Shown here piece by piece: positions 1 to 64,000 of a stretch of DNA of 64,000 bases. A program made the translations under genes and the position numbers. The DNA lies in the IMG/VR virus record IMGVR_UViG_3300028840_008160, positions 186,001 through 250,000 of that record; one strand, 5' to 3'. The stretch's first letter is position 1. Each line of letters opens with the position of its first letter. The notes beneath the pieces are model-generated. The model was not told the origin of the DNA. It ran no database searches and saw nothing but the letters and a program-made list of their open reading frames with translations.

Positions 1-14
1 ATCAACAGAGTAAG

Positions 15-245
15 ATGGCGATGTTGAAGAAGAATGACGTTGTCATTCTATCATTGAAAAATAGTTCAAAATATTTTCATCCTTTGCTTATAAAATTTGA
101 GTCGGTAATCATATCAGCGACAAATGAACAGATTACTATACCAGCTCCGGTAAAAAGCGCGTCAGAAAAAACTTGGACGATTAAACATGATGACATTGAT
201 TTGTTACTATTGAAAATTGGCAATGAAAAAAGCACTCTTAGTTGA
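15..245 (+). CDS. hypothetical protein
   Basis: 76-aa ORF overlapping the start of the next gene; no motif recognised. Confidence 0.5.
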   Translation: MAMLKKNDVVILSLKNSSKYFHPLLIKFESVIISATNEQITIPAPVKSASEKTWTIKHDDIDLLLLKIGNEKSTLS

Positions 246-1131
246 CGCACATCATCTGTTAAGCCGAACATATCATGTTCCGTCTTTTCAGAATATGTCT
301 ATAGAGATTGATGGTGAACGAGTACATACAGGCGCTGCATACGGATTTTTATTGTCATTGAAGAAATTTATTGAATTACATAAGCATAATGATGATGTTT
401 TAATTGTGGTCTGGGATGGTGGTCGTGGATTTAGAGTAAAATTAAGTCCTACATATAAAGCAAACAGAACTAAAAGAACATCTGAGTTCATTGAACAGTT
501 GAAATTAACTAGACAATTTTTACACGTCATGGGCGTAATGCAGTGTCAAGTCGCTGATGCTGAAGCAGATGATGTAATTGGCACATTAACTCGTAGAGCT
601 AGAAGTACCGGTTATCAAGTTCTAATTTTATCTGGCGATAAAGATTTCAATCAATTAGTAAGTAAACACGTAAATATATTGAATCCAAAAGGCAAAGATG
701 AATATATTTTAGTTACGCCACAATATGTAAAAGAAAAATATGGTATAACTCCTAGTTTATTTATCGATTATTTAGCTCTTCTAGGTGATTCGTCAGATAA
801 TGTAGCTGGTTTAGAAGGCTGCGGAAAGAAAACTGCTTCTGAACTTGTTCAATGCAACGGTACAATTGAAGATATTATTGCAGCTAAAACTCTCTTTAAG
901 TTTGGTCGTGATGGATCTAAAAAATCTGTAAGTAAAAAATTGGAAGAAAAAATTAAATTAGCCACTGATCAACTTAAATTATCAAAGCAGTTGGTTAGTA
1001 TAAGAACAACAGAAAATGCTGAAATAGAATATGATAAACCTAATTTTTTGACTCTCAAGGCGATGTTTAAAACTTATGGATTCAAGACATTTTTAAATAG
1101 GTTCAACGAGTTTGTTGCTGCGTTTTCTTAA
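223..1131 (+). CDS. 5'-3' exonuclease / flap endonuclease (Pol I N-terminal domain-like)
   Basis: LLVDAHHL, VVWDGG, YKANR, EADDVIGTL, ILSGDKDF, ALLGDSSDNVAGLEGCGKKTA (H3TH) motifs; ATG at 223. Confidence 0.93.
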   Translation: MKKALLVDAHHLLSRTYHVPSFQNMSIEIDGERVHTGAAYGFLLSLKKFIELHKHNDDVLIVVWDGGRGFRVKLSPTYKANRTKRTSEFIEQLKLTRQFLHVMGVMQCQVADAEADDVIGTLTRRARSTGYQVLILSGDKDFNQLVSKHVNILNPKGKDEYILVTPQYVKEKYGITPSLFIDYLALLGDSSDNVAGLEGCGKKTASELVQCNGTIEDIIAAKTLFKFGRDGSKKSVSKKLEEKIKLATDQLKLSKQLVSIRTTENAEIEYDKPNFLTLKAMFKTYGFKTFLNRFNEFVAAFS

Positions 1132-1226
1132 AACAATGATTTAAACACTGCGAACTTTACGACATACATGTATATAAGCATTTCACAACATAACAGTACT
1201 AATGTAATACGAGACCAACTTTTTTT

Positions 1227-1252
1227 GTAAATTTAAGCTTGCTACAAGTATA
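1227..1252 (+). promoter_or_regulatory. putative phage promoter GTAAA-N16-GTATA
   Basis: same spaced motif (each preceded by T) also at 1735-1760 and 45880-45905, all intergenic and upstream of ORFs. Confidence 0.45.
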
Positions 1253-1320
1253 TAATGACAAAGTAGACAATGGAAATAACTTATCAGTTTAACCGGCCTT
1301 AACCAAAATAGGAGGTGTTT

Positions 1321-1677
1321 ATGGCCACTCGCAGAAAGACAAAAGATCAGCAGTTTAGAATGCCTGATCTGATCACTGTCGTTCAGGAAGTTACAAGCCT
1401 TTCTCGCCGTGAATCAAAGGTGGCAATTCAAGCTGTTATTTATGCCATCAAGAAGGGTCTGGTGGAAAAAGGTTATGTGAAGATTCCTGGTTTTGGTAAG
1501 TTTGTCAAGGTTCACAAGGATGCAACTGAACGTAAGTCATTTGGTAAGATGACAAAAATTCCTGCAAAGGATGTCGTGAAGTTCCGTCCGTTGAAGAACC
1601 TCAAGCTGCTCACCAATGGACAGATTGAACTTGAAGTTTATGATGATGAGGAAGAAGAAGCAGACGACGAAGAATAA
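1321..1677 (+). CDS. HU/IHF-family histone-like DNA-binding protein with acidic tail
   Basis: VKIPGFGKF...IPAKDVVKFRP HU signature; GGAGG RBS at 1311-1315. Confidence 0.9.
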   Translation: MATRRKTKDQQFRMPDLITVVQEVTSLSRRESKVAIQAVIYAIKKGLVEKGYVKIPGFGKFVKVHKDATERKSFGKMTKIPAKDVVKFRPLKNLKLLTNGQIELEVYDDEEEEADDEE

Positions 1678-1702
1678 ACTTCATTCATTTCTGGATAAAG
1701 TC

Positions 1703-1732
1703 AAAGCTGGCGCTTATGCGCCAGCTTTTTTT
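1703..1732 (+). terminator. intrinsic terminator
   Basis: aaagctggcgc-ttat-gcgccagcttt hairpin followed by a T-tract. Confidence 0.9.
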
Positions 1733-1734
1733 CT

Positions 1735-1760
1735 GTAAAGTTGACGATAAAAAATGTATA
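1735..1760 (+). promoter_or_regulatory. putative phage promoter GTAAA-N16-GTATA
   Basis: second copy of the spaced motif, directly after the terminator and upstream of the base-modification genes. Confidence 0.45.
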
Positions 1761-1788
1761 GAAAAATAAAATTGGAAGGATTGTAAAT

Positions 1789-1950
1789 ATGAAAATTAAA
1801 TGTTCACATTGCGGGTTAGAAAAAGAAAAGAAACGAACAGTCGTCAGAGCTGTCGATTCGCATAACAATTTAGTTGAATATTTTTGTAATGAATGCAAAA
1901 ATGTTACTGTCAAACTTGAAAATATAGAGGATGGGGCGTATGAAAAATGA
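1789..1950 (+). CDS. small zinc-ribbon protein (53 aa; not in ORF track)
   Basis: MKIKCSHCG...YFCNECKN, two CxxC pairs; GGAAGGA RBS upstream. Confidence 0.65.
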   Translation: MKIKCSHCGLEKEKKRTVVRAVDSHNNLVEYFCNECKNVTVKLENIEDGAYEK

Positions 1951-2659
1951 AGATGTTGTAGTTCAAAATGTGTTTGTTCCGTTTGTAAAAAAGATTAACA
2001 ATGGTGAATTTGTAATTGATAAGACAGGCGTAAAAACTGTTGAGATATTAGGATTACGTATGGAATTAGATCCTAATCAGAAAATGTTAGATTTTTTTGG
2101 CATTCGTAAAACTCCACAACAATATGTTGAGCAAGAAATAGCATGGTATGATAGTCAGGATTTATCTGTTAAAGATATTGGTCAACATGCAAAAATTTGG
2201 TTGAATGTTTGTTCTAAAGACGATAAACAATTAGTTAATAGTAATTATGGTTATTTAGTCTATAGCGAAGCTAATGGTAACCAATTTGTGAATGTGAAAA
2301 ATGAATTACAAAAAAATCCATTTTCAAGACGTGCTTTAATGATTTACAATCGACCGTCAATGCATGTAGATTACTGTATTAATGGAATGTCTGATTTTGT
2401 CTGTACATTAGGTCAACAATTTTTTATTCGTGACAACAAATTAATTTCTATCGTTGAAATGAGAAGTTCAGACATGATGTATGGTTTCTTTTCTGATTTT
2501 CCGTGGTTTGCTACAGTTCAAGAAAGACTATTAACGTCACTGAAAGAGACAAACAATGAACTTGACATGGGTCAATTGATTTGGATATCAAATAGCGGTC
2601 ATCTTTATGAACGACATTTTGATATGGTTCAAAATATAGTTGCTGCTGCAAAGTCATAA
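1940..2659 (+). CDS. thymidylate synthase-fold protein, probable dCMP hydroxymethylase (T4 gp42-like)
   Basis: NSNYG, SRRA, catalytic DFVCT, RSSDMMYGFFSDFPWF (Asp at the position that selects cytosine in gp42; Asn in true ThyA), HLYERHF. Confidence 0.82.
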   Translation: MKNEDVVVQNVFVPFVKKINNGEFVIDKTGVKTVEILGLRMELDPNQKMLDFFGIRKTPQQYVEQEIAWYDSQDLSVKDIGQHAKIWLNVCSKDDKQLVNSNYGYLVYSEANGNQFVNVKNELQKNPFSRRALMIYNRPSMHVDYCINGMSDFVCTLGQQFFIRDNKLISIVEMRSSDMMYGFFSDFPWFATVQERLLTSLKETNNELDMGQLIWISNSGHLYERHFDMVQNIVAAAKS

Positions 2660-2674
2660 ATCAAGGGAATTAAA

Positions 2675-3793
2675 ATGAAAATTGGTTATTCTGCATGGGG
2701 ATTTGTCGGCGACGGCGTGCTAGATTCACCAGATGGTGGTCGATTAACTCGATCTTTAATGTTATCTCATCTTATTAAGCGAGGTCATACTGTTGTATGG
2801 TTACAACAAAACCGTGACATTGATGCAGACGGACAGCCTTTATTTATAAGCGGTCGATTATACAAAGACGAACAAAAACAACTGTTATGTTCTATTGAAT
2901 ATGCAAGCGAAGGATTTCCTGAATTAGACGTATTGTTTCTCGAATGGCGGTGGAAATTACCTGGTCGCAATTGTAACGTTGATACAACCAGTAAAGCATA
3001 TACACCAGATTTAGATCGACAAAGCCAGTTATTGAATTGTTATTTAAAAACTGGAACAAAAGTTTTGATTTGGGATAAAGACGAAACATTAAGTAGAGAC
3101 GATGAAAAAGAACTTATGGAATTAAGTAATAATGGCGGCAAGAATATTTCAATTATGTCGCCGGCATTATTTCCAGAATCTCATTTATTTGGTCGATATT
3201 CTCTTTTGTTTCCTTGTGATTTACAGAAGATAAAAGGAACAAAAGTAAATAAAGATGCTAGATATTTGATTGGTTATGTCGGTTCGCAGTATGAACGCGA
3301 TTATCAAGTATATAAGTATATCAATCCGTTTGCATTTAAATATCCACAGCAAGTCATTTTTGCTGGCAATTGGACAAAATATCTAGAAAAAGCGGAAAGA
3401 AATCATAGTAATTTTCCTTGCATAACATTTGTTGATCGTATTTTACCAAAAGATATGTGGAAAGTTTATCGCGAATGTATGACATCAGTTTTATTATGTA
3501 AGAGTAATTATGCAATACATGGACATATTACACAGCGAATTCATGAAGTAGCTGCGAATGGTGTAATTGGAATTGGACTGGCTGAACAAAAAGGAATTGA
3601 ACAATTTGTAGTTGACAATAATAGGATACAAGATGCTTATGATTTGATTCATTGTATTGAATATCTTCAGTCATTAGATATTGACAAGCGTCAAGCAATT
3701 TTAGATGAACAGATAGATAGATTAGAACCATTTGATATAAACAATGTAATGCGAAAATTGGAAGATATATTTGCCACAGAAGGCATTAAATAA
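2675..3793 (+). CDS. GT-B glycosyltransferase, probable DNA base glycosyltransferase
   Basis: N-terminal MKIGYSAWGF..G..DSPDGGR, YVGSQYER, GHITQRIHEV motifs; directly after the hydroxymethylase gene. Confidence 0.65.
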   Translation: MKIGYSAWGFVGDGVLDSPDGGRLTRSLMLSHLIKRGHTVVWLQQNRDIDADGQPLFISGRLYKDEQKQLLCSIEYASEGFPELDVLFLEWRWKLPGRNCNVDTTSKAYTPDLDRQSQLLNCYLKTGTKVLIWDKDETLSRDDEKELMELSNNGGKNISIMSPALFPESHLFGRYSLLFPCDLQKIKGTKVNKDARYLIGYVGSQYERDYQVYKYINPFAFKYPQQVIFAGNWTKYLEKAERNHSNFPCITFVDRILPKDMWKVYRECMTSVLLCKSNYAIHGHITQRIHEVAANGVIGIGLAEQKGIEQFVVDNNRIQDAYDLIHCIEYLQSLDIDKRQAILDEQIDRLEPFDINNVMRKLEDIFATEGIK

Positions 3794-4498
3794 ATGTTTA
3801 TAGGTGTTACTGAGCGCGGTGATCCGGCTCATGATTTTTCATGGACTGAATGGGTTTACGATAATAAGCCTGCGATTTTAATTACAAAAAATCCAGTAAA
3901 AATATGTGAAGTGTTAAGCAAAATGAGCGTACGTAATGTTATAGTGCACGCTAATATTACAGGTTTTGGTGGGTCAATCATCGAGCCAAATGTATTAAAA
4001 CCAGACGAAGCCATACTTGGTTATTGGGAGTTGATCAAATTGCTTGGTACTGATAGAGTTGTTTTAAGAGTAGATCCAGTTGTGCCGACTGTTAATGGTG
4101 TAATTACAGCAAAAGCTATTCTGCATATGACTAGAAGTACCAGAACTAGAATATCGTTTATAGATTTGTATGACCACGTAAAAGAACGATTTAAACTTCA
4201 TTCAATTGATATTCAGTCTGAAAATTCTGAATCATATTTGCCATGGAATGATTTTCATGCACCGTTATCACTTAGAAAGAAAGTATGGGAAGAACTTGGA
4301 AAACCTGAAGTTTGTGGTGAACCAGGGTTTGAATGTTTAGGATGTGTTTCTAAAATTGATTGTAAAATTTTAGGTGTAGATCCCATAGATGGAAATAAAG
4401 GACAAAGACCATATTGTGCATGCGTAGCTAATAAGAAAGAATTATTAATAAAACGAGGTCAATGTCCACATGGATGTCTTTATTGCTACTGGAAATGA
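3794..4498 (+). CDS. DUF1848-like Fe-S / radical-SAM-related protein
   Basis: ITKNP, ITGFG..IEPNV, LRVDPV, QRPYCAC, C-terminal CPHGCLYCY. Confidence 0.7.
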   Translation: MFIGVTERGDPAHDFSWTEWVYDNKPAILITKNPVKICEVLSKMSVRNVIVHANITGFGGSIIEPNVLKPDEAILGYWELIKLLGTDRVVLRVDPVVPTVNGVITAKAILHMTRSTRTRISFIDLYDHVKERFKLHSIDIQSENSESYLPWNDFHAPLSLRKKVWEELGKPEVCGEPGFECLGCVSKIDCKILGVDPIDGNKGQRPYCACVANKKELLIKRGQCPHGCLYCYWK

Positions 4499-4501
4499 AA
4501 A

Positions 4502-6412
4502 ATGATCGATAAAGAAGAATTAAGACAAAGATTATATAATACAGGTGAGAAGAAAGATTTTGTGCATTTGCATTTGCATAGTGATTTTTCTTTGAAAGAT
4601 GGCATCGGGAAACCAAATCAATATGCTAAAAAAGCAATTGCGCTTGGCATGCCGGCTTTGGCAATAACTGATCATGGTAGTATTGGTGCACATCCATCAT
4701 TTTTTATGTTTTGTAAGTCAAATGGTATTAAACCTATAGTTGGTGTTGAAGCATATTTGCAAGATCGACGTTATGAATATAAAGATGTTGAAGAGCAATT
4801 AAGTGATATTGATAAAAAAATTAAGTTGTTGAAACAAGCATTAAAGCATAAGAAATTAAATAAGCAGTTTGTGAACAAATATATTGAATATTATCGAAAA
4901 ATGTTGGATATGTCAGACGCTGAATTTGAAGATATTGATGCTTTAGATTTCAGTGAAGTAAAAGAATGTGTAAACAATACGTTACTTAAATTTCAACAGA
5001 TACAAAAAGATGTAGTTAATGAACGTGATAGTCTTAGAAAGAATCAGCATATTGTTTTATTGGCAAAAAATGAGCAAGGTCGTAAAAATATTACAAAAAT
5101 AGTTAGTGATGCTGCAAGGAATGGATTTTATTATAAGCCTAGAACATCATTTGATTTTGTTGCAGAAAATCATCACGGCATAATAGCAATGTCAGCTTGT
5201 CTTGGTGGCATTATTAATAATGTAATGTTACAATATGACAATGAAGCTGAAGCTGAAGCTGCAGGATTAGAAGTAGCAAAACAATACAAAGACGTTTTTG
5301 GCGATGATTTTTTTATTGAAATTATGATAATTGATATCGATCGTCAGAGACAAGCAAATACATTATTAGTCAAAATTGCTAAAAAACTTGGTATTAAGTT
5401 AGTCATTACAAATGATGTTCATTATTTAGATAAAGACGGAGCCCGGGCACAAGAAATATCTCTTATGCTTGGTTCAAAAGACGAAGTTGGACAGCAAGTT
5501 ACAATGCGAGATAAAAAGAGACAAGCAGCTATTAAAGAAATATTAGAAACTATTGGTAATGACAATTCTGCTGCTCACATTAAAAGAGTATACAACGATT
5601 ATATTGAATTAGACAGATTTGCTGAATTTAAACCGACAAAACAAAAGAATAAGTTATCAATCACATTGGACGAAATATCTGACATTGTTAGTGGTAAAGT
5701 TAAATTTAAACGTATATGGGAATTTTCTACAAAAGATTTTTGGTTTAAAGATCGACATGAGATGGTTGATGTTTATATAGATCAAGGGCATTACGAATAT
5801 TTAGATTCTGAAATTTTTGTTGAAGCATTAAATAACACGATTAAAGTAGCAAATATGATTGATGAATGGGAATGGGATACAAAAGAGAAATTGCCAAAAA
5901 TTGAGTTAGAAGAAGGTAAAAGCAGCTATGATTATATGGTCGAAATGGTTCGTGATGGGTGGCAACGAAAAGCTGAAGATAGTTGGTATGAAGAAAATAA
6001 TGTTTATGCGAAGCGCGTCAAATATGAATTGAGCGTAATACGACGAATTGATTTAGCAGACTATTTTGTTATTGTAGCAGATTACATTAAATTTGCAAAA
6101 AATCATAACATACTTGTTGGCGCAGGAAGAGGATGTTTTTTGCCTGAAGTTAATAAAGTAAAAATGGCTAATGGAACGCAGAAACAAATTGAACAAGTCA
6201 ACAGAGGTGATAAAGTTGCAAATAAGTTTTGGGGTGAGGCTAAAGTTGAAGAACATTTTGTATATGACATTGATGAAGATGTTGTAGAATTAACTTTTGA
6301 AAATAAAGTTATTATTTGTACTATGGATCATAGATTTTTTACTAGAAATAGAGGCGAAGTAAAGGCAATTGATTTAACAGAAGAAGATGAGATTTTATAT
6401 GAACTGGACTAA
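4502..6412 (+). CDS. dnaE: DNA polymerase III alpha, N-terminal piece (PHP domain) fused to an N-intein
   Basis: [50 protein letters not shown]; GAGRG is followed by intein block A (CFLPE) at 6134. Confidence 0.93.
6134..6409 (+). mobile_element. intein N-terminal fragment (92 aa) of a split intein
   Basis: starts with Cys after GAGRG; block [10 protein letters not shown]; ends [11 protein letters not shown] just before the stop. Confidence 0.85.
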
Positions 6413-7658
6413 ATTTAGAATTACCAGATATAAAAAGAAATTTCCCAATATTCCTGAAAATTTGCTAAATATATTAGTTGAATCTGCTGATAGATTTTTA
6501 ACAATTGATGAAGCACAATTATTTAAAAATCAAAACATTCAATCAAAACGAAAAATTAAATCTAATTGTGACATTTGTAAAGAGGATTTCACTATAGGTT
6601 TAACAAAATGGCTTAAACGAAAACATTCTGTTAGTATATGTCGAAAATGTTATGTTCCAAAGTTTGTTACAAAACAAAAAGACTGGTTAGACTCTCAATC
6701 TCGATGTCAAATTATAGCTCAAAATCGACAAGAGGTTAAAGTAAAAATGAGTGAATCTATTAAGAAAATGTGGAAAGAAAATCCTGAGAAATTAGAACAA
6801 ATGAGACAAAAAATAATTGAAAAAATCGATTCATCTTCTAACTATAGAGACGCAATATTAGGTTCTGATAATAAAGGCTTTATTCATTGTAGATTTGGAA
6901 AAATTAGATTTGATTCTTTGGCAGAATTAATGTTTATTATACAATGTGATAAGGACAATAAAATCGTAAGTTTAACAAGGTGGAATAAGCCTGGAATAAT
7001 TTATGAAGGGCAGACAAAAACAAAAAGATATTACCCTGATTTTGTAGTTGATGAAAAATTAATTGTAGATATAAAAAGCGGATTTGTTCAAAGTAAAGAT
7101 GAAAATTTAAACAATAAAATTCTAGCAACTAAAAATAATTATCCATTATTTGATGTTCAAATTATTAGTCCATCTATTTTGACAACATATAAATTTAGAA
7201 ATTTGATCAAATTGAATTATAATATTGAATTTTCGCATAAGTATAAACAGATTTTATATGAAAATGGTACTAAATTAGCCTCATCTTTTCAAAAAAAAAT
7301 CAGTGAAAAATCTGAATTTACTACATTAAAAAGTAAAAGAATAATACATTATAAAGGTCAAGTTCATGATCTTAAAGTGTCAACTCCAGATAGATCTTAT
7401 ATTGTGAATAACATAGTTGTTCATAATTCCGCTGCAGGCAGCCTTGTATGTTATCTTTTAGATATAACAAATGTCGATCCGATACAGCACGGGTTGTTGT
7501 TTGAGAGATTTTTGAGTATGTCTAGAAGTATGGCAATATATGATTTGTCAATTGATGACTTGTCAAGTGATGATGTTGAAGATGTAATAATTAATACAGA
7601 TAGTAAACAGTTTCATAATTGGTATGAGAATGAACGATTAATTAGGTTAGAAGAATGA
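6399..7658 (+). CDS. dnaE: putative homing endonuclease (PD-(D/E)xK type) + C-intein + short DnaE C-extein
   Basis: CDIC/CRKC zinc motif, NUMOD3-like [28 protein letters not shown] nuclease motif, VHDLKV...IVVHN intein end at 7427, then [29 protein letters not shown] (DnaE). Confidence 0.85.
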
Positions 7659-10636
7659 CAAAATTAGATTATATTCAGTTTCTTTGCGAAGAACGGTTGA
7701 CTAAACTTGGTTTACAAGATGACAAACGGTACATCCAACGGTTAGAACGAGAATTGACAAACATTGAAGTTCAAAATATACAAAATTATGTTTTGACTGC
7801 AGCTACAAAAGGCAAACACATAGACAGTCATGGTTCATTAGTTTATTTTTTACTTGGCATATCAAATAGTGATCCTATTCAAACAAACGAACCGCTTGTA
7901 ATAAAAAAGCAATCATCATTTCCTGATATTGATAGTGATTTTAGTATTAATGAAAGAGAACAAGTTGTCAAATATTTTATTGACAAATATGGTAGCGACC
8001 ATGTGGCGCCAATTGGTTCTTATGGTCAAATGAAAATGAAAATGGTTACACGAGATATTGCTCGAATTTTTGACATTGATTTAGATGACACAAATGAAGT
8101 TGTAAGAAATTTGCGAGATGATGTTGATGCTATGACAGAAGAAGAATTTGATGTCGCTATTGCAATAGAACCTGGTGAAGAAGGTTTTAGACAAGATTTA
8201 TACGATTTACGATTGTATTTTGATAGACATCCACAAGTTCGCGAAATCATATTTATGCTTAAGGGACAGCTTCGTCATTTAACAAAACATCCGGCTGGTG
8301 TTGTAGCTGTGCCGACAAAGATTGACGAAACAATACCATTAATGAGGCATAAAGACACATTGATTACTAGTTGGGTTGATGGTATTACAAGAAAAGATTT
8401 ACAATCATCAGGTTTTATTAAATTTGATATACTTGGTTTGAAAACTTTAACTATTATCAAAGAAATTTTAGAATTAATTCGATCAAGAGGCAAGTACAAT
8501 GCTAATGCTGATTTTGATTTGCAATCAATTGACAACGGACAGATGACATCTCAATTTTATGAAGACTTTTCAATACGATTACCACTTGATGGGAATAATG
8601 AAATATATGAACGATTTAGAAAAGCAGATACTAATGGTATATTTCAATTTGAATGTGTACACGGTGATACGTGGATCGGCAATTATAGAATGCGAGAACT
8701 ATATAATAAATTCGAAATAGATCCAGAATCAGTACATAAAATAGGTTGTTATAACTTTCAGAAAAAAACTAAAGTACGACAACAAATAGACGCGATGCAG
8801 AAAAAGCAAAAACGGTTATTTAGATTAGTTATTGAAGGTGACAGATGTATAGTTATTAGTTTCACGCATAGATTTTATACAAAGAATGGTTGGACGACGT
8901 TAGGTAGATTGACTACTAATGATAAAGTATTAATTGATCATGCAAGGTGTCGAACGCAATATTATTGCGATCAATCTGATACTATTGTTGATGGTTGGGG
9001 GACAGGGCCAAAATGTGCTCAGTGTATAAAAGAAAAACGACGTGTTTGTCCTTCGCAAGTTTTAGGAAAGTTTAAACGTCATTTTAAACATAGATATTCT
9101 TTTGTAAAAGTCAAATCAATAACTGATATTGGCATTCATGATGCATATGATATTGGATTTGATGTTAATAAGTTAAGACATAATTATGTTGCTAATGGAT
9201 TTATCGTTCATAATAGTGCTTTGATGAAATCATTGTTGAAAGAGATTAAGCCAACTGCATTTGCTGACATTACTTCTGCTACAGCATTAGGTCGCCCCGG
9301 TCCGCTTGATATGGGCATGCATCATGAGTATGCTGCTAGGAAAAATGGGAAACAATTTGATTTTGGTTCACCTCACATTGAAGCATGTTTAAAAGAAAGT
9401 TTTGGTATTCTAGTATATCAAGAAGATGTGATGAGATTGTGTCACATGGTTGCTGGGTTTCCATTAGATTTGACAGACACTGTTAGAAAAAATCTAATGA
9501 AGTCAATTCGCGATACTGATGCTAAAGATAAGGCTGCTAAGCAACGAAAAGAAATCACAGACATGTTTATTAAAGGCTGTATGGATAAAGGCCTTAGTCA
9601 AAAAGTTGCTGAATCTTGGTGGCAAAATTGTTGTTCTTTTGCACGTTATGGATTTAATAAATCTCATGCGGTAGCATATACAATTTTAAGTTATCAAATG
9701 ATGTGGTTTAAAGTTTATTATCCATTGGAGTTCTATGTAGTGTTATTTTCAAATTCACCAAAAGAAAAATTTACAAATTATTTTTCTGAGACTATGAATA
9801 AAGGCATAAGCATCGTTCCTGTCGACATTAGGTTAGCTAATGAAGGATTTTCAATACATGGTGAAGATAGCATTATGTTTGGATTAAGTCATATCATGGG
9901 CGTTGGACCGTCTGTTGTTAAGATAATATTAGATGCACAACCGTTTAATTCATTCGATGAATTTTGGGCTAGAACTGCTAGTGTTAAAAAGGTTGGGAAA
10001 GCAGCAATGTTGGCGCTAATTAACGCACATGCGTTTGACGCATTTGGGCCACAAAATGAAATATTAGAACGATATTTTCTTCATTTTAGACATGAGAAAA
10101 AATGGTCTAGAGATGTTGATTATGACAATAAACAATTTGAGCATGAGAAATTTATTGAAGCATATAGTCTTGATTGGCGTACGAAATTATCAGAAGCTCA
10201 AAAAGCAATATTGAAAAGTTTGAATGCGAAATTGTTAACAAGATTAGTAAATCCAACTGTTAATATGCGGCGCAATGTATGGGGTGTTGTAACAGATATT
10301 ACATTAAAAACTAGTAAAAATGGTAATCGTTATTATTATGTGTTTTTGACCGATTCAAGATTTAATATTGTGAAAATACGTATACCGTGTTACAATAGAC
10401 GATGTAAAAAAGCGTTTATGTTGAATCAGTCAACTGGAAAATACACAAAAGTTAATATTGATGATGTAATAAAGTTGAGCAACATATTAACTGGTCAAGC
10501 AGAAACAAGCGAGTATATGGGCCGAATATTTATTGATTTATACGATGTTTGTTGTATTGGTAATATATATGAAAAGTCAGTCCAACAAAAAGAACGATTA
10601 GCAAAATACGAGAAAGTTTTAAGTGAAGAACAATAA
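7655..10636 (+). CDS. dnaE: DNA polymerase III alpha, catalytic piece, containing a mini-intein
   Basis: [66 protein letters not shown]-terminal OB fold. Confidence 0.95.
8654..9214 (+). mobile_element. cis mini-intein (187 aa) at the DnaE FQFE/S site, with a Cys-rich insert and no LAGLIDADG domain
   Basis: FQFE|CVHGDT ... THRFYT ... [17 protein letters not shown]|SALMK. Confidence 0.9.
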
Positions 10637-10671
10637 AACTTTAGACCTTTTCTGCATACTATATAAAACAA

Positions 10672-11313
10672 ATGAATGGTAAAAAAGGAAAAATGGGAAA
10701 GCAAGGATCGACATCATCGCTAATGATGTCTGAGTCATCATCAACATCTATAACAATGCGTGGGGATGATGATTTTGATCTTACTGTAAGTATGAAAGTT
10801 GGGGACAATATATTAAAGATTGATGTGGATGATAAGTTGCATATTCCATCAATTGATGTACTGACGCCTCAAAAGGCATGTAATATGATGGCTGAAAATC
10901 CAGCTATTCATGCAAGATGGAATGTATTAGCGAATCAAGCTGCAGTTAGAGCTGATTATGAAAAAATTAAATTTGAAATTTGGGTAAAAGAGCAAGCACG
11001 AGTATATAGATCAGAACTTACAGAATCAACAGGAAAACGCGTAACTGATAAACAAGTTGAAGAAGCTGTACTTACTGATCCTGAATATTCTAGAAGATAT
11101 CGATCATATTTAAAAAAACGCGAAGATGCAGCAAATTTGAAGTCTATTGCTATTGGTTTTGCTGAACGAGGTGATAGATTAGTCAATATTGTCTCAATGA
11201 TGAAGTGGGAGAAACCATCATCTGTTATTAAAAGTGATAAAAAAGTATATGCAGATGACGATGAGACTGAAAAAAATGCTTTTACTGACGATGACAATGA
11301 TGACAATAATTAA
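10672..11313 (+). CDS. UvsY-like recombination mediator (tentative)
   Basis: helical protein with KRVTDKQVEEAVLTDPEY motif; lies beside SSB and RecA. Confidence 0.55.
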   Translation: MNGKKGKMGKQGSTSSLMMSESSSTSITMRGDDDFDLTVSMKVGDNILKIDVDDKLHIPSIDVLTPQKACNMMAENPAIHARWNVLANQAAVRADYEKIKFEIWVKEQARVYRSELTESTGKRVTDKQVEEAVLTDPEYSRRYRSYLKKREDAANLKSIAIGFAERGDRLVNIVSMMKWEKPSSVIKSDKKVYADDDETEKNAFTDDDNDDNN

Positions 11314-11337
11314 GAATCACATTTAACAGGAGGGTTT

Positions 11338-12648
11338 ATGCCACACGAAGACAATCCTTGGGCAAAAGAAGCTGAGGAAAATCAGTCAAGACAGAGGCAG
11401 TCTGACATCAACAACATGACATGGAAGCCTGGCGAGCATACAATTCGTATATTGCCGGCAAAGAAAAAAGGTGGTATGCCATTTGCCAAGTATATTGTAC
11501 ATTGGATACCTGTTAAAACGGCAAAAAATGACCGCCCTATTGTTCATGCTGTTGATTACAAATGTCCTGTTTGTGAATTTGTTGGCGAATTGTGGAGTGA
11601 GATTTATCGGCTTAAAGAAGAAGAGGAGATGACAGACAAGTCGCCTGAAGTTCAAAAACTTGTTAAACAGGCATCAAAACTTCGCGGGAAGAAAACGTAT
11701 GATATGAATGTCATACATCGCGATGATGCTAGAACTGATTCTGGTAAGATAAAAGTTAAGAGACTAGTTGCTGGTCCAACAATTTGGAAAGCTATTATTG
11801 AACTAGGTAATAGCGAAAAGTGGGGTAATCCATCTTCTGCTGGTAAGAGAGGTTATGATTTAACAGTAACAGTTGATGGTGAAGGATTAAAGAGAGAATA
11901 TACAATTCTTCCTGATCCAGATCGAAAGCCATTAACAGATGATGAGCTTGAAGCAGTGGAATCTGCATATGATCTGGAAAAATTGCGGAAGTTTTCTACT
12001 GCAAAGGATATTTTAGACATTTTGAAGAGTGCTAAAGCGCCGCTTGATTCAGTTGATCTGCAGAAAGTTAAAAAGTCTTTATCTGTTGATTTTGAAAAAT
12101 CAACTAATAATAGCGATGATGACGACGATACTACAGAATCAACTGATGCACCTAGCCATGATGACGACGATGATGATAATGATGTCGCTGCTCCTTCTAA
12201 TGATGATAGCGATGATGATAATGACGGTAGCAGCGATGATGATAATGACGGTAGCAGCGATGATGATAATGATAGCGACGATGACGATGATGAAGAAGAT
12301 CAGAAGAAAAACAAACAAAACAAGAAAGAAGCAGCTGCGTTTTCGTCAAGTGATGATTCAGGCGACGATTCAGATGATGATGGATTAACTGCTATGGATT
12401 GTCGCGGGACATATGATGGCGAAGATATAGGTTGTCAGGAATGTGATTATGTAGGTGATTGTAAGCGATTACAAAAAGATTTTGCTAGCAAAGCTAAAGA
12501 GCTAGATATTGATATTGATGGTATGAATGGTGAAGCAATTGAAAAGGCAATTAAAGCAAAGGAAGCTAGCAAAAAATCAGGTAAAGCCGGCAAAGTTGGT
12601 AAAGCTGGCAAAGAAAATTCAGGAAAGAAACGTGATTTACCATTCTAA
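11338..12648 (+). CDS. gp32-like single-stranded DNA-binding protein with long acidic tail
   Basis: IRILP, VHW, CPVCE, GYDLTVTVDGEGLKREYTI motifs; Asp-rich region; ends DLPF. Confidence 0.82.
   Translation: MPHEDNPWAKEAEENQSRQRQSDINNMTWKPGEHTIRILPAKKKGGMPFAKYIVHWIPVKTAKNDRPIVHAVDYKCPVCEFVGELWSEIYRLKEEEEMTDKSPEVQKLVKQASKLRGKKTYDMNVIHRDDARTDSGKIKVKRLVAGPTIWKAIIELGNSEKWGNPSSAGKRGYDLTVTVDGEGLKREYTILPDPDRKPLTDDELEAVESAYDLEKLRKFSTAKDILDILKSAKAPLDSVDLQKVKKSLSVDFEKSTNNSDDDDDTTESTDAPSHDDDDDDNDVAAPSNDDSDDDNDGSSDDDNDGSSDDDNDSDDDDDEEDQKKNKQNKKEAAAFSSSDDSGDDSDDDGLTAMDCRGTYDGEDIGCQECDYVGDCKRLQKDFASKAKELDIDIDGMNGEAIEKAIKAKEASKKSGKAGKVGKAGKENSGKKRDLPF
12208..12272 (+). repeat. 24-nt tandem repeat (about 2.7 copies) encoding SDDDNDGS
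   Basis: agcgatgatgataatgacggtagc twice plus a partial copy. Confidence 0.85.
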
Positions 12649-12660
12649 ATCGTCATAATT

Positions 12661-12693
12661 AAAGGGCAGACGAATAAACGTCTGCCCTTTTTT
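12661..12693 (+). terminator. intrinsic terminator
   Basis: aaagggcagacg-aataaa-cgtctgcccttt followed by a T-tract. Confidence 0.9.
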
Positions 12694-12707
12694 GCGAGGA
12701 GATTTAT

Positions 12708-14093
12708 ATGAGCAAAGGTGAAGAAAAAGCAAAAGAACGCGGGTCAGCAATTGTGACTGCAGCATCGTTGATTCAGAAGAAATTTGGTCGATCAATTGAA
12801 CCTGCAGGAGATAAATTCAATAGTATCGTGAAATCAATATCTTCTGGTTCAATGCTATTAGACAATGCAATTGGCGAATGTAAAGGTTATCCTGTTGGTT
12901 CAGTTATTGAGGTATTTGGATGGGAAGGCGCAGGAAAGACATTAATGCTTTATTTAGCTTATGCTGAAGCACAACGTCTTTATCCAGATCAACCATGTGT
13001 TTTGATTGATGCAGAACGACAATTTCAATTTCAAGCTAAATGGGCTGAAAAAGTCGGTGTTGATGTATCAAAATTGATTGTTTTACCTTGTTCAACTGCT
13101 GAAGAAGCGTTTGACATGATACACGCATTAATTTTAGGTAAGCATGAAGTTGATAAAAAAACTGGTGAAGTTATCAAAGTTATTGAGCCTGGTCGTTATG
13201 CGATTATTGGTGTTGATAGTGTAACACAATTGGTGTCAATAACTGATGCGTCAAAAGGTATGGAAGAATCTAGACAACGAGGAACTCAAGCTACGGCAAT
13301 TGGTTTAGGACTTAAGAAAGTCTCGTCTGCTATGGCTAGATCTGATGTTGATTCAAAAACAATATTGTTTTTTATTAATCAATTACGCAAAAATCCAAAT
13401 GCGATGTTTGGAAATCCAGAATATCGCACTGGCGGCAATGCACTACCATTTTATGACACAATTGCTTTTAAAGTAGCAAAGATATGGAAATCAGAAGAAC
13501 GTGATGATAATGGCGACATTATTTCGCATGGCGTAAAAATCACGTTTGAAAAAAACAAAGCTGGATCATTACCAGAAAATGCAATAACATTTACGTTGAT
13601 GCATGATGGCACTGGTGTTAACAATGAGCAAGAGTTCTTTGATGTTGCACTTATAAATGGTGTGATAAAAGAATTTGAAATCGTTGGCAAACGGGATAAA
13701 GTTGCTACACGATATAATTTCTTTGACCCAAACACTGGTGAAAAATTAGATGATAGTATTAAAGATTTTGCCAAACGATCATTTTATAAGATATTAGAAC
13801 AACATCCAGAAATTGAAGAACAACTTAAAGAACTTATAGCTGAACGAAAAATATTCGTACAAAAAGATTCTGTTGAAGAATATATTCCTGATTCAGCTGT
13901 TAAAGAACCAGATGATAATGAGGATGATGAAGAAGAAAATAATGACAAAAATCAGACTAGTGATCAGTCAGATGATGATAATCAGAATGATGAAGGTGCA
14001 TTTAGCGATGACGAACAATCTTCTGAAAGACGATCAAAAAGAAAGATCGGTCGAAAAGGTAAATTGGGACGAAAGAAATTAAAAATGAGATGA
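12708..14093 (+). CDS. recA: RecA/UvsX recombinase with acidic-basic tail
   Basis: ISSGSMLLD, EVFGWEGAGKT, LIDAE, VDSV, FINQLR, GNPEYRTGGNALPFY, KNK. Confidence 0.95.
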   Translation: MSKGEEKAKERGSAIVTAASLIQKKFGRSIEPAGDKFNSIVKSISSGSMLLDNAIGECKGYPVGSVIEVFGWEGAGKTLMLYLAYAEAQRLYPDQPCVLIDAERQFQFQAKWAEKVGVDVSKLIVLPCSTAEEAFDMIHALILGKHEVDKKTGEVIKVIEPGRYAIIGVDSVTQLVSITDASKGMEESRQRGTQATAIGLGLKKVSSAMARSDVDSKTILFFINQLRKNPNAMFGNPEYRTGGNALPFYDTIAFKVAKIWKSEERDDNGDIISHGVKITFEKNKAGSLPENAITFTLMHDGTGVNNEQEFFDVALINGVIKEFEIVGKRDKVATRYNFFDPNTGEKLDDSIKDFAKRSFYKILEQHPEIEEQLKELIAERKIFVQKDSVEEYIPDSAVKEPDDNEDDEEENNDKNQTSDQSDDDNQNDEGAFSDDEQSSERRSKRKIGRKGKLGRKKLKMR

Positions 14094-14691
14094 TTGCCAA
14101 CGCACAACAGATTGTTGATGATTCAAGTCGAGTAAAAATTGTTTTTGGCAGACGCAGATCTGGCAAGACGACAGTTATACAACAATGCCTTAGACAATTT
14201 AAAAATGAATGTGTTGTTGTTGTCCCATATGAAAGTGCGAAAAACGTATATCGAATTCAAGGTTTAAGCACAAACGCAATTATATCTGTGCGCGAGTTTC
14301 TAGATATAGATTCTCGTCAAATAGGAATACAAATTTTCTGTTTGACGAGTTTTTATTGTATAATAACATTGAAGACTTGACTTTTAATCATTTGTTTGAT
14401 ACGATTGTATTAACAGGGACACCGGATAGTCAAGTTTTATTTAATAAAGACTACGCAAATAATTTAAACTTTTTAAAGTCGTTTATTAAACGACTTGATG
14501 GCACAGTATCTTTATTTGAATTGACAAATGGCGCGTTAATTGACGGCGAAGAAGAAATATATGAAACTATTTTGAGAGATATTGATGATACTGTATATGA
14601 AGCGACGTATACTAATCATAACGGAATTGCTTTTACAAAATTTGAATTGATTTTAGGAGATGACAATGAACAAATTAATAATGGGAATTGA
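14090..14691 (+). pseudogene. P-loop NTPase split by an apparent -1 frameshift (ORFs 14090-14380 and 14356-14691)
   Basis: Walker A GRRRSGKT in the first frame; Walker B-like FLFDEF and IVLTGTP in the second frame, which is open upstream of 14356. Confidence 0.6.
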
Positions 14692-15421
14692 CATTTCAAG
14701 TAGAAGTACAGGTTGGGCATTGATTCAAGGCGACAAATTTGTTGATTATGGTAAAATAAATCCTACAGGGCGAATGACAAATGCTCAAAAAATGCATTTG
14801 TTTCATGTTGAATTGCGAAAGATTATAGAAAGTAAACAACCTGATGAAATAGCTATAGAAGACGTTGTACAAGTTAGAAGCGTGAGTGTATTAAAGTTGC
14901 TTGCTAGGTTTAATGGCATAGCAATAATTGAAGCTTATCGCAAATTACAAAAAGATCCTGTATTGTTTGAACCAACAAAATGGAAAACATATGTTGATGG
15001 TTGTACAGGATCATCAAAAAAATGTCAAGTTCAATTAGCTATATGTCAGAAGTACGGATTACTGACGCAAGAAAAAATTGATGCATATAAAATTAGAATT
15101 AATGATGCTTTGATGAAGTTAAAAACTTGTGGTGATGATGATTCAAAAGGCCAATTAAAACAATTGAAAAAAGAATTGCGACGGTGTAAAAAGAGAGACT
15201 CCAGCAATAAAGAAAAAATAACAGATATTGAACAAAAAATAGACAAACTTAAGCAGCAAAATGTAAAAAGTAAAAAGGTAGATAAAAAGAAATTGTCAGA
15301 AGTGTTTGATAAAATAAGTGTTGATATTTATACTGAAACATCAATAAATGAAGATATTGCAGATGCTACTGGTGTTGCAATAGCATTTCAAAAAACTAAT
15401 GGCAATCAAGAAACAAAATGA
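14660..15421 (+). CDS. RuvC-like Holliday junction resolvase
   Basis: IMGIDISSRSTGW, IAIED, PTKWK, EDIADATGVA; basic coiled-coil insertion. Confidence 0.85.
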   Translation: MTMNKLIMGIDISSRSTGWALIQGDKFVDYGKINPTGRMTNAQKMHLFHVELRKIIESKQPDEIAIEDVVQVRSVSVLKLLARFNGIAIIEAYRKLQKDPVLFEPTKWKTYVDGCTGSSKKCQVQLAICQKYGLLTQEKIDAYKIRINDALMKLKTCGDDDSKGQLKQLKKELRRCKKRDSSNKEKITDIEQKIDKLKQQNVKSKKVDKKKLSEVFDKISVDIYTETSINEDIADATGVAIAFQKTNGNQETK

Positions 15422-15782
15422 TCTGCAAATTAGCGCTGACGGCACAATACCAGTCATAACTGGTGATATCAAAGTAAAGTATTCAAAACATGATATCAAT
15501 ACTAATTGGTTGCTTAATCGGGTATTGGGTACAAAGCATTTACAGATTACAAAAATATCAGACAATGAGTTGATGCAATTTTTGAACATATTGAATACAA
15601 GCAGATTAAAAATGCCTGATGGAACTGACTCATTAGAGTGGTTGAAGCGACGTTTAGTCAAACGATATAATGATTCTACCAGTCAAAGAGGGATGACGTG
15701 GGAAAATATTTCTCGTAGATATCGATTTATTTTACAGCAAATCGATATTCTGCTGGTTACAAAACCATTAGATGACCATTAA
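15399..15782 (+). CDS. hypothetical protein
   Basis: 127-aa ORF coupled to the upstream gene. Confidence 0.6.
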   Translation: MAIKKQNDLQISADGTIPVITGDIKVKYSKHDINTNWLLNRVLGTKHLQITKISDNELMQFLNILNTSRLKMPDGTDSLEWLKRRLVKRYNDSTSQRGMTWENISRRYRFILQQIDILLVTKPLDDH

Positions 15783-15854
15783 AACTCATTTAATAGTTGT
15801 CTAAAATATTACCGACGAATATTTTCTCACTATTTACTTATAAGGAGACCACGA

Positions 15855-17969
15855 ATGATTTCTATGATTCGTAAACGTGACGGTGAATGTGTTGCTTATG
15901 ATAAAGCAAAAATTGAAGGCGCCATTGACAAGGCGATTAAAGCTGTAGGTGATGTTCTTGGCAATGCTAGCGACTTAACAGATCAAGTCGAAAAACAGCT
16001 TTATAGTACAATACCTACAATTGAAGAAATACAAGACGCAGTTGAGCGAGTGCTAATAGCTAATAATTTACAAAAAGTAGCTAAAGCATACATTATTTAT
16101 AGAAGTGAACACGGGAAAATACGTGATACAAAGAAATTGGTTCTTGATATCTCGCATACAATGGATGGATATCTTAGTCAAAATGATTGGCGTGTTAATG
16201 AAAATTCAAACGTTAATTATTCATTAGGTGGTTTAATTCTTCATAATAGTGGAGCAATTACGGCGAATTATTGGTTAAGTCATATTTATAGTCCTGAAAT
16301 TGCTGATGCTCATAAGAACGGTGATTTTCATATTCACGATTTAAGTATGTTTTCTGGTTATTGCGCTGGTTGGTCGCTTAGAGACTTGTTGACTGAAGGT
16401 TTGGGTAATGTTCCAGGCAAAATTACATCAAGACCAGCTAAGCATCTCTCAACAGTTGTGAATCAGATGGTCAATTTTTTAGGCATATTACAAAATGAAT
16501 GGGCTGGAGCAATGGCTTTTTCATCGTTTGATACATATCTAGCGCCGTTTGTTAAGATTGAAAAGTTGTCATATGATGATGTTAAACAAAATATTCAATC
16601 GTTTATTTATGGTGTAAACACACCATCAAGATGGGGTTCTCAAAGCCCATTTACAAATGTGACGTTTGATTGGACTGTGCCGACTGATTTAGCAGATCAG
16701 CAGGCAATTGTTGGTGGAAAAGCAATGGAGTTTACATATGCAGATTGTCAGCAAGAAATGAATATGATAAATAAAGCATTTTTGGAAATATTCTTAGAAG
16801 GAGATGCAGCTGGTAGAGGTTTTTCTTATCCCATTCCGACATACAATTTGACGAGAAATTTTGATTGGCATGGCGAAAATACTGATTTGTTATTCAAGAT
16901 GACAGGTAAATATGGAACGCCATACTTTCAGAATTTTATCAATTCAGATTTGAATCCAGAAGATGTGCGGTCAATGTGTTGTCGATTACAATTAGATAAA
17001 CGAGAATTACGCAAACGCGGTGGTGGATTATTTGGGGCATCAGAATTGACAGGTTCTGTTGGTGTTGTGACAATCAATCTTCCACGAATAGGATTTCTTG
17101 CAATTTCAAAAGAAGATTATTATGCTCGTTTGGATCGCTTGATGGATCTTGCTCGTGATTCTTTAGAATTAAAACGAAAAGTCGTAATGAAATTGCTTGA
17201 TCAAGGCTTGTTTCCATATTCAAAACGTTATTTGACAAATGGTTTACGAAATCATTTTTCTACGATTGGTCTTATTGGTATGAATGAATCAACGTTGAAT
17301 TTTATGAATAAACCATTGACAAATAATGAAGCTAGAAAGTTTGCTGAAGAAGTGCTCATTCATATGCGAGAGAGACTCAGTCAGTATCAAACTAGTACAG
17401 ATAATTTGTATAATCTTGAGGCGACACCAGGAGAGGGCACGTCTTATCGTTTAGCTAAAATTGATAAAAAAATGTATAAAGGTATTGTTGTTTCAGGAGG
17501 AGACAATCCATACTATACAAATTCGACACAATTACCAGTAGGCGCGACTGATGATATCTTTGAGGCATTAGATATGCAAAATAAATTGCAAACGCTTTAT
17601 ACTGGAGGAACGGTTTTTCATGCATTTCTAGGTGAATCAATTGATGATATTGAGATTAGCAGAAATCTAGTGAAAAGAATTGCATATAATTACAATATAC
17701 CATATTTTACATTTTCACCGACTTTTTCGATATGTGCAACGCATGGATATTTGAAAGGTGAACATTTTATTTGCCCAAAGTGTGAAAAGCAAGCTGAAGT
17801 TTATTCTCGAATCGTTGGTTATTATAGACCCGTGCAAAATTGGAATGTAGGAAAAAAATCTGAATATGCTGAACGCAAAGAATTTGGTGTGGTGAATACG
17901 ACGACAAGTAATGAATTAAATTCATTTGCTGAAGTTAAAGAAGATATTGAAGTACCAATGTTGACATGA
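15855..17969 (+). CDS. nrdD: class III anaerobic ribonucleoside-triphosphate reductase with ATP cone
   Basis: IRKRDG ATP cone, HIHDL..GYC, SMCCRL, NLEATPGE, YTGGT, YSRIVGYYRP glycyl-radical loop. Confidence 0.97.
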   Translation: MISMIRKRDGECVAYDKAKIEGAIDKAIKAVGDVLGNASDLTDQVEKQLYSTIPTIEEIQDAVERVLIANNLQKVAKAYIIYRSEHGKIRDTKKLVLDISHTMDGYLSQNDWRVNENSNVNYSLGGLILHNSGAITANYWLSHIYSPEIADAHKNGDFHIHDLSMFSGYCAGWSLRDLLTEGLGNVPGKITSRPAKHLSTVVNQMVNFLGILQNEWAGAMAFSSFDTYLAPFVKIEKLSYDDVKQNIQSFIYGVNTPSRWGSQSPFTNVTFDWTVPTDLADQQAIVGGKAMEFTYADCQQEMNMINKAFLEIFLEGDAAGRGFSYPIPTYNLTRNFDWHGENTDLLFKMTGKYGTPYFQNFINSDLNPEDVRSMCCRLQLDKRELRKRGGGLFGASELTGSVGVVTINLPRIGFLAISKEDYYARLDRLMDLARDSLELKRKVVMKLLDQGLFPYSKRYLTNGLRNHFSTIGLIGMNESTLNFMNKPLTNNEARKFAEEVLIHMRERLSQYQTSTDNLYNLEATPGEGTSYRLAKIDKKMYKGIVVSGGDNPYYTNSTQLPVGATDDIFEALDMQNKLQTLYTGGTVFHAFLGESIDDIEISRNLVKRIAYNYNIPYFTFSPTFSICATHGYLKGEHFICPKCEKQAEVYSRIVGYYRPVQNWNVGKKSEYAERKEFGVVNTTTSNELNSFAEVKEDIEVPMLT

Positions 17970-18670
17970 ATGAGTTAAATTTAGATAACATTATTGGCTG
18001 GCAAAAAAACTCGTTTAATGACTTTCCGAGGGCAGTATCTACTGTCCTCTTTTTTTCTGGGTGCAATTTAAGGTGCCCGTACTGTCATAATAAACAGATC
18101 GTGCTGAGTGAACTGTCTCCAATTGACGCTGATGAATTACGACTTTTTTTAACAAATAGAAAAAATGTAATTGATGGCGTTGTTTTAACGGGTGGAGAAC
18201 CGACAATTCATGAAAACATTGTTGATGTAATTACATATCTAAAAAGTATGTCATATCTTGTGAAATTAGATACAAATGGTTTGATGTTTGAGACAGTGAA
18301 ACGAGTTATTGCTAAAATTGATTATTTGGCTATTGATGTTAAAACCACGCCACGGTTATATAAGTCAAAGTTGAAATCTTCATATGATAATAATCATGAA
18401 CGATTGAGTTCAACTATCAATATTGCTACTATTAGTAAAGTTCCATTTGAAATTAGAGTGACAGCTGTTCCTGGATTGATTGATGATGATATTTGTCATG
18501 AAATTGGATTAATGATTAATGGCATCAAACAATTATATTTGCAAAATATGAATGTTGGAGTTGAAACATTGGATCCAACATATAGTCAGTTAAAACAATT
18601 TTCAAAAGAAGATATGGAAAGATTTCAACAGATTTTTTTGAAATATGTAAAGTACTGTGATATAAGGTAA
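17966..18670 (+). CDS. nrdG: anaerobic RNR activating radical SAM enzyme
   Basis: GCNLRCPYCHN, LTGGEPT, KLDTNG; follows nrdD. Confidence 0.93.
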   Translation: MNELNLDNIIGWQKNSFNDFPRAVSTVLFFSGCNLRCPYCHNKQIVLSELSPIDADELRLFLTNRKNVIDGVVLTGGEPTIHENIVDVITYLKSMSYLVKLDTNGLMFETVKRVIAKIDYLAIDVKTTPRLYKSKLKSSYDNNHERLSSTINIATISKVPFEIRVTAVPGLIDDDICHEIGLMINGIKQLYLQNMNVGVETLDPTYSQLKQFSKEDMERFQQIFLKYVKYCDIR

Positions 18671-18672
18671 AT

Positions 18673-19869
18673 ATGAAGCTAGCAATTGTATCAGACCCGC
18701 ATATCGGTGATTATCCTTATGGTAAGACGGATACAACAACCGGATTGAATACAAGATTGCTTGATTTTCTAAATAATTTAGATCAAACAATCGATTTTGC
18801 TATTGAAAAACAGGTTGATGTATATATCATTGTCGGTGACATATATCGCGTAAAACATCCGAATTCTAAAATCAGAAAACAATTTGCCCCACGTATACGA
18901 AGACTTATTGAAGCAGGAATCAAAGTTATTTTACTTACTGGCAATCATGACATGACAACAAGCGCAGCTGGGGCACATGCTTTGTCAGAAATGGAAGAAC
19001 TTGGACCATTGATTGATAAGCTTATGGTGCTGTCTAATCCCGCTGTTGTTAAAGAAAACAACACTGATTTATATCTATTGCCATTTGTTAACAGAGGTGA
19101 AAAAGGTCTATTGACGCCACAGGAATTTATTACATATCAATTAGATATGATTAAAGAGTACAATTTGCAGACGAAGAAGAGTAAAGCAAAATACAAATTG
19201 TTTTTTGGTCATTTTGGCACTGATAAGTCTGTTATTGGCAACAGTTTTGATTTAGACATGTCGACAGACGAAAATGAGAATAAAGTTTCATTGACTGCGT
19301 TTGACGACGGCGACTGGACACATATCTATTTAGGGCATATACATAAACAACAAAATTTGAGCAATATAGCAAAACATGTTGGTTCACTTGGCCGCGTTGA
19401 CTTTTCAGAAGAGAAAGAACAGAAAGGTTTTTATTATTTTGAAGATGGACGTGATGAATTTATTCTTTTAAATGATCGATTGTTTAAAACATTTACTCTA
19501 AAACTGAATGCAGATTATGATGATAAATTAAGTGCGTTTTTGACAAAGATAAGATCACTTGATTTGTCGCGATCTATTGTTAGAGTCAAAGCTGATGTGC
19601 AACAAACATATTTACCTGAAATTAGTTTTACTGAAATTGAGTCATATTTAAAAGAACATTCATGGCATTCATTAGGCGTCAGCATTGATATTATTGCTGA
19701 TGAAGAAAATGATGTTGACACAGAACATCAAATTACTAGTGTGGATTTACCGGATGATGCACTTAAGAAACATATTGAAAAACATCCAAGTAGATTTAAA
19801 GGCATTGAAGAAAAAGCTTTTGCTGTCGGATTAGAAATATTGAAACAAGTCAAACAAATTAAGGAATAG
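18673..19869 (+). CDS. SbcD/Mre11 (gp47-like) metallophosphoesterase nuclease
   Basis: SDPHIG, VGDIY, GNHD, GHF, YLGHIH, VGSL..DFSE. Confidence 0.92.
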   Translation: MKLAIVSDPHIGDYPYGKTDTTTGLNTRLLDFLNNLDQTIDFAIEKQVDVYIIVGDIYRVKHPNSKIRKQFAPRIRRLIEAGIKVILLTGNHDMTTSAAGAHALSEMEELGPLIDKLMVLSNPAVVKENNTDLYLLPFVNRGEKGLLTPQEFITYQLDMIKEYNLQTKKSKAKYKLFFGHFGTDKSVIGNSFDLDMSTDENENKVSLTAFDDGDWTHIYLGHIHKQQNLSNIAKHVGSLGRVDFSEEKEQKGFYYFEDGRDEFILLNDRLFKTFTLKLNADYDDKLSAFLTKIRSLDLSRSIVRVKADVQQTYLPEISFTEIESYLKEHSWHSLGVSIDIIADEENDVDTEHQITSVDLPDDALKKHIEKHPSRFKGIEEKAFAVGLEILKQVKQIKE

Positions 19870-19872
19870 GTT

Positions 19873-20439
19873 ATGGTACTTACAGGATTAGAAATCGTAA
19901 AGCAAATAGAAGAAGGACATATTTTTATTAGCGATTTTGATCGCAAGCGACTCAATCCAAACTCGTATAATCTACGATTGCATGATGAATTGAAAGTTTA
20001 TCATTTTGATGCAATTATAGCAGAAGATCGTGTTGAAAATCAAGGTCATGGTATACTTGATATGAAGTCGCAGAATCCAACTCGTACTATAAAAATTCCT
20101 GAAACTGGATTTGTCTTGTGGCCTAACGAATTATATCTTGGTCGAACAGTAGAAATGACACGAACAAATGGATTTGTTCCACAAATTGAAGGTCGAAGTT
20201 CTATTGCTAGATTAGGCATTGATATTCATAAAACAGCAGGTTGGGGCGATGATGGGTTTGAAAATTATTGGACATTAGAAATTGTGGCGACACATCCTGT
20301 ACGCGTATATCCGTTTGTTGAATTTTGTCAGATTATTTATATGAAGACATTTGGTGATGCGTCAATGAAGTATAAAGGCAAGTATCAAAAAACGGAAATG
20401 ATTGATGGATCAAAATTATACGAAGAATTTCAAAAGTGA
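19873..20439 (+). CDS. dcd: dCTP deaminase
   Basis: LNPNSYNLRL, EGRSSIARLG, AGWGDDGF, TLEI, YKGKYQ. Confidence 0.93.
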   Translation: MVLTGLEIVKQIEEGHIFISDFDRKRLNPNSYNLRLHDELKVYHFDAIIAEDRVENQGHGILDMKSQNPTRTIKIPETGFVLWPNELYLGRTVEMTRTNGFVPQIEGRSSIARLGIDIHKTAGWGDDGFENYWTLEIVATHPVRVYPFVEFCQIIYMKTFGDASMKYKGKYQKTEMIDGSKLYEEFQK

Positions 20440-20483
20440 TTGCTTTGATAATTATCATGATTATGATTCAGTAAGGAGGAGAT

Positions 20484-20672
20484 ATGAAATATAAAGTTAC
20501 GATTGATCGTGAAGGTGGATGGAAAACTTCTGTATTAAATCCAGAGACGCACCACTGCAAAGATATTGTGACAGCTGTTGGTTCTTTTGGTGAAGTTGTC
20601 AGTGTATCAGATAAACAAGACGACGTACCTGTAAGCGATAATGTACAGATTGGAGGCAGTCATGTCGACTGA
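20484..20672 (+). CDS. DUF2997-like small protein
   Basis: KVTIDREG start, single conserved-looking Cys; precedes a DUF1257-like gene; AAGGAGG RBS. Confidence 0.5.
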   Translation: MKYKVTIDREGGWKTSVLNPETHHCKDIVTAVGSFGEVVSVSDKQDDVPVSDNVQIGGSHVD

Positions 20673-20973
20673 AGTCATTGGAACTACTCAAATTCGCGAT
20701 ATGTTAATTCTTAAGAAAACGCTTGAAGAAATGGGTATATCATTTCAAGAACTTAGTGAAGAAACTCTTGCATGGGGCACAAGATATAACAGAATGCAAG
20801 TGAATGTTGCAACTGGTCAAATCAAATATGATTCAATGAACAAGTCGCAAGTTCAAGAATTGCAACAACAATATGGTAAGCAATTCATCATGTATGAAAT
20901 TGCTAAGAAGGGTCATTGTGTTGAATCTGTACAAACTGTAGGTGATAATATTGAAATTATTGCTGGATATTAG
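20662..20973 (+). CDS. DUF1257 (Ycf35)-like protein
   Basis: MS...TQIRD..LKKTLEEMG...LQQQYG...KKGH.V pattern. Confidence 0.55.
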   Translation: MSTEVIGTTQIRDMLILKKTLEEMGISFQELSEETLAWGTRYNRMQVNVATGQIKYDSMNKSQVQELQQQYGKQFIMYEIAKKGHCVESVQTVGDNIEIIAGY

Positions 20974-20975
20974 AT

Positions 20976-21098
20976 GTGAAGATTCGATTTTTCTTTGCGT
21001 GGTATGATGGATGGGTAGGATATTTTTGGGACAGGAAAAAACAAATATTATATATATGTATATTGCCATGCTGCGTAATTGAAATTCGATTTCGATAG
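20976..21098 (+). CDS. small hydrophobic protein (40 aa; not in ORF track)
   Basis: GTG start; FAWYDGWVGYFWD...LYICILP. Confidence 0.45.
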   Translation: MKIRFFFAWYDGWVGYFWDRKKQILYICILPCCVIEIRFR

Positions 21099-21147
21099 AT
21101 AATTATGGTCAATTGCATAAGCAGTTGACTTTTTTTTTGGACAAATA

Positions 21148-21931
21148 ATGCTTAAAAAAGAACATGATATTTCTGTGTTTTACAAGGCATTAAGTGGTTT
21201 AGTGCCAGTAAGCGATGAAAACAGTTGGTTGACTTTTGATACGCCCACAAAAGCATTTGTGACTGCTATTGGTGCTGGTCCATGGAAAAGTGAATCGTAG
21301 AGCTAGTGTTCAGGCGAATGCTAGAGCAATTGTTGGTTGTCGTGATCTTGTTGAACTGACTGACAAAGAAATAAGATTGATGTATCCGTTTTGGTGGCAA
21401 CAATTAGCATTATTAAAAACAAAACAAAATTGTCTTAAAGCAGATCAGTCATTTGCAATAGAAGTTTACAACATTCAAAATTTTTTACCTGAGAATCACA
21501 CACTTGCGTGGTCGCAATATAGAGATCTTGTGGGAGGAAAAGTTACAAAAGCGACGTCGTTATTTGCCAGGGATTATCTTAACATTAATTGTTTTCCAAT
21601 TGATAGACATGTTCGTAGATGGCTACAAGAAAGAAACATGGAGGATTGCGATGAAGAATATTTGATTAGTTTAGGTATAGAATTGAAAGAGCGTTTTGAT
21701 ATAGATATTAGACGATATGCTAGAGCGATATTCTTGAATAAATCATCTAATCCTCCGATACAACAAACAAATGACACGCAAAAGTTTGTGATTAGACCAG
21801 ATGGCTCAATTTATGTTGAATGGGTAAATCCTGCTTTTTCTGATGTTATACTTGAATTATATCCTGAAGAGCAAAGACAACAAATGATCAAATTAAATGC
21901 GCCAAATGAACCAAAAATCTGGTGTGGATAA
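21148..21931 (+). pseudogene. HhH-GPD glycosylase-like protein with an apparent +1 frameshift at 21286-21289
   Basis: ORF 21148-21300 (MLKKEHD...GAGPWK) joins ORF 21269-21931 if one A is removed from TGGAAAAGTG; downstream GGKVTKATSLF and FPIDRHVRRW resemble HhH-GPD motifs. Confidence 0.5.
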
Positions 21932-23613
21932 TGTATAAAGCACATACAATTGAAAATATTCAATCAAAATTTGCACAAATGGTGCCATTAGTGTACATTT
22001 TGTCTGAAGATGAGCATAGGACGATTTTGGGTATTAAAGATATGACCCAAAAGACATCTAGTAGATTTGCGACAGAAGTGTATGTTTATAGAAAAACATA
22101 CGGTATTGTGACAATTGACAATTATGAACGTGAAATAAATGAAAAACGCTGTAATATAGATGCAGCAACATCTGAAATAAATAATGCATTAATTCATATT
22201 CATCGACAGTCTAAAAAAGATAGACGGCAAATCTACATTATAACTGATGCAGATAGAGAATTAACAGACAATCAAGTAGTTCGTCGGTTAAAAGATTTTG
22301 CTATACAGGCAGATAATAGTGATAGTAATTTGAAAATAATAGTATTACTGTCATCGAAATTGTTTTTGCCAGATAAATTGGAAAAATATGTAGATGTTGT
22401 CACATATCCATATCCAAGTGATGACGAAATCAAGTATATTATTGAAAATTGGATCGGTAAATTTAATGCTGCAATCAAAAAACAAAGTAATAAAATTGAA
22501 CCGCGAACTGATTTTGAAATTGTTAGTTCATTACGAGGGCTCATAGTACCACAAATACGTAACGCATTGACTGCATGTATTAATGAAACTAAACATGATG
22601 GTCAAGCAAGATTAGATGCAATTATTTTGAATCAACTTAAACGAGAAGCAATTAATAAGACGTCCTTTTTGAAATTTCGTGAACCAAAAGTTACATTTGA
22701 TGATGTTGGTGGGTTAGGTCGATTGAAAAAATGGTTTTGTCAAATGTATGGTGGTTGGACTAATGAGGGTCGAAAGTTTGGTTTACCATTACTTAAAGGT
22801 GCATTATTGTTAGGTTTACCAGGATGTGGTAAGACTAGAATCTGCGAAGCTTTGGCTGCTGAATGGAAATTAAATTTGTTACAATTTGATCCTTCACGAG
22901 TGTTTTCTTCTAGAGTCGGTGAAAGTGAAGGTAACATGCATCTTACGCTGGCTAGAATAGAGAGTATGGCGCCTTGTATTTTATTTATAGATGAAGTTGA
23001 AAAAGGTTTTGCTGGAATGCAAAGTTCATCTATGTCTGATGCTGGTACGACAGCTAGAACAATTAGTATTTTTCTTATTTGGATGAATGATAATGAGTCG
23101 TCAGTTTTTAACGTATCTACTTGCAACCAAGTTCACTATTTGCCACCAGAATTAATATCAAGATATGATGAAATATTCTATATTGGGCCGCCAGACATTC
23201 AAGAACGAGCAGAAATTTTAAATATTCAAATTCGTGAAAATGGTCGTGATCCAAGTAAATTTAATACATCAGAATTGGCAACTGTTTGTTCTCATTTATC
23301 AGGCAGAGAAATAATGCAAGCTGTAAGAGAAGCTATGTATAAAGCTTTTCATGAAAGAAAGATTGATGGTAAAACTGATTTGAATGACGCTATTTTGCGT
23401 AATGTTTTGCAAAATAAAATTCCAGTAGTTAAAACAATGCAAAAGCAATTGGAATATTTAGTGAAATGGGTTGGTTATGATAAAACTAGACGCGATGGTA
23501 TTAGAGCAAGATTTGGCAATAATGAAGTAGATGAAATTGACGATATGTTTGCTGAAATTATTAGCAAACAAGACTCTGCAATAGAAGATCCTCAACAACC
23601 TCCTACTTATTAA
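21931..23613 (+). CDS. AAA+ ATPase (Ycf46-like)
   Basis: VTFDDVGGL..LK.W, GLPGCGKT, VGESE, ILFIDEVEK, LPPELISRYDEIF. Confidence 0.9.
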   Translation: MYKAHTIENIQSKFAQMVPLVYILSEDEHRTILGIKDMTQKTSSRFATEVYVYRKTYGIVTIDNYEREINEKRCNIDAATSEINNALIHIHRQSKKDRRQIYIITDADRELTDNQVVRRLKDFAIQADNSDSNLKIIVLLSSKLFLPDKLEKYVDVVTYPYPSDDEIKYIIENWIGKFNAAIKKQSNKIEPRTDFEIVSSLRGLIVPQIRNALTACINETKHDGQARLDAIILNQLKREAINKTSFLKFREPKVTFDDVGGLGRLKKWFCQMYGGWTNEGRKFGLPLLKGALLLGLPGCGKTRICEALAAEWKLNLLQFDPSRVFSSRVGESEGNMHLTLARIESMAPCILFIDEVEKGFAGMQSSSMSDAGTTARTISIFLIWMNDNESSVFNVSTCNQVHYLPPELISRYDEIFYIGPPDIQERAEILNIQIRENGRDPSKFNTSELATVCSHLSGREIMQAVREAMYKAFHERKIDGKTDLNDAILRNVLQNKIPVVKTMQKQLEYLVKWVGYDKTRRDGIRARFGNNEVDEIDDMFAEIISKQDSAIEDPQQPPTY

Positions 23614-23708
23614 TCTTTCATACATTTTCGTAAAAAATAAGAGCTCGTAAGTCAATAATTTTCTTACGGCAGTTATTGTTATGTCTTTAAAATATTTAGA
23701 GGTTTGTA

Positions 23709-25973
23709 ATGATTATTGAACAAGTGAAATTGAAAGGGTTTATCAGTTTTATTGATGAAATAGTTGATTTACGAAATGCTCATGTTATGTTAGTATTTGG
23801 GCCAAATGGTGAAGGAAAAAGTGCATTATTAGAGTCAATACCTTTTTGTTTTTGGGGCATTGGTCGAGGTAAGACTTTAGCAGATTATATTAATGATAGT
23901 CGTGACACGCTACGTGTTGAAGTTACTTTTCAAATGGAGAATGTTAGATATAAGAAGATTCGTCAATATGGCAAATCAGGAAATATTAATGAATTGTACG
24001 TTGACAGCAATACTACTAGTTTAGAACATGCAAAATGGAAATTGATATCTGATGATACGAAAAGAAAGACAGATAAAGAATTATCAGATATTTTAGGTTT
24101 AGATTATGACATTTTTTCTAATAGTATATTTTTTGGTCAAAAAGATGCGTCGTCATTTATTGAAGGATCTGCTAGTGACAGAAAAGAATTGTTATGTAAT
24201 TTGTTAGGCATTCAAGTATATGAAGACGCTGAGAGTATAGCCAAAGATAAGATACGTGATATTGAAACCAGAATTCAGACTAAAACAGCAGTGTTGAATG
24301 CTAAAAAAGAGTTAGCAGAGAAAAAAGATAGTTTACAGACTGATTGTATAACTGTTAATGCAAAATTGAAAGCTGTTAATAAAGATATAAAGAGTTTGCA
24401 AGAGAATATAGAAACTAGCAGGAAGCAGCAAGAACAATTAACAGTAGACGCTGCTAGTATTGAGCAAAATAAAGAACGAAAGAAAGAAATTGAATTACAA
24501 TTAGCTAAGACAGACAGACAACGATCAATTATAGAAGCAGATGCAGCAAAAACAACAACTGAATTGGAAACTATTATCGACGAAGGTATTGAAAAAGTGG
24601 AAGATTTGCAATCTATTATTGATAGTAAAGATGAATTATTGGCGTCGCAAATGAAATGCAAAGATCAATTAGAAAACATAGAGCGAGAGAAAAATAAAAT
24701 TGCAAAATTAAAAGATAAAACGACTGCACAACAATCAACAAAAGAACATTTAATTCAACAAAAATCTGAGCTAGAGACTCAAATTAGTGCTAATGAGAAA
24801 AAACAAAAAAGAATTGAATCGTCAGGTGCAATTTGTCCTGTTATTGATAAACCTTGTGATAAATTATCAAAAGTTAGTAAAGCACAAATGATTGCTGAAA
24901 TAGATAATGAAAATAATAGTTTCAAACAGAAACTTGAAGTGATTATTACAAATTTGAAAGACACTCATGATAAGTTAACAGAAATTGATGGCCAATTAGA
25001 TGCAGTAATTAAGAGAATAGAGGCTGAGCCTAAGCTAACAGCAAAGCTTGCTGCTATTGAAAGTGATTTGAAAACTGTTGATGAAGCTACAAAGAGATTA
25101 CCAGAAGTTAAAAAAAGTTATAGAAAACGCGTTGACGACTTAACAGCAACAAAAGAAAAATTAGAACAAAGATTGGTTGAAGCTGTTGAAGAATTGAATC
25201 GTTTGAAGAAAGAATTAACAAAGTTAGATAAAGCTACAACTAGAGATTTTGACACTGAACTAAAACAGATTAGGAAACAACTTGCTGCTTATGCTTCTGA
25301 TGTTGCTGATTTAGAAGACGATAAAAACAATTTGATGGCAGAATTTGGTAGATTGAAAGGCGAACTTGAACAAGCAAAATTAGCGGAGCAAGATGCGGCT
25401 AAAATTCAAAGTGATATTGACGAGTTAAAAATTGATTTACGAATTTATACTGAATTAAGTACAACTTTTGGTAAGAATGGTATTCAAAAAGATATCATTG
25501 CTGGTAATGTGCCAGTGTTAGAAGAAAAGACTAACGATTTGCTTGCTAAATTTACAAAAAATAGTGATTTTAGTGTTAAGTTTGATTTAGATCCAAGAAC
25601 TCAATCAGGCAAATTTAAGAAACGGGGCGGTTTAGACATCATAATTTATAGAAAAGGCAAAAAACCACGAGCGCTGAATATGTACAGCGGTGGCGAGACT
25701 GTCAGAATTGTCTTCGCTATTTTGTTGTCTTTATCTAATTTGTTAACAAAACGAGCGGGAAAGAAAAGTCAAACGCTAATAATTGATGAACGGATCGCTG
25801 CATTAGATACAGAAGGTATTGGCCAATTTATTGAAATTGTAAAATATATCGCAGATCAGTACAAGAAAATTCTTATAGTATCACATATTTCTGAACTTAA
25901 TGAAGCATTTTCAAATGTAATAACTGTAAATAAGAGTGATATAGACGGCAGTAAAGTACAATATAGTTACTGA
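23709..25973 (+). CDS. SbcC/Rad50 (gp46-like) SMC-family ATPase
   Basis: GPNGEGKS, FFGQ Q-loop, long coiled coil with central CPV zinc-hook-like motif, YSGGE, LIIDE, IVSH. Confidence 0.95.
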   Translation: MIIEQVKLKGFISFIDEIVDLRNAHVMLVFGPNGEGKSALLESIPFCFWGIGRGKTLADYINDSRDTLRVEVTFQMENVRYKKIRQYGKSGNINELYVDSNTTSLEHAKWKLISDDTKRKTDKELSDILGLDYDIFSNSIFFGQKDASSFIEGSASDRKELLCNLLGIQVYEDAESIAKDKIRDIETRIQTKTAVLNAKKELAEKKDSLQTDCITVNAKLKAVNKDIKSLQENIETSRKQQEQLTVDAASIEQNKERKKEIELQLAKTDRQRSIIEADAAKTTTELETIIDEGIEKVEDLQSIIDSKDELLASQMKCKDQLENIEREKNKIAKLKDKTTAQQSTKEHLIQQKSELETQISANEKKQKRIESSGAICPVIDKPCDKLSKVSKAQMIAEIDNENNSFKQKLEVIITNLKDTHDKLTEIDGQLDAVIKRIEAEPKLTAKLAAIESDLKTVDEATKRLPEVKKSYRKRVDDLTATKEKLEQRLVEAVEELNRLKKELTKLDKATTRDFDTELKQIRKQLAAYASDVADLEDDKNNLMAEFGRLKGELEQAKLAEQDAAKIQSDIDELKIDLRIYTELSTTFGKNGIQKDIIAGNVPVLEEKTNDLLAKFTKNSDFSVKFDLDPRTQSGKFKKRGGLDIIIYRKGKKPRALNMYSGGETVRIVFAILLSLSNLLTKRAGKKSQTLIIDERIAALDTEGIGQFIEIVKYIADQYKKILIVSHISELNEAFSNVITVNKSDIDGSKVQYSY

Positions 25974-25984
25974 TTAGGCTGACG

Positions 25985-26899
25985 ATGACTGATTTTATTA
26001 AATTGATGGATCCGAAAATATTACGATTTGAGAAAGCGGATCAATTTTTTGACGACTCTGATTGGTTGATGGAGCCTAAGATTAATGGTCGACGAATACA
26101 AACTTTAGTAGATAATAATAATATATCTTTTGCTGGTAGATATGCAAGAGAAGGTCATGAGAATTTAGACGATTTTCGGTACAAATTTCGAAACATTAGA
26201 AATGATTTGCAAGAAATGTTGCCAAAAAACACTTTATTGGATGGTGAAGTACATTTGCCGGGTCGGCCGTCGTCGCAAACATTTCAAATAATTAATGCAT
26301 CTAGTATTGATACAGCTATTACGTTGCAAGAACAATATGGATTTTTGGTATATGTTGTATTTGACATCATGTTTTTTGAAGGTCAATCGTTATTATCATG
26401 CAGTCTAAATTACCGTCGTAGAAAATTGCAATCAATTATTTCAAAAACCTGTAATGTTGAATTGATTGAAAATTTGCAGACAACAAATGATAAGCAAAGA
26501 CGGTGGAATGAAATTCTTGAGTCAGATTGCGAAGAAAAAGGTGTTGTATTTAAATTTGCTGAGTCAGATTATGATTGTATAAGATCTAAATGGTGGAGAA
26601 AATTAAAACGATTTGAAACATATGACGGTGTGATTACTGGATTTAATCTAGACAAGAAATATCCTGCTGATTTTATTTCATCAATTCAAGTTGCTCAATA
26701 TCGAAACAATTGTTTAGTTCATGTGGCTAATGTGAGTAATTTGACAAGGGAACAAGCTGCTGAGTTTAGAATGTACATTGATGTTTATTTGGGTAAAGTT
26801 ATTCAATTCAAAGCTGAATCTAGAACATCATCTAGTTATAAAAATCCTAGATTTGACAGAATGAGACCAGACAAAGAACCGCAATCATGTGTGTGGTAA
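25985..26899 (+). CDS. ATP-dependent DNA ligase
   Basis: EPKINGRR (KxxGxR), LLDGEV, VFDIM, EKGVVFK, WRKLK, PRFDRMRPDK. Confidence 0.9.
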   Translation: MTDFIKLMDPKILRFEKADQFFDDSDWLMEPKINGRRIQTLVDNNNISFAGRYAREGHENLDDFRYKFRNIRNDLQEMLPKNTLLDGEVHLPGRPSSQTFQIINASSIDTAITLQEQYGFLVYVVFDIMFFEGQSLLSCSLNYRRRKLQSIISKTCNVELIENLQTTNDKQRRWNEILESDCEEKGVVFKFAESDYDCIRSKWWRKLKRFETYDGVITGFNLDKKYPADFISSIQVAQYRNNCLVHVANVSNLTREQAAEFRMYIDVYLGKVIQFKAESRTSSSYKNPRFDRMRPDKEPQSCVW

Positions 26900-26911
26900 G
26901 GAAGGGGGTTT

Positions 26912-27094
26912 ATGTTTAAAAAAACTGGGAGTCCTCAACCAATAGATGTAGTATATACTTGTTGTCTTTGTGATATGGCTGCGTCGAAAATAATAAACGG
27001 TAAAAATTATTGCGATAAACATGCTCCTGATGTTGCTTTAATTGATACTAATATTATTATACAACCAGAACCATTGAATGTACCAGATGAATAA
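26912..27094 (+). CDS. small Cys/His-rich hypothetical protein
   Basis: CCLC...YCDKH; strong RBS. Confidence 0.6.
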   Translation: MFKKTGSPQPIDVVYTCCLCDMAASKIINGKNYCDKHAPDVALIDTNIIIQPEPLNVPDE

Positions 27095-28064
27095 ATCTTT
27101 TTTTAATGAATTACCACAAGATTTGCTAAATGACGATCAGACAGCTGCTGATGCTGTGTTTGACGCGTTTAACGACAGCAAGTATGATGCATTTATGGTT
27201 AAAAATAGAGACAATTATATTAAGTCTCTATATAAATCTGTTGGGTTTAAAAAAGAAATAGCTATAGATAGTACGATTTTAGCTGACTTTTTTTCTACAG
27301 AAGAATCTGCTACGGTTCGTGCTAAGAGTTTTTATGATGATAGTGATGAAGAAAGATTATTAGAAATTCGATTTATTATTCATAATTTGTTGCCTAATTT
27401 TGAACGTGATATAATGTCATTAATTTTCGATTATAATAAAATTCAAGAAGATATTGGTGTTATTTTAGGTTTGTCACAAGAGATGGTTAATTATTACAAG
27501 AAACGAGCAATTCATAGGATTTTACATTTTTATCATCATCGAAAGATTGATATAAATGATATGAGAGCTTGTTTATTGCAATACATTTCTAAAAGACAAC
27601 TTGAAGCGATGATGCTATATTTTTTCAAACACAATCAACGTATCGTGTCTAAAGAGTTAGGCATTTCACAATCTGCTGTATCTGCTAGATTAAAACAAGG
27701 ACTTAAGAAACTAAAACGTAGAGCTAGATATGATAAGCGTGTGGCAAAATATTATGATGTATTTGATAATTTAACAAAGCAGAAATCGTTATATAGTTCA
27801 CAGACGAGAATGAATGTTATTTCTGAAGTAAATAATTATTCACAATTTGATGATGATAATCAACGAATTAGCGCTGCTAAAACGTCTAAGAAGAAAAAAG
27901 CTCCGCAAAAAGTTGAATTAAAATCTACAGAATCAAAACCTAAAGTCAAACTCCATATCAGACGAAAGATATCAAAACCAGTAATAGCTAATATAGCTAG
28001 ACCCAAAAAAATTAAGTTTAATAGATCTAAACTTAAGACGCTTAGACGATTTTTCAAGAGATGA
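27078..28064 (+). CDS. protein with two sigma-70 region-4-like HTH motifs (putative transcription factor)
   Basis: QEDIGVILGLSQEMVNYYKKRA and QRIVSKELGISQSAVSARLKQG; basic C-tail. Confidence 0.65.
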   Translation: MYQMNKSFFNELPQDLLNDDQTAADAVFDAFNDSKYDAFMVKNRDNYIKSLYKSVGFKKEIAIDSTILADFFSTEESATVRAKSFYDDSDEERLLEIRFIIHNLLPNFERDIMSLIFDYNKIQEDIGVILGLSQEMVNYYKKRAIHRILHFYHHRKIDINDMRACLLQYISKRQLEAMMLYFFKHNQRIVSKELGISQSAVSARLKQGLKKLKRRARYDKRVAKYYDVFDNLTKQKSLYSSQTRMNVISEVNNYSQFDDDNQRISAAKTSKKKKAPQKVELKSTESKPKVKLHIRRKISKPVIANIARPKKIKFNRSKLKTLRRFFKR

Positions 28065-28162
28065 TGTTTTATGTTGAAACTTTCTTTATAACTACACAAT
28101 ATTTGAGTTATTATATTTGTGTTGAAACATCAATTTTGGAAAATCTATTAGGAGGCTTAATT

Positions 28163-28603
28163 ATGGCTGTCTTAAACTTAAAAGGAAATGCAAACGCTGT
28201 CGAAGCAATTGTTAATGCTGTAGTTGCTGGCTATAGAGACGATTTGATTTTGGAGGAATTAGCACAGGCGATTGAAGATGAAGTAATTACAAGAGAACAA
28301 TTTCGGTCAGCAATTGAGGGACTTAAGCTTTATGTTGCTAGATTTGCTGATTCTATTAAAGATGTTACTAATTCAATGTCTCAGTTCGAATTTAATGAAA
28401 GACGGTCAATCATTAAGAATCGACCGCTTAATCTAGCACAGCAAGTGATGCAAGATGTTGAAGGTTTTGAACAAGCAGCGAATGAATTTTATGGTGATGA
28501 GGAACAGGAAATTGAGGCTGACATTAAAAAGCCTAATAATCCAATTGCACCAAAACAAGATATTAAGAAAGATGATGAAAAAGTTGTTGTAGGTTCAAAA
28601 TGA
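28163..28603 (+). CDS. hypothetical protein (possible virion protein)
   Basis: GGAGG RBS before ATG 28163. Confidence 0.6.
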   Translation: MAVLNLKGNANAVEAIVNAVVAGYRDDLILEELAQAIEDEVITREQFRSAIEGLKLYVARFADSIKDVTNSMSQFEFNERRSIIKNRPLNLAQQVMQDVEGFEQAANEFYGDEEQEIEADIKKPNNPIAPKQDIKKDDEKVVVGSK

Positions 28604-28863
28604 ATGTGCTAGATAGGATTGCTGCTGATCATATAGATTTATTGGACGAAAATGATTTGCAAACAGATGAATACGAGTCACAATTAGTTTTATCTAAGAC
28701 AATGTTTATTTGTGATGGTCATCAAAAAACAGCGTCTTTTATTCCTAGTAGAGTAGCGCAAATTGCTGATTTAGATATGCATCAAGATGATGAAACAAGA
28801 GCTTTTTGGATTACTAAAAAGGGGAAAATAATTAGAACAGTACCACACTTTGTAAAGGGGTGA
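28600..28863 (+). CDS. hypothetical protein (possible virion protein)
   Basis: RIA, KTA, RVA motifs; C-terminal AFW...IIRT shared with the next ORF. Confidence 0.55.
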   Translation: MNVLDRIAADHIDLLDENDLQTDEYESQLVLSKTMFICDGHQKTASFIPSRVAQIADLDMHQDDETRAFWITKKGKIIRTVPHFVKG

Positions 28864-28867
28864 CATT

Positions 28868-29461
28868 ATGATTAGTAGAAGAGAAGGTCAGTCAGATTTT
28901 TTAGATAAAGTTGTTAATGATATAGTTGAAAAATCAGAAGGAACAAAAAAGACAGCCAGTGATAATGTTGGCATTGGCACAAATCATCCTGCAGCAAAGC
29001 TAGATGTTGTTGCAACTGGTGGATCATCTACTAATCATCCTGCCGAAAAAATAGCTGAAGATGAAAAGAAAGCAGACGAGTTGTCAACAGAAAAGACTGC
29101 TGGTTCAATTGCTGGACCGGGCATTCCTGATGGAACAGGACCCTGCGCTGATACACCTGAATGTCAAATGAATATAAAAACTGGACCTGGAGGACATATA
29201 CCTGACGGTACAGGACCACATGGTATGGGTAGAGGACCTGGTAATGGTAAAGGTGATGGCTCAGGAATGGCTAGATCATCAGAAAATGAAATGACACTTC
29301 ATCAGGCTAGAGTTGCTCGTAGAGAAGGCAGATTTGCAAAAGTTGCTGGGCGCAATGATTTATATCAAGAAGCTAGCACTAATGCATTTTGGAAAATTTC
29401 AGATGATAAGCAAAAAGTTATTCGTACATTTGAAGATAATAACGGCGTTGTTGCAGAATAG
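28868..29461 (+). CDS. Gly/Pro-rich hypothetical protein (possible virion protein)
   Basis: repeated IPDGTGP and TNHPA; many K-x-A motifs. Confidence 0.6.
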   Translation: MISRREGQSDFLDKVVNDIVEKSEGTKKTASDNVGIGTNHPAAKLDVVATGGSSTNHPAEKIAEDEKKADELSTEKTAGSIAGPGIPDGTGPCADTPECQMNIKTGPGGHIPDGTGPHGMGRGPGNGKGDGSGMARSSENEMTLHQARVARREGRFAKVAGRNDLYQEASTNAFWKISDDKQKVIRTFEDNNGVVAE

Positions 29462-29469
29462 GAATTTAT

Positions 29470-31368
29470 ATGAGAAAAAAATCGTCTCTTTTATTTGATG
29501 ATCAGCATCAGCCAATGTCTAGTTGGATGGACAAATTGGCAGAAGACGAGTCGTCAAATTTTGCTGAAGCTGATTTGGTTGATGAGCAAGTGTCTGATAA
29601 ATCAGCTAAAAAGTATGCTGGAATTTCGACGACATGGGACAAGAATCGTCCTGTCAATGCTGCAATATTGAATGATTCAACACGTCATATTAGTAATAGA
29701 CAGATTGAATCAACATCTGCTGATCAAATAGAAAAAGAGGCGAAGTCTCTTTTGATGTCAGGATTGACTATTGAGAAGATCGCATCTGTTTTAAAGAAGA
29801 AGTTTTCTAGTAAAGAAATGAAGTCTTTTACTAGTGAGATTGTGCCAAAACTCGAGCAAGAATATGGTCGACTTGGATGTTCTTATATAGATGCTAATTT
29901 AACAAACAGCTGTGACGATCTTTCTACAATAATGAAGACATCAAATAAAGTGGCTAGTTTAGCTATTAACGATGTCAAGAAATCAGCTAAATGCAATGAT
30001 TGCAATTTTAACAAGAAAAGTCAATGTTTAAAATTAGGATTGAACATCGTTGATGAACCAACAATTAAAACAGCTAAAGAAGCAAAGTTTATATTAAATA
30101 AATTTGCTTCTTTAAAGTATATCAATTCATATTTTGTTAAAGCAGCAGATATTACTAGTTATTATGAACGTTTAGCTAATGAAAGTCCAGATAAAGTTAT
30201 ACAAGATTTTTTAGTTGATGTCAATACTAGAAGGGCAGCAAAGCAGACATCTTCTTCGATACGACTTAAGGCAGAAGAAACTGTGGCCGAGAAAATTGCC
30301 AATAAGCAGAGACAAGTTAAAATTGGTAAAGCAGATACTGAATTAGGTAATGCTTTTAAGCAATTTTTGGTGACAAATCAGTCATTGCGTACGGCAAAAT
30401 CAGAATTATCAAAAAAATACGGACAAGAACGTGTCGATGCTTATTTTAAGAGCGCTAGATCTGATTTGGGGAAGTTTGTCAAATTTGTTACAGCTAAATC
30501 GGAAAAGATAGTTGATCGTATAGCATCGACAGAACAAGCACATATGCCATTGATTAACAAAATTTCATCTGCTAAAATTGTTAGCGCAATGAAAATGGCG
30601 AAATCATTGAAGACATTAAGAACTTCTTCATCTAATATAAAGAAAAATATTGAAAGAACATTTGGTGTTAAAGTTGCAAAATATATTGTTAATAGAATGG
30701 CTAATGACAACGAGTTAGGGTTGTTAGGGTTGACTTATATTGATGCTGGATTATATAAAAATGCAACAGAAATGAAACAAGTTCTTGGTGTGTTGAACAG
30801 ACGAGTCGGCAATATGATAGCTTTTGTTAAAGAGGGAACTGCTTGCAAATTATCAGACAATCCTAATGGTATTTGTTCTATTACTGGATTAAGAATTGTT
30901 AAGAATGCCACAGTAGATACGAGACGACAAGCTATGAGAATACTTGGTCATGCTAGAAAAGTAGGTTTTACGACCAAGCATGAGATTGATAAAATTGAAT
31001 CAAAATTAGCTAATAAAGGTAATTTCAAATTAATTAGAGCATTTATTGTTAATGGTTCAACAATAAGGAAAGCTGTAAGTGATAGTCTGGTTAAACAAGT
31101 AACAGATGTAGCATTAAAGTATGCTAAAGATATTGCTGATGTTCGCAAAGTCGCCAGAGCAACATGGGCAACGACAGAATCATTAATTGATACACTTGAT
31201 AGTAAAGTAGTAAATAAACAAGCATTTCATGATGATTTGCAAAATATATTAAACAGATCAGCATCGGATGCTAATGTGTATTTGAGTACACTTAATCAGT
31301 ACAATACAGACATTTTTACTGATGATAAGGAAAAAACATCTGATGTTACACTTGGACAAACATTCTAA
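29470..31368 (+). CDS. large basic protein with internal duplication (possible virion/core protein)
   Basis: G.LG..YIDA ... C...GL.IV occurs twice; many K-x-A motifs. Confidence 0.65.
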   Translation: MRKKSSLLFDDQHQPMSSWMDKLAEDESSNFAEADLVDEQVSDKSAKKYAGISTTWDKNRPVNAAILNDSTRHISNRQIESTSADQIEKEAKSLLMSGLTIEKIASVLKKKFSSKEMKSFTSEIVPKLEQEYGRLGCSYIDANLTNSCDDLSTIMKTSNKVASLAINDVKKSAKCNDCNFNKKSQCLKLGLNIVDEPTIKTAKEAKFILNKFASLKYINSYFVKAADITSYYERLANESPDKVIQDFLVDVNTRRAAKQTSSSIRLKAEETVAEKIANKQRQVKIGKADTELGNAFKQFLVTNQSLRTAKSELSKKYGQERVDAYFKSARSDLGKFVKFVTAKSEKIVDRIASTEQAHMPLINKISSAKIVSAMKMAKSLKTLRTSSSNIKKNIERTFGVKVAKYIVNRMANDNELGLLGLTYIDAGLYKNATEMKQVLGVLNRRVGNMIAFVKEGTACKLSDNPNGICSITGLRIVKNATVDTRRQAMRILGHARKVGFTTKHEIDKIESKLANKGNFKLIRAFIVNGSTIRKAVSDSLVKQVTDVALKYAKDIADVRKVARATWATTESLIDTLDSKVVNKQAFHDDLQNILNRSASDANVYLSTLNQYNTDIFTDDKEKTSDVTLGQTF

Positions 31369-31612
31369 TTTTATAAATCAACGAGGTCGTTTACGATATC
31401 CCGATGGCCAGATTGTTCAAGAGGGTGACATCGTTGAATATGACGGTAAAACTGGAACTGTCGTTAATTTTGATCGACAAACAGTTAATATAAGATATGA
31501 TGATGGTACAAGCGATAGTATGATTAATGCTTATGTAATAAGAAAAGTAGCATCATCAGATGTCGTAAATGATGTTGTAAAAGATTTATATTGGATTAAA
31601 AGAAATTTATGA
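31322..31612 (+). CDS. hypothetical protein, SH3/KOW-like
   Basis: EGDIVEYDGKTGTVV...VNIRYDDG. Confidence 0.5.
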   Translation: MIRKKHLMLHLDKHSNFINQRGRLRYPDGQIVQEGDIVEYDGKTGTVVNFDRQTVNIRYDDGTSDSMINAYVIRKVASSDVVNDVVKDLYWIKRNL

Positions 31613-32025
31613 GGAAGATTACAGCAATCCCGTCCAAAAAAATTGCATTTAAGAATGTGCCCGTTTCGGGCTTATTTTTTCTCAAAAGAACGTTGTACAA
31701 AAAAATTAGTATCAGAGAAGCTAGCTATTACGGTGAACAAAATACAGTTTATATAGAATCCCAAAAGATTGTTAGATTTGTAGCAAAACAACATGAAAAT
31801 ATAGCAGTTGATTTGTATGAATCTAAGCATATTAGTCAAGAAGAGGTTTGTTTTGCAATAAATGATGTAGTTGAAATTATTAGCAAGAACGTTTTAGGCA
31901 AAGTCGTTTCAGTAAATAGAAATTCATGTTTAATACAGTATAAGCAAGATAGCATTGTATCGTTTGATGAATTTAGTATTAAAGATTTGCGGAAAATTTC
32001 TTCGCATAGATTTAAAGGAGATTAA
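31609..32025 (+). CDS. hypothetical protein
   Basis: 138-aa ORF, coupled start. Confidence 0.55.
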   Translation: MRKITAIPSKKIAFKNVPVSGLFFLKRTLYKKISIREASYYGEQNTVYIESQKIVRFVAKQHENIAVDLYESKHISQEEVCFAINDVVEIISKNVLGKVVSVNRNSCLIQYKQDSIVSFDEFSIKDLRKISSHRFKGD

Positions 32026-32026
32026 G

Positions 32027-32764
32027 ATGGGTGAGGATGACAGATTAATCAATGACGTCGTTGCTGAGATGAACAGTTTAGATGAAAAAGAAGAAGAAAT
32101 TGAATTTATTGCTTCTCCTCATTTTAGCCGCAGAACAGCTACGGTTGATACTATTATCATTCATTATACTGGTGCTAACCGTATTGCTAGTACAATCAAT
32201 TGGTTCCAAGATCCAGTGTCTAAAGTTTCTGCTCACTACGTCATTGGTAGAGATGGTAGAATAGTGCAAATGGTTGACTGCGATAAGAAAGCGTGGCATG
32301 CTGGGGCATCAATATTTCGTGGTCGACAGAACATTAATAATACAAGCATTGGTATCGAAATGGTTGGTACAAAAGATAGCGGATTTACAAGTGAACAATA
32401 TTCAGCTTGCGCGAAAGTTTGCGCTTTAATGATAGAACAATATTCTATACCCATTGATAGAATAGTTGGTCATGAAGATATTGCTGGTGATGAAGCAGTT
32501 GCTTTAGGTATTAGAACTGAATCAAATAAAAAAATTGATCCTGGTAAAAATTGGTCTTGGGATGAATTTCATGCATGTTTAACAGTGTTAACTGAACAAT
32601 CAATTGTTGATGATGAACCAGAATTGATAAATGATGATGATAATAATAAAGAACTATATACACCAGATAAAATGATGAGGTCTGGTAAAGATCCTGAACC
32701 TGAGAGTATAATTTTAAAGATCATTATTGCTATACTTAGATTGTTTAGTTTGAAAAGTAAATAG
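32027..32764 (+). CDS. N-acetylmuramoyl-L-alanine amidase (Amidase_2 / AmpD-like)
   Basis: IIIHYTG, VSAHYVIGRDG, AWHAG, SIGIEMVG, IVGHEDIA, KIDPG; AAGGAG RBS. Confidence 0.93.
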   Translation: MGEDDRLINDVVAEMNSLDEKEEEIEFIASPHFSRRTATVDTIIIHYTGANRIASTINWFQDPVSKVSAHYVIGRDGRIVQMVDCDKKAWHAGASIFRGRQNINNTSIGIEMVGTKDSGFTSEQYSACAKVCALMIEQYSIPIDRIVGHEDIAGDEAVALGIRTESNKKIDPGKNWSWDEFHACLTVLTEQSIVDDEPELINDDDNNKELYTPDKMMRSGKDPEPESIILKIIIAILRLFSLKSK

Positions 32765-32803
32765 ATTGAGATGAAAATACTATAAAAGAATAGGTGGGAT
32801 TAC

Positions 32804-33109
32804 ATGAGTCTTGAAATTACTGATGTCCAAATTATATTTCCAAAAAGGCGAGACGCAACAAATGATAAGTTGAAAAGCTATGTTAATATTGTGTTTAATG
32901 GTATTTTCATTGTTAGGAATATTAGAGTTATTGAGTCGTCAAAAGGGTTTTTTGTTGTTATGCCAAATTTTAGAAAGAAAGATGGCACATATCAAGATAT
33001 AGCTCATCCATTATCTAATCAATTTCGACAAGAAATTGAAGATAAAGTGCTTGAAGCTTATGAAAATGCGTTACAAAAAAGAACAAAGGTAGCTAGTGAT
33101 TCATCATAA
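32804..33109 (+). CDS. spoVG: SpoVG family nucleic-acid-binding regulator
   Basis: MSLEITDV, LKSYVNIVFNG.F.V.NIRVIE..KG.FV.MP..K.DG.Y.DIAHP. Confidence 0.92.
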   Translation: MSLEITDVQIIFPKRRDATNDKLKSYVNIVFNGIFIVRNIRVIESSKGFFVVMPNFRKKDGTYQDIAHPLSNQFRQEIEDKVLEAYENALQKRTKVASDSS

Positions 33110-33125
33110 ACGAGAGGAGGGACGA

Positions 33126-33461
33126 ATGAAGTCATCATGCATATCGTTTGCATGTCCCTCTTGCAATACTAATTATGAAGTTTATTTGAAACGATCACCA
33201 CAGTTAATGATTATTAATTGTCCTTCATGCAAACAATCAATTTCAATTTGTGAAGGGCGAACTCAAATAGTAAACGAGTTAATAGTTTCACAAATTGAAA
33301 ATGCTGAAAATAATTTTGACTTGTTGTCTGTTTTGAATGGCATGTGTAAAAAAGTAGAGAGTCCGGCGCTGACTGCTGATGACATTATTAATTTACAAAT
33401 AGACTTACAGTCTTGCAAGTCTTTTGATGATGTAATGGATGTTATATGCAAGGCTCGATAA
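33126..33461 (+). CDS. zinc-ribbon protein
   Basis: two CPSC motifs; GAGGAGG RBS. Confidence 0.7.
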   Translation: MKSSCISFACPSCNTNYEVYLKRSPQLMIINCPSCKQSISICEGRTQIVNELIVSQIENAENNFDLLSVLNGMCKKVESPALTADDIINLQIDLQSCKSFDDVMDVICKAR

Positions 33462-33602
33462 GTAAAAAGCGATTGTATGAAGAACGAATCGTTAAAGTTA
33501 TTATGAAATTAGCGATATTGAAAGTGCTTAAATGTGATGAAATTGATATAGATAAATTTATAGATGAAAATTTCAATGATATAGTAACAGACGCATTAGA
33601 TT

Positions 33603-33923
33603 ATGAGTGAAAACAGACGATATCACATTTTAATAGAACAACAAATCAATATTTTTATTGATGTTTGTAGAAGCAGACTTAAAGAACAAGGTTTAGAGAA
33701 CAAAGTTTGGGTTGTTAAACACGAAGAAGAATCTATTGTAGGAATTGGCGACCCTGATAAATTGCCTCATAGTAAAGATTTTGGTTTCGTATTTTATTAT
33801 GAACAAATTTTGGGTAAGATGGAAGATGCAATAGCTGAATTTCAATTTAAGTTAGATCATTTTATCAAGGTCGCTAGATCAACTGGCAAATTTAAAGTAT
33901 TTAAAGATGGCTCGACGTCGTAA
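33603..33923 (+). CDS. hypothetical protein
   Basis: 106-aa ORF. Confidence 0.55.
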   Translation: MSENRRYHILIEQQINIFIDVCRSRLKEQGLENKVWVVKHEEESIVGIGDPDKLPHSKDFGFVFYYEQILGKMEDAIAEFQFKLDHFIKVARSTGKFKVFKDGSTS

Positions 33924-34431
33924 GAATAAGCTAATTAAGAGCATTGAACATGTTAATCTTGAATTAGATGAGATTGAGCACATTCTTGATTCAGCTAGTA
34001 TTACAGACGAAGTTGTTGATTTTTTAGCAAATAAATATCATGAGCAAATTGAATTAAATGAATCATATCGTAGGATTAGAGATATTATTGATCTTCTTGA
34101 CTTAACTAAACAAGATGAAATTGACATTTCAAATAGATTGTCTAAAGCTGCTAAGCGCAGCTTTTTTAGTTTAATGATATCAGGCGAGTTATCTAGATCT
34201 GATGTCATTTTTTTCGTCAAAAGTAATCTTGCTACTGATGATGATATCCAGCAAGTATTTGAAAAAACAGTATCGCACGATCTTGCCAGTATTGTGCTGC
34301 ATTGGCGACCATATTTATTTTTAAATCAACTTAAAAAATACTGTAGACGATATCATATTACAGAGCAGATGATTGAAGAATCGACACAACGTGTGATGCG
34401 AATAGAAAAGTTTAAATTCATGGTTCAATAA
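33907..34431 (+). CDS. hypothetical protein
   Basis: 174-aa ORF, coupled start. Confidence 0.6.
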   Translation: MARRRKNKLIKSIEHVNLELDEIEHILDSASITDEVVDFLANKYHEQIELNESYRRIRDIIDLLDLTKQDEIDISNRLSKAAKRSFFSLMISGELSRSDVIFFVKSNLATDDDIQQVFEKTVSHDLASIVLHWRPYLFLNQLKKYCRRYHITEQMIEESTQRVMRIEKFKFMVQ

Positions 34432-34458
34432 AGCATATAGAATTTATTGGAGATAGTA

Positions 34459-35538
34459 ATGAATAGTTTAAATTTAGATGACTCAGATACAATAGATTTT
34501 GACGACGAGATAGATCTTGAATTACGTCGCCAGGAAGAGGATGATGAACAGAATGTCGATTCTGACAATTCTATTGACGATCAAAGCACTATAGAATTTG
34601 ATGATATCAATGTTGTTGATGATTTAGAAGAATTAGAAACTGAATTAACAGACAAAAGATCTGATAATGAAGTTATTGATGATTATTTGAAACCAAATTC
34701 ACGATGCATCTTATGTACAACGCCAATTTGGTCGCTCAAGTTAAACAAAGCTTATCTTGATGGCTGGTCATATAGTAAAATAATTGATGAGTTTTCAATC
34801 AAATTTGAAGAACGTACGGGGCGAGCATTAAATAAATCATTATTACATAGACATTTTAAGTCTCATTTTGATGCTAGAGCAGCTGCTATCGCCGAATACA
34901 ATAAACGACGATCTACAAGCAGTTCTGATCTTAGCCCGTCAACTGGTCAACGTGATATTTTTAGATTAGCAACGAATAAATATTTAGATGAATTAGAAAT
35001 ATTTGATGCTACTGCAAAAGAATTGATTACAAAGTATCAAGAATTAGAAGTATTAATTGAAGAAAAAAGATTTGCAGGAAAGAAATTTGGTATAGATGAA
35101 TTGATCACTAAGCAAGCACAGATACTTAATGCGTTAAATAAACAAGCGATATCAAAATTTAAAGCTTTATCTAGAGTTGATTTAGAAAGTAAACAAGGGC
35201 AGTTCTTAACTCAATTAAGTTTTATTGGCAGTAAAGCTGTCACGGGATTGTCACAATTTAGTAAACAACAACAGCTTTTAAGTCCACAAGAAATGGAACG
35301 AATCTATTTAAGTGTTGTCATTCGACAAATGCTTGCTAGATTGGAAGACCCGTTAAAAACTACATTTGGTGTTGTACCCAAAGATCAAAAAACATTGTTC
35401 TATAGAGAATTGAAAAAAGCTGTTGAAGGCATTCAGGATGGAATAAGTGCTGATTTTGATAAACAGATAAAAGTAGAAACGCAGAAATTGATCGAGCAGA
35501 AGAGCGGTCATTCTGATACTCCAACAATCATTCCTTAA
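34459..35538 (+). CDS. hypothetical protein with acidic N-terminus and CxxC...HxxxH motif (terminase small subunit-like arrangement, tentative)
   Basis: RCILCT ... SLLHRHFKSH followed by a helical region; GGAG RBS. Confidence 0.5.
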   Translation: MNSLNLDDSDTIDFDDEIDLELRRQEEDDEQNVDSDNSIDDQSTIEFDDINVVDDLEELETELTDKRSDNEVIDDYLKPNSRCILCTTPIWSLKLNKAYLDGWSYSKIIDEFSIKFEERTGRALNKSLLHRHFKSHFDARAAAIAEYNKRRSTSSSDLSPSTGQRDIFRLATNKYLDELEIFDATAKELITKYQELEVLIEEKRFAGKKFGIDELITKQAQILNALNKQAISKFKALSRVDLESKQGQFLTQLSFIGSKAVTGLSQFSKQQQLLSPQEMERIYLSVVIRQMLARLEDPLKTTFGVVPKDQKTLFYRELKKAVEGIQDGISADFDKQIKVETQKLIEQKSGHSDTPTIIP

Positions 35539-35551
35539 AAGGAGGTTTTTT

Positions 35552-35878
35552 GTGGCTAATTTAACAAGCAACATTCAAACTCTCAAAGACGCGATTGCTG
35601 AGTTTGAAGCTCAGTATACTCGGTATACTGAGAATGATGTAAATTCTGCCGGTTCACGGTCACGTAAAGCATTGATGACTGCTAAAAAGGAAATCAATGG
35701 TTTACGTAAAGTGATTCTCGAAGAGCAGAAGGCAAAGAAAGCTGAGCGTCGTGCGAAAAAAGCTGATGCAAAAGCTGCAAAAGCTGCTAAAGCTGAGAAT
35801 AAAGCAGAAGGTAAGAAAGGTAAGAAGGGCAAAAAAGGAAAAGCAGCAGAGGCAACGGAAGAAAGTTCTGAAGAATAA
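35552..35878 (+). CDS. histone H1-like Hc1-family basic protein
   Basis: NSAGSRSRKALM..KK....LRK.I followed by a Lys/Ala-rich tail; AAGGAGG RBS, GTG start. Confidence 0.75.
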   Translation: MANLTSNIQTLKDAIAEFEAQYTRYTENDVNSAGSRSRKALMTAKKEINGLRKVILEEQKAKKAERRAKKADAKAAKAAKAENKAEGKKGKKGKKGKAAEATEESSEE

Positions 35879-35899
35879 TTGAAGAATAATTGCAATTTG

Positions 35900-35925
35900 T
35901 GGGCAGTGACAAATGTCACTGCCCA
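35900..35925. terminator. GC-rich hairpin, probable terminator
   Basis: tgggcagtgac-aaat-gtcactgccca perfect 11-bp stem; weak T-tract. Confidence 0.65.
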
Positions 35926-35948
35926 TATTTATAAGGAGAAAAATTACA

Positions 35949-36215
35949 ATGATTATTAAGAAATCACAAAGAGATGAAACAAAGGGAACGTTGGTTATAA
36001 CGAGCGACGACAAAATTGGCCGGTCAGATGCAAGATTAGTATCGTTAATTAATCGTGTTGGACGTGAAATAGGTCGAGATAATTTTGAATCTTCGTATCA
36101 TTGTGAAGATACATATAAACAAGATACATCAGTGTTAACATTTGATTGGGCTGTTAGAGACAAAGTGTCTAAAGTTGTACGGTTGTGTAATTTTATGGTA
36201 AGCATCGATGAATGA
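35949..36215 (+). CDS. hypothetical protein
   Basis: AAGGAG RBS before ATG 35949. Confidence 0.55.
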   Translation: MIIKKSQRDETKGTLVITSDDKIGRSDARLVSLINRVGREIGRDNFESSYHCEDTYKQDTSVLTFDWAVRDKVSKVVRLCNFMVSIDE

Positions 36216-36420
36216 ACAACTTGATAACAAACAAATTAGAACTGAAATCTCAAAGTGGATGGGTGAGTTATTTGACAAAGATGTGCTTGTTAATGATGTC
36301 AAACGACATGTTGCTGCTGCAACTAAGAAAGTTGTCGAAGCACAACTTAAAGGTATAGTTATTACTAGAGAAATATTACGTAATTTGTTTAAGGAAACTG
36401 AAAGTGACTTTCAACGCTGA
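36208..36420 (+). CDS. hypothetical protein
   Basis: 70-aa coupled ORF. Confidence 0.5.
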   Translation: MNEQLDNKQIRTEISKWMGELFDKDVLVNDVKRHVAAATKKVVEAQLKGIVITREILRNLFKETESDFQR

Positions 36421-36733
36421 AGAAAAACAAATTATTGTTGATTCAATGAAGCTGCATTTGCAAGTAATAAAACAGCGTTATAGCGAAGACAGAATTCGAC
36501 AGATGACAACAAAAATGGCTGGTGTTGCTCGCAAATTAGATGAAATTGATATATCAGAATCTGAAAAATTGCCAGGCATTACGGATGAACAATTCGAAAA
36601 TGTCTGTAAAATATGTGACAAATTTAAGGGTCATTGTATTGATGCAGTAGCAAAAAAATTTCCTGGAAAATGTGATCCGATACTTCATTACAATAGAGGA
36701 GTAGAAAATGGCAAGGAAAAAGAACAAAACTGA
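36404..36733 (+). CDS. hypothetical protein with C-terminal Cys cluster
   Basis: CKIC...C...C. Confidence 0.55.
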   Translation: MTFNAEEKQIIVDSMKLHLQVIKQRYSEDRIRQMTTKMAGVARKLDEIDISESEKLPGITDEQFENVCKICDKFKGHCIDAVAKKFPGKCDPILHYNRGVENGKEKEQN

Positions 36734-37085
36734 GCAAGGACAATCTGTAGATGAAGCGGCTCGGTTAAAAGAAGGAGATATTGTTGTCGATCCCGAGACA
36801 TATCTTCAGCTTCAGCTTGCTACAATTGATAATGATATTGCTTTAGCAGAAATACAAGTAGCTGATGCTCAACTTGAAGTGGCTAAAGCTAAACAACGAA
36901 AATCACAAACAATCATTGATTTTAATATTGATCAACTTAAGAAACGGCAAGCCGAAGATGCTAAAAACAACGAAAAACCTGTAGAAAAGTCTGCAGAAGC
37001 TACTATAGAAACTCCTGTAGTTAATGCACAACCTACGATGAATAGAGCAGCTCGTCGTCAACGAAAGAAAATGCGACTTAAATAG
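36708..37085 (+). CDS. hypothetical coiled-coil protein
   Basis: GAGGAG RBS; ends MNRAARRQ. Confidence 0.6.
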   Translation: MARKKNKTEQGQSVDEAARLKEGDIVVDPETYLQLQLATIDNDIALAEIQVADAQLEVAKAKQRKSQTIIDFNIDQLKKRQAEDAKNNEKPVEKSAEATIETPVVNAQPTMNRAARRQRKKMRLK

Positions 37086-37089
37086 TATT

Positions 37090-37281
37090 ATGTATAATGA
37101 TGAATTAGATTTTGATAGTGATGACAATTATTACTTTTTTGATGAAGAAGGTAATGTTGTTGATGAAGATATTGCTGATTTAATGAAGAATGCAATAACT
37201 AATGATATAGACAATTTAGATGGGTTAGATCAGTTAGATTTTGAAGATGCAGAAGACGAAGACGACTACGAAAGTTTATAA
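37090..37281 (+). CDS. small acidic protein
   Basis: 63 aa, very D/E-rich. Confidence 0.5.
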   Translation: MYNDELDFDSDDNYYFFDEEGNVVDEDIADLMKNAITNDIDNLDGLDQLDFEDAEDEDDYESL

Positions 37282-37476
37282 GCAACGCTCACGAACAGAC
37301 ATTGAGAATGAGTTTTTGAGCATTAAAGATGCAATATTTAAGACATCTTTAACAGAGGCAATATTAAACAATCAGCGATTAATTTTAGAAATCCTCCTCG
37401 ATATCCGCGATCAACTGCATTCACGTAAATCTTAAATTGATAATTTTACCCATTCTATAATTGTAAAGGATATAGT

Positions 37477-39000
37477 ATGGGTAAACATTACATTATAGTA
37501 CAAAAAGATTTTGTAAAATATGCTGCTGTCGATCGCTTGCGACAGTGGTGGGAGTCATTATCTTATAACGAGCAGCATCGTTATCTAAAACTCCATCCTA
37601 AAAGCAAACTTAAGCTGACAAAAACAAAAGAACAACAAGCTGTCAGCCTGTTAAGTTCCATTGTAAGACGATCACCGTTTAAAGGAAAAGCATTTCTTGC
37701 TGGTGGATACGTTAGAGATGAATTATTAGGTTTAAAACCAAAAGACATCGATGTTACTGTTGAATCATTAAACGGTGGAATAGATTTAGCTAACTATGTA
37801 GCATTTGAATTAGATCTTAGAGACCCTGTAATTTTTCCAACATTTGGCACAGCAAAAATAATGTTAAAATCAGGTGTTGACATTGAATTTGTTCAAACTA
37901 GAAATGAAGAATATGTTAGACATAGTCGTAAACCAAAAACAACATATGGCACATTGCAAGAAGATGTTGAGCGTCGAGATTTTACTATTAATACATTGTT
38001 GAAAGATCTATCTACAGGTGAAATTTTAGATTTGACAGGTAAAGGACTGAAAGATTTAAAAGATGGCATTGTTCGTACACCGTTAGATCCTAATATAACA
38101 TTCAATGACGATCCACTTAGAATGATTAGAGCTATTCGATTTGCGACAAAATATAATTTTAAATTAGCTGACAATATTGTACCTGCGATTAAAACTAATG
38201 CTAATGAATTAAAATGGGTGTCTAAAGAACGAATTAGAGATGAATTAAACAATATTTTGTTAACAAAAAGACCGAGTCAAGGTCTTGAGTTAATGAAAGA
38301 CACTGGTTTACTAAAAGTCGTTTTACCTGAATTATTAGATTTAGTTGGATTAAAACAAGGAAAATATCATTATACTGATGCATGGCGGCATACATTGCAA
38401 GTACTTGATAATACTAAACCAGTTCAAGATCTAGATTCTGGTGCGCCTATAGACAGACTTGCAGCGTTATTGCATGACATTGCTAAACCAAAAACTAAAT
38501 CTGTAACTGATCAAGGTGATATTCATTTTTACAGTCATGATGAGAAATCTAGTGAAATGGCTAAAGACATTTTAAGTAGATTAAAATATTCGAATAAAGT
38601 TATTGATGATGTGTCTAAAATTGTAGGCTTGCATATGAGAACTGTTGGAAGTAGCAAATGGAGTGATGCTGCTGTTCGTAGATTTATTAGAGACACTGAG
38701 CCATTGACTGATAATTTGTTTGATCTATTATTGGCAGATAGAAAGTCTCATCATCCACAAAAATCTGATCCGGCATCAATATTAATGTTGATGAAACGTG
38801 TTGATGAAGCAAAAAAAGAAATACATAAAGTAAGAAGTTTGCCAATCACGAGTCACAAAATAATGGAAATTTTGAATATAAAACCAGGGCCGCAAGTTGG
38901 CGAAGCGCGAGACTATTTAGCAGAAGAATTGCTAGAAGATCCAAATATGACAGAAACAGACGCAATCGAATTATTAAAGAAAAAGTTTTTAGTTGTTTGA
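37477..39000 (+). CDS. cca: CCA tRNA nucleotidyltransferase with HD domain and extra N-terminal leader
   Basis: LAGGYVRD.LLG..PKDIDV, RRDFTIN, DDPLRMIRAIRF, SKERIRDE, LLHDIAK, KPGPQVG. Confidence 0.92.
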   Translation: MGKHYIIVQKDFVKYAAVDRLRQWWESLSYNEQHRYLKLHPKSKLKLTKTKEQQAVSLLSSIVRRSPFKGKAFLAGGYVRDELLGLKPKDIDVTVESLNGGIDLANYVAFELDLRDPVIFPTFGTAKIMLKSGVDIEFVQTRNEEYVRHSRKPKTTYGTLQEDVERRDFTINTLLKDLSTGEILDLTGKGLKDLKDGIVRTPLDPNITFNDDPLRMIRAIRFATKYNFKLADNIVPAIKTNANELKWVSKERIRDELNNILLTKRPSQGLELMKDTGLLKVVLPELLDLVGLKQGKYHYTDAWRHTLQVLDNTKPVQDLDSGAPIDRLAALLHDIAKPKTKSVTDQGDIHFYSHDEKSSEMAKDILSRLKYSNKVIDDVSKIVGLHMRTVGSSKWSDAAVRRFIRDTEPLTDNLFDLLLADRKSHHPQKSDPASILMLMKRVDEAKKEIHKVRSLPITSHKIMEILNIKPGPQVGEARDYLAEELLEDPNMTETDAIELLKKKFLVV

Positions 39001-39051
39001 TAGCATCATTATATCTAAGAGAATTTGACTTGAATATTATTTGGAGGTTGA

Positions 39052-40404
39052 ATGATGAATCACATTGCACAAATTTGCGATGAATTCGTGAAGCTGTCAG
39101 CACCATGGTGGCAGGGAAAACGCTTTAGGCACCCTGATACAGGTAATAGAGTTAGATTTAAGTCATTACCACCAGAAGAGCAGAAACGATTAAATGCTCT
39201 TCATAAAGGTAAAGCTGATAAAAAGAAAGAAAGAGTCAAAGCTAAAGCTGACAAAGCTAAGCTTAGAAAAGAGCGAGCTAAAAAACGTTTAGAGAGAAAG
39301 AAAGAAAGAGAACAACGTAAAAAAGATCGAGCTAAGAGACGCAAGGAACGTGAAAAGAAACGTTTAGAAAAAGCAAAAGCATTTAAAGAAATGACACCGG
39401 AATCGCATCCTAACTTTTTTACTAAAAGTGGCAAACGACTAAATACAACAAGAGGCATGTTGCCCGGTGTACCTGTCGAGATTAATCCTGATTGGGATCC
39501 TGAGAAAGATAATCATTATTATGCTAAACAAATTAATCCAAAGACAGGTCGGCCGCTTCATTATTATACAGAAGATTTTATTAAACGGCATGATAAAATC
39601 AAGTTTGCTAATAATCAACGTTTTGGGGAATTATTACCAAAAATTAGACAGAAATATACAAATCTTCTTCGTAGTGATAATCCTCGTGATAAAGTTTATG
39701 CTACAGCCATTGCGCTTGTTGATCAAGGTGCTATGAGGATTGGAAACAAGAAAAGTGAAGAAGATGATGTTCGTGGACTGCATAATTTGCAAGTCAAACA
39801 TCTTGATTTAACTGGCGATAAAGCTACATTTTCATATGTAGGAAAGAAGAAGAAAGATCAAAGACATTCGTTTAATGTTGATAAAACTGTTAAGAATAAT
39901 TTGCAAGAATTGACTGCTGGTAAAAATCCTGAAGATCCAATTTTTACATGGAAAAAAGATGATGAAGAGATCAGAATTGCTCCAAAATTAGTAAACAGAT
40001 TCTTGCGTCAAAAACTAGGATCAAATGTAACAATTCATCATTTCCGTCATTATCATGGTACTAGAATAGCTGATGAATATTTAAGAGGCATAGACACTGA
40101 AAAGATTACGCCAAGACAAGCTGCTAGAGCTGTTAGAGAGGCAACTGTTGCTGTATCTGAAAAGCTTGGTAATACGCCGAATGTTGCACGTAAACATTAT
40201 ATTGATCCAACAGTATTTCAAATGTTTTTTAAGAGGGCGGGTATGAAACCACCAAAAGCAGCAGCAGTCGAAGTTGGTATAAAGAAACGAGCGCAAGACG
40301 AATTTAGCATTTCTTCGTCATATGGTATTACACCAGAAGAAGAAGAATTTAATGCTAGATTATGGGAAGTCAAACTTGAAGATTTAGAATCAGATAATGC
40401 TTAA
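39052..40404 (+). CDS. DNA topoisomerase IB with extra N-terminal leader
   Basis: AMRIGN, FSYVGKK, HHFRHY, LGNTPNVARKHYIDP (catalytic Tyr). Confidence 0.9.
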   Translation: MMNHIAQICDEFVKLSAPWWQGKRFRHPDTGNRVRFKSLPPEEQKRLNALHKGKADKKKERVKAKADKAKLRKERAKKRLERKKEREQRKKDRAKRRKEREKKRLEKAKAFKEMTPESHPNFFTKSGKRLNTTRGMLPGVPVEINPDWDPEKDNHYYAKQINPKTGRPLHYYTEDFIKRHDKIKFANNQRFGELLPKIRQKYTNLLRSDNPRDKVYATAIALVDQGAMRIGNKKSEEDDVRGLHNLQVKHLDLTGDKATFSYVGKKKKDQRHSFNVDKTVKNNLQELTAGKNPEDPIFTWKKDDEEIRIAPKLVNRFLRQKLGSNVTIHHFRHYHGTRIADEYLRGIDTEKITPRQAARAVREATVAVSEKLGNTPNVARKHYIDPTVFQMFFKRAGMKPPKAAAVEVGIKKRAQDEFSISSSYGITPEEEEFNARLWEVKLEDLESDNA

Positions 40405-40436
40405 ATTCTCTAATTCTAATAACATATTAGATTAAT

Positions 40437-40814
40437 ATGGAAGAAGAACTGCGAAGTCTTATCGAGGATGTCATAAAGAACTGCAATCATTCTACGACGA
40501 CAGATTGGCTGTCGTACTGTATACTTAGATCTGTCAAGGCTGAAGTTCTTAGTGACAAAAAAGTAATTGATCGTCGATTACTTACTAGTGGCATTCCGGC
40601 AGTTAATTCAAAAAGATTAATGGATAATGATTTTTATCAAATGCAAAGTAATGAATGGAAACAAGCGTATAGACTTTTATGTAGACCAGAATTTACCATC
40701 TGTATTGACATTGTTGAAGACGTTAAAATAGATGAGGCTGATAATCATTTTGTAAACGTCTTTGCTCGTCAATTGTTTATTCTTTTTAGAGACCCAGATG
40801 GTCCTGCCAGATAA
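40437..40814 (+). CDS. hypothetical protein
   Basis: 125-aa ORF. Confidence 0.55.
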   Translation: MEEELRSLIEDVIKNCNHSTTTDWLSYCILRSVKAEVLSDKKVIDRRLLTSGIPAVNSKRLMDNDFYQMQSNEWKQAYRLLCRPEFTICIDIVEDVKIDEADNHFVNVFARQLFILFRDPDGPAR

Positions 40815-40891
40815 TCCTCGCAACAATTCTTCCAGTTGTTTTCTTGAAAAAAATCTTCTTGTTTCATCTTGATTAAAATAATGGATGAATT

Positions 40892-42400
40892 ATGAGTGTA
40901 GATGAAAATCAGAAAAAAGCAATATTAGACGTAATTAGTTTATTAAAGTCTTCGTTTGACATTAAAGACGATGACGCAGTTGTTATTGCTCAAAGATTTA
41001 GTGATCAAGAACATGCATTAAATGATAAGCTTGAAGTCATAAAAAAGCGAGAACAAGAGTTAGATCATAATACTAGATTGAAGTTGCAACAAATTAAAAG
41101 TGATCAAAATGAAATAAGAAAACAACAGCATGATATTAGTCAACAGTTTAGGGATTTGAAACTTAAGATTGATGCATTAACTAGTCAAGAACGATCGATG
41201 AATGATCGTACAAATAATCTTAAACAGAGAGAGCAACAATTACAAGGGCAAAAAGAACAAATATTACAAGAATTAGAAAAAGTTGCTAGTCTATCTAGAC
41301 ATGAAGCATTAAATCGATTGTGTTCTAAATTAGAAAATGAAGCTAAGTTAAAAGTTGATAGACGAATAAGTGAAATGTTAAATGAAGCACAGATGACAAT
41401 GCAGACAAAAGCTAGAGATATTTTAGCTTATACGATTCAAAAAGAAACTGTTGATGTTATAACTAATTTAGCAACATCAACTGTGGATTTACCGGATGAT
41501 TCAATTAAAGGTAAGATAATAGGTCGTGAGGGTCGAAATATTAAATCATTTGAAGAAATAACGGGTGTAACTGTACTTATAGATGATACTCCAGAAACAA
41601 TTGTTTTATCATGTTACGATCCTGCTCGTAGAGAAATTGCTAGATTAGCCATGGTGCGGTTGATTGCTGATGGCAGAATACACCCGAGACGAATTGAAGA
41701 AATTGTTGAATTAGCAACAAACGAATTTAATGAAGAAGTTGTACGAATCGGTCAGGAAATGATTACAAAACATGATGTGCCTGACGTTCACCCTGAATTG
41801 ATTAAAACATTAGGGAAATTAAAATATCGCTCAAGTTATTCGCAAAACGTATTAGCTCATAGTGAAGAAGTTGCTTTAATAGCAGCCGATATTGCTAGCG
41901 AACTAGGGTTTAATAAGAAATTACTATTACGTGCCGGATTATTTCATGATATAGGTAAAGTGTTAGATAGAAATGAAGCTGGATCTCATGCTGAATTGGG
42001 TGCTGAATTTGCAAGACGCTATAACGAATCAGATCAAATTTGTCGACTTATAGCAGAACATCATGATAACGAACCAGCATCAGTGCAAACATGGATTATT
42101 AAAACAGCTGATACAATATCATCTGCAAGACCTGGTGCAAGGCAAGATTCATTTGATGCGTATATAAAACGATTACAAGATCTTGAAAGGATTGCTACAT
42201 CGTTTGCAGGTATTAAAGCAGCGTATGCAATGATGGCCGGTAGAGAGTTAAGAGTCATTGTTGAGCCTGACAGTATATCTGATGCTCAAATTGAAATTAT
42301 TGCAGATAACATAACAAATAAAATTCAAGGAACAATGACTTATCCTGGTCAGATCAAAGTAATTGTAATACGAGAAAAGCGGCAAGTCAGATACGCATAG
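40892..42400 (+). CDS. rny: ribonuclease Y (coiled coil, KH, HD) lacking the N-terminal membrane anchor
   Basis: KGKIIGREGRNIK.FE..TGV...IDDTP, DGRIHP.RIEE, SYSQNVL.HS.EV, HDIGK, AD.IS.ARPGAR, AGRE.RV, YPGQIKV.VIRE. Confidence 0.95.
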   Translation: MSVDENQKKAILDVISLLKSSFDIKDDDAVVIAQRFSDQEHALNDKLEVIKKREQELDHNTRLKLQQIKSDQNEIRKQQHDISQQFRDLKLKIDALTSQERSMNDRTNNLKQREQQLQGQKEQILQELEKVASLSRHEALNRLCSKLENEAKLKVDRRISEMLNEAQMTMQTKARDILAYTIQKETVDVITNLATSTVDLPDDSIKGKIIGREGRNIKSFEEITGVTVLIDDTPETIVLSCYDPARREIARLAMVRLIADGRIHPRRIEEIVELATNEFNEEVVRIGQEMITKHDVPDVHPELIKTLGKLKYRSSYSQNVLAHSEEVALIAADIASELGFNKKLLLRAGLFHDIGKVLDRNEAGSHAELGAEFARRYNESDQICRLIAEHHDNEPASVQTWIIKTADTISSARPGARQDSFDAYIKRLQDLERIATSFAGIKAAYAMMAGRELRVIVEPDSISDAQIEIIADNITNKIQGTMTYPGQIKVIVIREKRQVRYA

Positions 42401-42409
42401 GAGGGCAAC

Positions 42410-43135
42410 GTGGTTATTAGACGTCGATATATTGTGATAGTAATTTTAATTGCAGTTGTGGCAATTGTTAGTTCTATTGTGTTTTATTGTGTATTAAAAA
42501 AAGAATTAACAAAAATTACGAAAGAACAATATCAACAAATTGTCGCTCATAAAAAAACAAATCAATTTTTATTGTCGACAATTGATTGGTCGACAAGACG
42601 ACAAAAAACCATTTTGTATCTTCGAGACAAAATTGTAGAAGCTCAAATAACAACAAAACAAAAAGTTGAGTATGAATATGCATATGAAATTGCTGAACAG
42701 GTTGTTGTCGAGTCTGAAAAATATCCAACAATTGATGAATTTTTTGTTTTAGCTGTTATGCATCGAGAATCATGCTTTAATGATAGTGCCAAAAGTGAAA
42801 AAGGTGCGATTGGTTTAATGCAGATTATGCCTGAAACAGCTAGGTTATTGTGTGGCTTTTTTAATATGTCATATAATGATCACATACTCTATAATACAGA
42901 AATTAACATTAAATTTGGTGTAAAACTGCTCGAAGTGTTATATGCTTCTTATGAAAATTATGAAATAGCACTTGCAGGGTACAATGGTGGTCCATATTCA
43001 GCATATTATTACAAAGTTAAAGACAAACGATTATCTGATCAAACAGAGAAGTTTGTACCTTACATTATGACAAAATGGAATGAATATTCAGAAGGATTTA
43101 CAACATTTAGAGTAGATTCAACTACGCAAAGTTAG
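42410..43135 (+). CDS. membrane-anchored lytic transglycosylase (SLT domain)
   Basis: N-terminal hydrophobic helix; RES.F...A.S..GAIGLMQIMPETA, ALAGYNGG. Confidence 0.9.
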   Translation: MVIRRRYIVIVILIAVVAIVSSIVFYCVLKKELTKITKEQYQQIVAHKKTNQFLLSTIDWSTRRQKTILYLRDKIVEAQITTKQKVEYEYAYEIAEQVVVESEKYPTIDEFFVLAVMHRESCFNDSAKSEKGAIGLMQIMPETARLLCGFFNMSYNDHILYNTEINIKFGVKLLEVLYASYENYEIALAGYNGGPYSAYYYKVKDKRLSDQTEKFVPYIMTKWNEYSEGFTTFRVDSTTQS

Positions 43136-43143
43136 GAGAGATT

Positions 43144-44064
43144 ATGTTTAAAGGTATTAATAATGGTGATGTAATATCTGCTGTTGTTTTAATCAAGTCT
43201 ATTTTAAAGAATAAAACTCGGCAAGATACAGATTATTTGCGATTAAGCGTCAATGATGGTAAAGATGATATCACAGCTTTTATGTGGGACACTGCATCTT
43301 GTGAATTTAAAGAAGGCGATGTTGTAAGACTAAAGGGTTCATTTGGAACATACGACAATAAACCAAAAATTGATGTAATTGAGATTAAAGCTACAACAGA
43401 AAAACTTAAGTTGAAGTCATTATCTGGTGATGAAATGACAGATTTTGTTGACCGGTTTAAAAAATTACGAAAAAAGATTGATGATAAAGATCTTATGGAC
43501 TTACTTTCTAATATTTTTGACAATGATGTACTTTGGTCATTATATTGTACTGCTCCAGCTGCTAAATCAAATCACCATGCATATTTAGGAGGGTTATTAC
43601 AACATTCTGTAGAAGTTGCAGAGCATTGCTATGCATTATATAAACTTGATCCAATTTACATAAATGTAAGCTTGCTAATAACAGGGGCTCTGTTACACGA
43701 TATAGGTAAAATAAAAGAATATGAATATGAGAAACAATTCGATAGAACTACGTCTGGTAAGTTGATAGGGCATACTTCGTTAAGTCTGCTGATTATTAGT
43801 AGGATATTACCGGATGGATTTCCGCCAAAGAAATCTACAGAATTGATTCATTTGATTTTGTCACATCATGGAAAACGAGATTGGGGTGCGCCAGTAGAAC
43901 CAATGACAAAAGAAGCTGTAATATTGCATCATTGTGATATGGTCGCTTCTTATAATGGCAGATTTAATGAACAAAAAGCTAGTGCTAAAGGACATGAATT
44001 TTCAGCGTATGACAAAACTTACAATAGACACTGGTATTTCAAAACAACAGATGATAAAGCTTGA
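43144..44064 (+). CDS. yhaM: YhaM-like 3'-5' exoribonuclease (OB + HD)
   Basis: PAA...HHAYLGGLL.HS, LLHDIGKIKEY, G.L.GH, ILSHHG..WGAP..P.T.EA. Confidence 0.88.
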   Translation: MFKGINNGDVISAVVLIKSILKNKTRQDTDYLRLSVNDGKDDITAFMWDTASCEFKEGDVVRLKGSFGTYDNKPKIDVIEIKATTEKLKLKSLSGDEMTDFVDRFKKLRKKIDDKDLMDLLSNIFDNDVLWSLYCTAPAAKSNHHAYLGGLLQHSVEVAEHCYALYKLDPIYINVSLLITGALLHDIGKIKEYEYEKQFDRTTSGKLIGHTSLSLLIISRILPDGFPPKKSTELIHLILSHHGKRDWGAPVEPMTKEAVILHHCDMVASYNGRFNEQKASAKGHEFSAYDKTYNRHWYFKTTDDKA

Positions 44065-44422
44065 TTTTAGCATATTTGCACAGCAATTTGACTTGATGCT
44101 TAAAACTGTCGGATATGCTCGTGTTAAATTCTTTTTCTTTTTATATCATACTAGACCTATAAAATGCGCAGGATATTTACATAGCGTACGACAAGCGAAG
44201 TTTTTTGGTGATTCAGTTATTGTGATAAAATTTACTCATTTAAAATGCGGGCAATATTCACGACATGGTGTATTACCTTTGCGAAATATTAGATTTATTA
44301 AAAGTAGTTTAGGTGATTACGCACAATATATCAAGAATAATAATGTGCTTGATCAATTTTTAGCAAATCATATTGAACAACATGAGCGAACATTAACAAA
44401 GTTCAACATAATAGCTGATTAA
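44051..44422 (+). CDS. hypothetical protein
   Basis: ATG 44051 overlaps the yhaM stop region. Confidence 0.5.
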   Translation: MIKLDFSIFAQQFDLMLKTVGYARVKFFFFLYHTRPIKCAGYLHSVRQAKFFGDSVIVIKFTHLKCGQYSRHGVLPLRNIRFIKSSLGDYAQYIKNNNVLDQFLANHIEQHERTLTKFNIIAD

Positions 44423-44423
44423 T

Positions 44424-44552
44424 GAGGGAGCGGAAGAGTTGCCGGTGAGCAGGTGTCTGGCGCCAGAAACTGTTAACTTAATAGAATTTGAGATCTGGTA
44501 AGTAGTAGCAAGATGCTTTGCGAAAAACTTTATCTTCCGCTCCCTCTTTTTT
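44424..44552 (+). ncRNA. candidate structured ncRNA (about 125 nt, rod-like)
   Basis: perfect 14-bp terminal inverted repeat gagggagcggaaga / tcttccgctccctc, inner gagca/tgctt and ccaga/tctgg pairs, ends in T6; intergenic. Confidence 0.6.
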
Positions 44553-44586
44553 AGAAATGGTTGTATTGGAATTTTCAGAGGACAAT

Positions 44587-44796
44587 ATGTCAAAGAGTGT
44601 TAAAATCTTCGTAATCTTTATGATAGTAATATCAACATTATTTACAATAAGCGTCGTTTACATTTTGATATCTTGTTTAGGATCATCTGTTTGCTTACCT
44701 GTTGAAAAAAATCTCAACGACAGTTTATATGAGATTATTTGGATTGATACTTTACCAAAAACAGAGTACGGTATAGCAGCTAAGCGTATATGGTAA
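44587..44796 (+). CDS. small membrane protein
   Basis: GAGG RBS; N-terminal hydrophobic helix. Confidence 0.55.
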   Translation: MSKSVKIFVIFMIVISTLFTISVVYILISCLGSSVCLPVEKNLNDSLYEIIWIDTLPKTEYGIAAKRIW

Positions 44797-44860
44797 GCCA
44801 AAAAATTAATTGCTACGTAAATTGTCATGACTACTCACAACTATAGGATGAGGAGATGTC

Positions 44861-45385
44861 ATGGCAAAATCTACCAAGCCATTAAATTACAAACAAGTTG
44901 ATGAATTTGTTAAAACTCAAAAAAATCCTACCTATAGTATTTTCAAAACTGCGCATCCCAAATCAAAAGTTTCTCGAACATCTTTCGGTCGTCGTAAAAA
45001 TTTCCTTCAAACAGGAAAAAAGCGCGATCAGTCGAGGCGTCATTTAAAAGGTCCGGCAGGATATCATAGAATTGATTACACAGTTGTTGACAAATTCATA
45101 AGACAACAACCAGATGCTTTGTATCAGGATTTCAAAGCTAAAAACAGAAGTTTTAATATTTGTTTGGGCACATTTAATGTTCGAAGAAAAAAAATACTTG
45201 GACAATCGGTCAGTTTAGATAAACCACAACTTTACATGAGATTATGGTCAGGCAAATGTAGTGATGAAACAATAAAAGTTATTAGATCGATTATTACTGT
45301 TTTGAACAAAACTGGTAGAGCTAGAATAGAAGCAATCGAATTATCCAACCCATCCATATTAGAGATAAGGGAGGCAGGCAAATGA
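44861..45385 (+). CDS. basic hypothetical protein with internal repeat
   Basis: Y..VD.F+...  ...F..R+ motif twice; GAGGAG RBS. Confidence 0.65.
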   Translation: MAKSTKPLNYKQVDEFVKTQKNPTYSIFKTAHPKSKVSRTSFGRRKNFLQTGKKRDQSRRHLKGPAGYHRIDYTVVDKFIRQQPDALYQDFKAKNRSFNICLGTFNVRRKKILGQSVSLDKPQLYMRLWSGKCSDETIKVIRSIITVLNKTGRARIEAIELSNPSILEIREAGK

Positions 45386-45681
45386 CAAAAACAGAGATGA
45401 AGATCAAGTCAAATATAACAAAGAAAAAAGCATCGCCTGTTTTAAACGGTCGTGTTTCATTTCAAAGTGTTCGTAATATATTGATTGTTGATAAGTATTT
45501 TACAGTCAATACAACAGGACAAGAAATTGGTATTGCTCGAATGGTTCGTGGCAAACCGATTAGATTGTCACTTACATGTACAAAGAACGGTATTTTTGTC
45601 AAACCACCAAAATATGTGTTTGTAAGTACAAATTCGTGGTTCGACTATCCTGACCTTGAAGAACGATTTTCGCGCGATTAA
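45382..45681 (+). CDS. hypothetical protein
   Basis: 99-aa coupled ORF. Confidence 0.55.
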   Translation: MTKTEMKIKSNITKKKASPVLNGRVSFQSVRNILIVDKYFTVNTTGQEIGIARMVRGKPIRLSLTCTKNGIFVKPPKYVFVSTNSWFDYPDLEERFSRD

Positions 45682-45849
45682 AAAATACTCGGCGATTTTA
45701 TCAAAAGATTGAAGAAGCTTGGCATTTGGCAGCATATTGGCAATAAGAATTTCTTTAGCGTGAATCAACAAAACAAAAAATTGAATCGTGACAAGGCTTT
45801 TGCTGAAATGCGTCGCATGAAATAATTGTCAAACATTAATTTTTTATCA

Positions 45850-45871
45850 GGCTAATGCTAATGCATTAGCC
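45850..45871. terminator. hairpin, possible terminator
   Basis: ggctaatgc-taat-gcattagcc perfect 9-bp stem. Confidence 0.55.
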
Positions 45872-45879
45872 GTTGTTGT

Positions 45880-45905
45880 GTAAATGTGTAGATTACGATA
45901 GTATA
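45880..45905 (+). promoter_or_regulatory. putative phage promoter GTAAA-N16-GTATA
   Basis: third copy of the spaced motif, after a hairpin and just before ATG 45915. Confidence 0.45.
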
Positions 45906-45914
45906 TATAATAAT

Positions 45915-46484
45915 ATGGACATAGATATCAAAAAAATGGAACGATTGATTGAATCAATCGAGCCAACAAATGTTGCTGTCGTTGTCAAGTCTGTTTTAAT
46001 TCCTCCAAAAATAATTGAAGGTGATGAATGGAAAGAAAGTGTGCCGTCATTTTCTGATGATTTGTTAAAAGATGGTATAACAATTCCACTGATTATTGGT
46101 AATCAACTAGTATATTGTGATTTAAATGAAGCAGAAGAATCAAAATTTGTTGAAATCATCGTTGACATAATGCGAAATTTTAGTATGCAAGGTCGGCGTG
46201 TGATGGTCGGGCCAGAAGATGCTAAAGAACTTGAAGAACGGCTGATTGATTTTAATTTAGATCAGCAACAATTCAATTTGTTTAAGCCATTATGGGAACA
46301 AGAACAAGCTGTTTGTGTCGAATATAGAGCATACGTTGGTTCAATGAATGATTTGAGAGATGTTGACAAGAAAAAACAAATCATTCTTCCTAATCTTTTA
46401 TTTTCTGTTGGTGGCGTTTGGGATGAAAAATCTAAATCATGGATGTATGAGCCATTCAGTCAACCTCAAGAGATTTGGGCATGA
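45915..46484 (+). CDS. hypothetical protein
   Basis: ATG 45915. Confidence 0.6.
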   Translation: MDIDIKKMERLIESIEPTNVAVVVKSVLIPPKIIEGDEWKESVPSFSDDLLKDGITIPLIIGNQLVYCDLNEAEESKFVEIIVDIMRNFSMQGRRVMVGPEDAKELEERLIDFNLDQQQFNLFKPLWEQEQAVCVEYRAYVGSMNDLRDVDKKKQIILPNLLFSVGGVWDEKSKSWMYEPFSQPQEIWA

Positions 46485-47389
46485 ATGGTGTCAATGTTTT
46501 ATTAACTTCATTTTGGCACGCCAAAAAATACGATACTGATCAAAGGTACAATGTCGCGAGAATAAAGCCGGACTGGTGCAAGTATTTTGACTTACCATTT
46601 TTAGCACCTATCAATCCAAACGGTAAAAAAATCTTATTAGGTGATAATTACTTTAGCGAATTGCGAAACGCTTATATATACAGATGGTCTGTAATTAAAG
46701 CATGGTTAGATTGTTTAAAAAATAACGAGTTTATTATATTGTGTTGTTGGTGTCCTCATAACAAACTGTCAAAACAGCAGTTGGCAACGAATAAAACTTT
46801 TGATTGCCATACATTGTTAATCGGATCTATGATTAGAATACATAGACCCGATTTGATCATTGCTTTAGATGATGATAGAGATCAATATGGCAATGTTGAT
46901 TGGAAACGTTGGTATTATGAAACTGAATTAGTCAAAGTTATTTCTGGCGGTCAAACTGGAGCAGATCAGGGCGGATTACAAGCAGCTAAAGCAGTTGGAT
47001 TAAAGACTGGCGGGTGGATGCCAAAAGGCTATGTTACTCAAACCGGAAATCGTCCTGATTTTGCAGATTTATATGGAATTAAAGAACATACTTCATCTAA
47101 ATATCCGCCAAGAACGTTTGCAAACGTAAAAGATTCAGACGGTACAATACGATTAGCTAGGGATTTCGAATCGTCAGGTGAACGGTTAACATTGAAAGCA
47201 ATCACTCAATATAAACGACCGTATTTTGATGTTAATATTGATAATCCGCCATTGCCAGTTATTGTGCGAGAATGGCTTAGAAAACATAAAATACAGACAC
47301 TAAATGTAGCGGGTAATGCTGAACGCAGAGCTAATGGTGTCAATGCATTCACAATTGATTATTTAGCAAAAGTATTTAAACAACGATAA
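46481..47389 (+). CDS. SLOG-family (putative molybdenum-carrier-like) protein with extra N-terminal domain
   Basis: KVISGGQTGADQGGL..A...G..TGGW.P.G, Y..RT..NV.DSDGT, LNVAGN. Confidence 0.8.
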   Translation: MNGVNVLLTSFWHAKKYDTDQRYNVARIKPDWCKYFDLPFLAPINPNGKKILLGDNYFSELRNAYIYRWSVIKAWLDCLKNNEFIILCCWCPHNKLSKQQLATNKTFDCHTLLIGSMIRIHRPDLIIALDDDRDQYGNVDWKRWYYETELVKVISGGQTGADQGGLQAAKAVGLKTGGWMPKGYVTQTGNRPDFADLYGIKEHTSSKYPPRTFANVKDSDGTIRLARDFESSGERLTLKAITQYKRPYFDVNIDNPPLPVIVREWLRKHKIQTLNVAGNAERRANGVNAFTIDYLAKVFKQR

Positions 47390-47397
47390 TATGATAA

Positions 47398-47601
47398 ATG
47401 TATTATTTCATTTCATACAGGCGAAAAAGTCATTGCGGTGAGTTTTGGTCTCATGCAAATGATGCTATAGATATTCATCCATTTGTGTGGTTAGCAAAAA
47501 TGAATAATAGCATTGAGAAAGCAGTGTTAATTAGTTATCAACAAATTACTTCAGATGAGTATGAACTATTTAAGCAAGTGGTGAATAATGGCAAAAGTTA
47601 A
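47398..47601 (+). CDS. hypothetical protein
   Basis: 67-aa ORF. Confidence 0.55.
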   Translation: MYYFISYRRKSHCGEFWSHANDAIDIHPFVWLAKMNNSIEKAVLISYQQITSDEYELFKQVVNNGKS

Positions 47602-47905
47602 ATTTGAATTTCATTGTACTGAATGTAATAAATATTTTGATTTTAAGTTAGATACATCGTTAAACGGCAATTATAGAATTCATTGTCCAAACTGTGGACA
47701 TATTCATTATAGGAAAGTTTCTAAAGGTCAGATAACAGCAGATAGATTTGACAGAAATCCTACTGATCCATTGTTACACGATATTAGACCAATGAAGTCA
47801 TCTTGTCGTGATATTCAACACGAAACGTTTAATGATTCAAACGCGCCAGATGCTAAAGTATTTATGTGGCAATTATGGCGCGATAGATTTTCAGCAAGGG
47901 TGTAA
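47588..47905 (+). CDS. zinc-ribbon protein
   Basis: CTEC...CPNCGHIHYR. Confidence 0.7.
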   Translation: MAKVKFEFHCTECNKYFDFKLDTSLNGNYRIHCPNCGHIHYRKVSKGQITADRFDRNPTDPLLHDIRPMKSSCRDIQHETFNDSNAPDAKVFMWQLWRDRFSARV

Positions 47906-47907
47906 AT

Positions 47908-48309
47908 ATGTCAAAAGACAAAAATGTGATTCCGTTTCTTGTTAATAGTCGTGGCGCAAAAAAGTCTAATGATGGAAGCATAATTGATCACGGTGATATT
48001 GGCGATCTTAAGTTTGAAGTCTATTCAAGAAATGATCGATTCCGTGTTATTCATATTTTCAATGCAAAGAAAACAGCATTGTTTAAAAAAGATGCTGAAG
48101 ATTTTAGAGATGCAATTGATGCAATCAATTTTGAAGATATGGCAGACGGAACAGAGCATGTGATTGAAGGTTCTGGTGACAATGATGATCTTATTTTTAC
48201 TTGCGTCAGTGGTGAAATTAAGTTGAATATTCGCCGAAAAGGACTTAGTGTCATAGATAAATTGAAATCAATTATTGGTGACAAGTCCAAAAAGGAGATA
48301 GACTCATGA
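47908..48309 (+). CDS. hypothetical protein (probable paralog of 48727-49014)
   Basis: shared I..L+...+H+...K...F..D...F+..I...DG...I.G+G pattern. Confidence 0.55.
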   Translation: MSKDKNVIPFLVNSRGAKKSNDGSIIDHGDIGDLKFEVYSRNDRFRVIHIFNAKKTALFKKDAEDFRDAIDAINFEDMADGTEHVIEGSGDNDDLIFTCVSGEIKLNIRRKGLSVIDKLKSIIGDKSKKEIDS

Positions 48310-48722
48310 GTACTGAACTTGTAATGGATCAACTTATTGTTTGGGATGCTGGTAATAAGAAACAAGTTGAAGAAGCTAAAATTCAAATTCTTCAATTCAA
48401 ACGACTTGGTTATGAAATATTATTAGCAAATGGCAAACCAATGGTATGGTTTCGACCATATTATGAACAAGTGCTTGTAAAAGCAAGACGCGTTTGCAAG
48501 AATGTTATGAAGATACTTAATGCAAACGGTGATGACCGAATTGTATGGGACAGGGATAATGGATTTGAAGCTATGGAAGCAAAGAAAAAATTTGAAGATT
48601 TGCTTCGAAAAGGTTATAAAGCTTATAGCGTTGGTCCTGATGGGAAAAAAGGCCGACGAATTAAAGAATTTGATGTTGATGCTGAAGACATAATAATGGT
48701 ACCCAAAACAAGTAAAGGTTGA
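48306..48722 (+). CDS. hypothetical protein with tandem domain duplication
   Basis: D..IVWD..N.....EAK.......GY occurs twice. Confidence 0.65.
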   Translation: MSTELVMDQLIVWDAGNKKQVEEAKIQILQFKRLGYEILLANGKPMVWFRPYYEQVLVKARRVCKNVMKILNANGDDRIVWDRDNGFEAMEAKKKFEDLLRKGYKAYSVGPDGKKGRRIKEFDVDAEDIIMVPKTSKG

Positions 48723-48726
48723 TAAT

Positions 48727-49014
48727 ATGGGCGGCACAAGCGAAGAAAAAATCAATGGTTTAAGATTGCACATTAATAGCGGACTGGTTCATGTTCATGA
48801 TGACGCAAAAGGTTTGAAGTTTTCTTGTGACCAAACTACGTTCAAGTTAGAAATCGAAAGTGCAATGCAAACATTGAAAAGTTCAGATGGTATTGTGAAA
48901 ATTACTGGCACCGGCGCGACACTTTGTATAATGAAAGATAATAAGTCATATGATATGTTTCTTGCGGGTGCAAGTATTAAAACGAAACTGAATGATTTTA
49001 TAAGGAAATGCTAG
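48727..49014 (+). CDS. hypothetical protein
   Basis: 95-aa ORF. Confidence 0.55.
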   Translation: MGGTSEEKINGLRLHINSGLVHVHDDAKGLKFSCDQTTFKLEIESAMQTLKSSDGIVKITGTGATLCIMKDNKSYDMFLAGASIKTKLNDFIRKC

Positions 49015-49015
49015 T

Positions 49016-49924
49016 ATGACACTAGTAGCGGAAGTAAAGAACTTTGAATCGTCGTGTCAGAGACCAAAACCAAAAGAAGTTAAAACAGACAATGGTTTCT
49101 GTATCTATAATGATAATAAACAGCTTTATATTTCAGGCGATCAAAAAGCAAAAATCACTTTAGATTTAAATAGTAAGTATCTATATAAGCCAATGACAGC
49201 AGAAACAATGCATAATTTAACTGCTGATGTAAATAGTGCTCTTACTGGTTATTATACAGCATCTAATGTTACGTTTGAAAATTGCATATTTAAATATACA
49301 TCATCGGCAACATTCCCTGTTGACTCCATTGAACATATCGCTAGTGACAATAGTAGTGATTATTTTCATATAAATCAACGGCCGACAGATTCATGGGTTT
49401 CTGCTTATTCAATTAATCATACGACAAATTCTGTTGAAGTTACATTTGGTAATGATTTTACTACAGGAACAACGCCAACTATTACAATTGGAAATAGTTG
49501 TGTTTGGCCAATAGTTTCTGAGACAAAAGAAGAATTTGCTCGTAAACAAATGCGAAGTAACATGGTTATATGTGTCAAATCTAGGGCAGAAGAATTTGCA
49601 TTACGTAATGCTCCGCAAAATGAATTGCTTGCACTTGAAATGTTGCGAGAAATGATATCTGAAGAAGCATTTCGAAAATATTTGAAACATGGTTTTATAT
49701 TAGTTGAAGGTCGTGATGGTCGTATTTATCAGATATTCCGCAATAAATGGCATACTAAAGTTTGGCGGGGTGGAAAAGTCATTGAAGAAATTTGTGTAAG
49801 AATTTCTAGTGATGTGAAAGTTCCTGATACTGATAACGTTATAGCATTTAAAACAATGATTGAAGCTGATGAAGATGAATTTAGAAAAATTGGGAATTTA
49901 TATAAGATGCAAAAAGCTGCATAA
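49016..49924 (+). CDS. hypothetical protein
   Basis: 302-aa ORF. Confidence 0.6.
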   Translation: MTLVAEVKNFESSCQRPKPKEVKTDNGFCIYNDNKQLYISGDQKAKITLDLNSKYLYKPMTAETMHNLTADVNSALTGYYTASNVTFENCIFKYTSSATFPVDSIEHIASDNSSDYFHINQRPTDSWVSAYSINHTTNSVEVTFGNDFTTGTTPTITIGNSCVWPIVSETKEEFARKQMRSNMVICVKSRAEEFALRNAPQNELLALEMLREMISEEAFRKYLKHGFILVEGRDGRIYQIFRNKWHTKVWRGGKVIEEICVRISSDVKVPDTDNVIAFKTMIEADEDEFRKIGNLYKMQKAA

Positions 49925-49933
49925 GGAATAGCA

Positions 49934-51379
49934 ATGGCTACAAGATTCAAAGAACGAAAAGTTAAGCCGGGTGACAAAGATTATGATCCACAGCAATGTG
50001 GATTTACAGAAACTAAGAAGTTCAAGGTTCTTCATTGTAGTAATGTCGAAGGCAATAACAATAAATTTTATTGCATTGAATTGCAGTATAATCCATCAAC
50101 AAGTTGTTATAGACTATTCTCTCATTATGGTCGACTCGTAACATCTGAAGTGTTTGGCATTCGTGATTACGATTATATTTCAAATGGGACAATTAAAGAT
50201 TCATCTTATCTTGAGACTGAAATGGATTCAATTGTTAAGAAGAAACTTCGTGGCAAAACCATTAAAGATAAAGATACAAATCAAGAGTGGCGGGAAAACT
50301 ACGAAGAAGTTGAAACATTTGCACCAACAGTTGGATCTTCAAACATTCGCGGAAAATCAAGTACTGTTACAACTAAAACAGCTGTGATTGACACATCGAC
50401 TATATCTAACAAGAAAATTATTCGTATTATTGACCAAGTTGTGAATGAAAATATTCACAATATTACGTCTGTAACAACACTAACACTGACATCTAATGGT
50501 TTTGAAACTCCACTTGGTCCTGTAACAAAAGAACATGTACAACGAGCAAGAACAGCATTAGATTCCATGAAGGCTGAATTGAAAGACGATAAGCTTAGTA
50601 GTTCATCGTCGGCTGTGATTAAAGGTAATAATTTATACTATTCATTAATTCCGCACGAGTTTGGCCGAAAGATTACTGAAGCTGATTGGATTCTTGATTC
50701 TGCAAAACTTATTGAAGAATATGATTTGCTTGATCAGCTTGAGTCTGCTGTTCAAATGGGTGCTGCGCTTAATCAAAGTGCTTCGCAACGAATGAATGCG
50801 CTTGGTATTGATTTTGATGAACTTACTGATGATCAGGAATTTAAACGTTTAGAAAATTATGTTCATCAATCAAAAGCGTCAAACCATCGAAGTTTAGATG
50901 TTTGGGGTTGGAAAGTTAAGAATATCTTCACTGTAAAAATACCTAAAGAAAGACAACGTTTCGAACCAGTGGCAAAACGACTTGGTAATGTTAAAGAACT
51001 TTTTCATGGTTCTCGAAATTGTAATATTCTAAGTATTTTGTCGAATGGATTAATTATTCCTCCATGTCATGCTGGTCATGTAACTGGTCGATTGTATGGC
51101 AATGGAATTTATGGTGCACATCACAGTACTAAATCGTTAAATTATTCAACTGGTTGGTGGTCAGGATCGCGAAATAAATATGACAATGCTTTTCTGTTTG
51201 TTGTCAAATTTGCAATGGGTAACACTTATATAGTAAAACATCATAGTGGCGGACCGCCTCGTGGTTATGATAGTTTATGGGCAAAATCAAGTCCTGGTGG
51301 TTTATATAATGATGAATATATTGTTTATACATTACCACAAGCGACAATAACTCATTTGATTGAAATGGCAAAAAGATGA
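49934..51379 (+). CDS. WGR-domain PARP-like ADP-ribosyltransferase
   Basis: NNNKFY.IEL...LFSHYGR (WGR); NLYYSLIPH regulatory helix; LFHGS...SIL..GL, GRLYGNGIY.A...KSLNY, LYNDEYIVY (H-Y-E triad). Confidence 0.9.
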   Translation: MATRFKERKVKPGDKDYDPQQCGFTETKKFKVLHCSNVEGNNNKFYCIELQYNPSTSCYRLFSHYGRLVTSEVFGIRDYDYISNGTIKDSSYLETEMDSIVKKKLRGKTIKDKDTNQEWRENYEEVETFAPTVGSSNIRGKSSTVTTKTAVIDTSTISNKKIIRIIDQVVNENIHNITSVTTLTLTSNGFETPLGPVTKEHVQRARTALDSMKAELKDDKLSSSSSAVIKGNNLYYSLIPHEFGRKITEADWILDSAKLIEEYDLLDQLESAVQMGAALNQSASQRMNALGIDFDELTDDQEFKRLENYVHQSKASNHRSLDVWGWKVKNIFTVKIPKERQRFEPVAKRLGNVKELFHGSRNCNILSILSNGLIIPPCHAGHVTGRLYGNGIYGAHHSTKSLNYSTGWWSGSRNKYDNAFLFVVKFAMGNTYIVKHHSGGPPRGYDSLWAKSSPGGLYNDEYIVYTLPQATITHLIEMAKR

Positions 51380-51392
51380 AAGGAGATGCATT

Positions 51393-52052
51393 ATGAATGA
51401 TGTCATAAAAGCAAAAGTCGCTGACATGATGCAAAAGCAAGTGATGTTTACGTCTGTTAATATTTGTAATGCGATAAAGACAGATGGGACGTGGTTTTCT
51501 AATCGTGACGTAGCTAAATGGCTAAGACAAAATTTTGCAGAGTTAAATGATGACTTGAATGCAGATTACATTGCTACGCAGATTTCTGTAAATGGTAGTT
51601 CGTCTGCCAATTTGTATCATCATTTTTCTGCTGATTCTGACAACTATACTGATCGAGGGTTAAAAGCAATTACGCCGGCTGAGTTTAAAATGATGCATGG
51701 TAGAGATCCTTTTGCAGCACAGTCAAAGCCGGTAGCAAAAGCTGCAGTAAAGACTATGCGTGTCATGAAGCAAGTCACTTCTTCTTCAACACGATGCATT
51801 CATGAATTCAAGCGTGGTAGAATTCGAGTTCCTGGAGCATTTGTAAAAGCCATTGGTTTAAAACCGGGCAGTACAATTGATGTCTCTAAGTTTATGCTTA
51901 ATAAAACTGATTTATCAGACAAACTTAAAGTTCATAACGATGGTAGAGTAAGTGTACCTCGCAAATGTCTTGATTTTAAGGGTATGAAAGACAAAGGTCA
52001 ATCTGTTGAAATTTTTGTTAAAGACAATCTTATCGGTTTCAACGTAGTGTGA
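51393..52052 (+). CDS. hypothetical protein, possible AbrB-like C-terminal domain
   Basis: AAGGAG RBS; GRIRVP..F.KAIGLKPG and DGRVSVP motifs. Confidence 0.55.
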   Translation: MNDVIKAKVADMMQKQVMFTSVNICNAIKTDGTWFSNRDVAKWLRQNFAELNDDLNADYIATQISVNGSSSANLYHHFSADSDNYTDRGLKAITPAEFKMMHGRDPFAAQSKPVAKAAVKTMRVMKQVTSSSTRCIHEFKRGRIRVPGAFVKAIGLKPGSTIDVSKFMLNKTDLSDKLKVHNDGRVSVPRKCLDFKGMKDKGQSVEIFVKDNLIGFNVV

Positions 52053-52075
52053 TTTTAATTTAACACTGACTTTAT

Positions 52076-52106
52076 AAGCTGTACAAATTGTACAGCTTTC
52101 TTTTTG
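52076..52106 (+). terminator. intrinsic terminator
   Basis: aagctgtaca-aat-tgtacagctt followed by tcttttt. Confidence 0.75.
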
Positions 52107-52151
52107 CTTAAATTTTGAAATAAAAAAAGTCTATAGTTACTTGGAGATATT

Positions 52152-52769
52152 ATGACTGAAAAAGTACGACTGTATTTTTACAGAGAAAATGATGTACTTA
52201 AGAAATACACTTATTGTTCTTTATGTGGTGCAGGACCTTTTACTGAATCTGAAAAACATCGAGGCGAAATTAAACATTTGGCTGGGGATAGAGGGTCTGA
52301 GATTAACTATTGCAGACAATGCATGTTTAATCAAGGTTTATTAGTTGATATAAAAGACGAAAAAATAATTGAACAACAGATGCTTAAGACTGTTTCAAAT
52401 GAAGATGTTAGTATAAAAACTACAGTCAAACAAGAGATTAAACAACAAACATCAGTACCACAAAATGGATCATTATTTGTTTATATGATGGAAGGGGCAG
52501 ATGGAATTCTATTTTGTCATTTTGGTCGTGATATAGAAGAACATATTAAAGATGTTAATAAAGGAACTGTTAAACATGCCGGTATTAGATTGACTTCTTA
52601 TCCATTTGTATTAGTTTATAAACGTGCAGTGAATGATGAGATTGAAGCAACATCATTCGTTAAAATTATTAGAACATTACCAAAAGCATTTAAGGTAGCG
52701 TTGATTGATAATTATAAGAAATCGATTATGCAATCAATTAAAATGAAGGAGGATGAAAATGAATATTAG
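52152..52769 (+). CDS. hypothetical protein (zinc finger plus degenerate GIY-YIG-like domain, tentative)
   Basis: CSLC...CRQC; FVYMME..DG.L+...P..LVY...A....K.I+.L....K..LI. Confidence 0.45.
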   Translation: MTEKVRLYFYRENDVLKKYTYCSLCGAGPFTESEKHRGEIKHLAGDRGSEINYCRQCMFNQGLLVDIKDEKIIEQQMLKTVSNEDVSIKTTVKQEIKQQTSVPQNGSLFVYMMEGADGILFCHFGRDIEEHIKDVNKGTVKHAGIRLTSYPFVLVYKRAVNDEIEATSFVKIIRTLPKAFKVALIDNYKKSIMQSIKMKEDENEY

Positions 52770-53499
52770 TGGGCTTAACATCAAATCATCTGATGGATCA
52801 CATAATCGACCTGTAAAAGAAATAGTGAAATTGCCAAAAGATTTAATGATTGTCATATGTCTTCCTGGATCAAATTTTTCTGCTACATTTCTTAAATGTA
52901 TACTTAATACAGTAGTTTGGTTTATGGAAAACGGAATTAAATTTGTAATTTCGCAACATGAATCAAGTGTTGTATACTTTGTTCGAAATTTATGTCTTGG
53001 CGCTCATGTTTGTCGCGGGATTCATCAAAAACCGTTTAATGGCGAATTTAAATACTCGCATATTTTATGGATTGATTCAGACTCTGTTTGGGACCCACAG
53101 CAACATATTTTACCTTTAATATTACGAGATGTTGATGTTGTTGGTGGCGTATACCCGCTAGCTAATAGACAATCATATGCTGTCGTTACAAATTGGGACA
53201 AGTCGCATTATAAGAAACATGGCATTTTCCCGTTTCTTACAATAAAAGATATTGAAAGAAAAACTGATCTGATAGAAGCATACTATATTGGATTTGGTTT
53301 AACGTTAATGAAATATGGAGTGATGGAATCTCTTGAATATCCATGGTTTAAACAGATTGAAACGCCGATATCAAAAGAAATATGTGATATGGCAGGTGAA
53401 GATGTTAGTTGCTGTTTACGTTTGCGAGAAAAAGGATTCAAAATATGGGCGGATCCAACAGTTCGTGTTGGACACGAGAAACGTCAAATATTAGTCTAG
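52753..53499 (+). CDS. GT-A (family 2-like) glycosyltransferase
   Basis: HILWIDSD DxD motif, VVGGVY, GFGLTLMK, GEDVSCC.R....GF.IW.DP...VGH.K. Confidence 0.8.
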   Translation: MKMNISGLNIKSSDGSHNRPVKEIVKLPKDLMIVICLPGSNFSATFLKCILNTVVWFMENGIKFVISQHESSVVYFVRNLCLGAHVCRGIHQKPFNGEFKYSHILWIDSDSVWDPQQHILPLILRDVDVVGGVYPLANRQSYAVVTNWDKSHYKKHGIFPFLTIKDIERKTDLIEAYYIGFGLTLMKYGVMESLEYPWFKQIETPISKEICDMAGEDVSCCLRLREKGFKIWADPTVRVGHEKRQILV

Positions 53500-53667
53500 T
53501 TAAATCACGGTTTATTTCTAGTGGTAAAATGATATCATTGGATGGACATACATATTTTGTGAACGAAGATGATTATGACAAAATATTAAAAGGCGATATA
53601 AATATTCGACAATTAACAAGACACGAACTTATAAATGAGTTTTTACATTTAGAAGAATGAGGTTGTT

Positions 53668-54021
53668 ATGTATGAATATAAAGCGACCGTCATGCGCATC
53701 ATTGATGGTGATACAATTGAAGTTGTTATTGATCTTGGGTTTTTTGTTACTATTAAACAAACAGTAAGATTTGCAAGAATTGATGCATATGAAATTAAAA
53801 AATATGCAGGTGTAACAGATGAAGAAAAAGCAAAGGGAATTGAAGGGAAAAATTATCTAGAATCATTGTTATTGAATAGAGAAATTCGAGTTGTAACAGT
53901 TAAAGATCAAGGAAAATATGGTCGATATATAGCTGATGTATTTTTGGATGAAGATGGTATGAATATTAACGTCAATGACGAGATGGTTAAATTAGGGTTT
54001 GCGCAATATGTTAAATACTGA
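53668..54021 (+). CDS. thermonuclease (SNase-like)
   Basis: RIIDGDTI....DLGF...VRF..IDAYE, GKYGRYIA, VND.MV..G.A. Confidence 0.9.
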   Translation: MYEYKATVMRIIDGDTIEVVIDLGFFVTIKQTVRFARIDAYEIKKYAGVTDEEKAKGIEGKNYLESLLLNREIRVVTVKDQGKYGRYIADVFLDEDGMNINVNDEMVKLGFAQYVKY

Positions 54022-54096
54022 ACTATGATATCTATTGTGATTAAATTAAAGGATGGTCAAGATTGTCAATGAATTTATTGATGGTTATGAAGCAAA

Positions 54097-54597
54097 ATGA
54101 AAAAATATTTAGTTTGGTTGTTCAAATTCTTTTGTTCACGAAAATTAAAAACGTTAAATGATAGCCCATATGACGAGAAGTCTTTTGGATTCGTACAACA
54201 ATTAGAAGGCAAAAAAGTGAGAGTGTTATACATCAATGAAATTATTAAAGAAAATATTCAGCGAATGATTAAAAACGCTGAAGCGAATAAAATAGACATT
54301 AATCAAATGAGAAAAATATCAGAAGGTTTATTACCAGCTGTTGGTTACGATGCTAATTTTACATGCAATATTGAACATGGATTTAAAGTAGTATTTAGTA
54401 TTGAGCAACAATTAGATAAAAATTGGTATAGACATATGTCGGTTTCCATAAATGATAAATCCAAGTTACCAAGTATACCTGCTGTTGAATTGTTAATGCA
54501 AGAATTTGGATTTATTGGTGGTATACATGATTGTGATCATGTATGGATCGAACGAAATATTTCACCTATGGCTGTAAATATTATACAAAAGAGGTAG
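54097..54597 (+). CDS. hypothetical protein
   Basis: RHMSVS...LPS motif. Confidence 0.55.
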   Translation: MKKYLVWLFKFFCSRKLKTLNDSPYDEKSFGFVQQLEGKKVRVLYINEIIKENIQRMIKNAEANKIDINQMRKISEGLLPAVGYDANFTCNIEHGFKVVFSIEQQLDKNWYRHMSVSINDKSKLPSIPAVELLMQEFGFIGGIHDCDHVWIERNISPMAVNIIQKR

Positions 54598-54747
54598 TAT
54601 GATCGAACATATTCGCGTGCCTATTAAAGGTGTGTTAGCAGGAGATAACTCTATAAACAATGCACTGGCTAAATATGGTAAGCGAGCAGTTGATGTAATT
54701 AGTATAACTGTTGTAGGTGAAGAATTTGTTGTTTTTTATAGAGAAGA

Positions 54748-55431
54748 TTAATATACATCTGCTAGGATCATGTAATTCTTTTTATCAACAATTTCTGGCG
54801 AAGTAGCAGCAGCCCATTGATCAATCGCGTTTGAAATCTCATCTTTACGATTCGCTAATATTCTTTTCATATTATTGTCATTTGTCATTAGATCAAATTG
54901 TTCAACTGGTATTTGTGGCTCTTTGATTTTTGGAGCCGGTACATGTCTAATGAGTTCGTCAAACTTTTTTCTATCGCATAAAGCTCGTATAATTAGATTA
55001 TGCAATTTGTTTTTGTTACCGTATGTTTTTGCGTTTAGCTTAGCTTTTTTTAGTTCAATAATTCGGTAGTCATTTTTTTCTCGTAGATTCATTAACTGGT
55101 CTCGAATCATTTTTCTATATGTTTCAGCGTCGTTTTTTATCATATCATATACGGATTTTATTGTTTTTGCAAATGTAGCTTTTGCCGCTGGTGTCATGTC
55201 ATTTGCAAAGTTACTTAAAGTTTTGAGTAAGTTTGATCCTACAACGCCTGCCTGTATAATTTTATCAATTTTTTCATAAGCTGGTTTATACTTCTCTTGC
55301 TCCTGCAATGACAACGATCTGATTTTGACGCGATTGCGTTGGCCTGTTGGTGTTATGTGCCATACGAATCTATCTCTCCAGTTCATAGCAAGCTTTAGAA
55401 ATTCAGCTTGAATTTGAGCTAAATGTTTCAT
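54748..55431 (-). CDS. hypothetical protein with shared N-terminal leader
   Basis: MKHLAQIQAEFLKLA start; AAGGA RBS. Confidence 0.7.
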   Translation of the reverse strand: MKHLAQIQAEFLKLAMNWRDRFVWHITPTGQRNRVKIRSLSLQEQEKYKPAYEKIDKIIQAGVVGSNLLKTLSNFANDMTPAAKATFAKTIKSVYDMIKNDAETYRKMIRDQLMNLREKNDYRIIELKKAKLNAKTYGNKNKLHNLIIRALCDRKKFDELIRHVPAPKIKEPQIPVEQFDLMTNDNNMKRILANRKDEISNAIDQWAAATSPEIVDKKNYMILADVY

Positions 55432-55738
55432 TTCATCGTCCTTCTGACTGATTATAAAAACTATTCACTATTATATTGCGATAGATAAAAACACAATTAA
55501 ACTGTTGAAAGTAAATGCGTTGATTATGACAACATACAATTATAACAGAATAGCGGCCGCATGATTGCGTTTGATGAATTCAAACGCAGACAATTGATTG
55601 AGGCAATTGTCAACTTACCATTATTTGCTGACGGCATTCAAATCAATGCCGGTGCAGAACTAACTATTATAGAAATAATCCCACTGAACGAAAACGTGTT
55701 AAGCATGTCAGTTAAAAACTTAACGTGAGGAGTATCAT

Positions 55739-56869
55739 ATGTTACAGAAAAAAGTTGCTAGCACACTAGTAAATGTGCTCGACACACCAAGAATGCAAAC
55801 CATTCTTGACAAATCACAACCTATACAACCTGTTATTGATGAATTGACAAGTCATTGGAGTTATGATTTGTATTCAAGGAAACCTGGGGCTGCTTATACA
55901 AACGACGGTATTTTTGTTGGTACTGATCTTGATCTTGCTTGTTTTCTTTTTGCTTTGGCTGAACGCGGCGCAGTCATTAACATTCCAAAATATACAAGTC
56001 GTCGACCAAAGCAAGTGACTGAGGGCGAAATTATTACTTCAGCAGACAATCGTCACGGTAAAATTCTTAGCGTTTTGGCTAATAAAGAAAATTCTTCTTT
56101 TTCAATTCGCATTAATGATGCAAATGTTATGACGACAGATTCTGTCGGTAATTTCCGAAATTTTATGCTTGTTGATGTTGACGGTACATGGTATGATGGT
56201 TGGGCTACAATTGAGTTTATACCGGATGCCAAAGAGAATGATTTTTTGAAGAACAACAATCTTTGGTCAGGCAATTCTGTAGTTTTTAAGAATTTTATTC
56301 ATCCTAATCGGTGGATTTCGTTTTTTGGTCAACATTATTTTGCAACCAAAGTGTTGCTTGATCGACTTACTGATGAAGCCAAATTTCTCAAAGATGTTGC
56401 TAAAATTATGAGAGAACGAGGAATTAAAATTGGTGGCAATGGTGTAGAAAAAAAACAATGGCCAAAGAAAACTGTTGTCGGAGAACAGCAGAGCATTAAA
56501 GTAGATGTGATTGAAGCTGAAGTCGAGTATCCTGCATTTACAGGTGATTATCCTAATCCTGTTAGTCCAATGTTGCCACAATATTCAGGATCAAGTGATT
56601 CAGAATTATTGAAAGCTGTGGAAGATCGTTCAAGATCGCTGACATATTCAATCATTCCTAAGTTACGGTTTGCTACTCGTGCAACTGAATTTGCTTTTAT
56701 GAAGCATGGCGACAAGGGATTAAAGATGCCGTCGTGGATTGAAAATTCACGATGGGATCGATTATATGTGCAAAAGGGCAAAAAGAAAGTATGGAGTAGA
56801 ATGGTTTTTACAAGAGGAATTGCTCTTCGATATCGCGTATTTCAGAAGAGTGAGATTGTAGCAAAATGA
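55739..56869 (+). CDS. hypothetical protein
   Basis: 376-aa ORF; GAGGAG RBS. Confidence 0.7.
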   Translation: MLQKKVASTLVNVLDTPRMQTILDKSQPIQPVIDELTSHWSYDLYSRKPGAAYTNDGIFVGTDLDLACFLFALAERGAVINIPKYTSRRPKQVTEGEIITSADNRHGKILSVLANKENSSFSIRINDANVMTTDSVGNFRNFMLVDVDGTWYDGWATIEFIPDAKENDFLKNNNLWSGNSVVFKNFIHPNRWISFFGQHYFATKVLLDRLTDEAKFLKDVAKIMRERGIKIGGNGVEKKQWPKKTVVGEQQSIKVDVIEAEVEYPAFTGDYPNPVSPMLPQYSGSSDSELLKAVEDRSRSLTYSIIPKLRFATRATEFAFMKHGDKGLKMPSWIENSRWDRLYVQKGKKKVWSRMVFTRGIALRYRVFQKSEIVAK

Positions 56870-57306
56870 ATCAACAATCTGATGACAAGAGCTCTGCGAC
56901 ATATTTCGCAGAGCTCTTAACTGGCACAAATGTTGATAAAGCGAGCGAATTATATAAGGCTCGTTTTTGTGCAATGCTGTCTTTAGTTAATTTTCGTTTG
57001 ATTCATAATTTGTTAAAGACTAAGTTTAGAGACACATCGCACGAAGAGGAGGTAAATACATTACCTAAGTTAATTGTTGACGTGTGGAAAGAAAGTGAAA
57101 TTGAATTATTGCGAACTGAGTTTGAAGAATATTCTAAACATATGGATTCAGCTTTGGGTCAATTGTTTAAAGGTTTGACAGGCTCACCAGATGATGTTAT
57201 GAAAAAACGTATTGCAAAGATAGTTGATGTTGCTAACATAATAACTGAATCATTAACAAAATCAAGCGGGTTTACTTTTGAGAAAAAAGATGAATCAAAA
57301 CAGTGA
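56866..57306 (+). CDS. hypothetical protein
   Basis: ATGA coupling. Confidence 0.6.
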   Translation: MNQQSDDKSSATYFAELLTGTNVDKASELYKARFCAMLSLVNFRLIHNLLKTKFRDTSHEEEVNTLPKLIVDVWKESEIELLRTEFEEYSKHMDSALGQLFKGLTGSPDDVMKKRIAKIVDVANIITESLTKSSGFTFEKKDESKQ

Positions 57307-57505
57307 TATTAAAGTGACTAGTGATCCTGATGACGACAGCGTTTTGCATGTTTCATTTACACTAAGACCAAATTATTCCATTAAAGGAAAAATGGGATTT
57401 CTTACTAAGAATGGTTCATTTATGTCTATGGACATGTTGCGAAAGTCTATTGAAAAAACTAAAAGTGCGGATCAAATTTTTTCAATTGGGACGAAATTAG
57501 AATGA
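57278..57505 (+). CDS. hypothetical protein
   Basis: 75-aa ORF. Confidence 0.5.
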   Translation: MRKKMNQNSDIKVTSDPDDDSVLHVSFTLRPNYSIKGKMGFLTKNGSFMSMDMLRKSIEKTKSADQIFSIGTKLE

Positions 57506-57645
57506 TTTTAGTTACTGGTGTGGCAGGTTTTATTGGCTATCATGTGGCTAAGGAATTACTAGAGCAGAGTAGAGAGCTAGTACTCTCGTACGCGGGCCCA
57601 GATTGCAGACTGTCTACGCTTGCAAACTTTCAGCCTAGGCCCTAA
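57502..57645 (+). pseudogene. N-terminal fragment of an NAD-dependent epimerase/dehydratase, truncated
   Basis: MILVTGVAGFIGYHVAKELLE is the TGxxGFIG Rossmann start; ATGA-coupled to the upstream gene; similarity stops where the GC-rich island begins and a stop follows after 47 codons. Confidence 0.8.
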
Positions 57646-57843
57646 CAAACTGCTTACTTGCTCTTGCTGAGTCTGCAGTCTATTGTCTCTATCGTCAGCA
57701 TATAGCTTATGCCGACTGTCTCAACAGCTGGCGCACTAACTGCCCTACAATAGCCGCCCTCTAGTCAGCGTGTAAGAGAGGATAGGGTGCCACTTAACAG
57801 CATATGTTCAATGACATCGACAGTATTACTCTGAGTGGACACT
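57561..57843 (-). ncRNA. GC-rich non-coding island, candidate structured RNA or foreign insert
   Basis: about 49% GC (138/280 by hand count) against an AT-rich background; several stems that gain G-U pairs on the minus strand; possible pseudoknot. Confidence 0.45.
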
Positions 57844-58557
57844 TTAGAACGCTGATGCCGGTTTGATATCTAAGTATCTTTCAAGATGTATTGGTTCATT
57901 AAGATTTTCTACATGCACATCTGCGTAAACAGTAAACTCACCCCATACTACTAAATCTAGTTTAAAATTTTCGTCTTTGTTTGTCATCTCTCTGACTGGT
58001 GGTTTGAACGTTTCATGTAAATGATATACGACTTTAGTGATTTTGCTGTATGTATCTTGGTCGTGAGCTAATGTTTCTATTCGAATTCTAAAATGTCTGC
58101 GGCGGTTTACTATACGTTCAAACGCTGAATAATGTGTCAAGTATATTAGTTTTGAATAACGTTCTATAAGTTCTTGCGTCAACTGTTTTTGGGATGCCTG
58201 TGGTAGTATTGATTGATTTGTTTTTTCTACAATTGTTGGTTTACCAATTACGATTTTTGGTGGGCTTTTAGGATTTGATTTGACAGGTGCATCTGTGACT
58301 TCTAATTGTTGTTCTATTTCTTTAACTTCGTCTTTGATTTTTGTAATAGTTGTGTCTTTAGCATCTAGATTTGGAATTTCACCAAGTTCAAAATATTGAC
58401 CGATTTTAACGTTACTACCCATTAGAATTCTTTGTTTTAATGCATCAAGAACATCTTTTGACAACAATATCAGAATTACGATAAATATTGGCCAAATAAG
58501 TTTGCTAATTAAAGGAAGTATCAATTCCCACGTTTTTGTTTTTTCAGTCGGTAACAT
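57844..58557 (-). CDS. membrane-anchored prokaryotic YEATS (pYEATS) domain protein
   Basis: N-terminal LIWP hydrophobic helix; I.KV.YHLH.TF..P.R....F.L...WGEF...A.V...LERYL. Confidence 0.75.
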   Translation of the reverse strand: MLPTEKTKTWELILPLISKLIWPIFIVILILLSKDVLDALKQRILMGSNVKIGQYFELGEIPNLDAKDTTITKIKDEVKEIEQQLEVTDAPVKSNPKSPPKIVIGKPTIVEKTNQSILPQASQKQLTQELIERYSKLIYLTHYSAFERIVNRRRHFRIRIETLAHDQDTYSKITKVVYHLHETFKPPVREMTNKDENFKLDLVVWGEFTVYADVHVENLNEPIHLERYLDIKPASAF

Positions 58558-58744
58558 TAATAGCCTTCTTTTTTAATAACGATTTATGATATGCTAATAA
58601 TGATTTGCGTGTTGATTTGATGTGCTTCCGCCAATTGCAACTTGATCGCAAACAAACTTTTGCTAATCCTTTAGTTTGACCGTTGTAGCATAGTATTGAT
58701 TTGTGCAATCCAAGACGACATAATAAATTTTTCATTACGACCAC
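58544..58744 (-). CDS. small hypothetical protein
   Basis: LLCRLGLH...C...C motif. Confidence 0.5.
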   Translation of the reverse strand: MVVMKNLLCRLGLHKSILCYNGQTKGLAKVCLRSSCNWRKHIKSTRKSLLAYHKSLLKKKAINVTD

Positions 58745-60135
58745 CTAACAATAATTTCTTGTTTTGCTAATTGCATATCATTTGCGTGCATATAAATTTC
58801 ATAAGGTGGATAACCAGTCCATGGAGTAGTTATACCATTTGCTTCTACAGTGACATTGGACAATGTCGGCGGTATATACACGTTTGTCGGTGCTGCGATT
58901 GGTAAACTGTCGTATGTCAATGTAAATTTTTTGCCGATTATGCCCCATACAGGATTTGCTCCGGATATGTTTCTTGGATATACACGAACTAATTTGTCTA
59001 TAACTGGTTTGGGATTACCGCTATCATCTAACATACCATAAGTATTATACGACGATTTATCATAACTCCAATAACACCAACCAACTTTATATTTATCTGC
59101 TAAATCACAAAAATCATTTACATAATTTAAATATCCTGGCACATCTGGTGGTGCGCCAAATTCACCGAAGACTAATGGAACGCCGTAAGATTTTGCTTCG
59201 TCAACTTTGATTTTTATAGCTTGTTCCATGATACTTCTATTATACCATTTGTATGGTCTGCCTTCATGTACTAAGGCGTCATAATAATGTGGAAAATATA
59301 TTGCTCTGTTGTTTTGTGGTGCAAATTTTAGAAAACTTGGTATTCCAGAACTTGTTGATATCCACGGTTCAAAAAACATATTAGAATATAATGAACTGTT
59401 AAGTAGTCTAGCCCACATATCTTTATAAAAATTTGTTAACACTTTACTTTCAAATGCTGTCGTTAAACCCGGAAAAGGTTCATTCATTACATCAAAACCA
59501 ACTAATGTTGGTGGTTGATTTGGCAATGAAGCTTCGATTCTATTCATTGTGTATTCGACAGCATTCAAGTATTGTGTTTTGCGCGAACTGCTTTTCCAAA
59601 AATTTGTAAATGCTGTAAGCACTGCTGGTTGTAAATAATTTCGACTCCAAGGCTCCCATGCTGGCGTAATAAAGTTAACAGTTTGATATACATCACCAAT
59701 AAAAGGAATCGTAATTTTAACTCTTTGATCAATTGACCAATCAGGAAAACCGTTTCCTGTAAAACGTTCTGCCATTAAATCTTGATGAAAGTCGACTATT
59801 GAATAAATTCCTGCATTTCTTAATAAGTTAAGATCAGTTATAACCTGATCAATGTATGCGTTATTGTAATTACCTGCTGTTGGTTCTATTTCACTCCAAA
59901 ATACTAGGTACCTGACAAGGCTAAACCCCCAGCTTCTAAGTTTTAAAATATCTAGAACTTCGGGCCACATTTCATGTCCTGGTGAATGTTTTTGATAATT
60001 TGAAATATTAACACCATGAAATATGAAGATTCTGTTATGTGAATCATAAATATAGTTAGTATCAGATATTACAGGCGGTTCATAATTTTGTTTTATATAG
60101 TTGATCATTTGAATTAAATATCTACTTATAGCCAT
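58735..60135 (-). CDS. glycoside hydrolase family 5, endoglycoceramidase-like
   Basis: R.FIFHGVNIS, VRY...WS.IEP..G.Y...Y, VDFHQD, GFPDW, GFDVMNEP (acid/base), PHYYD, VFGEFG (nucleophile), LVRVYP. Confidence 0.88.
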   Translation of the reverse strand: MAISRYLIQMINYIKQNYEPPVISDTNYIYDSHNRIFIFHGVNISNYQKHSPGHEMWPEVLDILKLRSWGFSLVRYLVFWSEIEPTAGNYNNAYIDQVITDLNLLRNAGIYSIVDFHQDLMAERFTGNGFPDWSIDQRVKITIPFIGDVYQTVNFITPAWEPWSRNYLQPAVLTAFTNFWKSSSRKTQYLNAVEYTMNRIEASLPNQPPTLVGFDVMNEPFPGLTTAFESKVLTNFYKDMWARLLNSSLYSNMFFEPWISTSSGIPSFLKFAPQNNRAIYFPHYYDALVHEGRPYKWYNRSIMEQAIKIKVDEAKSYGVPLVFGEFGAPPDVPGYLNYVNDFCDLADKYKVGWCYWSYDKSSYNTYGMLDDSGNPKPVIDKLVRVYPRNISGANPVWGIIGKKFTLTYDSLPIAAPTNVYIPPTLSNVTVEANGITTPWTGYPPYEIYMHANDMQLAKQEIIVRWS

Positions 60136-60216
60136 GTAGTCCTCCAATTTTTTTGACGTGTATAGTTACTGTGTTTATCAAAAATTGATAACACATGTAT
60201 AATTTAAGGAGGATAC

Positions 60217-60729
60217 GTGAAAAAAGTCTCTCGAAAATGGCAGGATTTGACATACGAAGAACAGACGAAATATCTTCGTAAACATAGGAAAAGTAAACAA
60301 CGTCCGACAGGTATGCCTGTAGATCCACGATTTGTTGAAGTTAATGAGATTAAGCAGACTATGGGTGGATTGAATAAAATGGTTGAAGGAAAAGAAGAAC
60401 AAGTACAGCAGCAAGCAGATGAATGGTTAACGAAATTAAAACAATTGGGATTCACAGAACTAGATACTGATGGTCATGTGATAAAGCTTCAACGAGGAAA
60501 TGTTTTGGCATCTGTTGGTATAGGTAAAGGCAAAATGCGATGGTTTGCTCATTTTGACATAAATCCAATACATACAGCTAATTGCAAGTACATCAAAAAA
60601 GATGACGTGTATTATATGAAATGTGATGGTGAGAATATTCCTGTAGACATTGATGCTCCACCAAAATTTAAAGCTAATTCAGAAATGATTATAAAACAAG
60701 CTGTGAAAGAATTTTTAACAAGGGAGTAG
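60217..60729 (+). CDS. hypothetical protein with shared W..L.Y.EQ..YL..H module
   Basis: AAGGAGG RBS, GTG start; RKWQDLTYEEQTKYLRKH. Confidence 0.7.
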   Translation: MKKVSRKWQDLTYEEQTKYLRKHRKSKQRPTGMPVDPRFVEVNEIKQTMGGLNKMVEGKEEQVQQQADEWLTKLKQLGFTELDTDGHVIKLQRGNVLASVGIGKGKMRWFAHFDINPIHTANCKYIKKDDVYYMKCDGENIPVDIDAPPKFKANSEMIIKQAVKEFLTRE

Positions 60730-60732
60730 TTT

Positions 60733-61215
60733 ATGTTGAAGTATCTTGCAGCTATTCAAGCTGAATTTCTTAAACTCGCCCGAAAATGGGATGATTTATC
60801 GTATGAGCAGCAAAGAGGTTATTTATCTCGTCATCCTCGTACGAAACGCCGAGTTACTGCAATGCCACCTCGAAGATCGCCAACTAGTGGATTAAGGGTG
60901 GAAGATCCACATAGAGGTCAATCTAGAGATATTTTAGGTATGCTTCGTGATGTCACTAATGCAGCTTCACAAACACCCGTATGGCGCAAATACGTGACTG
61001 TAAGAAATGATCGCAATAACAAATATCATTATTTTGGCGTTTTTGAAAATAAAGATGGCGGATTTACTGCAGCTAATGTGTATGGTCGTATTGGTTATCC
61101 TCCAAGAGGCGCTGTTGTTTTAGCCACAGCAGCAAAACCTGACGGTGCAATAAGAGCTGCTGAAGCTAAACTTGCTAAGAAAATGCAAAAAGGATATGTG
61201 CCGACAAAACTCTAG
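60733..61215 (+). CDS. WGR-domain protein with shared N-terminal leader
   Basis: MLKYLAAIQAEFLKLA; NNKYHY...YGRIG...A....KL.KK..KGY (WGR). Confidence 0.75.
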   Translation: MLKYLAAIQAEFLKLARKWDDLSYEQQRGYLSRHPRTKRRVTAMPPRRSPTSGLRVEDPHRGQSRDILGMLRDVTNAASQTPVWRKYVTVRNDRNNKYHYFGVFENKDGGFTAANVYGRIGYPPRGAVVLATAAKPDGAIRAAEAKLAKKMQKGYVPTKL

Positions 61216-61244
61216 ACTTTTTTACATCTTTTGCTAGTGTGGTT

Positions 61245-61282
61245 AAGGGTGCCAAGAAATATCTTGGCACCCTTTTTCTTTG
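61245..61282 (+). terminator. intrinsic terminator
   Basis: aagggtgccaaga-aata-tcttggcaccctt followed by a T-rich tract. Confidence 0.85.
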
Positions 61283-61318
61283 TCTTTCTACGTGACTACT
61301 AGCAAAAAGGAGATAATA

Positions 61319-61957
61319 ATGAGTAAAGTCAAAGAATTTGAAATGGATGATTTTCAAAAATCAATTATTGCTATACGATATTGGCTATTAGCAAAAGAAT
61401 ACTATATGGCATTGGATGCGATGGAATTCGCCGCCAATACTCATGTTGGACTTCGTAAAGACGGTGTTACGCCTGAATTTGCTCATCAATTAGCTGTCGC
61501 TACTTATGTTCGAACATTATACAATGGCTTGATATATCCCGAAGAATCATTTGCTGCAATGTTTTTACATGATATTGTAGAAGATTATGATATTAGTGTA
61601 CGGACTATTGCTAATCGATTTGGCGAAAGAGTAGCTAGATCAGTGCGTTTATTGTCAAAGAAAATTGATGGTGTCAAAAAGTCAATTGAAATGTATTATG
61701 ATGAAATGTCGCACGATGCAATTGCTTCAATTGGCAAGGGCGCTGATCGTATTCATAATTTACCGTCGATGATTGATGTATTTACTTTGAAAGGACAAAA
61801 GTGGTATATTGAAGAGACTAATACATATATTTTGCCAATGATTAAACAAGCTAGAAGACGATTTCCTCAGCAAGAACCTCTTTATGAGAATGCAAAACGA
61901 ATGCTACAATGTCAAGTGACGTTAATTGAAGCACTATTGAAAGAAAAAGAGAAATGA
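61319..61957 (+). CDS. HD-domain hydrolase, (p)ppGpp hydrolase / Mesh1-like
   Basis: A..FA...H.G.RKDG.TP...H...VA, LHDIVED, FG..VA..V..L.K, K.ADRIHN. Confidence 0.85.
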   Translation: MSKVKEFEMDDFQKSIIAIRYWLLAKEYYMALDAMEFAANTHVGLRKDGVTPEFAHQLAVATYVRTLYNGLIYPEESFAAMFLHDIVEDYDISVRTIANRFGERVARSVRLLSKKIDGVKKSIEMYYDEMSHDAIASIGKGADRIHNLPSMIDVFTLKGQKWYIEETNTYILPMIKQARRRFPQQEPLYENAKRMLQCQVTLIEALLKEKEK

Positions 61958-62679
61958 AACCATTAACAATAAGTTTAGTAAGACATGGCGAGTCTGAAGG
62001 TAATGTTAATAAGACTATTTATCGTGATTTGCCAGATTACAAAGTACCTTTAACAGTTAATGGTTTAGAGCAAGCTAAATGTGCCGGACAACAAATTGAT
62101 AAGTTTGTAGCTAAGAATAATGAGATGTATGAACTGCCGTTTCCTGGCTGTATGGCTAGAATATATTGTTCTCCATGGTATCGCACAAGACAAACAGCAG
62201 ATGCTATTATTAGTCAACTGACATTTGATATTGAGTATAGAGAAGATCCTCGATTACGAGAACAAGAATGGGGCAATTATCAAATTGCTGAAATTGCTGA
62301 AAAGATTAAAAATGAACGATATAAATTTGGCACATTTTTTTATCGGATGCCAGACGGAGAATCTGGTGCAGATGTTTTTGATAGAGTGTCAGATTTTTTA
62401 GATACACTACATCGTGATTTTCAAAATTCAAATATGCAACCGCATGTAATAATTGTTACACACGGTTTAACGTTACGATTGTTTTTAATGCGTTGGTTTC
62501 ATTGGACAGTTGAAGAATTTGAGAGTTTAGAAAACCCTGATAATTGTCAGATTATAAATTTGAAGTTTAATGCAGATAAAGATAAGTATTATTTGGATTC
62601 TGAATTAATAACAGTTAATGGTCAAACTTTTCAAGGACCAAAAGACAATGAACGCCGAATCATTCGTAGATCTAATTAA
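61954..62679 (+). CDS. histidine phosphatase (phosphoglycerate mutase family)
   Basis: LVRHGES.GN, SP..RTRQT, LREQ.WG, GES..DV..R, VTHG. Confidence 0.92.
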   Translation: MKPLTISLVRHGESEGNVNKTIYRDLPDYKVPLTVNGLEQAKCAGQQIDKFVAKNNEMYELPFPGCMARIYCSPWYRTRQTADAIISQLTFDIEYREDPRLREQEWGNYQIAEIAEKIKNERYKFGTFFYRMPDGESGADVFDRVSDFLDTLHRDFQNSNMQPHVIIVTHGLTLRLFLMRWFHWTVEEFESLENPDNCQIINLKFNADKDKYYLDSELITVNGQTFQGPKDNERRIIRRSN

Positions 62680-63301
62680 AACAATTAATGGGTCTAACAC
62701 CAATCAGAACATATTATGTCTTCATATGTTTAAAACAATTATTGAATCATATGCAGAACCTCATAGGTTCTATCATACATGGACACATATTGTACATGGT
62801 TTAAATGAAATGATTGAAGAGATTAATGCTGATAACATTAATCTTCTTCGTCTAGCATATATGTATCACGATATTGTGTACATACCGTGCTATGAATATA
62901 ATGAAGAAGCAAGTGCAGCAAAATTATGGGTTGACGGACATCATTTAGGTATTGACACAAAAACTTTGTATGTTTTACGAGATCTGATATTAGTAACTGA
63001 TCATAAAAGTCCTGCTAAATTTCGAGATCACAGACTTATTGCAGATGTAGATTTAACAATTTTTGGTCAGGATTATGATACAATAAAAGAGTATAATAAT
63101 GATATTCGAAAAGAATATTTTTGGCTGCCTGACATGACATATTTGCTGGCACGAATCAAGATATTAAGTCGCTTTGTTAAGAAAGATAATATTTTTTATA
63201 CGCAATATTTTAGAACAAAATATGAAGAAATTGCAAGAAATAATTTACATCGTTTAATTGGTTCACTTCAAAGTGATTTATTAGCTGTTCCTCGGTGTTA
63301 A
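62648..63301 (+). CDS. HD-superfamily metal-dependent phosphohydrolase
   Basis: Y.EPHRFYH...HI, YHDIVY...NEE.SA, D.DL.I.G, IR.EY, A..N. Confidence 0.85.
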   Translation: MNAESFVDLIKTINGSNTNQNILCLHMFKTIIESYAEPHRFYHTWTHIVHGLNEMIEEINADNINLLRLAYMYHDIVYIPCYEYNEEASAAKLWVDGHHLGIDTKTLYVLRDLILVTDHKSPAKFRDHRLIADVDLTIFGQDYDTIKEYNNDIRKEYFWLPDMTYLLARIKILSRFVKKDNIFYTQYFRTKYEEIARNNLHRLIGSLQSDLLAVPRC

Positions 63302-63302
63302 T

Positions 63303-64000
63303 GTGGATATTCAATTAAGTAAAACAATTTCTTATGTCTTGAGACATGGCCCTCACGAGTTTGGTGTTGAACTTGATGATGAAGGTTGGGTAGAACTTGA
63401 TAAATTGTATACAGCATTAGCTAAGCATAGTCGTTTCAAGACTGTCACTGTTCAAGATATTGAAACAATTATTCGTGAATCAAATAAACAACGATTTGAA
63501 TTGAAAAACAACAAAATTCGTGCATTTTATGGCCATTCAATCAAAAAGAAAATACATCGGTCTTCAGTTGTTCCACCCAGCATACTATATCATGGTACAT
63601 CACCAGAAGCAGCAAAGTTAATTTTTGAAAAAGGGCAAGGATTATTGCCTATGGGTCGTCAGCATGTCCATTTAGCATCGACGATCAAGACTGCTATTAT
63701 AACAGGACGAAGAAAAGCAAGAAAGCCTGTGATATTAATTGTTGATGTAGTTGCTGCTCTTGGACATGTCAAATTTTATGCTGGAAATGAAGATATTTGG
63801 TTGGCAGAACCTGTACAAGTTGAGTTTTTGTCAAGATTCGAACCAAGTAAAGTTGTTGTGTCCGAGGGTATTGGTGGTACATGGCACTATCATTTAAGTT
63901 TTGAAAACAGCATTGCTACATCACTGTGCAGTAAACAGACGATGGCTTCGAATTTGTCTAGGAATTCATGGGGAATTAAATCTCACCTTAATGAGCGATA
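63303..64000 (+). CDS. kptA: RNA 2'-phosphotransferase (Tpt1/KptA), runs off the window end
   Basis: read by hand from GTG 63303: LSK.ISYVLRH.P, K.RF, IRA.YGHS, LYHGT, GL.PMGRQHVHL; frame open to 64000. Confidence 0.9.
   Translation, partial: MDIQLSKTISYVLRHGPHEFGVELDDEGWVELDKLYTALAKHSRFKTVTVQDIETIIRESNKQRFELKNNKIRAFYGHSIKKKIHRSSVVPPSILYHGTSPEAAKLIFEKGQGLLPMGRQHVHLASTIKTAIITGRRKARKPVILIVDVVAALGHVKFYAGNEDIWLAEPVQVEFLSRFEPSKVVVSEGIGGTWHYHLSFENSIATSLCSKQTMASNLSRNSWGIKSHLNER

What the first reader, a model, noticed from the sequence alone, without database searches (positions are those of the whole stretch)
1789..4498. Probable cytosine hypermodification operon: dCMP hydroxymethylase, GT-B glycosyltransferase and DUF1848-like Fe-S protein
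Seen: the TS-fold protein has Asp at the base-specificity position (RSSD...SDFPW, like T4 gp42 and unlike ThyA Asn). It is followed by a GT-B enzyme that does not look like T4 alpha/beta-glucosyltransferase and by a Cys-rich protein, directly before the polymerase. A dCTP deaminase (19873), a GT-A enzyme (52753) and an epimerase remnant (57502) are elsewhere in the window. Established: T-even phages make glycosylated 5-hydroxymethylcytosine to resist restriction and CRISPR. Inference: a sugar-modified cytosine with possibly new chemistry, used by a DnaE-type rather than B-family polymerase.
Basis: partly seen in the sequence, partly recalled or inferred. Interest (0 to 1): 0.65.

Follow-up and report, generated by a model that had tools for sequence, protein, structure and literature searches.

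The report
Phage hydroxymethylcytosine and sugar-transfer genes
A giant uncultured sediment phage carries a T4-type enzyme that makes 5-hydroxymethyl-dCMP and a distant relative of T4's DNA beta-glucosyltransferase, so it most likely sugar-coats its cytosines as T4 does; the neighbouring iron-sulfur gene is an unrelated passenger of unknown function.

Summary
All three ORFs exist as described. 1931-2659 is a T4 gp42-type dCMP hydroxymethylase: PDB 1b49 scores E 1e-48 against about 1e-9 for ThyA. It keeps the catalytic Cys and Asp at the N177, L143 and D169 equivalents, so it is not the newly described 5-hydroxy-dCMP synthase type. The genome has its own ThyX.

Verdict: a new member of the known hydroxymethylcytosine-plus-DNA-glycosylation kind, with the sugar unknown. 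A "new chemistry" role for DUF1848 is not supported, though not excluded.

The parts
1703..1737 (+). Intrinsic-terminator-like hairpin plus T-run after the HU gene. It marks the likely upstream boundary of the transcription unit.
   Evidence: Stem of 11 bp with 7 GC pairs, followed by a T-run. The sequence was read directly.
1789..1950 (+). 53-aa ORF with two CxxC pairs, Zn-ribbon-like. Its stop overlaps the start of the hydroxymethylase. Function unknown.
   Evidence: Translation. It is 44% identical to a 46-aa ORF at the same position in the relative L004. The only Pfam match is weak (DUF7479).
1931..2659 (+). dCMP hydroxymethylase (5-hydroxymethyl-dCMP synthase) of the T4 gp42 type. The true start is possibly the ATG at 1940, which follows a GAGGA.
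   Evidence: PDB 1b49 scores E 1.1e-48 against about 1e-9 for ThyA. It has C158, D155 (L143 equivalent), D181 (D169 equivalent) and D189 (N177 equivalent), and in the tree it is sister to the T4-like gp42 clade. It falls far below the ThyA equivalog cut-offs. It is the only TS-fold gene in the genome, and ThyX is present elsewhere.
2675..3793 (+). GT-B glycosyltransferase, a remote homologue of T4 DNA beta-glucosyltransferase. Predicted 5-hydroxymethylcytosine DNA glycosyltransferase; sugar unknown.
3794..4498 (+). DUF1848 protein, a radical-SAM-like partial TIM barrel with a C-terminal CX3CX2C motif and four further invariant Cys. Adjacent to the pathway genes but probably not part of the cytosine pathway.
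4502..10636 (+). DnaE-type (Pol III alpha) replicative polymerase in three ORFs (4502-6412, 6387-7658, 7655-10636) interrupted by intein/Hint and endonuclease-like segments. Presumed to incorporate hm-dCTP.
   Evidence: Pfam PHP, DNA_pol3_alpha, finger, HHH_6, Intein_splicing and Hint. DnaE neighbours the GT/TS module in 41 of 58 loci.
19873..20439 (+). dCTP-deaminase-family protein. A candidate for draining dCTP and feeding dUMP to ThyX.
   Evidence: Pfam DCD E 8.7e-34. TIGR02274 scores 91 bits against a cut-off of 92.8.
52753..53499 (+). Weakly GT-A-like ORF. No evidence links it to the operon.
   Evidence: Glyco_tranf_2_3 E 3.3e-5, below the cut-off. No useful NCBIfam match.
57502..57645 (+). 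47-aa remnant of an NAD-dependent epimerase/dehydratase. Only the N-terminal Rossmann motif is present, so it is presumably inactive.
   Evidence: The translation begins MILVTGVAGFIGYHV....

Best explanation
The phage replaces cytosine in its DNA by the T4 route. This pathway is inferred.

1. dCTP is drained. The candidates are a MazG/dUTPase_2-like pyrophosphatase just upstream of the window (G000:182617-183675) and the dCTP-deaminase-like protein at 19873-20439.
2. dCMP is converted to 5-hydroxymethyl-dCMP by the TS-fold enzyme at 1931-2659. It uses methylene-tetrahydrofolate, with water attacking the exocyclic methylene intermediate.
3. The product is phosphorylated. The candidate is a thymidylate-kinase-like protein at G000:27499-28050, followed by host NDP kinase.
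4. The DnaE-type polymerase incorporates it into DNA.
5. After replication, the BGT-like GT-B enzyme at 2675-3793 transfers a sugar from a host NDP-sugar, probably a UDP-sugar, onto the 5-CH2OH group in DNA. This protects the genome from restriction enzymes and CRISPR nucleases.

dTMP is supplied separately by the phage's ThyX.

The DUF1848 gene at 3794-4498 is co-transcribed but functionally separate. It is most likely a radical-SAM-type Fe-S enzyme acting on DNA, either repair in the manner of spore photoproduct lyase or removal or alteration of a DNA adduct. This part is a guess with low confidence.

Shown: the family assignments, the diagnostic residues and the gene linkage. Inferred: the substrates, the sugar, the DNA-level timing and the protective role.
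For: The hydroxymethylase:
- T4 dCMP hydroxymethylase matches at E 1.1e-48 over the full length, against about 1e-9 for ThyA.
- The signature residues are C158, D155 (L143D), D181 (D169 kept) and D189 (N177D). They were read against the criteria of PMC13326640.
- In the tree it sits beside the T4-like gp42 clade and far from RB69 gp48.
- ThyX is present and there is no second TS-fold gene.

The GT as a BGT relative:
- T4 AGT is the top Foldseek hit.
- BGT is the only PDB family found by the family profile. R208, R288 and E291 align with BGT R195, R269 and E272.
- hhalign gives 96.4% to a phage b-gt.

GT-TS linkage:
- 48 of 56 IMG/VR loci have a TS gene within 10 kb, and in 34 it is immediately downstream of the GT.
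- 18 of 19 GT clusters at 50% identity have a TS gene in the flank.
- Five of the eight records without a nearby TS gene were held and could be searched; 4 of those 5 have one elsewhere.
- All 49 partners have Asp at the specificity position.
- The Streptomyces homologue also sits in a cluster with a TS-family gene.

Module partners in other phages:
- Thymidylate-kinase-like kinase in 52 loci.
- DnaE in 41 loci.
- MazG-like protein in 30 loci.
- dCMP deaminase in 13 loci.

Counterparts in the own genome:
- dUTPase_2-like domain.
- Thymidylate-kinase-like kinase.
- DCD.

Independence of DUF1848:
- 0 of 48 GT-bearing records have it, and 0 of 25 near-complete ones.
- 2 of 19 DUF1848-bearing records have any TS gene.
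- 1 of 19 has this GT.
- None has a TET/JBP match above the cut-off.
Against: - There is no chemical evidence. The phage is uncultured, and only assembled contigs, not raw reads, were on offer.
- The N-terminal (acceptor) domain of the GT has no detectable sequence similarity to BGT. The equivalent of the catalytic Asp100 could not be mapped.
- The GT4 enzymes tie with BGT in fold score.
- The dCTPase and kinase candidates are weak matches (19.5-25.8 bits; dTMP kinase E 5e-7).
- The kinase lies about 160 kb away, not next to the GT as in other phages.
- No phage-encoded NDP-sugar pathway was found, so the donor is unknown.
- The Streptomyces homologues may act on free nucleotides or bases in a natural-product pathway, so DNA is not proven as the family's acceptor.
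- DUF1848 is translationally abutted to the GT and sits next to the TS gene in all three members of this clade. A clade-specific role in the pathway therefore cannot be excluded.
Confidence: 0.7

Rival explanations
1. One reading: the hydroxymethylase, the GT and DUF1848 together build a new hypermodified cytosine. DUF1848 would perform radical-SAM chemistry on 5hmC, on its sugar, or on the nucleotide precursor.
For: - The gene order is TS-GT-DUF1848 with abutting stop and start codons and no internal terminator.
- TS and DUF1848 overlap by 4 nt in the 416-kb relative, and the trio is kept in L004.
- Fifteen other phage loci place a non-homologous radical SAM/SPASM enzyme directly upstream of this GT family. 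Radical-SAM tailoring within such modules is therefore plausible.
Against: - 0 of 48 GT-bearing records carry DUF1848, and 0 of 25 near-complete ones.
- 17 of 19 DUF1848-bearing phage records have no TS-family gene, and 6 of 7 near-complete ones.
- None of those records has a TET/JBP match above the cut-off.
- Elsewhere DUF1848 sits beside UDG, Macro, Macro-NADAR and SLOG genes or unrelated genes.
- In bacteria it is associated with RT-methylase defence genes (PMC9226505).
Confidence: 0.12
2. The TS-fold enzyme makes a different C5 product, either 5-hydroxy-dCMP as RB69 gp48 does or 5-methyl-dCMP. The GT would then attach sugar through a direct ether linkage, or not at all.
For: - TS homologues with Asp at N177 were long mis-annotated as hydroxymethylases; RB69 and DLP3 in fact make 5hodCMP (PMC13326640).
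- The closest cultured homologues are Straboviridae, among which both product types occur.
Against: - The diagnostic D169N change of 5hodCMP synthases is absent: P0001 keeps Asp181.
- The L143 equivalent is Asp, as in T4, which argues against a methyl product.
- P0001 groups with the T4-like gp42 clade, not with RB69 gp48.
- All 51 TS sequences from GT-linked loci and relatives keep Asp at the D169 equivalent.
Confidence: 0.06
3. The phage makes plain 5hmC DNA. The GT acts on another acceptor, such as a free nucleotide or base as in a nucleoside-antibiotic-like pathway, a protein, or a host envelope polymer.
For: - Streptomyces homologues lie in clusters with carbamoyltransferase, methyltransferase, kinases and sugar-nucleotide genes. 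These look like small-molecule biosynthesis.
- The Pfam match is to the CgeB-like Glyco_trans_1_2 family.
- The acceptor domain has no sequence similarity to BGT.
Against: - The specific remote homology and the top-ranked fold similarity are to the two T4 DNA glucosyltransferases.
- In phages the gene is embedded between nucleotide kinase, TS, DnaE and primase genes in dozens of lineages.
- Phage GT-B enzymes of BGT-like fold were shown to glycosylate 5hmC in DNA (bioRxiv 10.1101/2023.12.21.572611).
Confidence: 0.1

Closest known systems
T4 gp42 dCMP hydroxymethylase (PDB 1b49/1b5e)
   Same: - Full-length similarity: phmmer E 1e-48 to the PDB chain, and 44-51% identity to Straboviridae homologues.
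- It shares the catalytic Cys and has Asp at the ThyA N177 and L143 equivalents.
- Asp is kept at the D169 equivalent.
   Different: - It is encoded by a roughly 330-kb sediment phage that replicates with a DnaE-type polymerase, not a family-B one.
- It forms its own clade with two metagenomic relatives.
T4 DNA beta-glucosyltransferase (BGT, PDB 1bgt/1qkj; CAZy GT63 from memory)
   Same: - The C-terminal donor domain is detectably homologous: profile E 3.9e-10, the only PDB family found.
- Counterparts of BGT Y186, G188, R195, R269 and E272 are invariant in the family.
- The gene is linked to a dCMP hydroxymethylase.
   Different: - About 14% identity, with no pairwise BLAST or phmmer hit.
- The N-terminal acceptor domain is not alignable by sequence.
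- The sugar, the anomeric outcome and the acceptor are all untested.
- The family is absent from 50,697 GenBank phage records at tblastn E 1e-3.
ThyS-associated GT-B DNA glycosyltransferase pathways mined from metaviromes (bioRxiv 10.1101/2023.12.21.572611), and the kinase-GT-TS clusters of RB69, DLP3 and RL38JI (PMC13326640)
   Same: - The same module logic: a TS homologue, a GT-B and a thymidylate-kinase-like kinase, with MazG-type dCTPase and dCMP deaminase partners.
   Different: - RB69 and DLP3 use D169N 5hodCMP synthases and arabinose; here the TS is the hm-type.
- Whether this exact GT family was among the published HMM hits could not be checked.
Spore photoproduct lyase and the radical SAM superfamily (for DUF1848)
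   Same: - A CX3CX2C motif and a G-G-x4-E-P stretch.
   Different: - The Cys motif lies at the extreme C-terminus rather than after strand 1.
- There is no Pfam Radical_SAM or PDB sequence hit.
- Four extra invariant Cys are present.

Membership tests
T4 gp42-type dCMP hydroxymethylase (TS superfamily) | Full-length TS-fold homology, closer to dCMP hydroxymethylase than to ThyA | tested here: met
   1b49 scores E 1.1e-48 against 5.7e-9 for the best ThyA. ThyA equivalog models score 58 bits against cut-offs of 108-405.
T4 gp42-type dCMP hydroxymethylase (TS superfamily) | Catalytic Cys (ThyA C146 / T4 C148) and Asp at the ThyA N177 / T4 D179 position (cytosine specificity) | tested here: met
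   C158 and D189 in the alignments. The criterion comes from PMC13326640.
T4 gp42-type dCMP hydroxymethylase (TS superfamily) | Acidic residue at the ThyA L143 equivalent (water access, giving a hydroxymethyl rather than a methyl product) | tested here: met
   D155, within the segment SDFVC.
T4 gp42-type dCMP hydroxymethylase (TS superfamily) | Enzymatic formation of 5hmdCMP from dCMP and methylene-THF | not testable with these tools
   This needs expression and LC-MS.
5-hydroxy-dCMP synthase (RB69 gp48 / DLP3 gp80 type) | Asn replacing Asp at the ThyA D169 equivalent | tested here: not met
   P0001 has D181 (MRSSD), whereas RB69 gp48 has N (MRSQN).
T4 DNA beta-glucosyltransferase family | GT-B two-Rossmann fold superposable on BGT | tested here: met
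   [not shown]
T4 DNA beta-glucosyltransferase family | Detectable sequence homology to BGT | tested here: met
   The C-terminal domain only. The profile against the PDB gives E 3.9e-10, with BGT the sole family found. hhalign gives 96.4%.
T4 DNA beta-glucosyltransferase family | UDP-binding residues (BGT R195, R269, E272; roles recalled from the BGT structure papers) | tested here: met
   They align with R208, R288 and E291, which are invariant across 48 family members. BGT R191 falls in an insertion and has no counterpart.
T4 DNA beta-glucosyltransferase family | Catalytic base Asp100 in the acceptor domain, and base-flipping of 5hmC in duplex DNA | tested here: inconclusive
   The N-terminal domain is not aligned by sequence. 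Invariant acidic residues exist (D20, D48, E90, D112, D134), but no residue-level structural mapping was available.
T4 DNA beta-glucosyltransferase family | Transfer of glucose from UDP-glucose to 5hmC in DNA | not testable with these tools
   This needs an enzyme assay.
Radical SAM superfamily (for DUF1848) | CX3CX2C motif binding a [4Fe-4S] cluster | tested here: met
   C224-x3-C228-x2-C231 is invariant in 52 sequences, but it lies at the C-terminus and not after strand 1.
Radical SAM superfamily (for DUF1848) | Partial or full TIM-barrel core like that of known members | tested here: inconclusive
   [not shown]
Radical SAM superfamily (for DUF1848) | Match to the Pfam Radical_SAM model or to any solved member by sequence | tested here: not met
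   Only PF08902 matches. No PDB sequence or profile hit was found.

The most novel reading that the evidence does not exclude
DUF1848 is a circularly permuted radical-SAM enzyme that acts on DNA in many large phages. In this clade it has been recruited next to the hydroxymethylase to alter 5hmC or its glycoside, which would give a cytosine derivative not yet described. A weaker form of the same reading: it is the first phage-borne enzyme, resembling spore photoproduct lyase, for DNA repair or adduct removal.
Probability: 0.15. Interest if true: 0.7.

Novelty: new member of a known kind. Interest (0 to 1): 0.42.

Why it matters
- It extends the T4 strategy (pre-replicative 5hmC followed by DNA glycosylation) to huge uncultured sediment phages that replicate with DnaE-type polymerases.
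- It defines a BGT-related glycosyltransferase family almost perfectly linked to hydroxymethylase-type TS genes. No member was found in any GenBank phage record.
- That family offers ready candidates for new DNA-glycosylating enzymes, useful for 5hmC labelling and for understanding resistance to restriction and CRISPR.
- The residue test (D169 kept or Asn) gives a cheap way to separate hm-type from 5-hydroxy-type pathways in metagenomes.
- DUF1848 is flagged as a widespread phage Fe-S enzyme whose function is still open.

Tried and rejected
- GenBank phages searched by tblastn with the GT, two divergent family members and DUF1848: no hits. No cultured phage can therefore anchor the chemistry.
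- PDB sequence and profile searches with DUF1848: nothing. Foldseek against the PDB gave only weak TIM-barrel matches.
- BFVD gave one hit, a domain inside a 1278-aa crAss-like phage protein. The ESM Atlas returned only unnamed DUF1848 clusters, mostly viral.
- Conserved neighbours of DUF1848 across 41 loci: nothing general. Macro/SLOG genes occur in several loci and UDG in two.
- A TET/JBP route in DUF1848-bearing phages: none found.
- A phage-encoded NDP-sugar pathway: the cytidylyltransferase-like protein upstream is a MazG-NadD (NMN adenylyltransferase) fusion, not a sugar activator. The epimerase is a 47-aa remnant.
- Sequencing runs: only Logan contigs from sediment and seawater metagenomes hold the region. 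No raw or nanopore reads were on offer, so no modification signal could be sought and read laying was not used.
- Literature on DUF1848: only two listed papers mention it, with no functional study.
Full report
**Setting.** The window is positions 186001-250000 of a 329.8-kb IMG/VR virus record with about 33% GC, estimated 67% complete. The same sequence occurs in sediment and seawater metagenome assemblies. The finding lies in a replication and nucleotide-metabolism module. In order, that module holds:
- a 5'-3' exonuclease (217-1131);
- an HU-like protein (1315-1677);
- a strong terminator-like hairpin (1703-1728);
- a 53-aa Zn-ribbon-like ORF (1789-1950);
- the TS-fold gene (1931-2659);
- the GT (2675-3793);
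- DUF1848 (3794-4498);
- a DnaE-type polymerase in three ORFs with intein/Hint and endonuclease-like insertions (4502-10636).

Further downstream are RecA, RuvC, NrdD/NrdG, Mre11/Rad50-like proteins, a dCTP-deaminase-like protein, a ligase and a sigma factor.

**The TS-fold protein is a T4-type dCMP hydroxymethylase.**
- It matches T4 dCMP hydroxymethylase over its whole length at E 1.1e-48. The best thymidylate synthases reach only about 1e-9.
- NCBI's ThyA equivalog models score it far below their cut-offs.
- A 2026 paper (PMC13326640) shows that Asp at the ThyA N177 position indicates only dCMP as substrate. An acidic residue at L143 goes with a non-methyl product. Homologues that make 5-hydroxy-dCMP (RB69 gp48, DLP3 gp80 and nine others tested) carry Asn instead of Asp at the D169 equivalent.
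- In an alignment with a T4-like gp42 and RB69 gp48, the window's protein has D155 (L143 equivalent), C158, D181 (D169 kept) and D189 (N177 equivalent).
- It groups with two metagenomic relatives as sister to the T4-like gp42 clade. RB69 gp48 is distant and is the only sequence with Asn.
- The genome has ThyX at G000:313678-314232 and no second TS-fold gene, so this enzyme is not needed for dTMP.
- By every sequence criterion available it is a 5-hydroxymethyl-dCMP synthase.

**The GT is a remote relative of T4 beta-glucosyltransferase.**
- Plain searches find nothing in the PDB or in 50,697 GenBank phage records. Pfam gives only a sub-threshold Glyco_trans_1_2 match.
- The word-index search found 111 homologues. 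These are metagenomic proteins at 50-74% identity and a 30-38% group that includes Streptomyces 'glycosyltransferase family' proteins.
- An AF2 model built on 48 of them is confident (pLDDT 94.7).
- Foldseek's top hit is T4 alpha-glucosyltransferase bound to DNA.
- A profile of the family searched against all PDB sequences returns one significant family only, T4 BGT, at E 3.9e-10 over the C-terminal donor domain.
- hhalign against a phage b-gt gene gives 96.4% probability.
- In that alignment the family's invariant Y201, G203, R208, R288 and E291 fall on BGT Y186, G188, R195, R269 and E272. I recall the last three as UDP contacts; this rests on memory of the BGT structure papers.
- The N-terminal acceptor domain is not alignable by sequence, and I could not map BGT's catalytic Asp100.

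**Comparative genomics ties the GT to the hydroxymethylase.**
- A scan of IMG/VR found 56 loci encoding relatives of the GT at 24-61% identity.
- In 48 of them a TS-family gene lies within 10 kb. In 34 it starts within 150 nt downstream of the GT.
- After dereplication at 50% identity, 18 of 19 GT clusters have the TS gene in the flank.
- Of the eight loci without a nearby TS gene, five records were held and could be searched. Four of those five have a TS gene elsewhere, and the fifth is a fragment estimated 12% complete.
- All 49 full-length TS partners scored have Asp at the cytosine-specificity position. All TS partners in the later alignment keep Asp at the D169 equivalent.
- A Streptomyces homologue lies two genes from a TS-family gene, separated from it by a carbamoyltransferase gene, in what looks like a nucleoside-type biosynthetic cluster.
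- The phage modules recurrently contain the following partners:
  - a thymidylate-kinase-like kinase just upstream of the GT (52 of 58 loci);
  - DnaE (41 loci);
  - a DnaG-like primase (38 loci);
  - a MazG-like protein (30 loci);
  - a second, GT47-like GT (20 loci);
  - a radical SAM/SPASM enzyme (15 loci);
  - dCMP deaminase (13 loci);
  - an RGP-family protein, the family of UDP-arabinose mutases (13 loci).
- This is the module logic already published for RB69, DLP3 and RL38JI, and for GT-B pathways associated with ThyS in metaviromes.

**The rest of the T4-like route in this genome.**
- Just upstream of the window, a 352-aa ORF (G000:182617-183675) ends in a dUTPase_2/MazG-like all-alpha pyrophosphatase domain.
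- That domain is homologous to small stand-alone genes at the same place in the two relatives. In the 416-kb relative the stand-alone gene lies directly beside the GT.
- Here the domain is fused to Zn-ribbon repeats and an endonuclease-like domain. It is the best dCTPase candidate, though the match is weak.
- A thymidylate-kinase-like protein at G000:27499-28050 is distantly similar to the kinase of the other modules.
- The dCTP-deaminase-like protein at 19873-20439 could also lower dCTP and feed ThyX.
- No NDP-sugar genes were found near the operon. The cytidylyltransferase-like protein upstream is a MazG-NadD fusion. The epimerase at 57502 is a 47-aa stump, and the GT-A-like ORF at 52753 is a weak, unlinked match.
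- The sugar donor is therefore presumably a host UDP-sugar, as in T4. Its identity is unknown.

**DUF1848.**
- The protein matches PF08902. It has at least 428 homologues of similar length, mostly from large viral contigs.
- Fifty-two of them share seven invariant Cys: a C-terminal C224-x3-C228-x2-C231 plus C174, C184, C208 and C210. They also share a TERGD motif at the N-terminus and a G-G-x4-E-P stretch.
- The AF2 model is confident (pLDDT 92).

**Is DUF1848 part of the pathway?**
- In favour:
  - Its start abuts the GT stop.
  - In the 416-kb relative it overlaps the TS gene by 4 nt, and the trio is kept in a 105-kb relative.
- Against:
  - Among 19 other DUF1848-bearing viral records, only two have any TS-family gene (one of seven near-complete ones). 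Only the 416-kb relative has this GT, and none has a TET/JBP match above the cut-off.
  - Conversely, none of 48 GT-bearing records has DUF1848, including 25 that are at least 90% complete.
- Elsewhere DUF1848 sits next to UDG in two lineages. It also sits near Macro, Macro-NADAR and YpsA/SLOG genes or near unrelated genes.
- In bacteria it accompanies UG25 reverse-transcriptase-methylase fusions.
- The two systems are therefore statistically independent. The adjacency here is best explained by both being early genes of the replication module.
- My best guess for DUF1848 is a DNA-directed radical enzyme for repair or adduct reversal. That guess has low confidence.

**Verdict.**
- The system is a new, uncultured member of the known kind 'pre-replicative 5hmC plus post-replicative DNA glycosylation'.
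- Two points are of moderate interest:
  - a BGT-related GT family that is tightly linked to hm-type TS genes and unknown among cultured phages;
  - its habitual pairing with DnaE-type polymerases.
- Nothing chemical has been shown. The decisive experiments are heterologous expression with nucleoside LC-MS and GT assays on 5hmC DNA.

Noticed in passing
window 4502-10636: The DnaE-type polymerase is encoded in three consecutive ORFs (636, 423 and 993 aa). A Hint fragment sits at the end of the first, intein-splicing and endonuclease-like (DUF7487/PD-(D/E)XK) segments in the second, and another intein in the third. This could be split or degenerate inteins, or frameshifts. The relative L004 has two ORFs (618 and 1260 aa).
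   Followed up: partly
G000:182617-183675 (2.3-3.4 kb upstream of the window start; L115:6617-7675): The MazG/dUTPase_2-like putative dCTPase is fused to an N-terminal region with repeated CxxC Zn-ribbon motifs and a phage endonuclease I/DUF7487-like domain. In relatives it is a stand-alone gene of 116-154 aa.
   Followed up: partly
G000:177892-178914 (L115:1892-2914): A fusion of a MazG pyrophosphohydrolase domain with a NadD-type nicotinate/nicotinamide mononucleotide adenylyltransferase (TIGR00482, above its cut-off). This is a phage NAD-salvage gene, not a sugar activator.
   Followed up: partly
window 57844-58557 (-) and 58735-60147 (-): A protein with a prokaryotic YEATS domain (pYEATS E 1e-18) lies next to a GH5 cellulase-family glycoside hydrolase. 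Both are on the minus strand in an otherwise plus-strand genome.
   Followed up: no
L066:9127-10017, L083:8024-8887 and 13 further loci: In 15 phage loci a canonical radical SAM/SPASM enzyme lies immediately upstream of this GT family. It is not homologous to DUF1848. This suggests radical tailoring of the sugar or base in those lineages.
   Followed up: partly
L050:7094-8185 and 12 further loci; L071:6012-7160 and 19 further loci: Some GT/TS modules add an RGP-family protein (the family of plant UDP-arabinose mutases, Pfam E 9e-36). Others add a second, weakly GT47-like glycosyltransferase. Both hint at arabinofuranose or multi-sugar decorations on 5hmC.
   Followed up: no
L005:2779-16338 (Streptomyces contig): A Streptomyces cluster combines a 316-aa Asp-type TS homologue, a carbamoyltransferase and the GT homologue. 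It also carries methyltransferase, APH-type kinase, histidine phosphatase, epimerase, SAH-hydrolase-like, NUDIX and CMP-sugar-synthase-like genes. It is possibly an undescribed hydroxymethyl-cytosine nucleoside pathway.
   Followed up: no
L035:9480-10756; L002:8001-9616; L014, L016, L017, L023, L096: In other phages and archaeal MAG contigs DUF1848 sits next to UDG-superfamily genes (two lineages). It also lies within a few kb of Macro, Macro-NADAR and YpsA/SLOG genes, which are linked to the reversal of DNA ADP-ribosylation.
   Followed up: partly
L033 (G002:249918-253301): The 416-kb relative has a second, more divergent TS-family gene (Pfam E 2.8e-10, 312-aa open frame) about 14 kb from the hydroxymethylase.
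   Followed up: no
L034:5908-8532: A 424-kb phage that carries DUF1848 encodes an 874-aa protein with a major-vault-protein shoulder domain (PF11978), next to R2K and HPr-like genes.
   Followed up: no
L093-L102: Phage-type DUF1848 genes turn up on contigs binned to Methanoperedens, Pacearchaeota, Nanoarchaeota and Natrialbaceae MAGs. These may be archaeal viruses or extrachromosomal elements rather than chromosomes.
   Followed up: no

What the first reader, a model, noticed from the sequence alone, without database searches (positions are those of the whole stretch)
57502..57846. ~285-nt GC-rich, possibly pseudoknotted non-coding island where an epimerase gene breaks off
Seen: at about 57561 the sequence jumps to ~49% GC (138/280 by hand count) and loses the A/T runs typical of this genome. 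This happens just as an epimerase ORF (MILVTGVAGFIG..., 57502) loses similarity, and the island ends flush with the stop codon of the convergent pYEATS gene (57844). Potential stems (plus-strand coordinates): 57572-77/57582-87; 57604-11/57670-77 (8 bp perfect); 57594-601/57635-42, which crosses the previous stem and would form a pseudoknot; 57694-702/57708-16 (9 bp); 57743-48/57782-87 enclosing 57758-62/57777-81; and 57787-94/57834-42. Four of these gain a G-U pair only on the minus strand, favouring a minus-strand RNA downstream of pYEATS. Inference: an unannotated structured RNA or an RNA-guided/mobile element remnant (pseudoknot plus 3' hairpin loosely recalls omega-RNA architecture, but no IscB/TnpB is present). 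It could also be foreign or artefactual sequence. I could not match it to tmRNA, RNase P, group I/II introns or tRNA.
Basis: partly seen in the sequence, partly recalled or inferred. Interest (0 to 1): 0.85.

Follow-up and report, generated by a model that had tools for sequence, protein, structure and literature searches.

The report
Orphan GC-rich filler in dead epimerase gene
The GC-rich patch is real, but it is most likely about 215 bases of orphan DNA that replaced the middle of a sugar-epimerase gene in an uncultivated giant phage, leaving a dead gene rather than a demonstrable structured RNA.

Summary
The compositional island is real. At 49% GC it is the most GC-rich 283-nt stretch of a 33.5% GC window, and it is the only GC-rich non-coding gap. 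It is not an assembly artefact: three separate public assemblies carry it base for base.

A related phage, whose flanking protein is 86% identical, has an intact 319-aa NAD-dependent epimerase at this spot. In the window only three pieces of that locus remain:
- codons 1-27 of the epimerase (57502-57582);
- a previously unnoticed, out-of-frame C-terminal remnant of about 16 codons (57798-57847), in which the conserved Trp codon is now TGA;
- about 215 nt of unrelated 51% GC DNA between them (57583-57797), which stands where about 825 nt of gene used to be.

The structured-RNA reading is not supported. Rfam gives no hit even at E<=10. The plus strand folds no better than shuffles. The minus strand reaches z about -2 to -2.4, but 15% of random segments of the same genome do as well. 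Internal repeats are at chance level. No homolog exists in any collection searched, so covariation cannot be tested. There is no promoter or terminator signal, and the nearest pYEATS relative lacks the element.

Best reading: a deletion-plus-filler scar in a variable accessory locus. The origin of the filler is unknown. Interest is low.

The parts
57278..57505 (+). Upstream 75-aa ORF, the last intact gene of the plus-strand operon. Its TGA stop overlaps the ATG of the epimerase stub (ATGA).
   Evidence: A homologous ORF of 74 aa precedes the intact epimerase in relative L005.
57502..57582 (+). 5' remnant of an NAD-dependent nucleotide-sugar epimerase gene: codons 1-27, including the GxxGxxG Rossmann motif. 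The open frame runs on into the filler and stops at 57645, giving a 47-aa stub.
   Evidence: Pfam PF01370 residues 2-28, E 2e-5. PHROG 540 nucleotide-sugar epimerase. tblastn with the L005 epimerase: aa 1-27, 70% identity, and nothing beyond.
57583..57797 (.). Orphan GC-rich filler of about 215 nt (50.9% GC measured over 57586-57797). It stands where codons 28 to about 302 (about 825 nt) of the epimerase lie in relatives. It has stops of mixed type in all six frames.
   Evidence: No similarity to the epimerase, to the rest of the window, or to related loci. No match in the phage, plasmid or E. coli collections. Every exact island word matched only this phage in IMG/VR and in JGI metagenomes; a looser two-motif pattern gave three chance matches that do not extend. 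The one GTDB hit is a 21-mer chance match. No Pfam hit above cut-off on translated pieces. No relative of the longest 47-aa piece among 1.84 billion proteins. Stop codons.
57798..57847 (+). 3' remnant of the epimerase, about 16 codons reading LTAYVQ*HRQYYSEWTL*. It is out of frame with the 5' remnant (offset +2). The conserved Trp codon is TGA at 57812-57814, and the frame ends at TAG 57845-57847, overlapping the pYEATS stop.
   Evidence: Aligns with the C-termini of the intact relatives: L005 ...LAAYVKWHKEYFN... and L008 ...FVQWYMSYY.... At the DNA level 15 of 18 bases match L005 at 57801-57818. Local score 41 against 29.3 +/- 3.9 for shuffles (p about 0.017), and the match sits at the colinear position.
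57594..57753 (-). Three consecutive predicted minus-strand hairpins: 57753-57689, 57684-57644 and 57642-57594. They account for most of the minus-strand folding energy. They are predictions only.
   Evidence: The ad hoc sub-window 57590-57730 on the minus strand gives z -3.9, but the scan-corrected comparison with genome background is not significant.
57844..58557 (-). Convergent pYEATS-domain gene (237 aa), intact to its native stop. It is not part of the island.
   Evidence: Pfam PF20305 pYEATS, E 1e-18. The C-terminus ...RYLDIKPASAF matches L005 ...RYLDIKPAAAY.

Best explanation
The island is a gene wreck, not a device.

An accessory nucleotide-sugar epimerase gene of this roughly 330-kb uncultivated phage lost its central ~825 nt. 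In their place it now carries ~215 nt of unrelated, roughly 51% GC DNA of unknown and probably foreign origin. This is a deletion-plus-filler or illegitimate-recombination event in a locus that varies from phage to phage.

Shown:
- The 5' 27 codons and the 3' ~16 codons of the gene survive.
- They are out of frame with each other, and the 3' piece carries a nonsense codon.
- Relatives have the intact gene at the same place.
- The filler has no detectable relative, no coding capacity and no significant structure.

Inferred:
- The 47-aa stub is probably still translated, by ATGA coupling to the upstream ORF.
- The filler is probably transcribed only as the 3' tail of the two convergent operons.
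- It has no function of its own. At most, its GC-rich hairpins incidentally stabilise the 3' end of the pYEATS transcript or separate convergent transcription.
- Its high GC content suggests a recent arrival that has not yet drifted towards the genome's AT-rich composition.
For: - Intact 319-aa epimerase between the same neighbours in L005 (86% identical flanking protein) and in L008.
- DNA homology with L005 runs up to 57551 and resumes at 57857. Protein homology covers aa 1-27 only.
- The C-terminal remnant has Trp changed to TGA and a frame offset.
- There is no second epimerase in the window.
- The locus is a variable hotspot. L006 and L009 carry other cargo there, including a NUMOD3/TnsA-like endonuclease gene in L009. 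The RlaP gene found in three relatives is cleanly absent from the window.
- The island is identical in the IMG/VR contig, in JGI contig Ga0180438_10000088 and in a Logan assembly of SRR6963591.
- There is no Rfam hit at E<=10 in the island and none at gathering score anywhere in the window, and no tRNA or tmRNA.
- Fold z-scores lie within the genome background.
- There is no excess of promoter-like sites and no terminator.
- No homolog was found anywhere.
Against: - A GC-rich, long non-coding stretch in an AT-rich genome is the classic signature used to find structured RNAs (GC-IGR approach, PMC6429828). Neutral DNA would be expected to drift towards AT.
- The minus strand folds somewhat better than shuffles: z -2.0 to -2.4, and -3.9 for one ad hoc sub-window.
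- The composition is odd for natural DNA. The four bases are nearly equal, and identical neighbouring bases make up only 15% of dinucleotides, against 25% expected (p about 5e-5). That is lower than any 283-nt window in four natural 40-46% GC loci.
- No donor for the filler was found.
- All available copies are identical, so neither selection nor decay can be measured.
Confidence: 0.65

Rival explanations
1. An orphan structured non-coding RNA is encoded on the minus strand. It would consist of three or four hairpins, possibly pseudoknotted. It would be made as the 3' extension of the pYEATS transcript or from its own promoter, and it would have been acquired at the expense of the epimerase.
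For: - The island is the most GC-rich stretch and the only GC-rich non-coding gap in a 33.5% GC window.
- Folding is strand-asymmetric: minus z -2.43 against plus +0.68.
- The sub-window 57590-57730 on the minus strand gives z -3.9.
- G-U pairs favour the minus strand.
- The GC-IGR rationale applies (PMC6429828).
Against: - There is no Rfam match even at E<=10.
- The z-score is not exceptional once sub-window and strand choice are allowed for: 14.6% of random genome segments do as well.
- Inverted repeats are at chance level.
- There is no terminator and no excess of promoters.
- The element is single-copy and has no homolog in any collection searched, so covariation is untestable.
- The nearest pYEATS relative has no such element.
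- In the GC-IGR scheme it would be filed as 'unnamed: insufficient evidence'.
Confidence: 0.12
2. The filler is the remnant of a mobile genetic element that disrupted the epimerase. Candidates are the 5' part of an ORF-less group I intron, a MITE/PATE-like IS200/IS605 derivative, or the repair scar of a homing-endonuclease cut. A later deletion would have removed the rest of the gene.
For: - The break lies in a conserved N-terminal region of a conserved enzyme.
- A relative carries a NUMOD3/TnsA-like endonuclease gene in the same hotspot.
- The genome carries other selfish elements: there are intein-like signals in a fragmented DnaE.
- The composition is foreign.
Against: - There is no hit to group I or group II intron, ribozyme or HEARO models.
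- The plus strand, which is the intron sense, is unstructured: z +0.7 and 0.0.
- There are no terminal inverted repeats or target-site duplication.
- There is no second copy in the window or, for the four exact island words scanned in IMG/VR, in the 330-kb contig or any other viral contig. The motif-pair pattern added only chance matches.
- There is no transposase, TnpB or IscB next to it.
Confidence: 0.15
3. The island is an assembly chimera or an artificial or contaminant insert.
For: - The composition is near-uniform and looks random.
- The boundaries with the flanking sequence are sharp.
- Several 6-bp palindromes are present: 7 by my own reading, against about 4 expected. This is not significant.
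Against: - The sequence and both junctions are identical in three assemblies made by different pipelines: IMG/VR contig 329.8 kb, JGI Ga0180438 contig 190 kb, Logan SRR6963591 contig 76 kb.
- Seven contigs carry the same neighbourhood.
- There is no match to plasmid or vector-like records or to E. coli.
- The flanking gene remnants are colinear with relatives.
Confidence: 0.02
4. The filler is a DNA-level cis element, such as a set of protein-binding sites, a recombination site or a packaging site. GTCT/AGAC-type motifs are reused in it.
For: - GTCT occurs 5 times, and TGCAGACTGTCT and TGCCGACTGTCT are repeated 106 nt apart.
Against: - After correction for the number of possible words and pairs, these repeats are at chance level (direct-repeat p=0.06).
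- A motif-pair scan of IMG/VR gave only chance matches without extension.
- Relatives lack the element.
Confidence: 0.04

Closest known systems
Gene remnants and indel scars in the variable accessory ('moron' or hotspot) regions of phage genomes
   Same: Conserved neighbours flank a slot whose content differs between relatives. Here that content is an intact epimerase, HD/RlaP genes, an endonuclease, or this wreck. Both ends of the gene are retained, out of frame and with a nonsense codon, as in ordinary pseudogenes.
   Different: The missing gene body is not simply deleted. It is replaced by ~215 nt of much more GC-rich, homopolymer-poor DNA with no identifiable donor.
GC-rich intergenic regions of AT-rich genomes, as used to discover structured ncRNAs (GC-IGR/DIMPL pipeline; Stav et al. 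2019, PMC6429828)
   Same: It is a long, GC-rich non-coding stretch in an AT-rich genome. That is exactly the selection criterion of that approach.
   Different: That approach requires homologs and a consensus with covariation before a motif is named. This sequence has none and would fall into their 'unnamed: insufficient evidence' class. It also lies inside a broken gene rather than in a true intergenic region.
Omega-RNA / reRNA of IscB and TnpB (OMEGA systems, IS200/IS605)
   Same: There is only a loose resemblance: a couple of hundred nucleotides with hairpins and a possible pseudoknot.
   Different: There is no adjacent IscB/TnpB gene, no IS end, no hit to the HEARO model, and no other copies.
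ORF-less group I introns in phage genes
   Same: It is a GC-richer insert of 200-300 nt that interrupts a conserved enzyme gene in a large phage.
   Different: The two 'exons' add up to only about 43 codons and are out of frame. The sense strand shows no structure, and there is no Rfam Intron_gpI signal.

Membership tests
NAD-dependent epimerase/dehydratase (Pfam PF01370, extended SDR) | N-terminal Rossmann GxxGxxG nucleotide-binding motif | tested here: met
   The stub begins MILVTGVAGFIG and matches profile positions 1-27. It is 70% identical to L005 residues 1-27.
NAD-dependent epimerase/dehydratase (Pfam PF01370, extended SDR) | Full-length catalytic domain with the Ser/Tyr-x3-Lys active site (about 300 aa) | tested here: not met
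   The ORF stops after 47 aa. No frame of 57583-57797 resembles the epimerase. Only a ~16-codon C-terminal remnant follows. It is therefore a pseudogene, not a functional member.
Any curated RNA family (Rfam 15) | Covariance-model match | tested here: not met
   There is no match in the island at E<=10 on either strand, and none at gathering score in the whole window. ARAGORN finds no tRNA or tmRNA.
Structured ncRNA (generic) | Folding energy beyond composition-matched controls and beyond genome background | tested here: inconclusive
   Minus strand z -2.43 and -2.03; plus strand +0.68 and +0.02. Of the random genome segments, 14.6% reach the island's best sub-window z-score.
Structured ncRNA (generic) | Homologs with compensatory base changes | not testable with these tools
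   Only identical copies of the same phage were found. No diverged homolog turned up in any collection.
Omega-RNA / OMEGA (IscB, TnpB) | Encoded next to, or overlapping the end of, an IscB/TnpB nuclease gene within an IS200/IS605-type element | tested here: not met
   The neighbours are a 75-aa ORF, the epimerase stub and a pYEATS protein. There is no HEARO hit.
Group I intron | Conserved core fold on the sense strand, and exons that join into an intact ORF | tested here: not met
   There is no Intron_gpI hit at E<=10. The plus strand has z +0.68 and +0.02. The flanking remnants total about 43 codons, are out of frame and contain a TGA.
MITE / PATE-type non-autonomous element | Terminal or subterminal inverted repeats and multiple copies | tested here: not met
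   There are no terminal inverted repeats. There is no other copy in the window. Four exact island words are single-copy in IMG/VR, including the 330-kb source contig, and the motif-pair pattern found no further copy, only chance matches.
Intrinsic terminator between convergent operons | GC-rich hairpin followed by a U-run | tested here: not met
   There are 0 terminator-like sites in 56500-59000, and the island has no T-run of 4 or more.

The most novel reading that the evidence does not exclude
The ~215-nt filler is a lineage-specific, single-copy structured RNA gene on the minus strand, just downstream of the pYEATS gene. It would belong to a class not yet represented in Rfam or in any public assembly searched, and its capture cost the phage an epimerase. 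Alternatively, the near-equal base composition and the lack of homopolymers could mark DNA made by an unusual, weakly templated synthesis or repair process.
Probability: 0.1. Interest if true: 0.55.

Novelty: already known. Interest (0 to 1): 0.2.

Why it matters
Mostly as a caution. In AT-rich phage genomes a sharp GC-rich, hairpin-rich island is not automatically a structured RNA. Comparison with one related contig showed this one to be the filled-in wreck of an accessory gene.

It also documents gene turnover at a variable slot of an uncultivated ~330-kb phage: an epimerase was lost, RlaP is absent, and relatives carry different cargo there.

If the filler did turn out to be expressed and structured, it would be an orphan phage RNA. 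Nothing measured here argues for that beyond its composition.

Tried and rejected
- **Known RNA families.** I ran an Rfam E-value scan of 57000-58400 and a gathering scan of the whole window. The island gave nothing. The only two hits at E<=10 were weak matches (E 1.9 and 6.4) outside it. ARAGORN found nothing.
- **Recoded or read-through ORF.** Stops of all three kinds occur in all six frames.
- **Decayed foreign protein gene.**
  - Pfam on eight stop-free pieces gave only a sub-threshold zf-RING_16 match (22.3 bits against a cut-off of 27.4), which I take as chance from Cys/His spacing.
  - phmmer of the longest 47-aa piece against 1.84 billion proteins gave 0 hits.
- **Decayed epimerase body.** tblastn, blastn and local alignments with shuffle controls found nothing except the two terminal remnants.
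- **Second copy, DGR-like template or tandem repeats.** A sensitive blastn against the rest of the window, the repeat finder, TRF and self-alignment against shuffles all stayed at chance level.
- **Homologs and donor.**
  - The phage, plasmid and E. coli BLAST collections gave no match.
  - Four exact island words scanned in IMG/VR matched only this phage's own contig.
  - The motif-pair scan added three chance matches that do not extend.
  - One JGI metagenome scan found only the same phage.
  - One GTDB scan gave a 21-mer hit in Shewanella surugensis that does not extend and is a chance match.
- **Operator-planted or assembly artefact.** Rejected: the window is identical to the public contig and to two other assemblies.
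- **Restriction-site or palindrome enrichment and GTCT enrichment.** Neither is significant after multiple-testing considerations. This is my own count.
- **Related hairpin family.** The strong hairpin at 56887-56918 is not repeated elsewhere in the window.

Full report
**1. Observation**

The window is positions 180001-244000 of the public contig IMGVR_UViG_3300028840_008160 (329.8 kb) and is identical to it. It is AT-rich, at 33.5% GC.

The stretch 57561-57843 is 49.1% GC, with almost equal amounts of the four bases (A71 C75 G64 T73). It has no A or T run of four or more, where about six are expected. The highest-GC 283-nt window of the whole 64 kb lies here, at 57511-57793 with GC 0.498. 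The window mean is 0.335 and the sd 0.033. Among non-coding gaps of 120 nt or more, this is the only GC-rich one. So the compositional island is real and extreme.

The ORF starting at 57502 matches the NAD-dependent epimerase family only over residues 2-28. The convergent gene at 57844-58557 is a pYEATS-domain protein.

**2. Not an artefact**

The same sequence, including both junctions, is present without a single difference in two further assemblies:
- a Logan assembly of SRR6963591 (L004, 13.1 kb compared);
- JGI contig Ga0180438_10000088 (L010, 1.9 kb compared).

Seven contigs carry the same gene neighbourhood. The flanking proteins are recorded from JGI, Logan and ENA sources.

**3. What relatives have at this place**

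The conserved 376-aa protein just upstream (55739-56869) has many relatives.
- The closest is 86% identical (L005). There the same 143-aa and 74-aa ORFs are followed by an intact 319-aa epimerase, whose 3' end overlaps the stop of the convergent pYEATS gene by 23 nt.
- L008 also has an intact epimerase, of 336 aa.
- L006 and L009 carry different cargo in the slot: HD/response-regulator and RlaP genes in L006, and a NUMOD3/TnsA-like endonuclease plus RlaP in L009.
- RlaP, which sits next to pYEATS in three relatives, is cleanly absent from the window.

This is therefore a variable accessory locus.

**4. Anatomy of the wreck**

DNA similarity to L005 runs up to 57551 and resumes at 57857. Protein similarity covers epimerase residues 1-27, at 57502-57582.

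In another frame (offset +2), 57798-57847 reads LTAYVQ*HRQYYSEWTL*. This aligns with the C-termini of the intact relatives: L005 has LAAYVKWHKEYFN and L008 has FVQWYMSYY. The conserved Trp codon is changed to TGA. At the DNA level, 15 of 18 bases match L005 at 57801-57818. The local score is 41, against 29.3 +/- 3.9 for shuffles, and the match lies exactly where colinearity predicts.

So about 215 nt (57583-57797; 50.9% GC) stand in for about 825 nt of gene. The pYEATS gene itself is intact to its native C-terminus.

**5. Is the filler an RNA?**

- Rfam gives nothing in the island on either strand, even at E<=10. Nothing in the whole window reaches a gathering score. There is no tRNA or tmRNA.
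- The plus strand folds like its shuffles: z +0.68 for the island and +0.02 for the core.
- The minus strand folds somewhat better: z -2.43 (4 of 200 shuffles) for the island and -2.03 (8 of 200) for the core.
- One ad hoc sub-window, 57590-57730 on the minus strand, reaches z -3.9.
- I applied the same scan (five 141-nt sub-windows on both strands) to 48 random 283-nt segments of the same window. Seven of them (14.6%) had a minimum at least as low as the island's -2.99.
- Several places in the genome fold far better. Examples are 56887-56918 (z -7.2) and 14230-14490 (z -4.1).
- The best internal inverted and direct repeats are at chance level (p 0.22 and 0.06). TRF finds nothing.
- There are no terminator-like sites, and promoter-like sites are no more frequent than in shuffles.
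They are still what a 283-nt, 49% GC sequence gives by chance.
- The pseudoknot could not be scored with the tools available.

**6. Is it coding, or a known mobile element?**

All six frames have stops of mixed types. Pfam on the stop-free pieces gives nothing above cut-off. The longest piece, 47 aa on the minus strand, has no relative among 1.84 billion representative proteins. There are no terminal inverted repeats and no second copy in the window. No transposase, TnpB, IscB or reverse transcriptase gene lies next to it.

**7. Homolog search**

- There is no match in the phage, plasmid or E. coli collections or in any fetched related locus.
- In IMG/VR, four exact island words are single-copy and match only this contig. 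The motif-pair pattern added three chance matches that do not extend.
- The JGI metagenome scan returned only the same phage.
- The one GTDB hit is a bare 21-mer in Shewanella that does not extend.

Covariation therefore cannot be tested.

**8. Interpretation**

The simplest account of all the results is a deletion-plus-filler event, by illegitimate recombination or capture of foreign DNA, that killed an accessory epimerase gene in a hotspot where gene content turns over.

The following points are inferred, not shown:
- The ATGA overlap with the upstream ORF suggests that the 47-aa stub is still translated.
- The filler is presumably transcribed only as the tail of the two convergent operons.
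- Its GC-rich minus-strand hairpins could incidentally protect the pYEATS mRNA 3' end.

Two things remain unexplained. The first is the donor. The second is the peculiar composition: near-equal bases, and identical neighbouring bases at 15% against 25% expected (p about 5e-5). That is lower than any window of four natural 40-46% GC loci. The only lower value in this window is a GAT-repeat acidic tract. High GC in an AT-rich genome argues either for recent arrival or for constraint. Because all copies are identical, the two cannot be separated here.

**9. Comparison with known kinds**

- It works like an ordinary phage pseudogene or indel scar.
- It meets the selection criterion of the GC-IGR approach for ncRNA discovery (PMC6429828) but none of that approach's confirmation criteria. 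It would be filed there as 'unnamed'.
- It fails the defining features of omega-RNA (no nuclease partner), of group I introns (no sense-strand fold, no restorable ORF), of MITE/PATE elements (no terminal repeats, single copy) and of intrinsic terminators.

**10. Verdict**

The structured or pseudoknotted RNA interpretation is not supported.

My confidence is about 0.65 for a non-functional scar with orphan filler, about 0.15 for a remnant of a mobile element, about 0.12 for an orphan ncRNA, and 0.02 for an artefact. Interest is low, at 0.2.

Noticed in passing
window 56887-56918: A 13-bp perfect GC-rich hairpin (AAGAGCUCUGCGA / 6-nt loop / UCGCAGAGCUCUU) lies inside the first ~18 codons of the 146-aa ORF. 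It has z -7.2, with 0 of 200 shuffles as stable. The same palindrome is present in relative L005 (~7154-7189). It is not repeated elsewhere in the window. It could be a processing, attenuation or protein-binding site.
   Followed up: partly
window 14230-14490 (+): A strongly structured stretch (z -4.1, 0 of 200 shuffles) lies between two overlapping short ORFs (14090-14380 and 14356-14691), downstream of the RecA-like gene. It includes a terminator-like hairpin followed by a U-run near 14312-14350. There is no Rfam hit.
   Followed up: partly
window 4502-10636 (+): The DNA polymerase III alpha (DnaE) gene is spread over three consecutive ORFs: 4502-6412, 6387-7658 and 7655-10636. There are sub-threshold intein-splicing and PD-(D/E)XK signals in the second and third. 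The gene appears fragmented or invaded by inteins.
   Followed up: no
window 58558-58569, compared with L005 9523-10484: An RlaP (PF10127) gene sits between pYEATS and the GH5 cellulase gene in relatives L005, L006 and L009. It is cleanly absent from this phage. This is a second gene-content difference in the same accessory region.
   Followed up: partly
window 57561-57843: Identical neighbouring bases (AA, CC, GG, TT) make up only 15.2% of dinucleotides, against 24.8 +/- 2.6% for shuffles (p about 5e-5), while CT/AG, GC and TA are enriched. No 283-nt window of four natural 40-46% GC loci is this low. The cause is unexplained.
   Followed up: partly
window 12100-12310 (within ORF 11338-12648): A long acidic low-complexity tract (runs of D, SDD and NDD encoded by GAT/GAC repeats) lies in a 436-aa protein with no Pfam hit. 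It is the only place in the window with an even lower homodinucleotide fraction than the island.
   Followed up: no
window 49934-51379, 58735-60147, 60733-61215: The neighbourhood holds unusual accessory genes for a phage: a PARP-like protein with PARP_reg and WGR signals, a GH5 cellulase-family glycosidase, and a small WGR-domain protein. Further upstream are NrdD, RecA, SbcC, a CCA-adding enzyme and RNase Y homologs.
   Followed up: no
window 57639-57761 (+), 41-aa stop-free piece: There is a sub-threshold Pfam match to zf-RING_16 (22.3 bits, cut-off 27.4; E 1e-4 for that one protein). I take it as chance Cys/His spacing in a non-coding frame.
   Followed up: no
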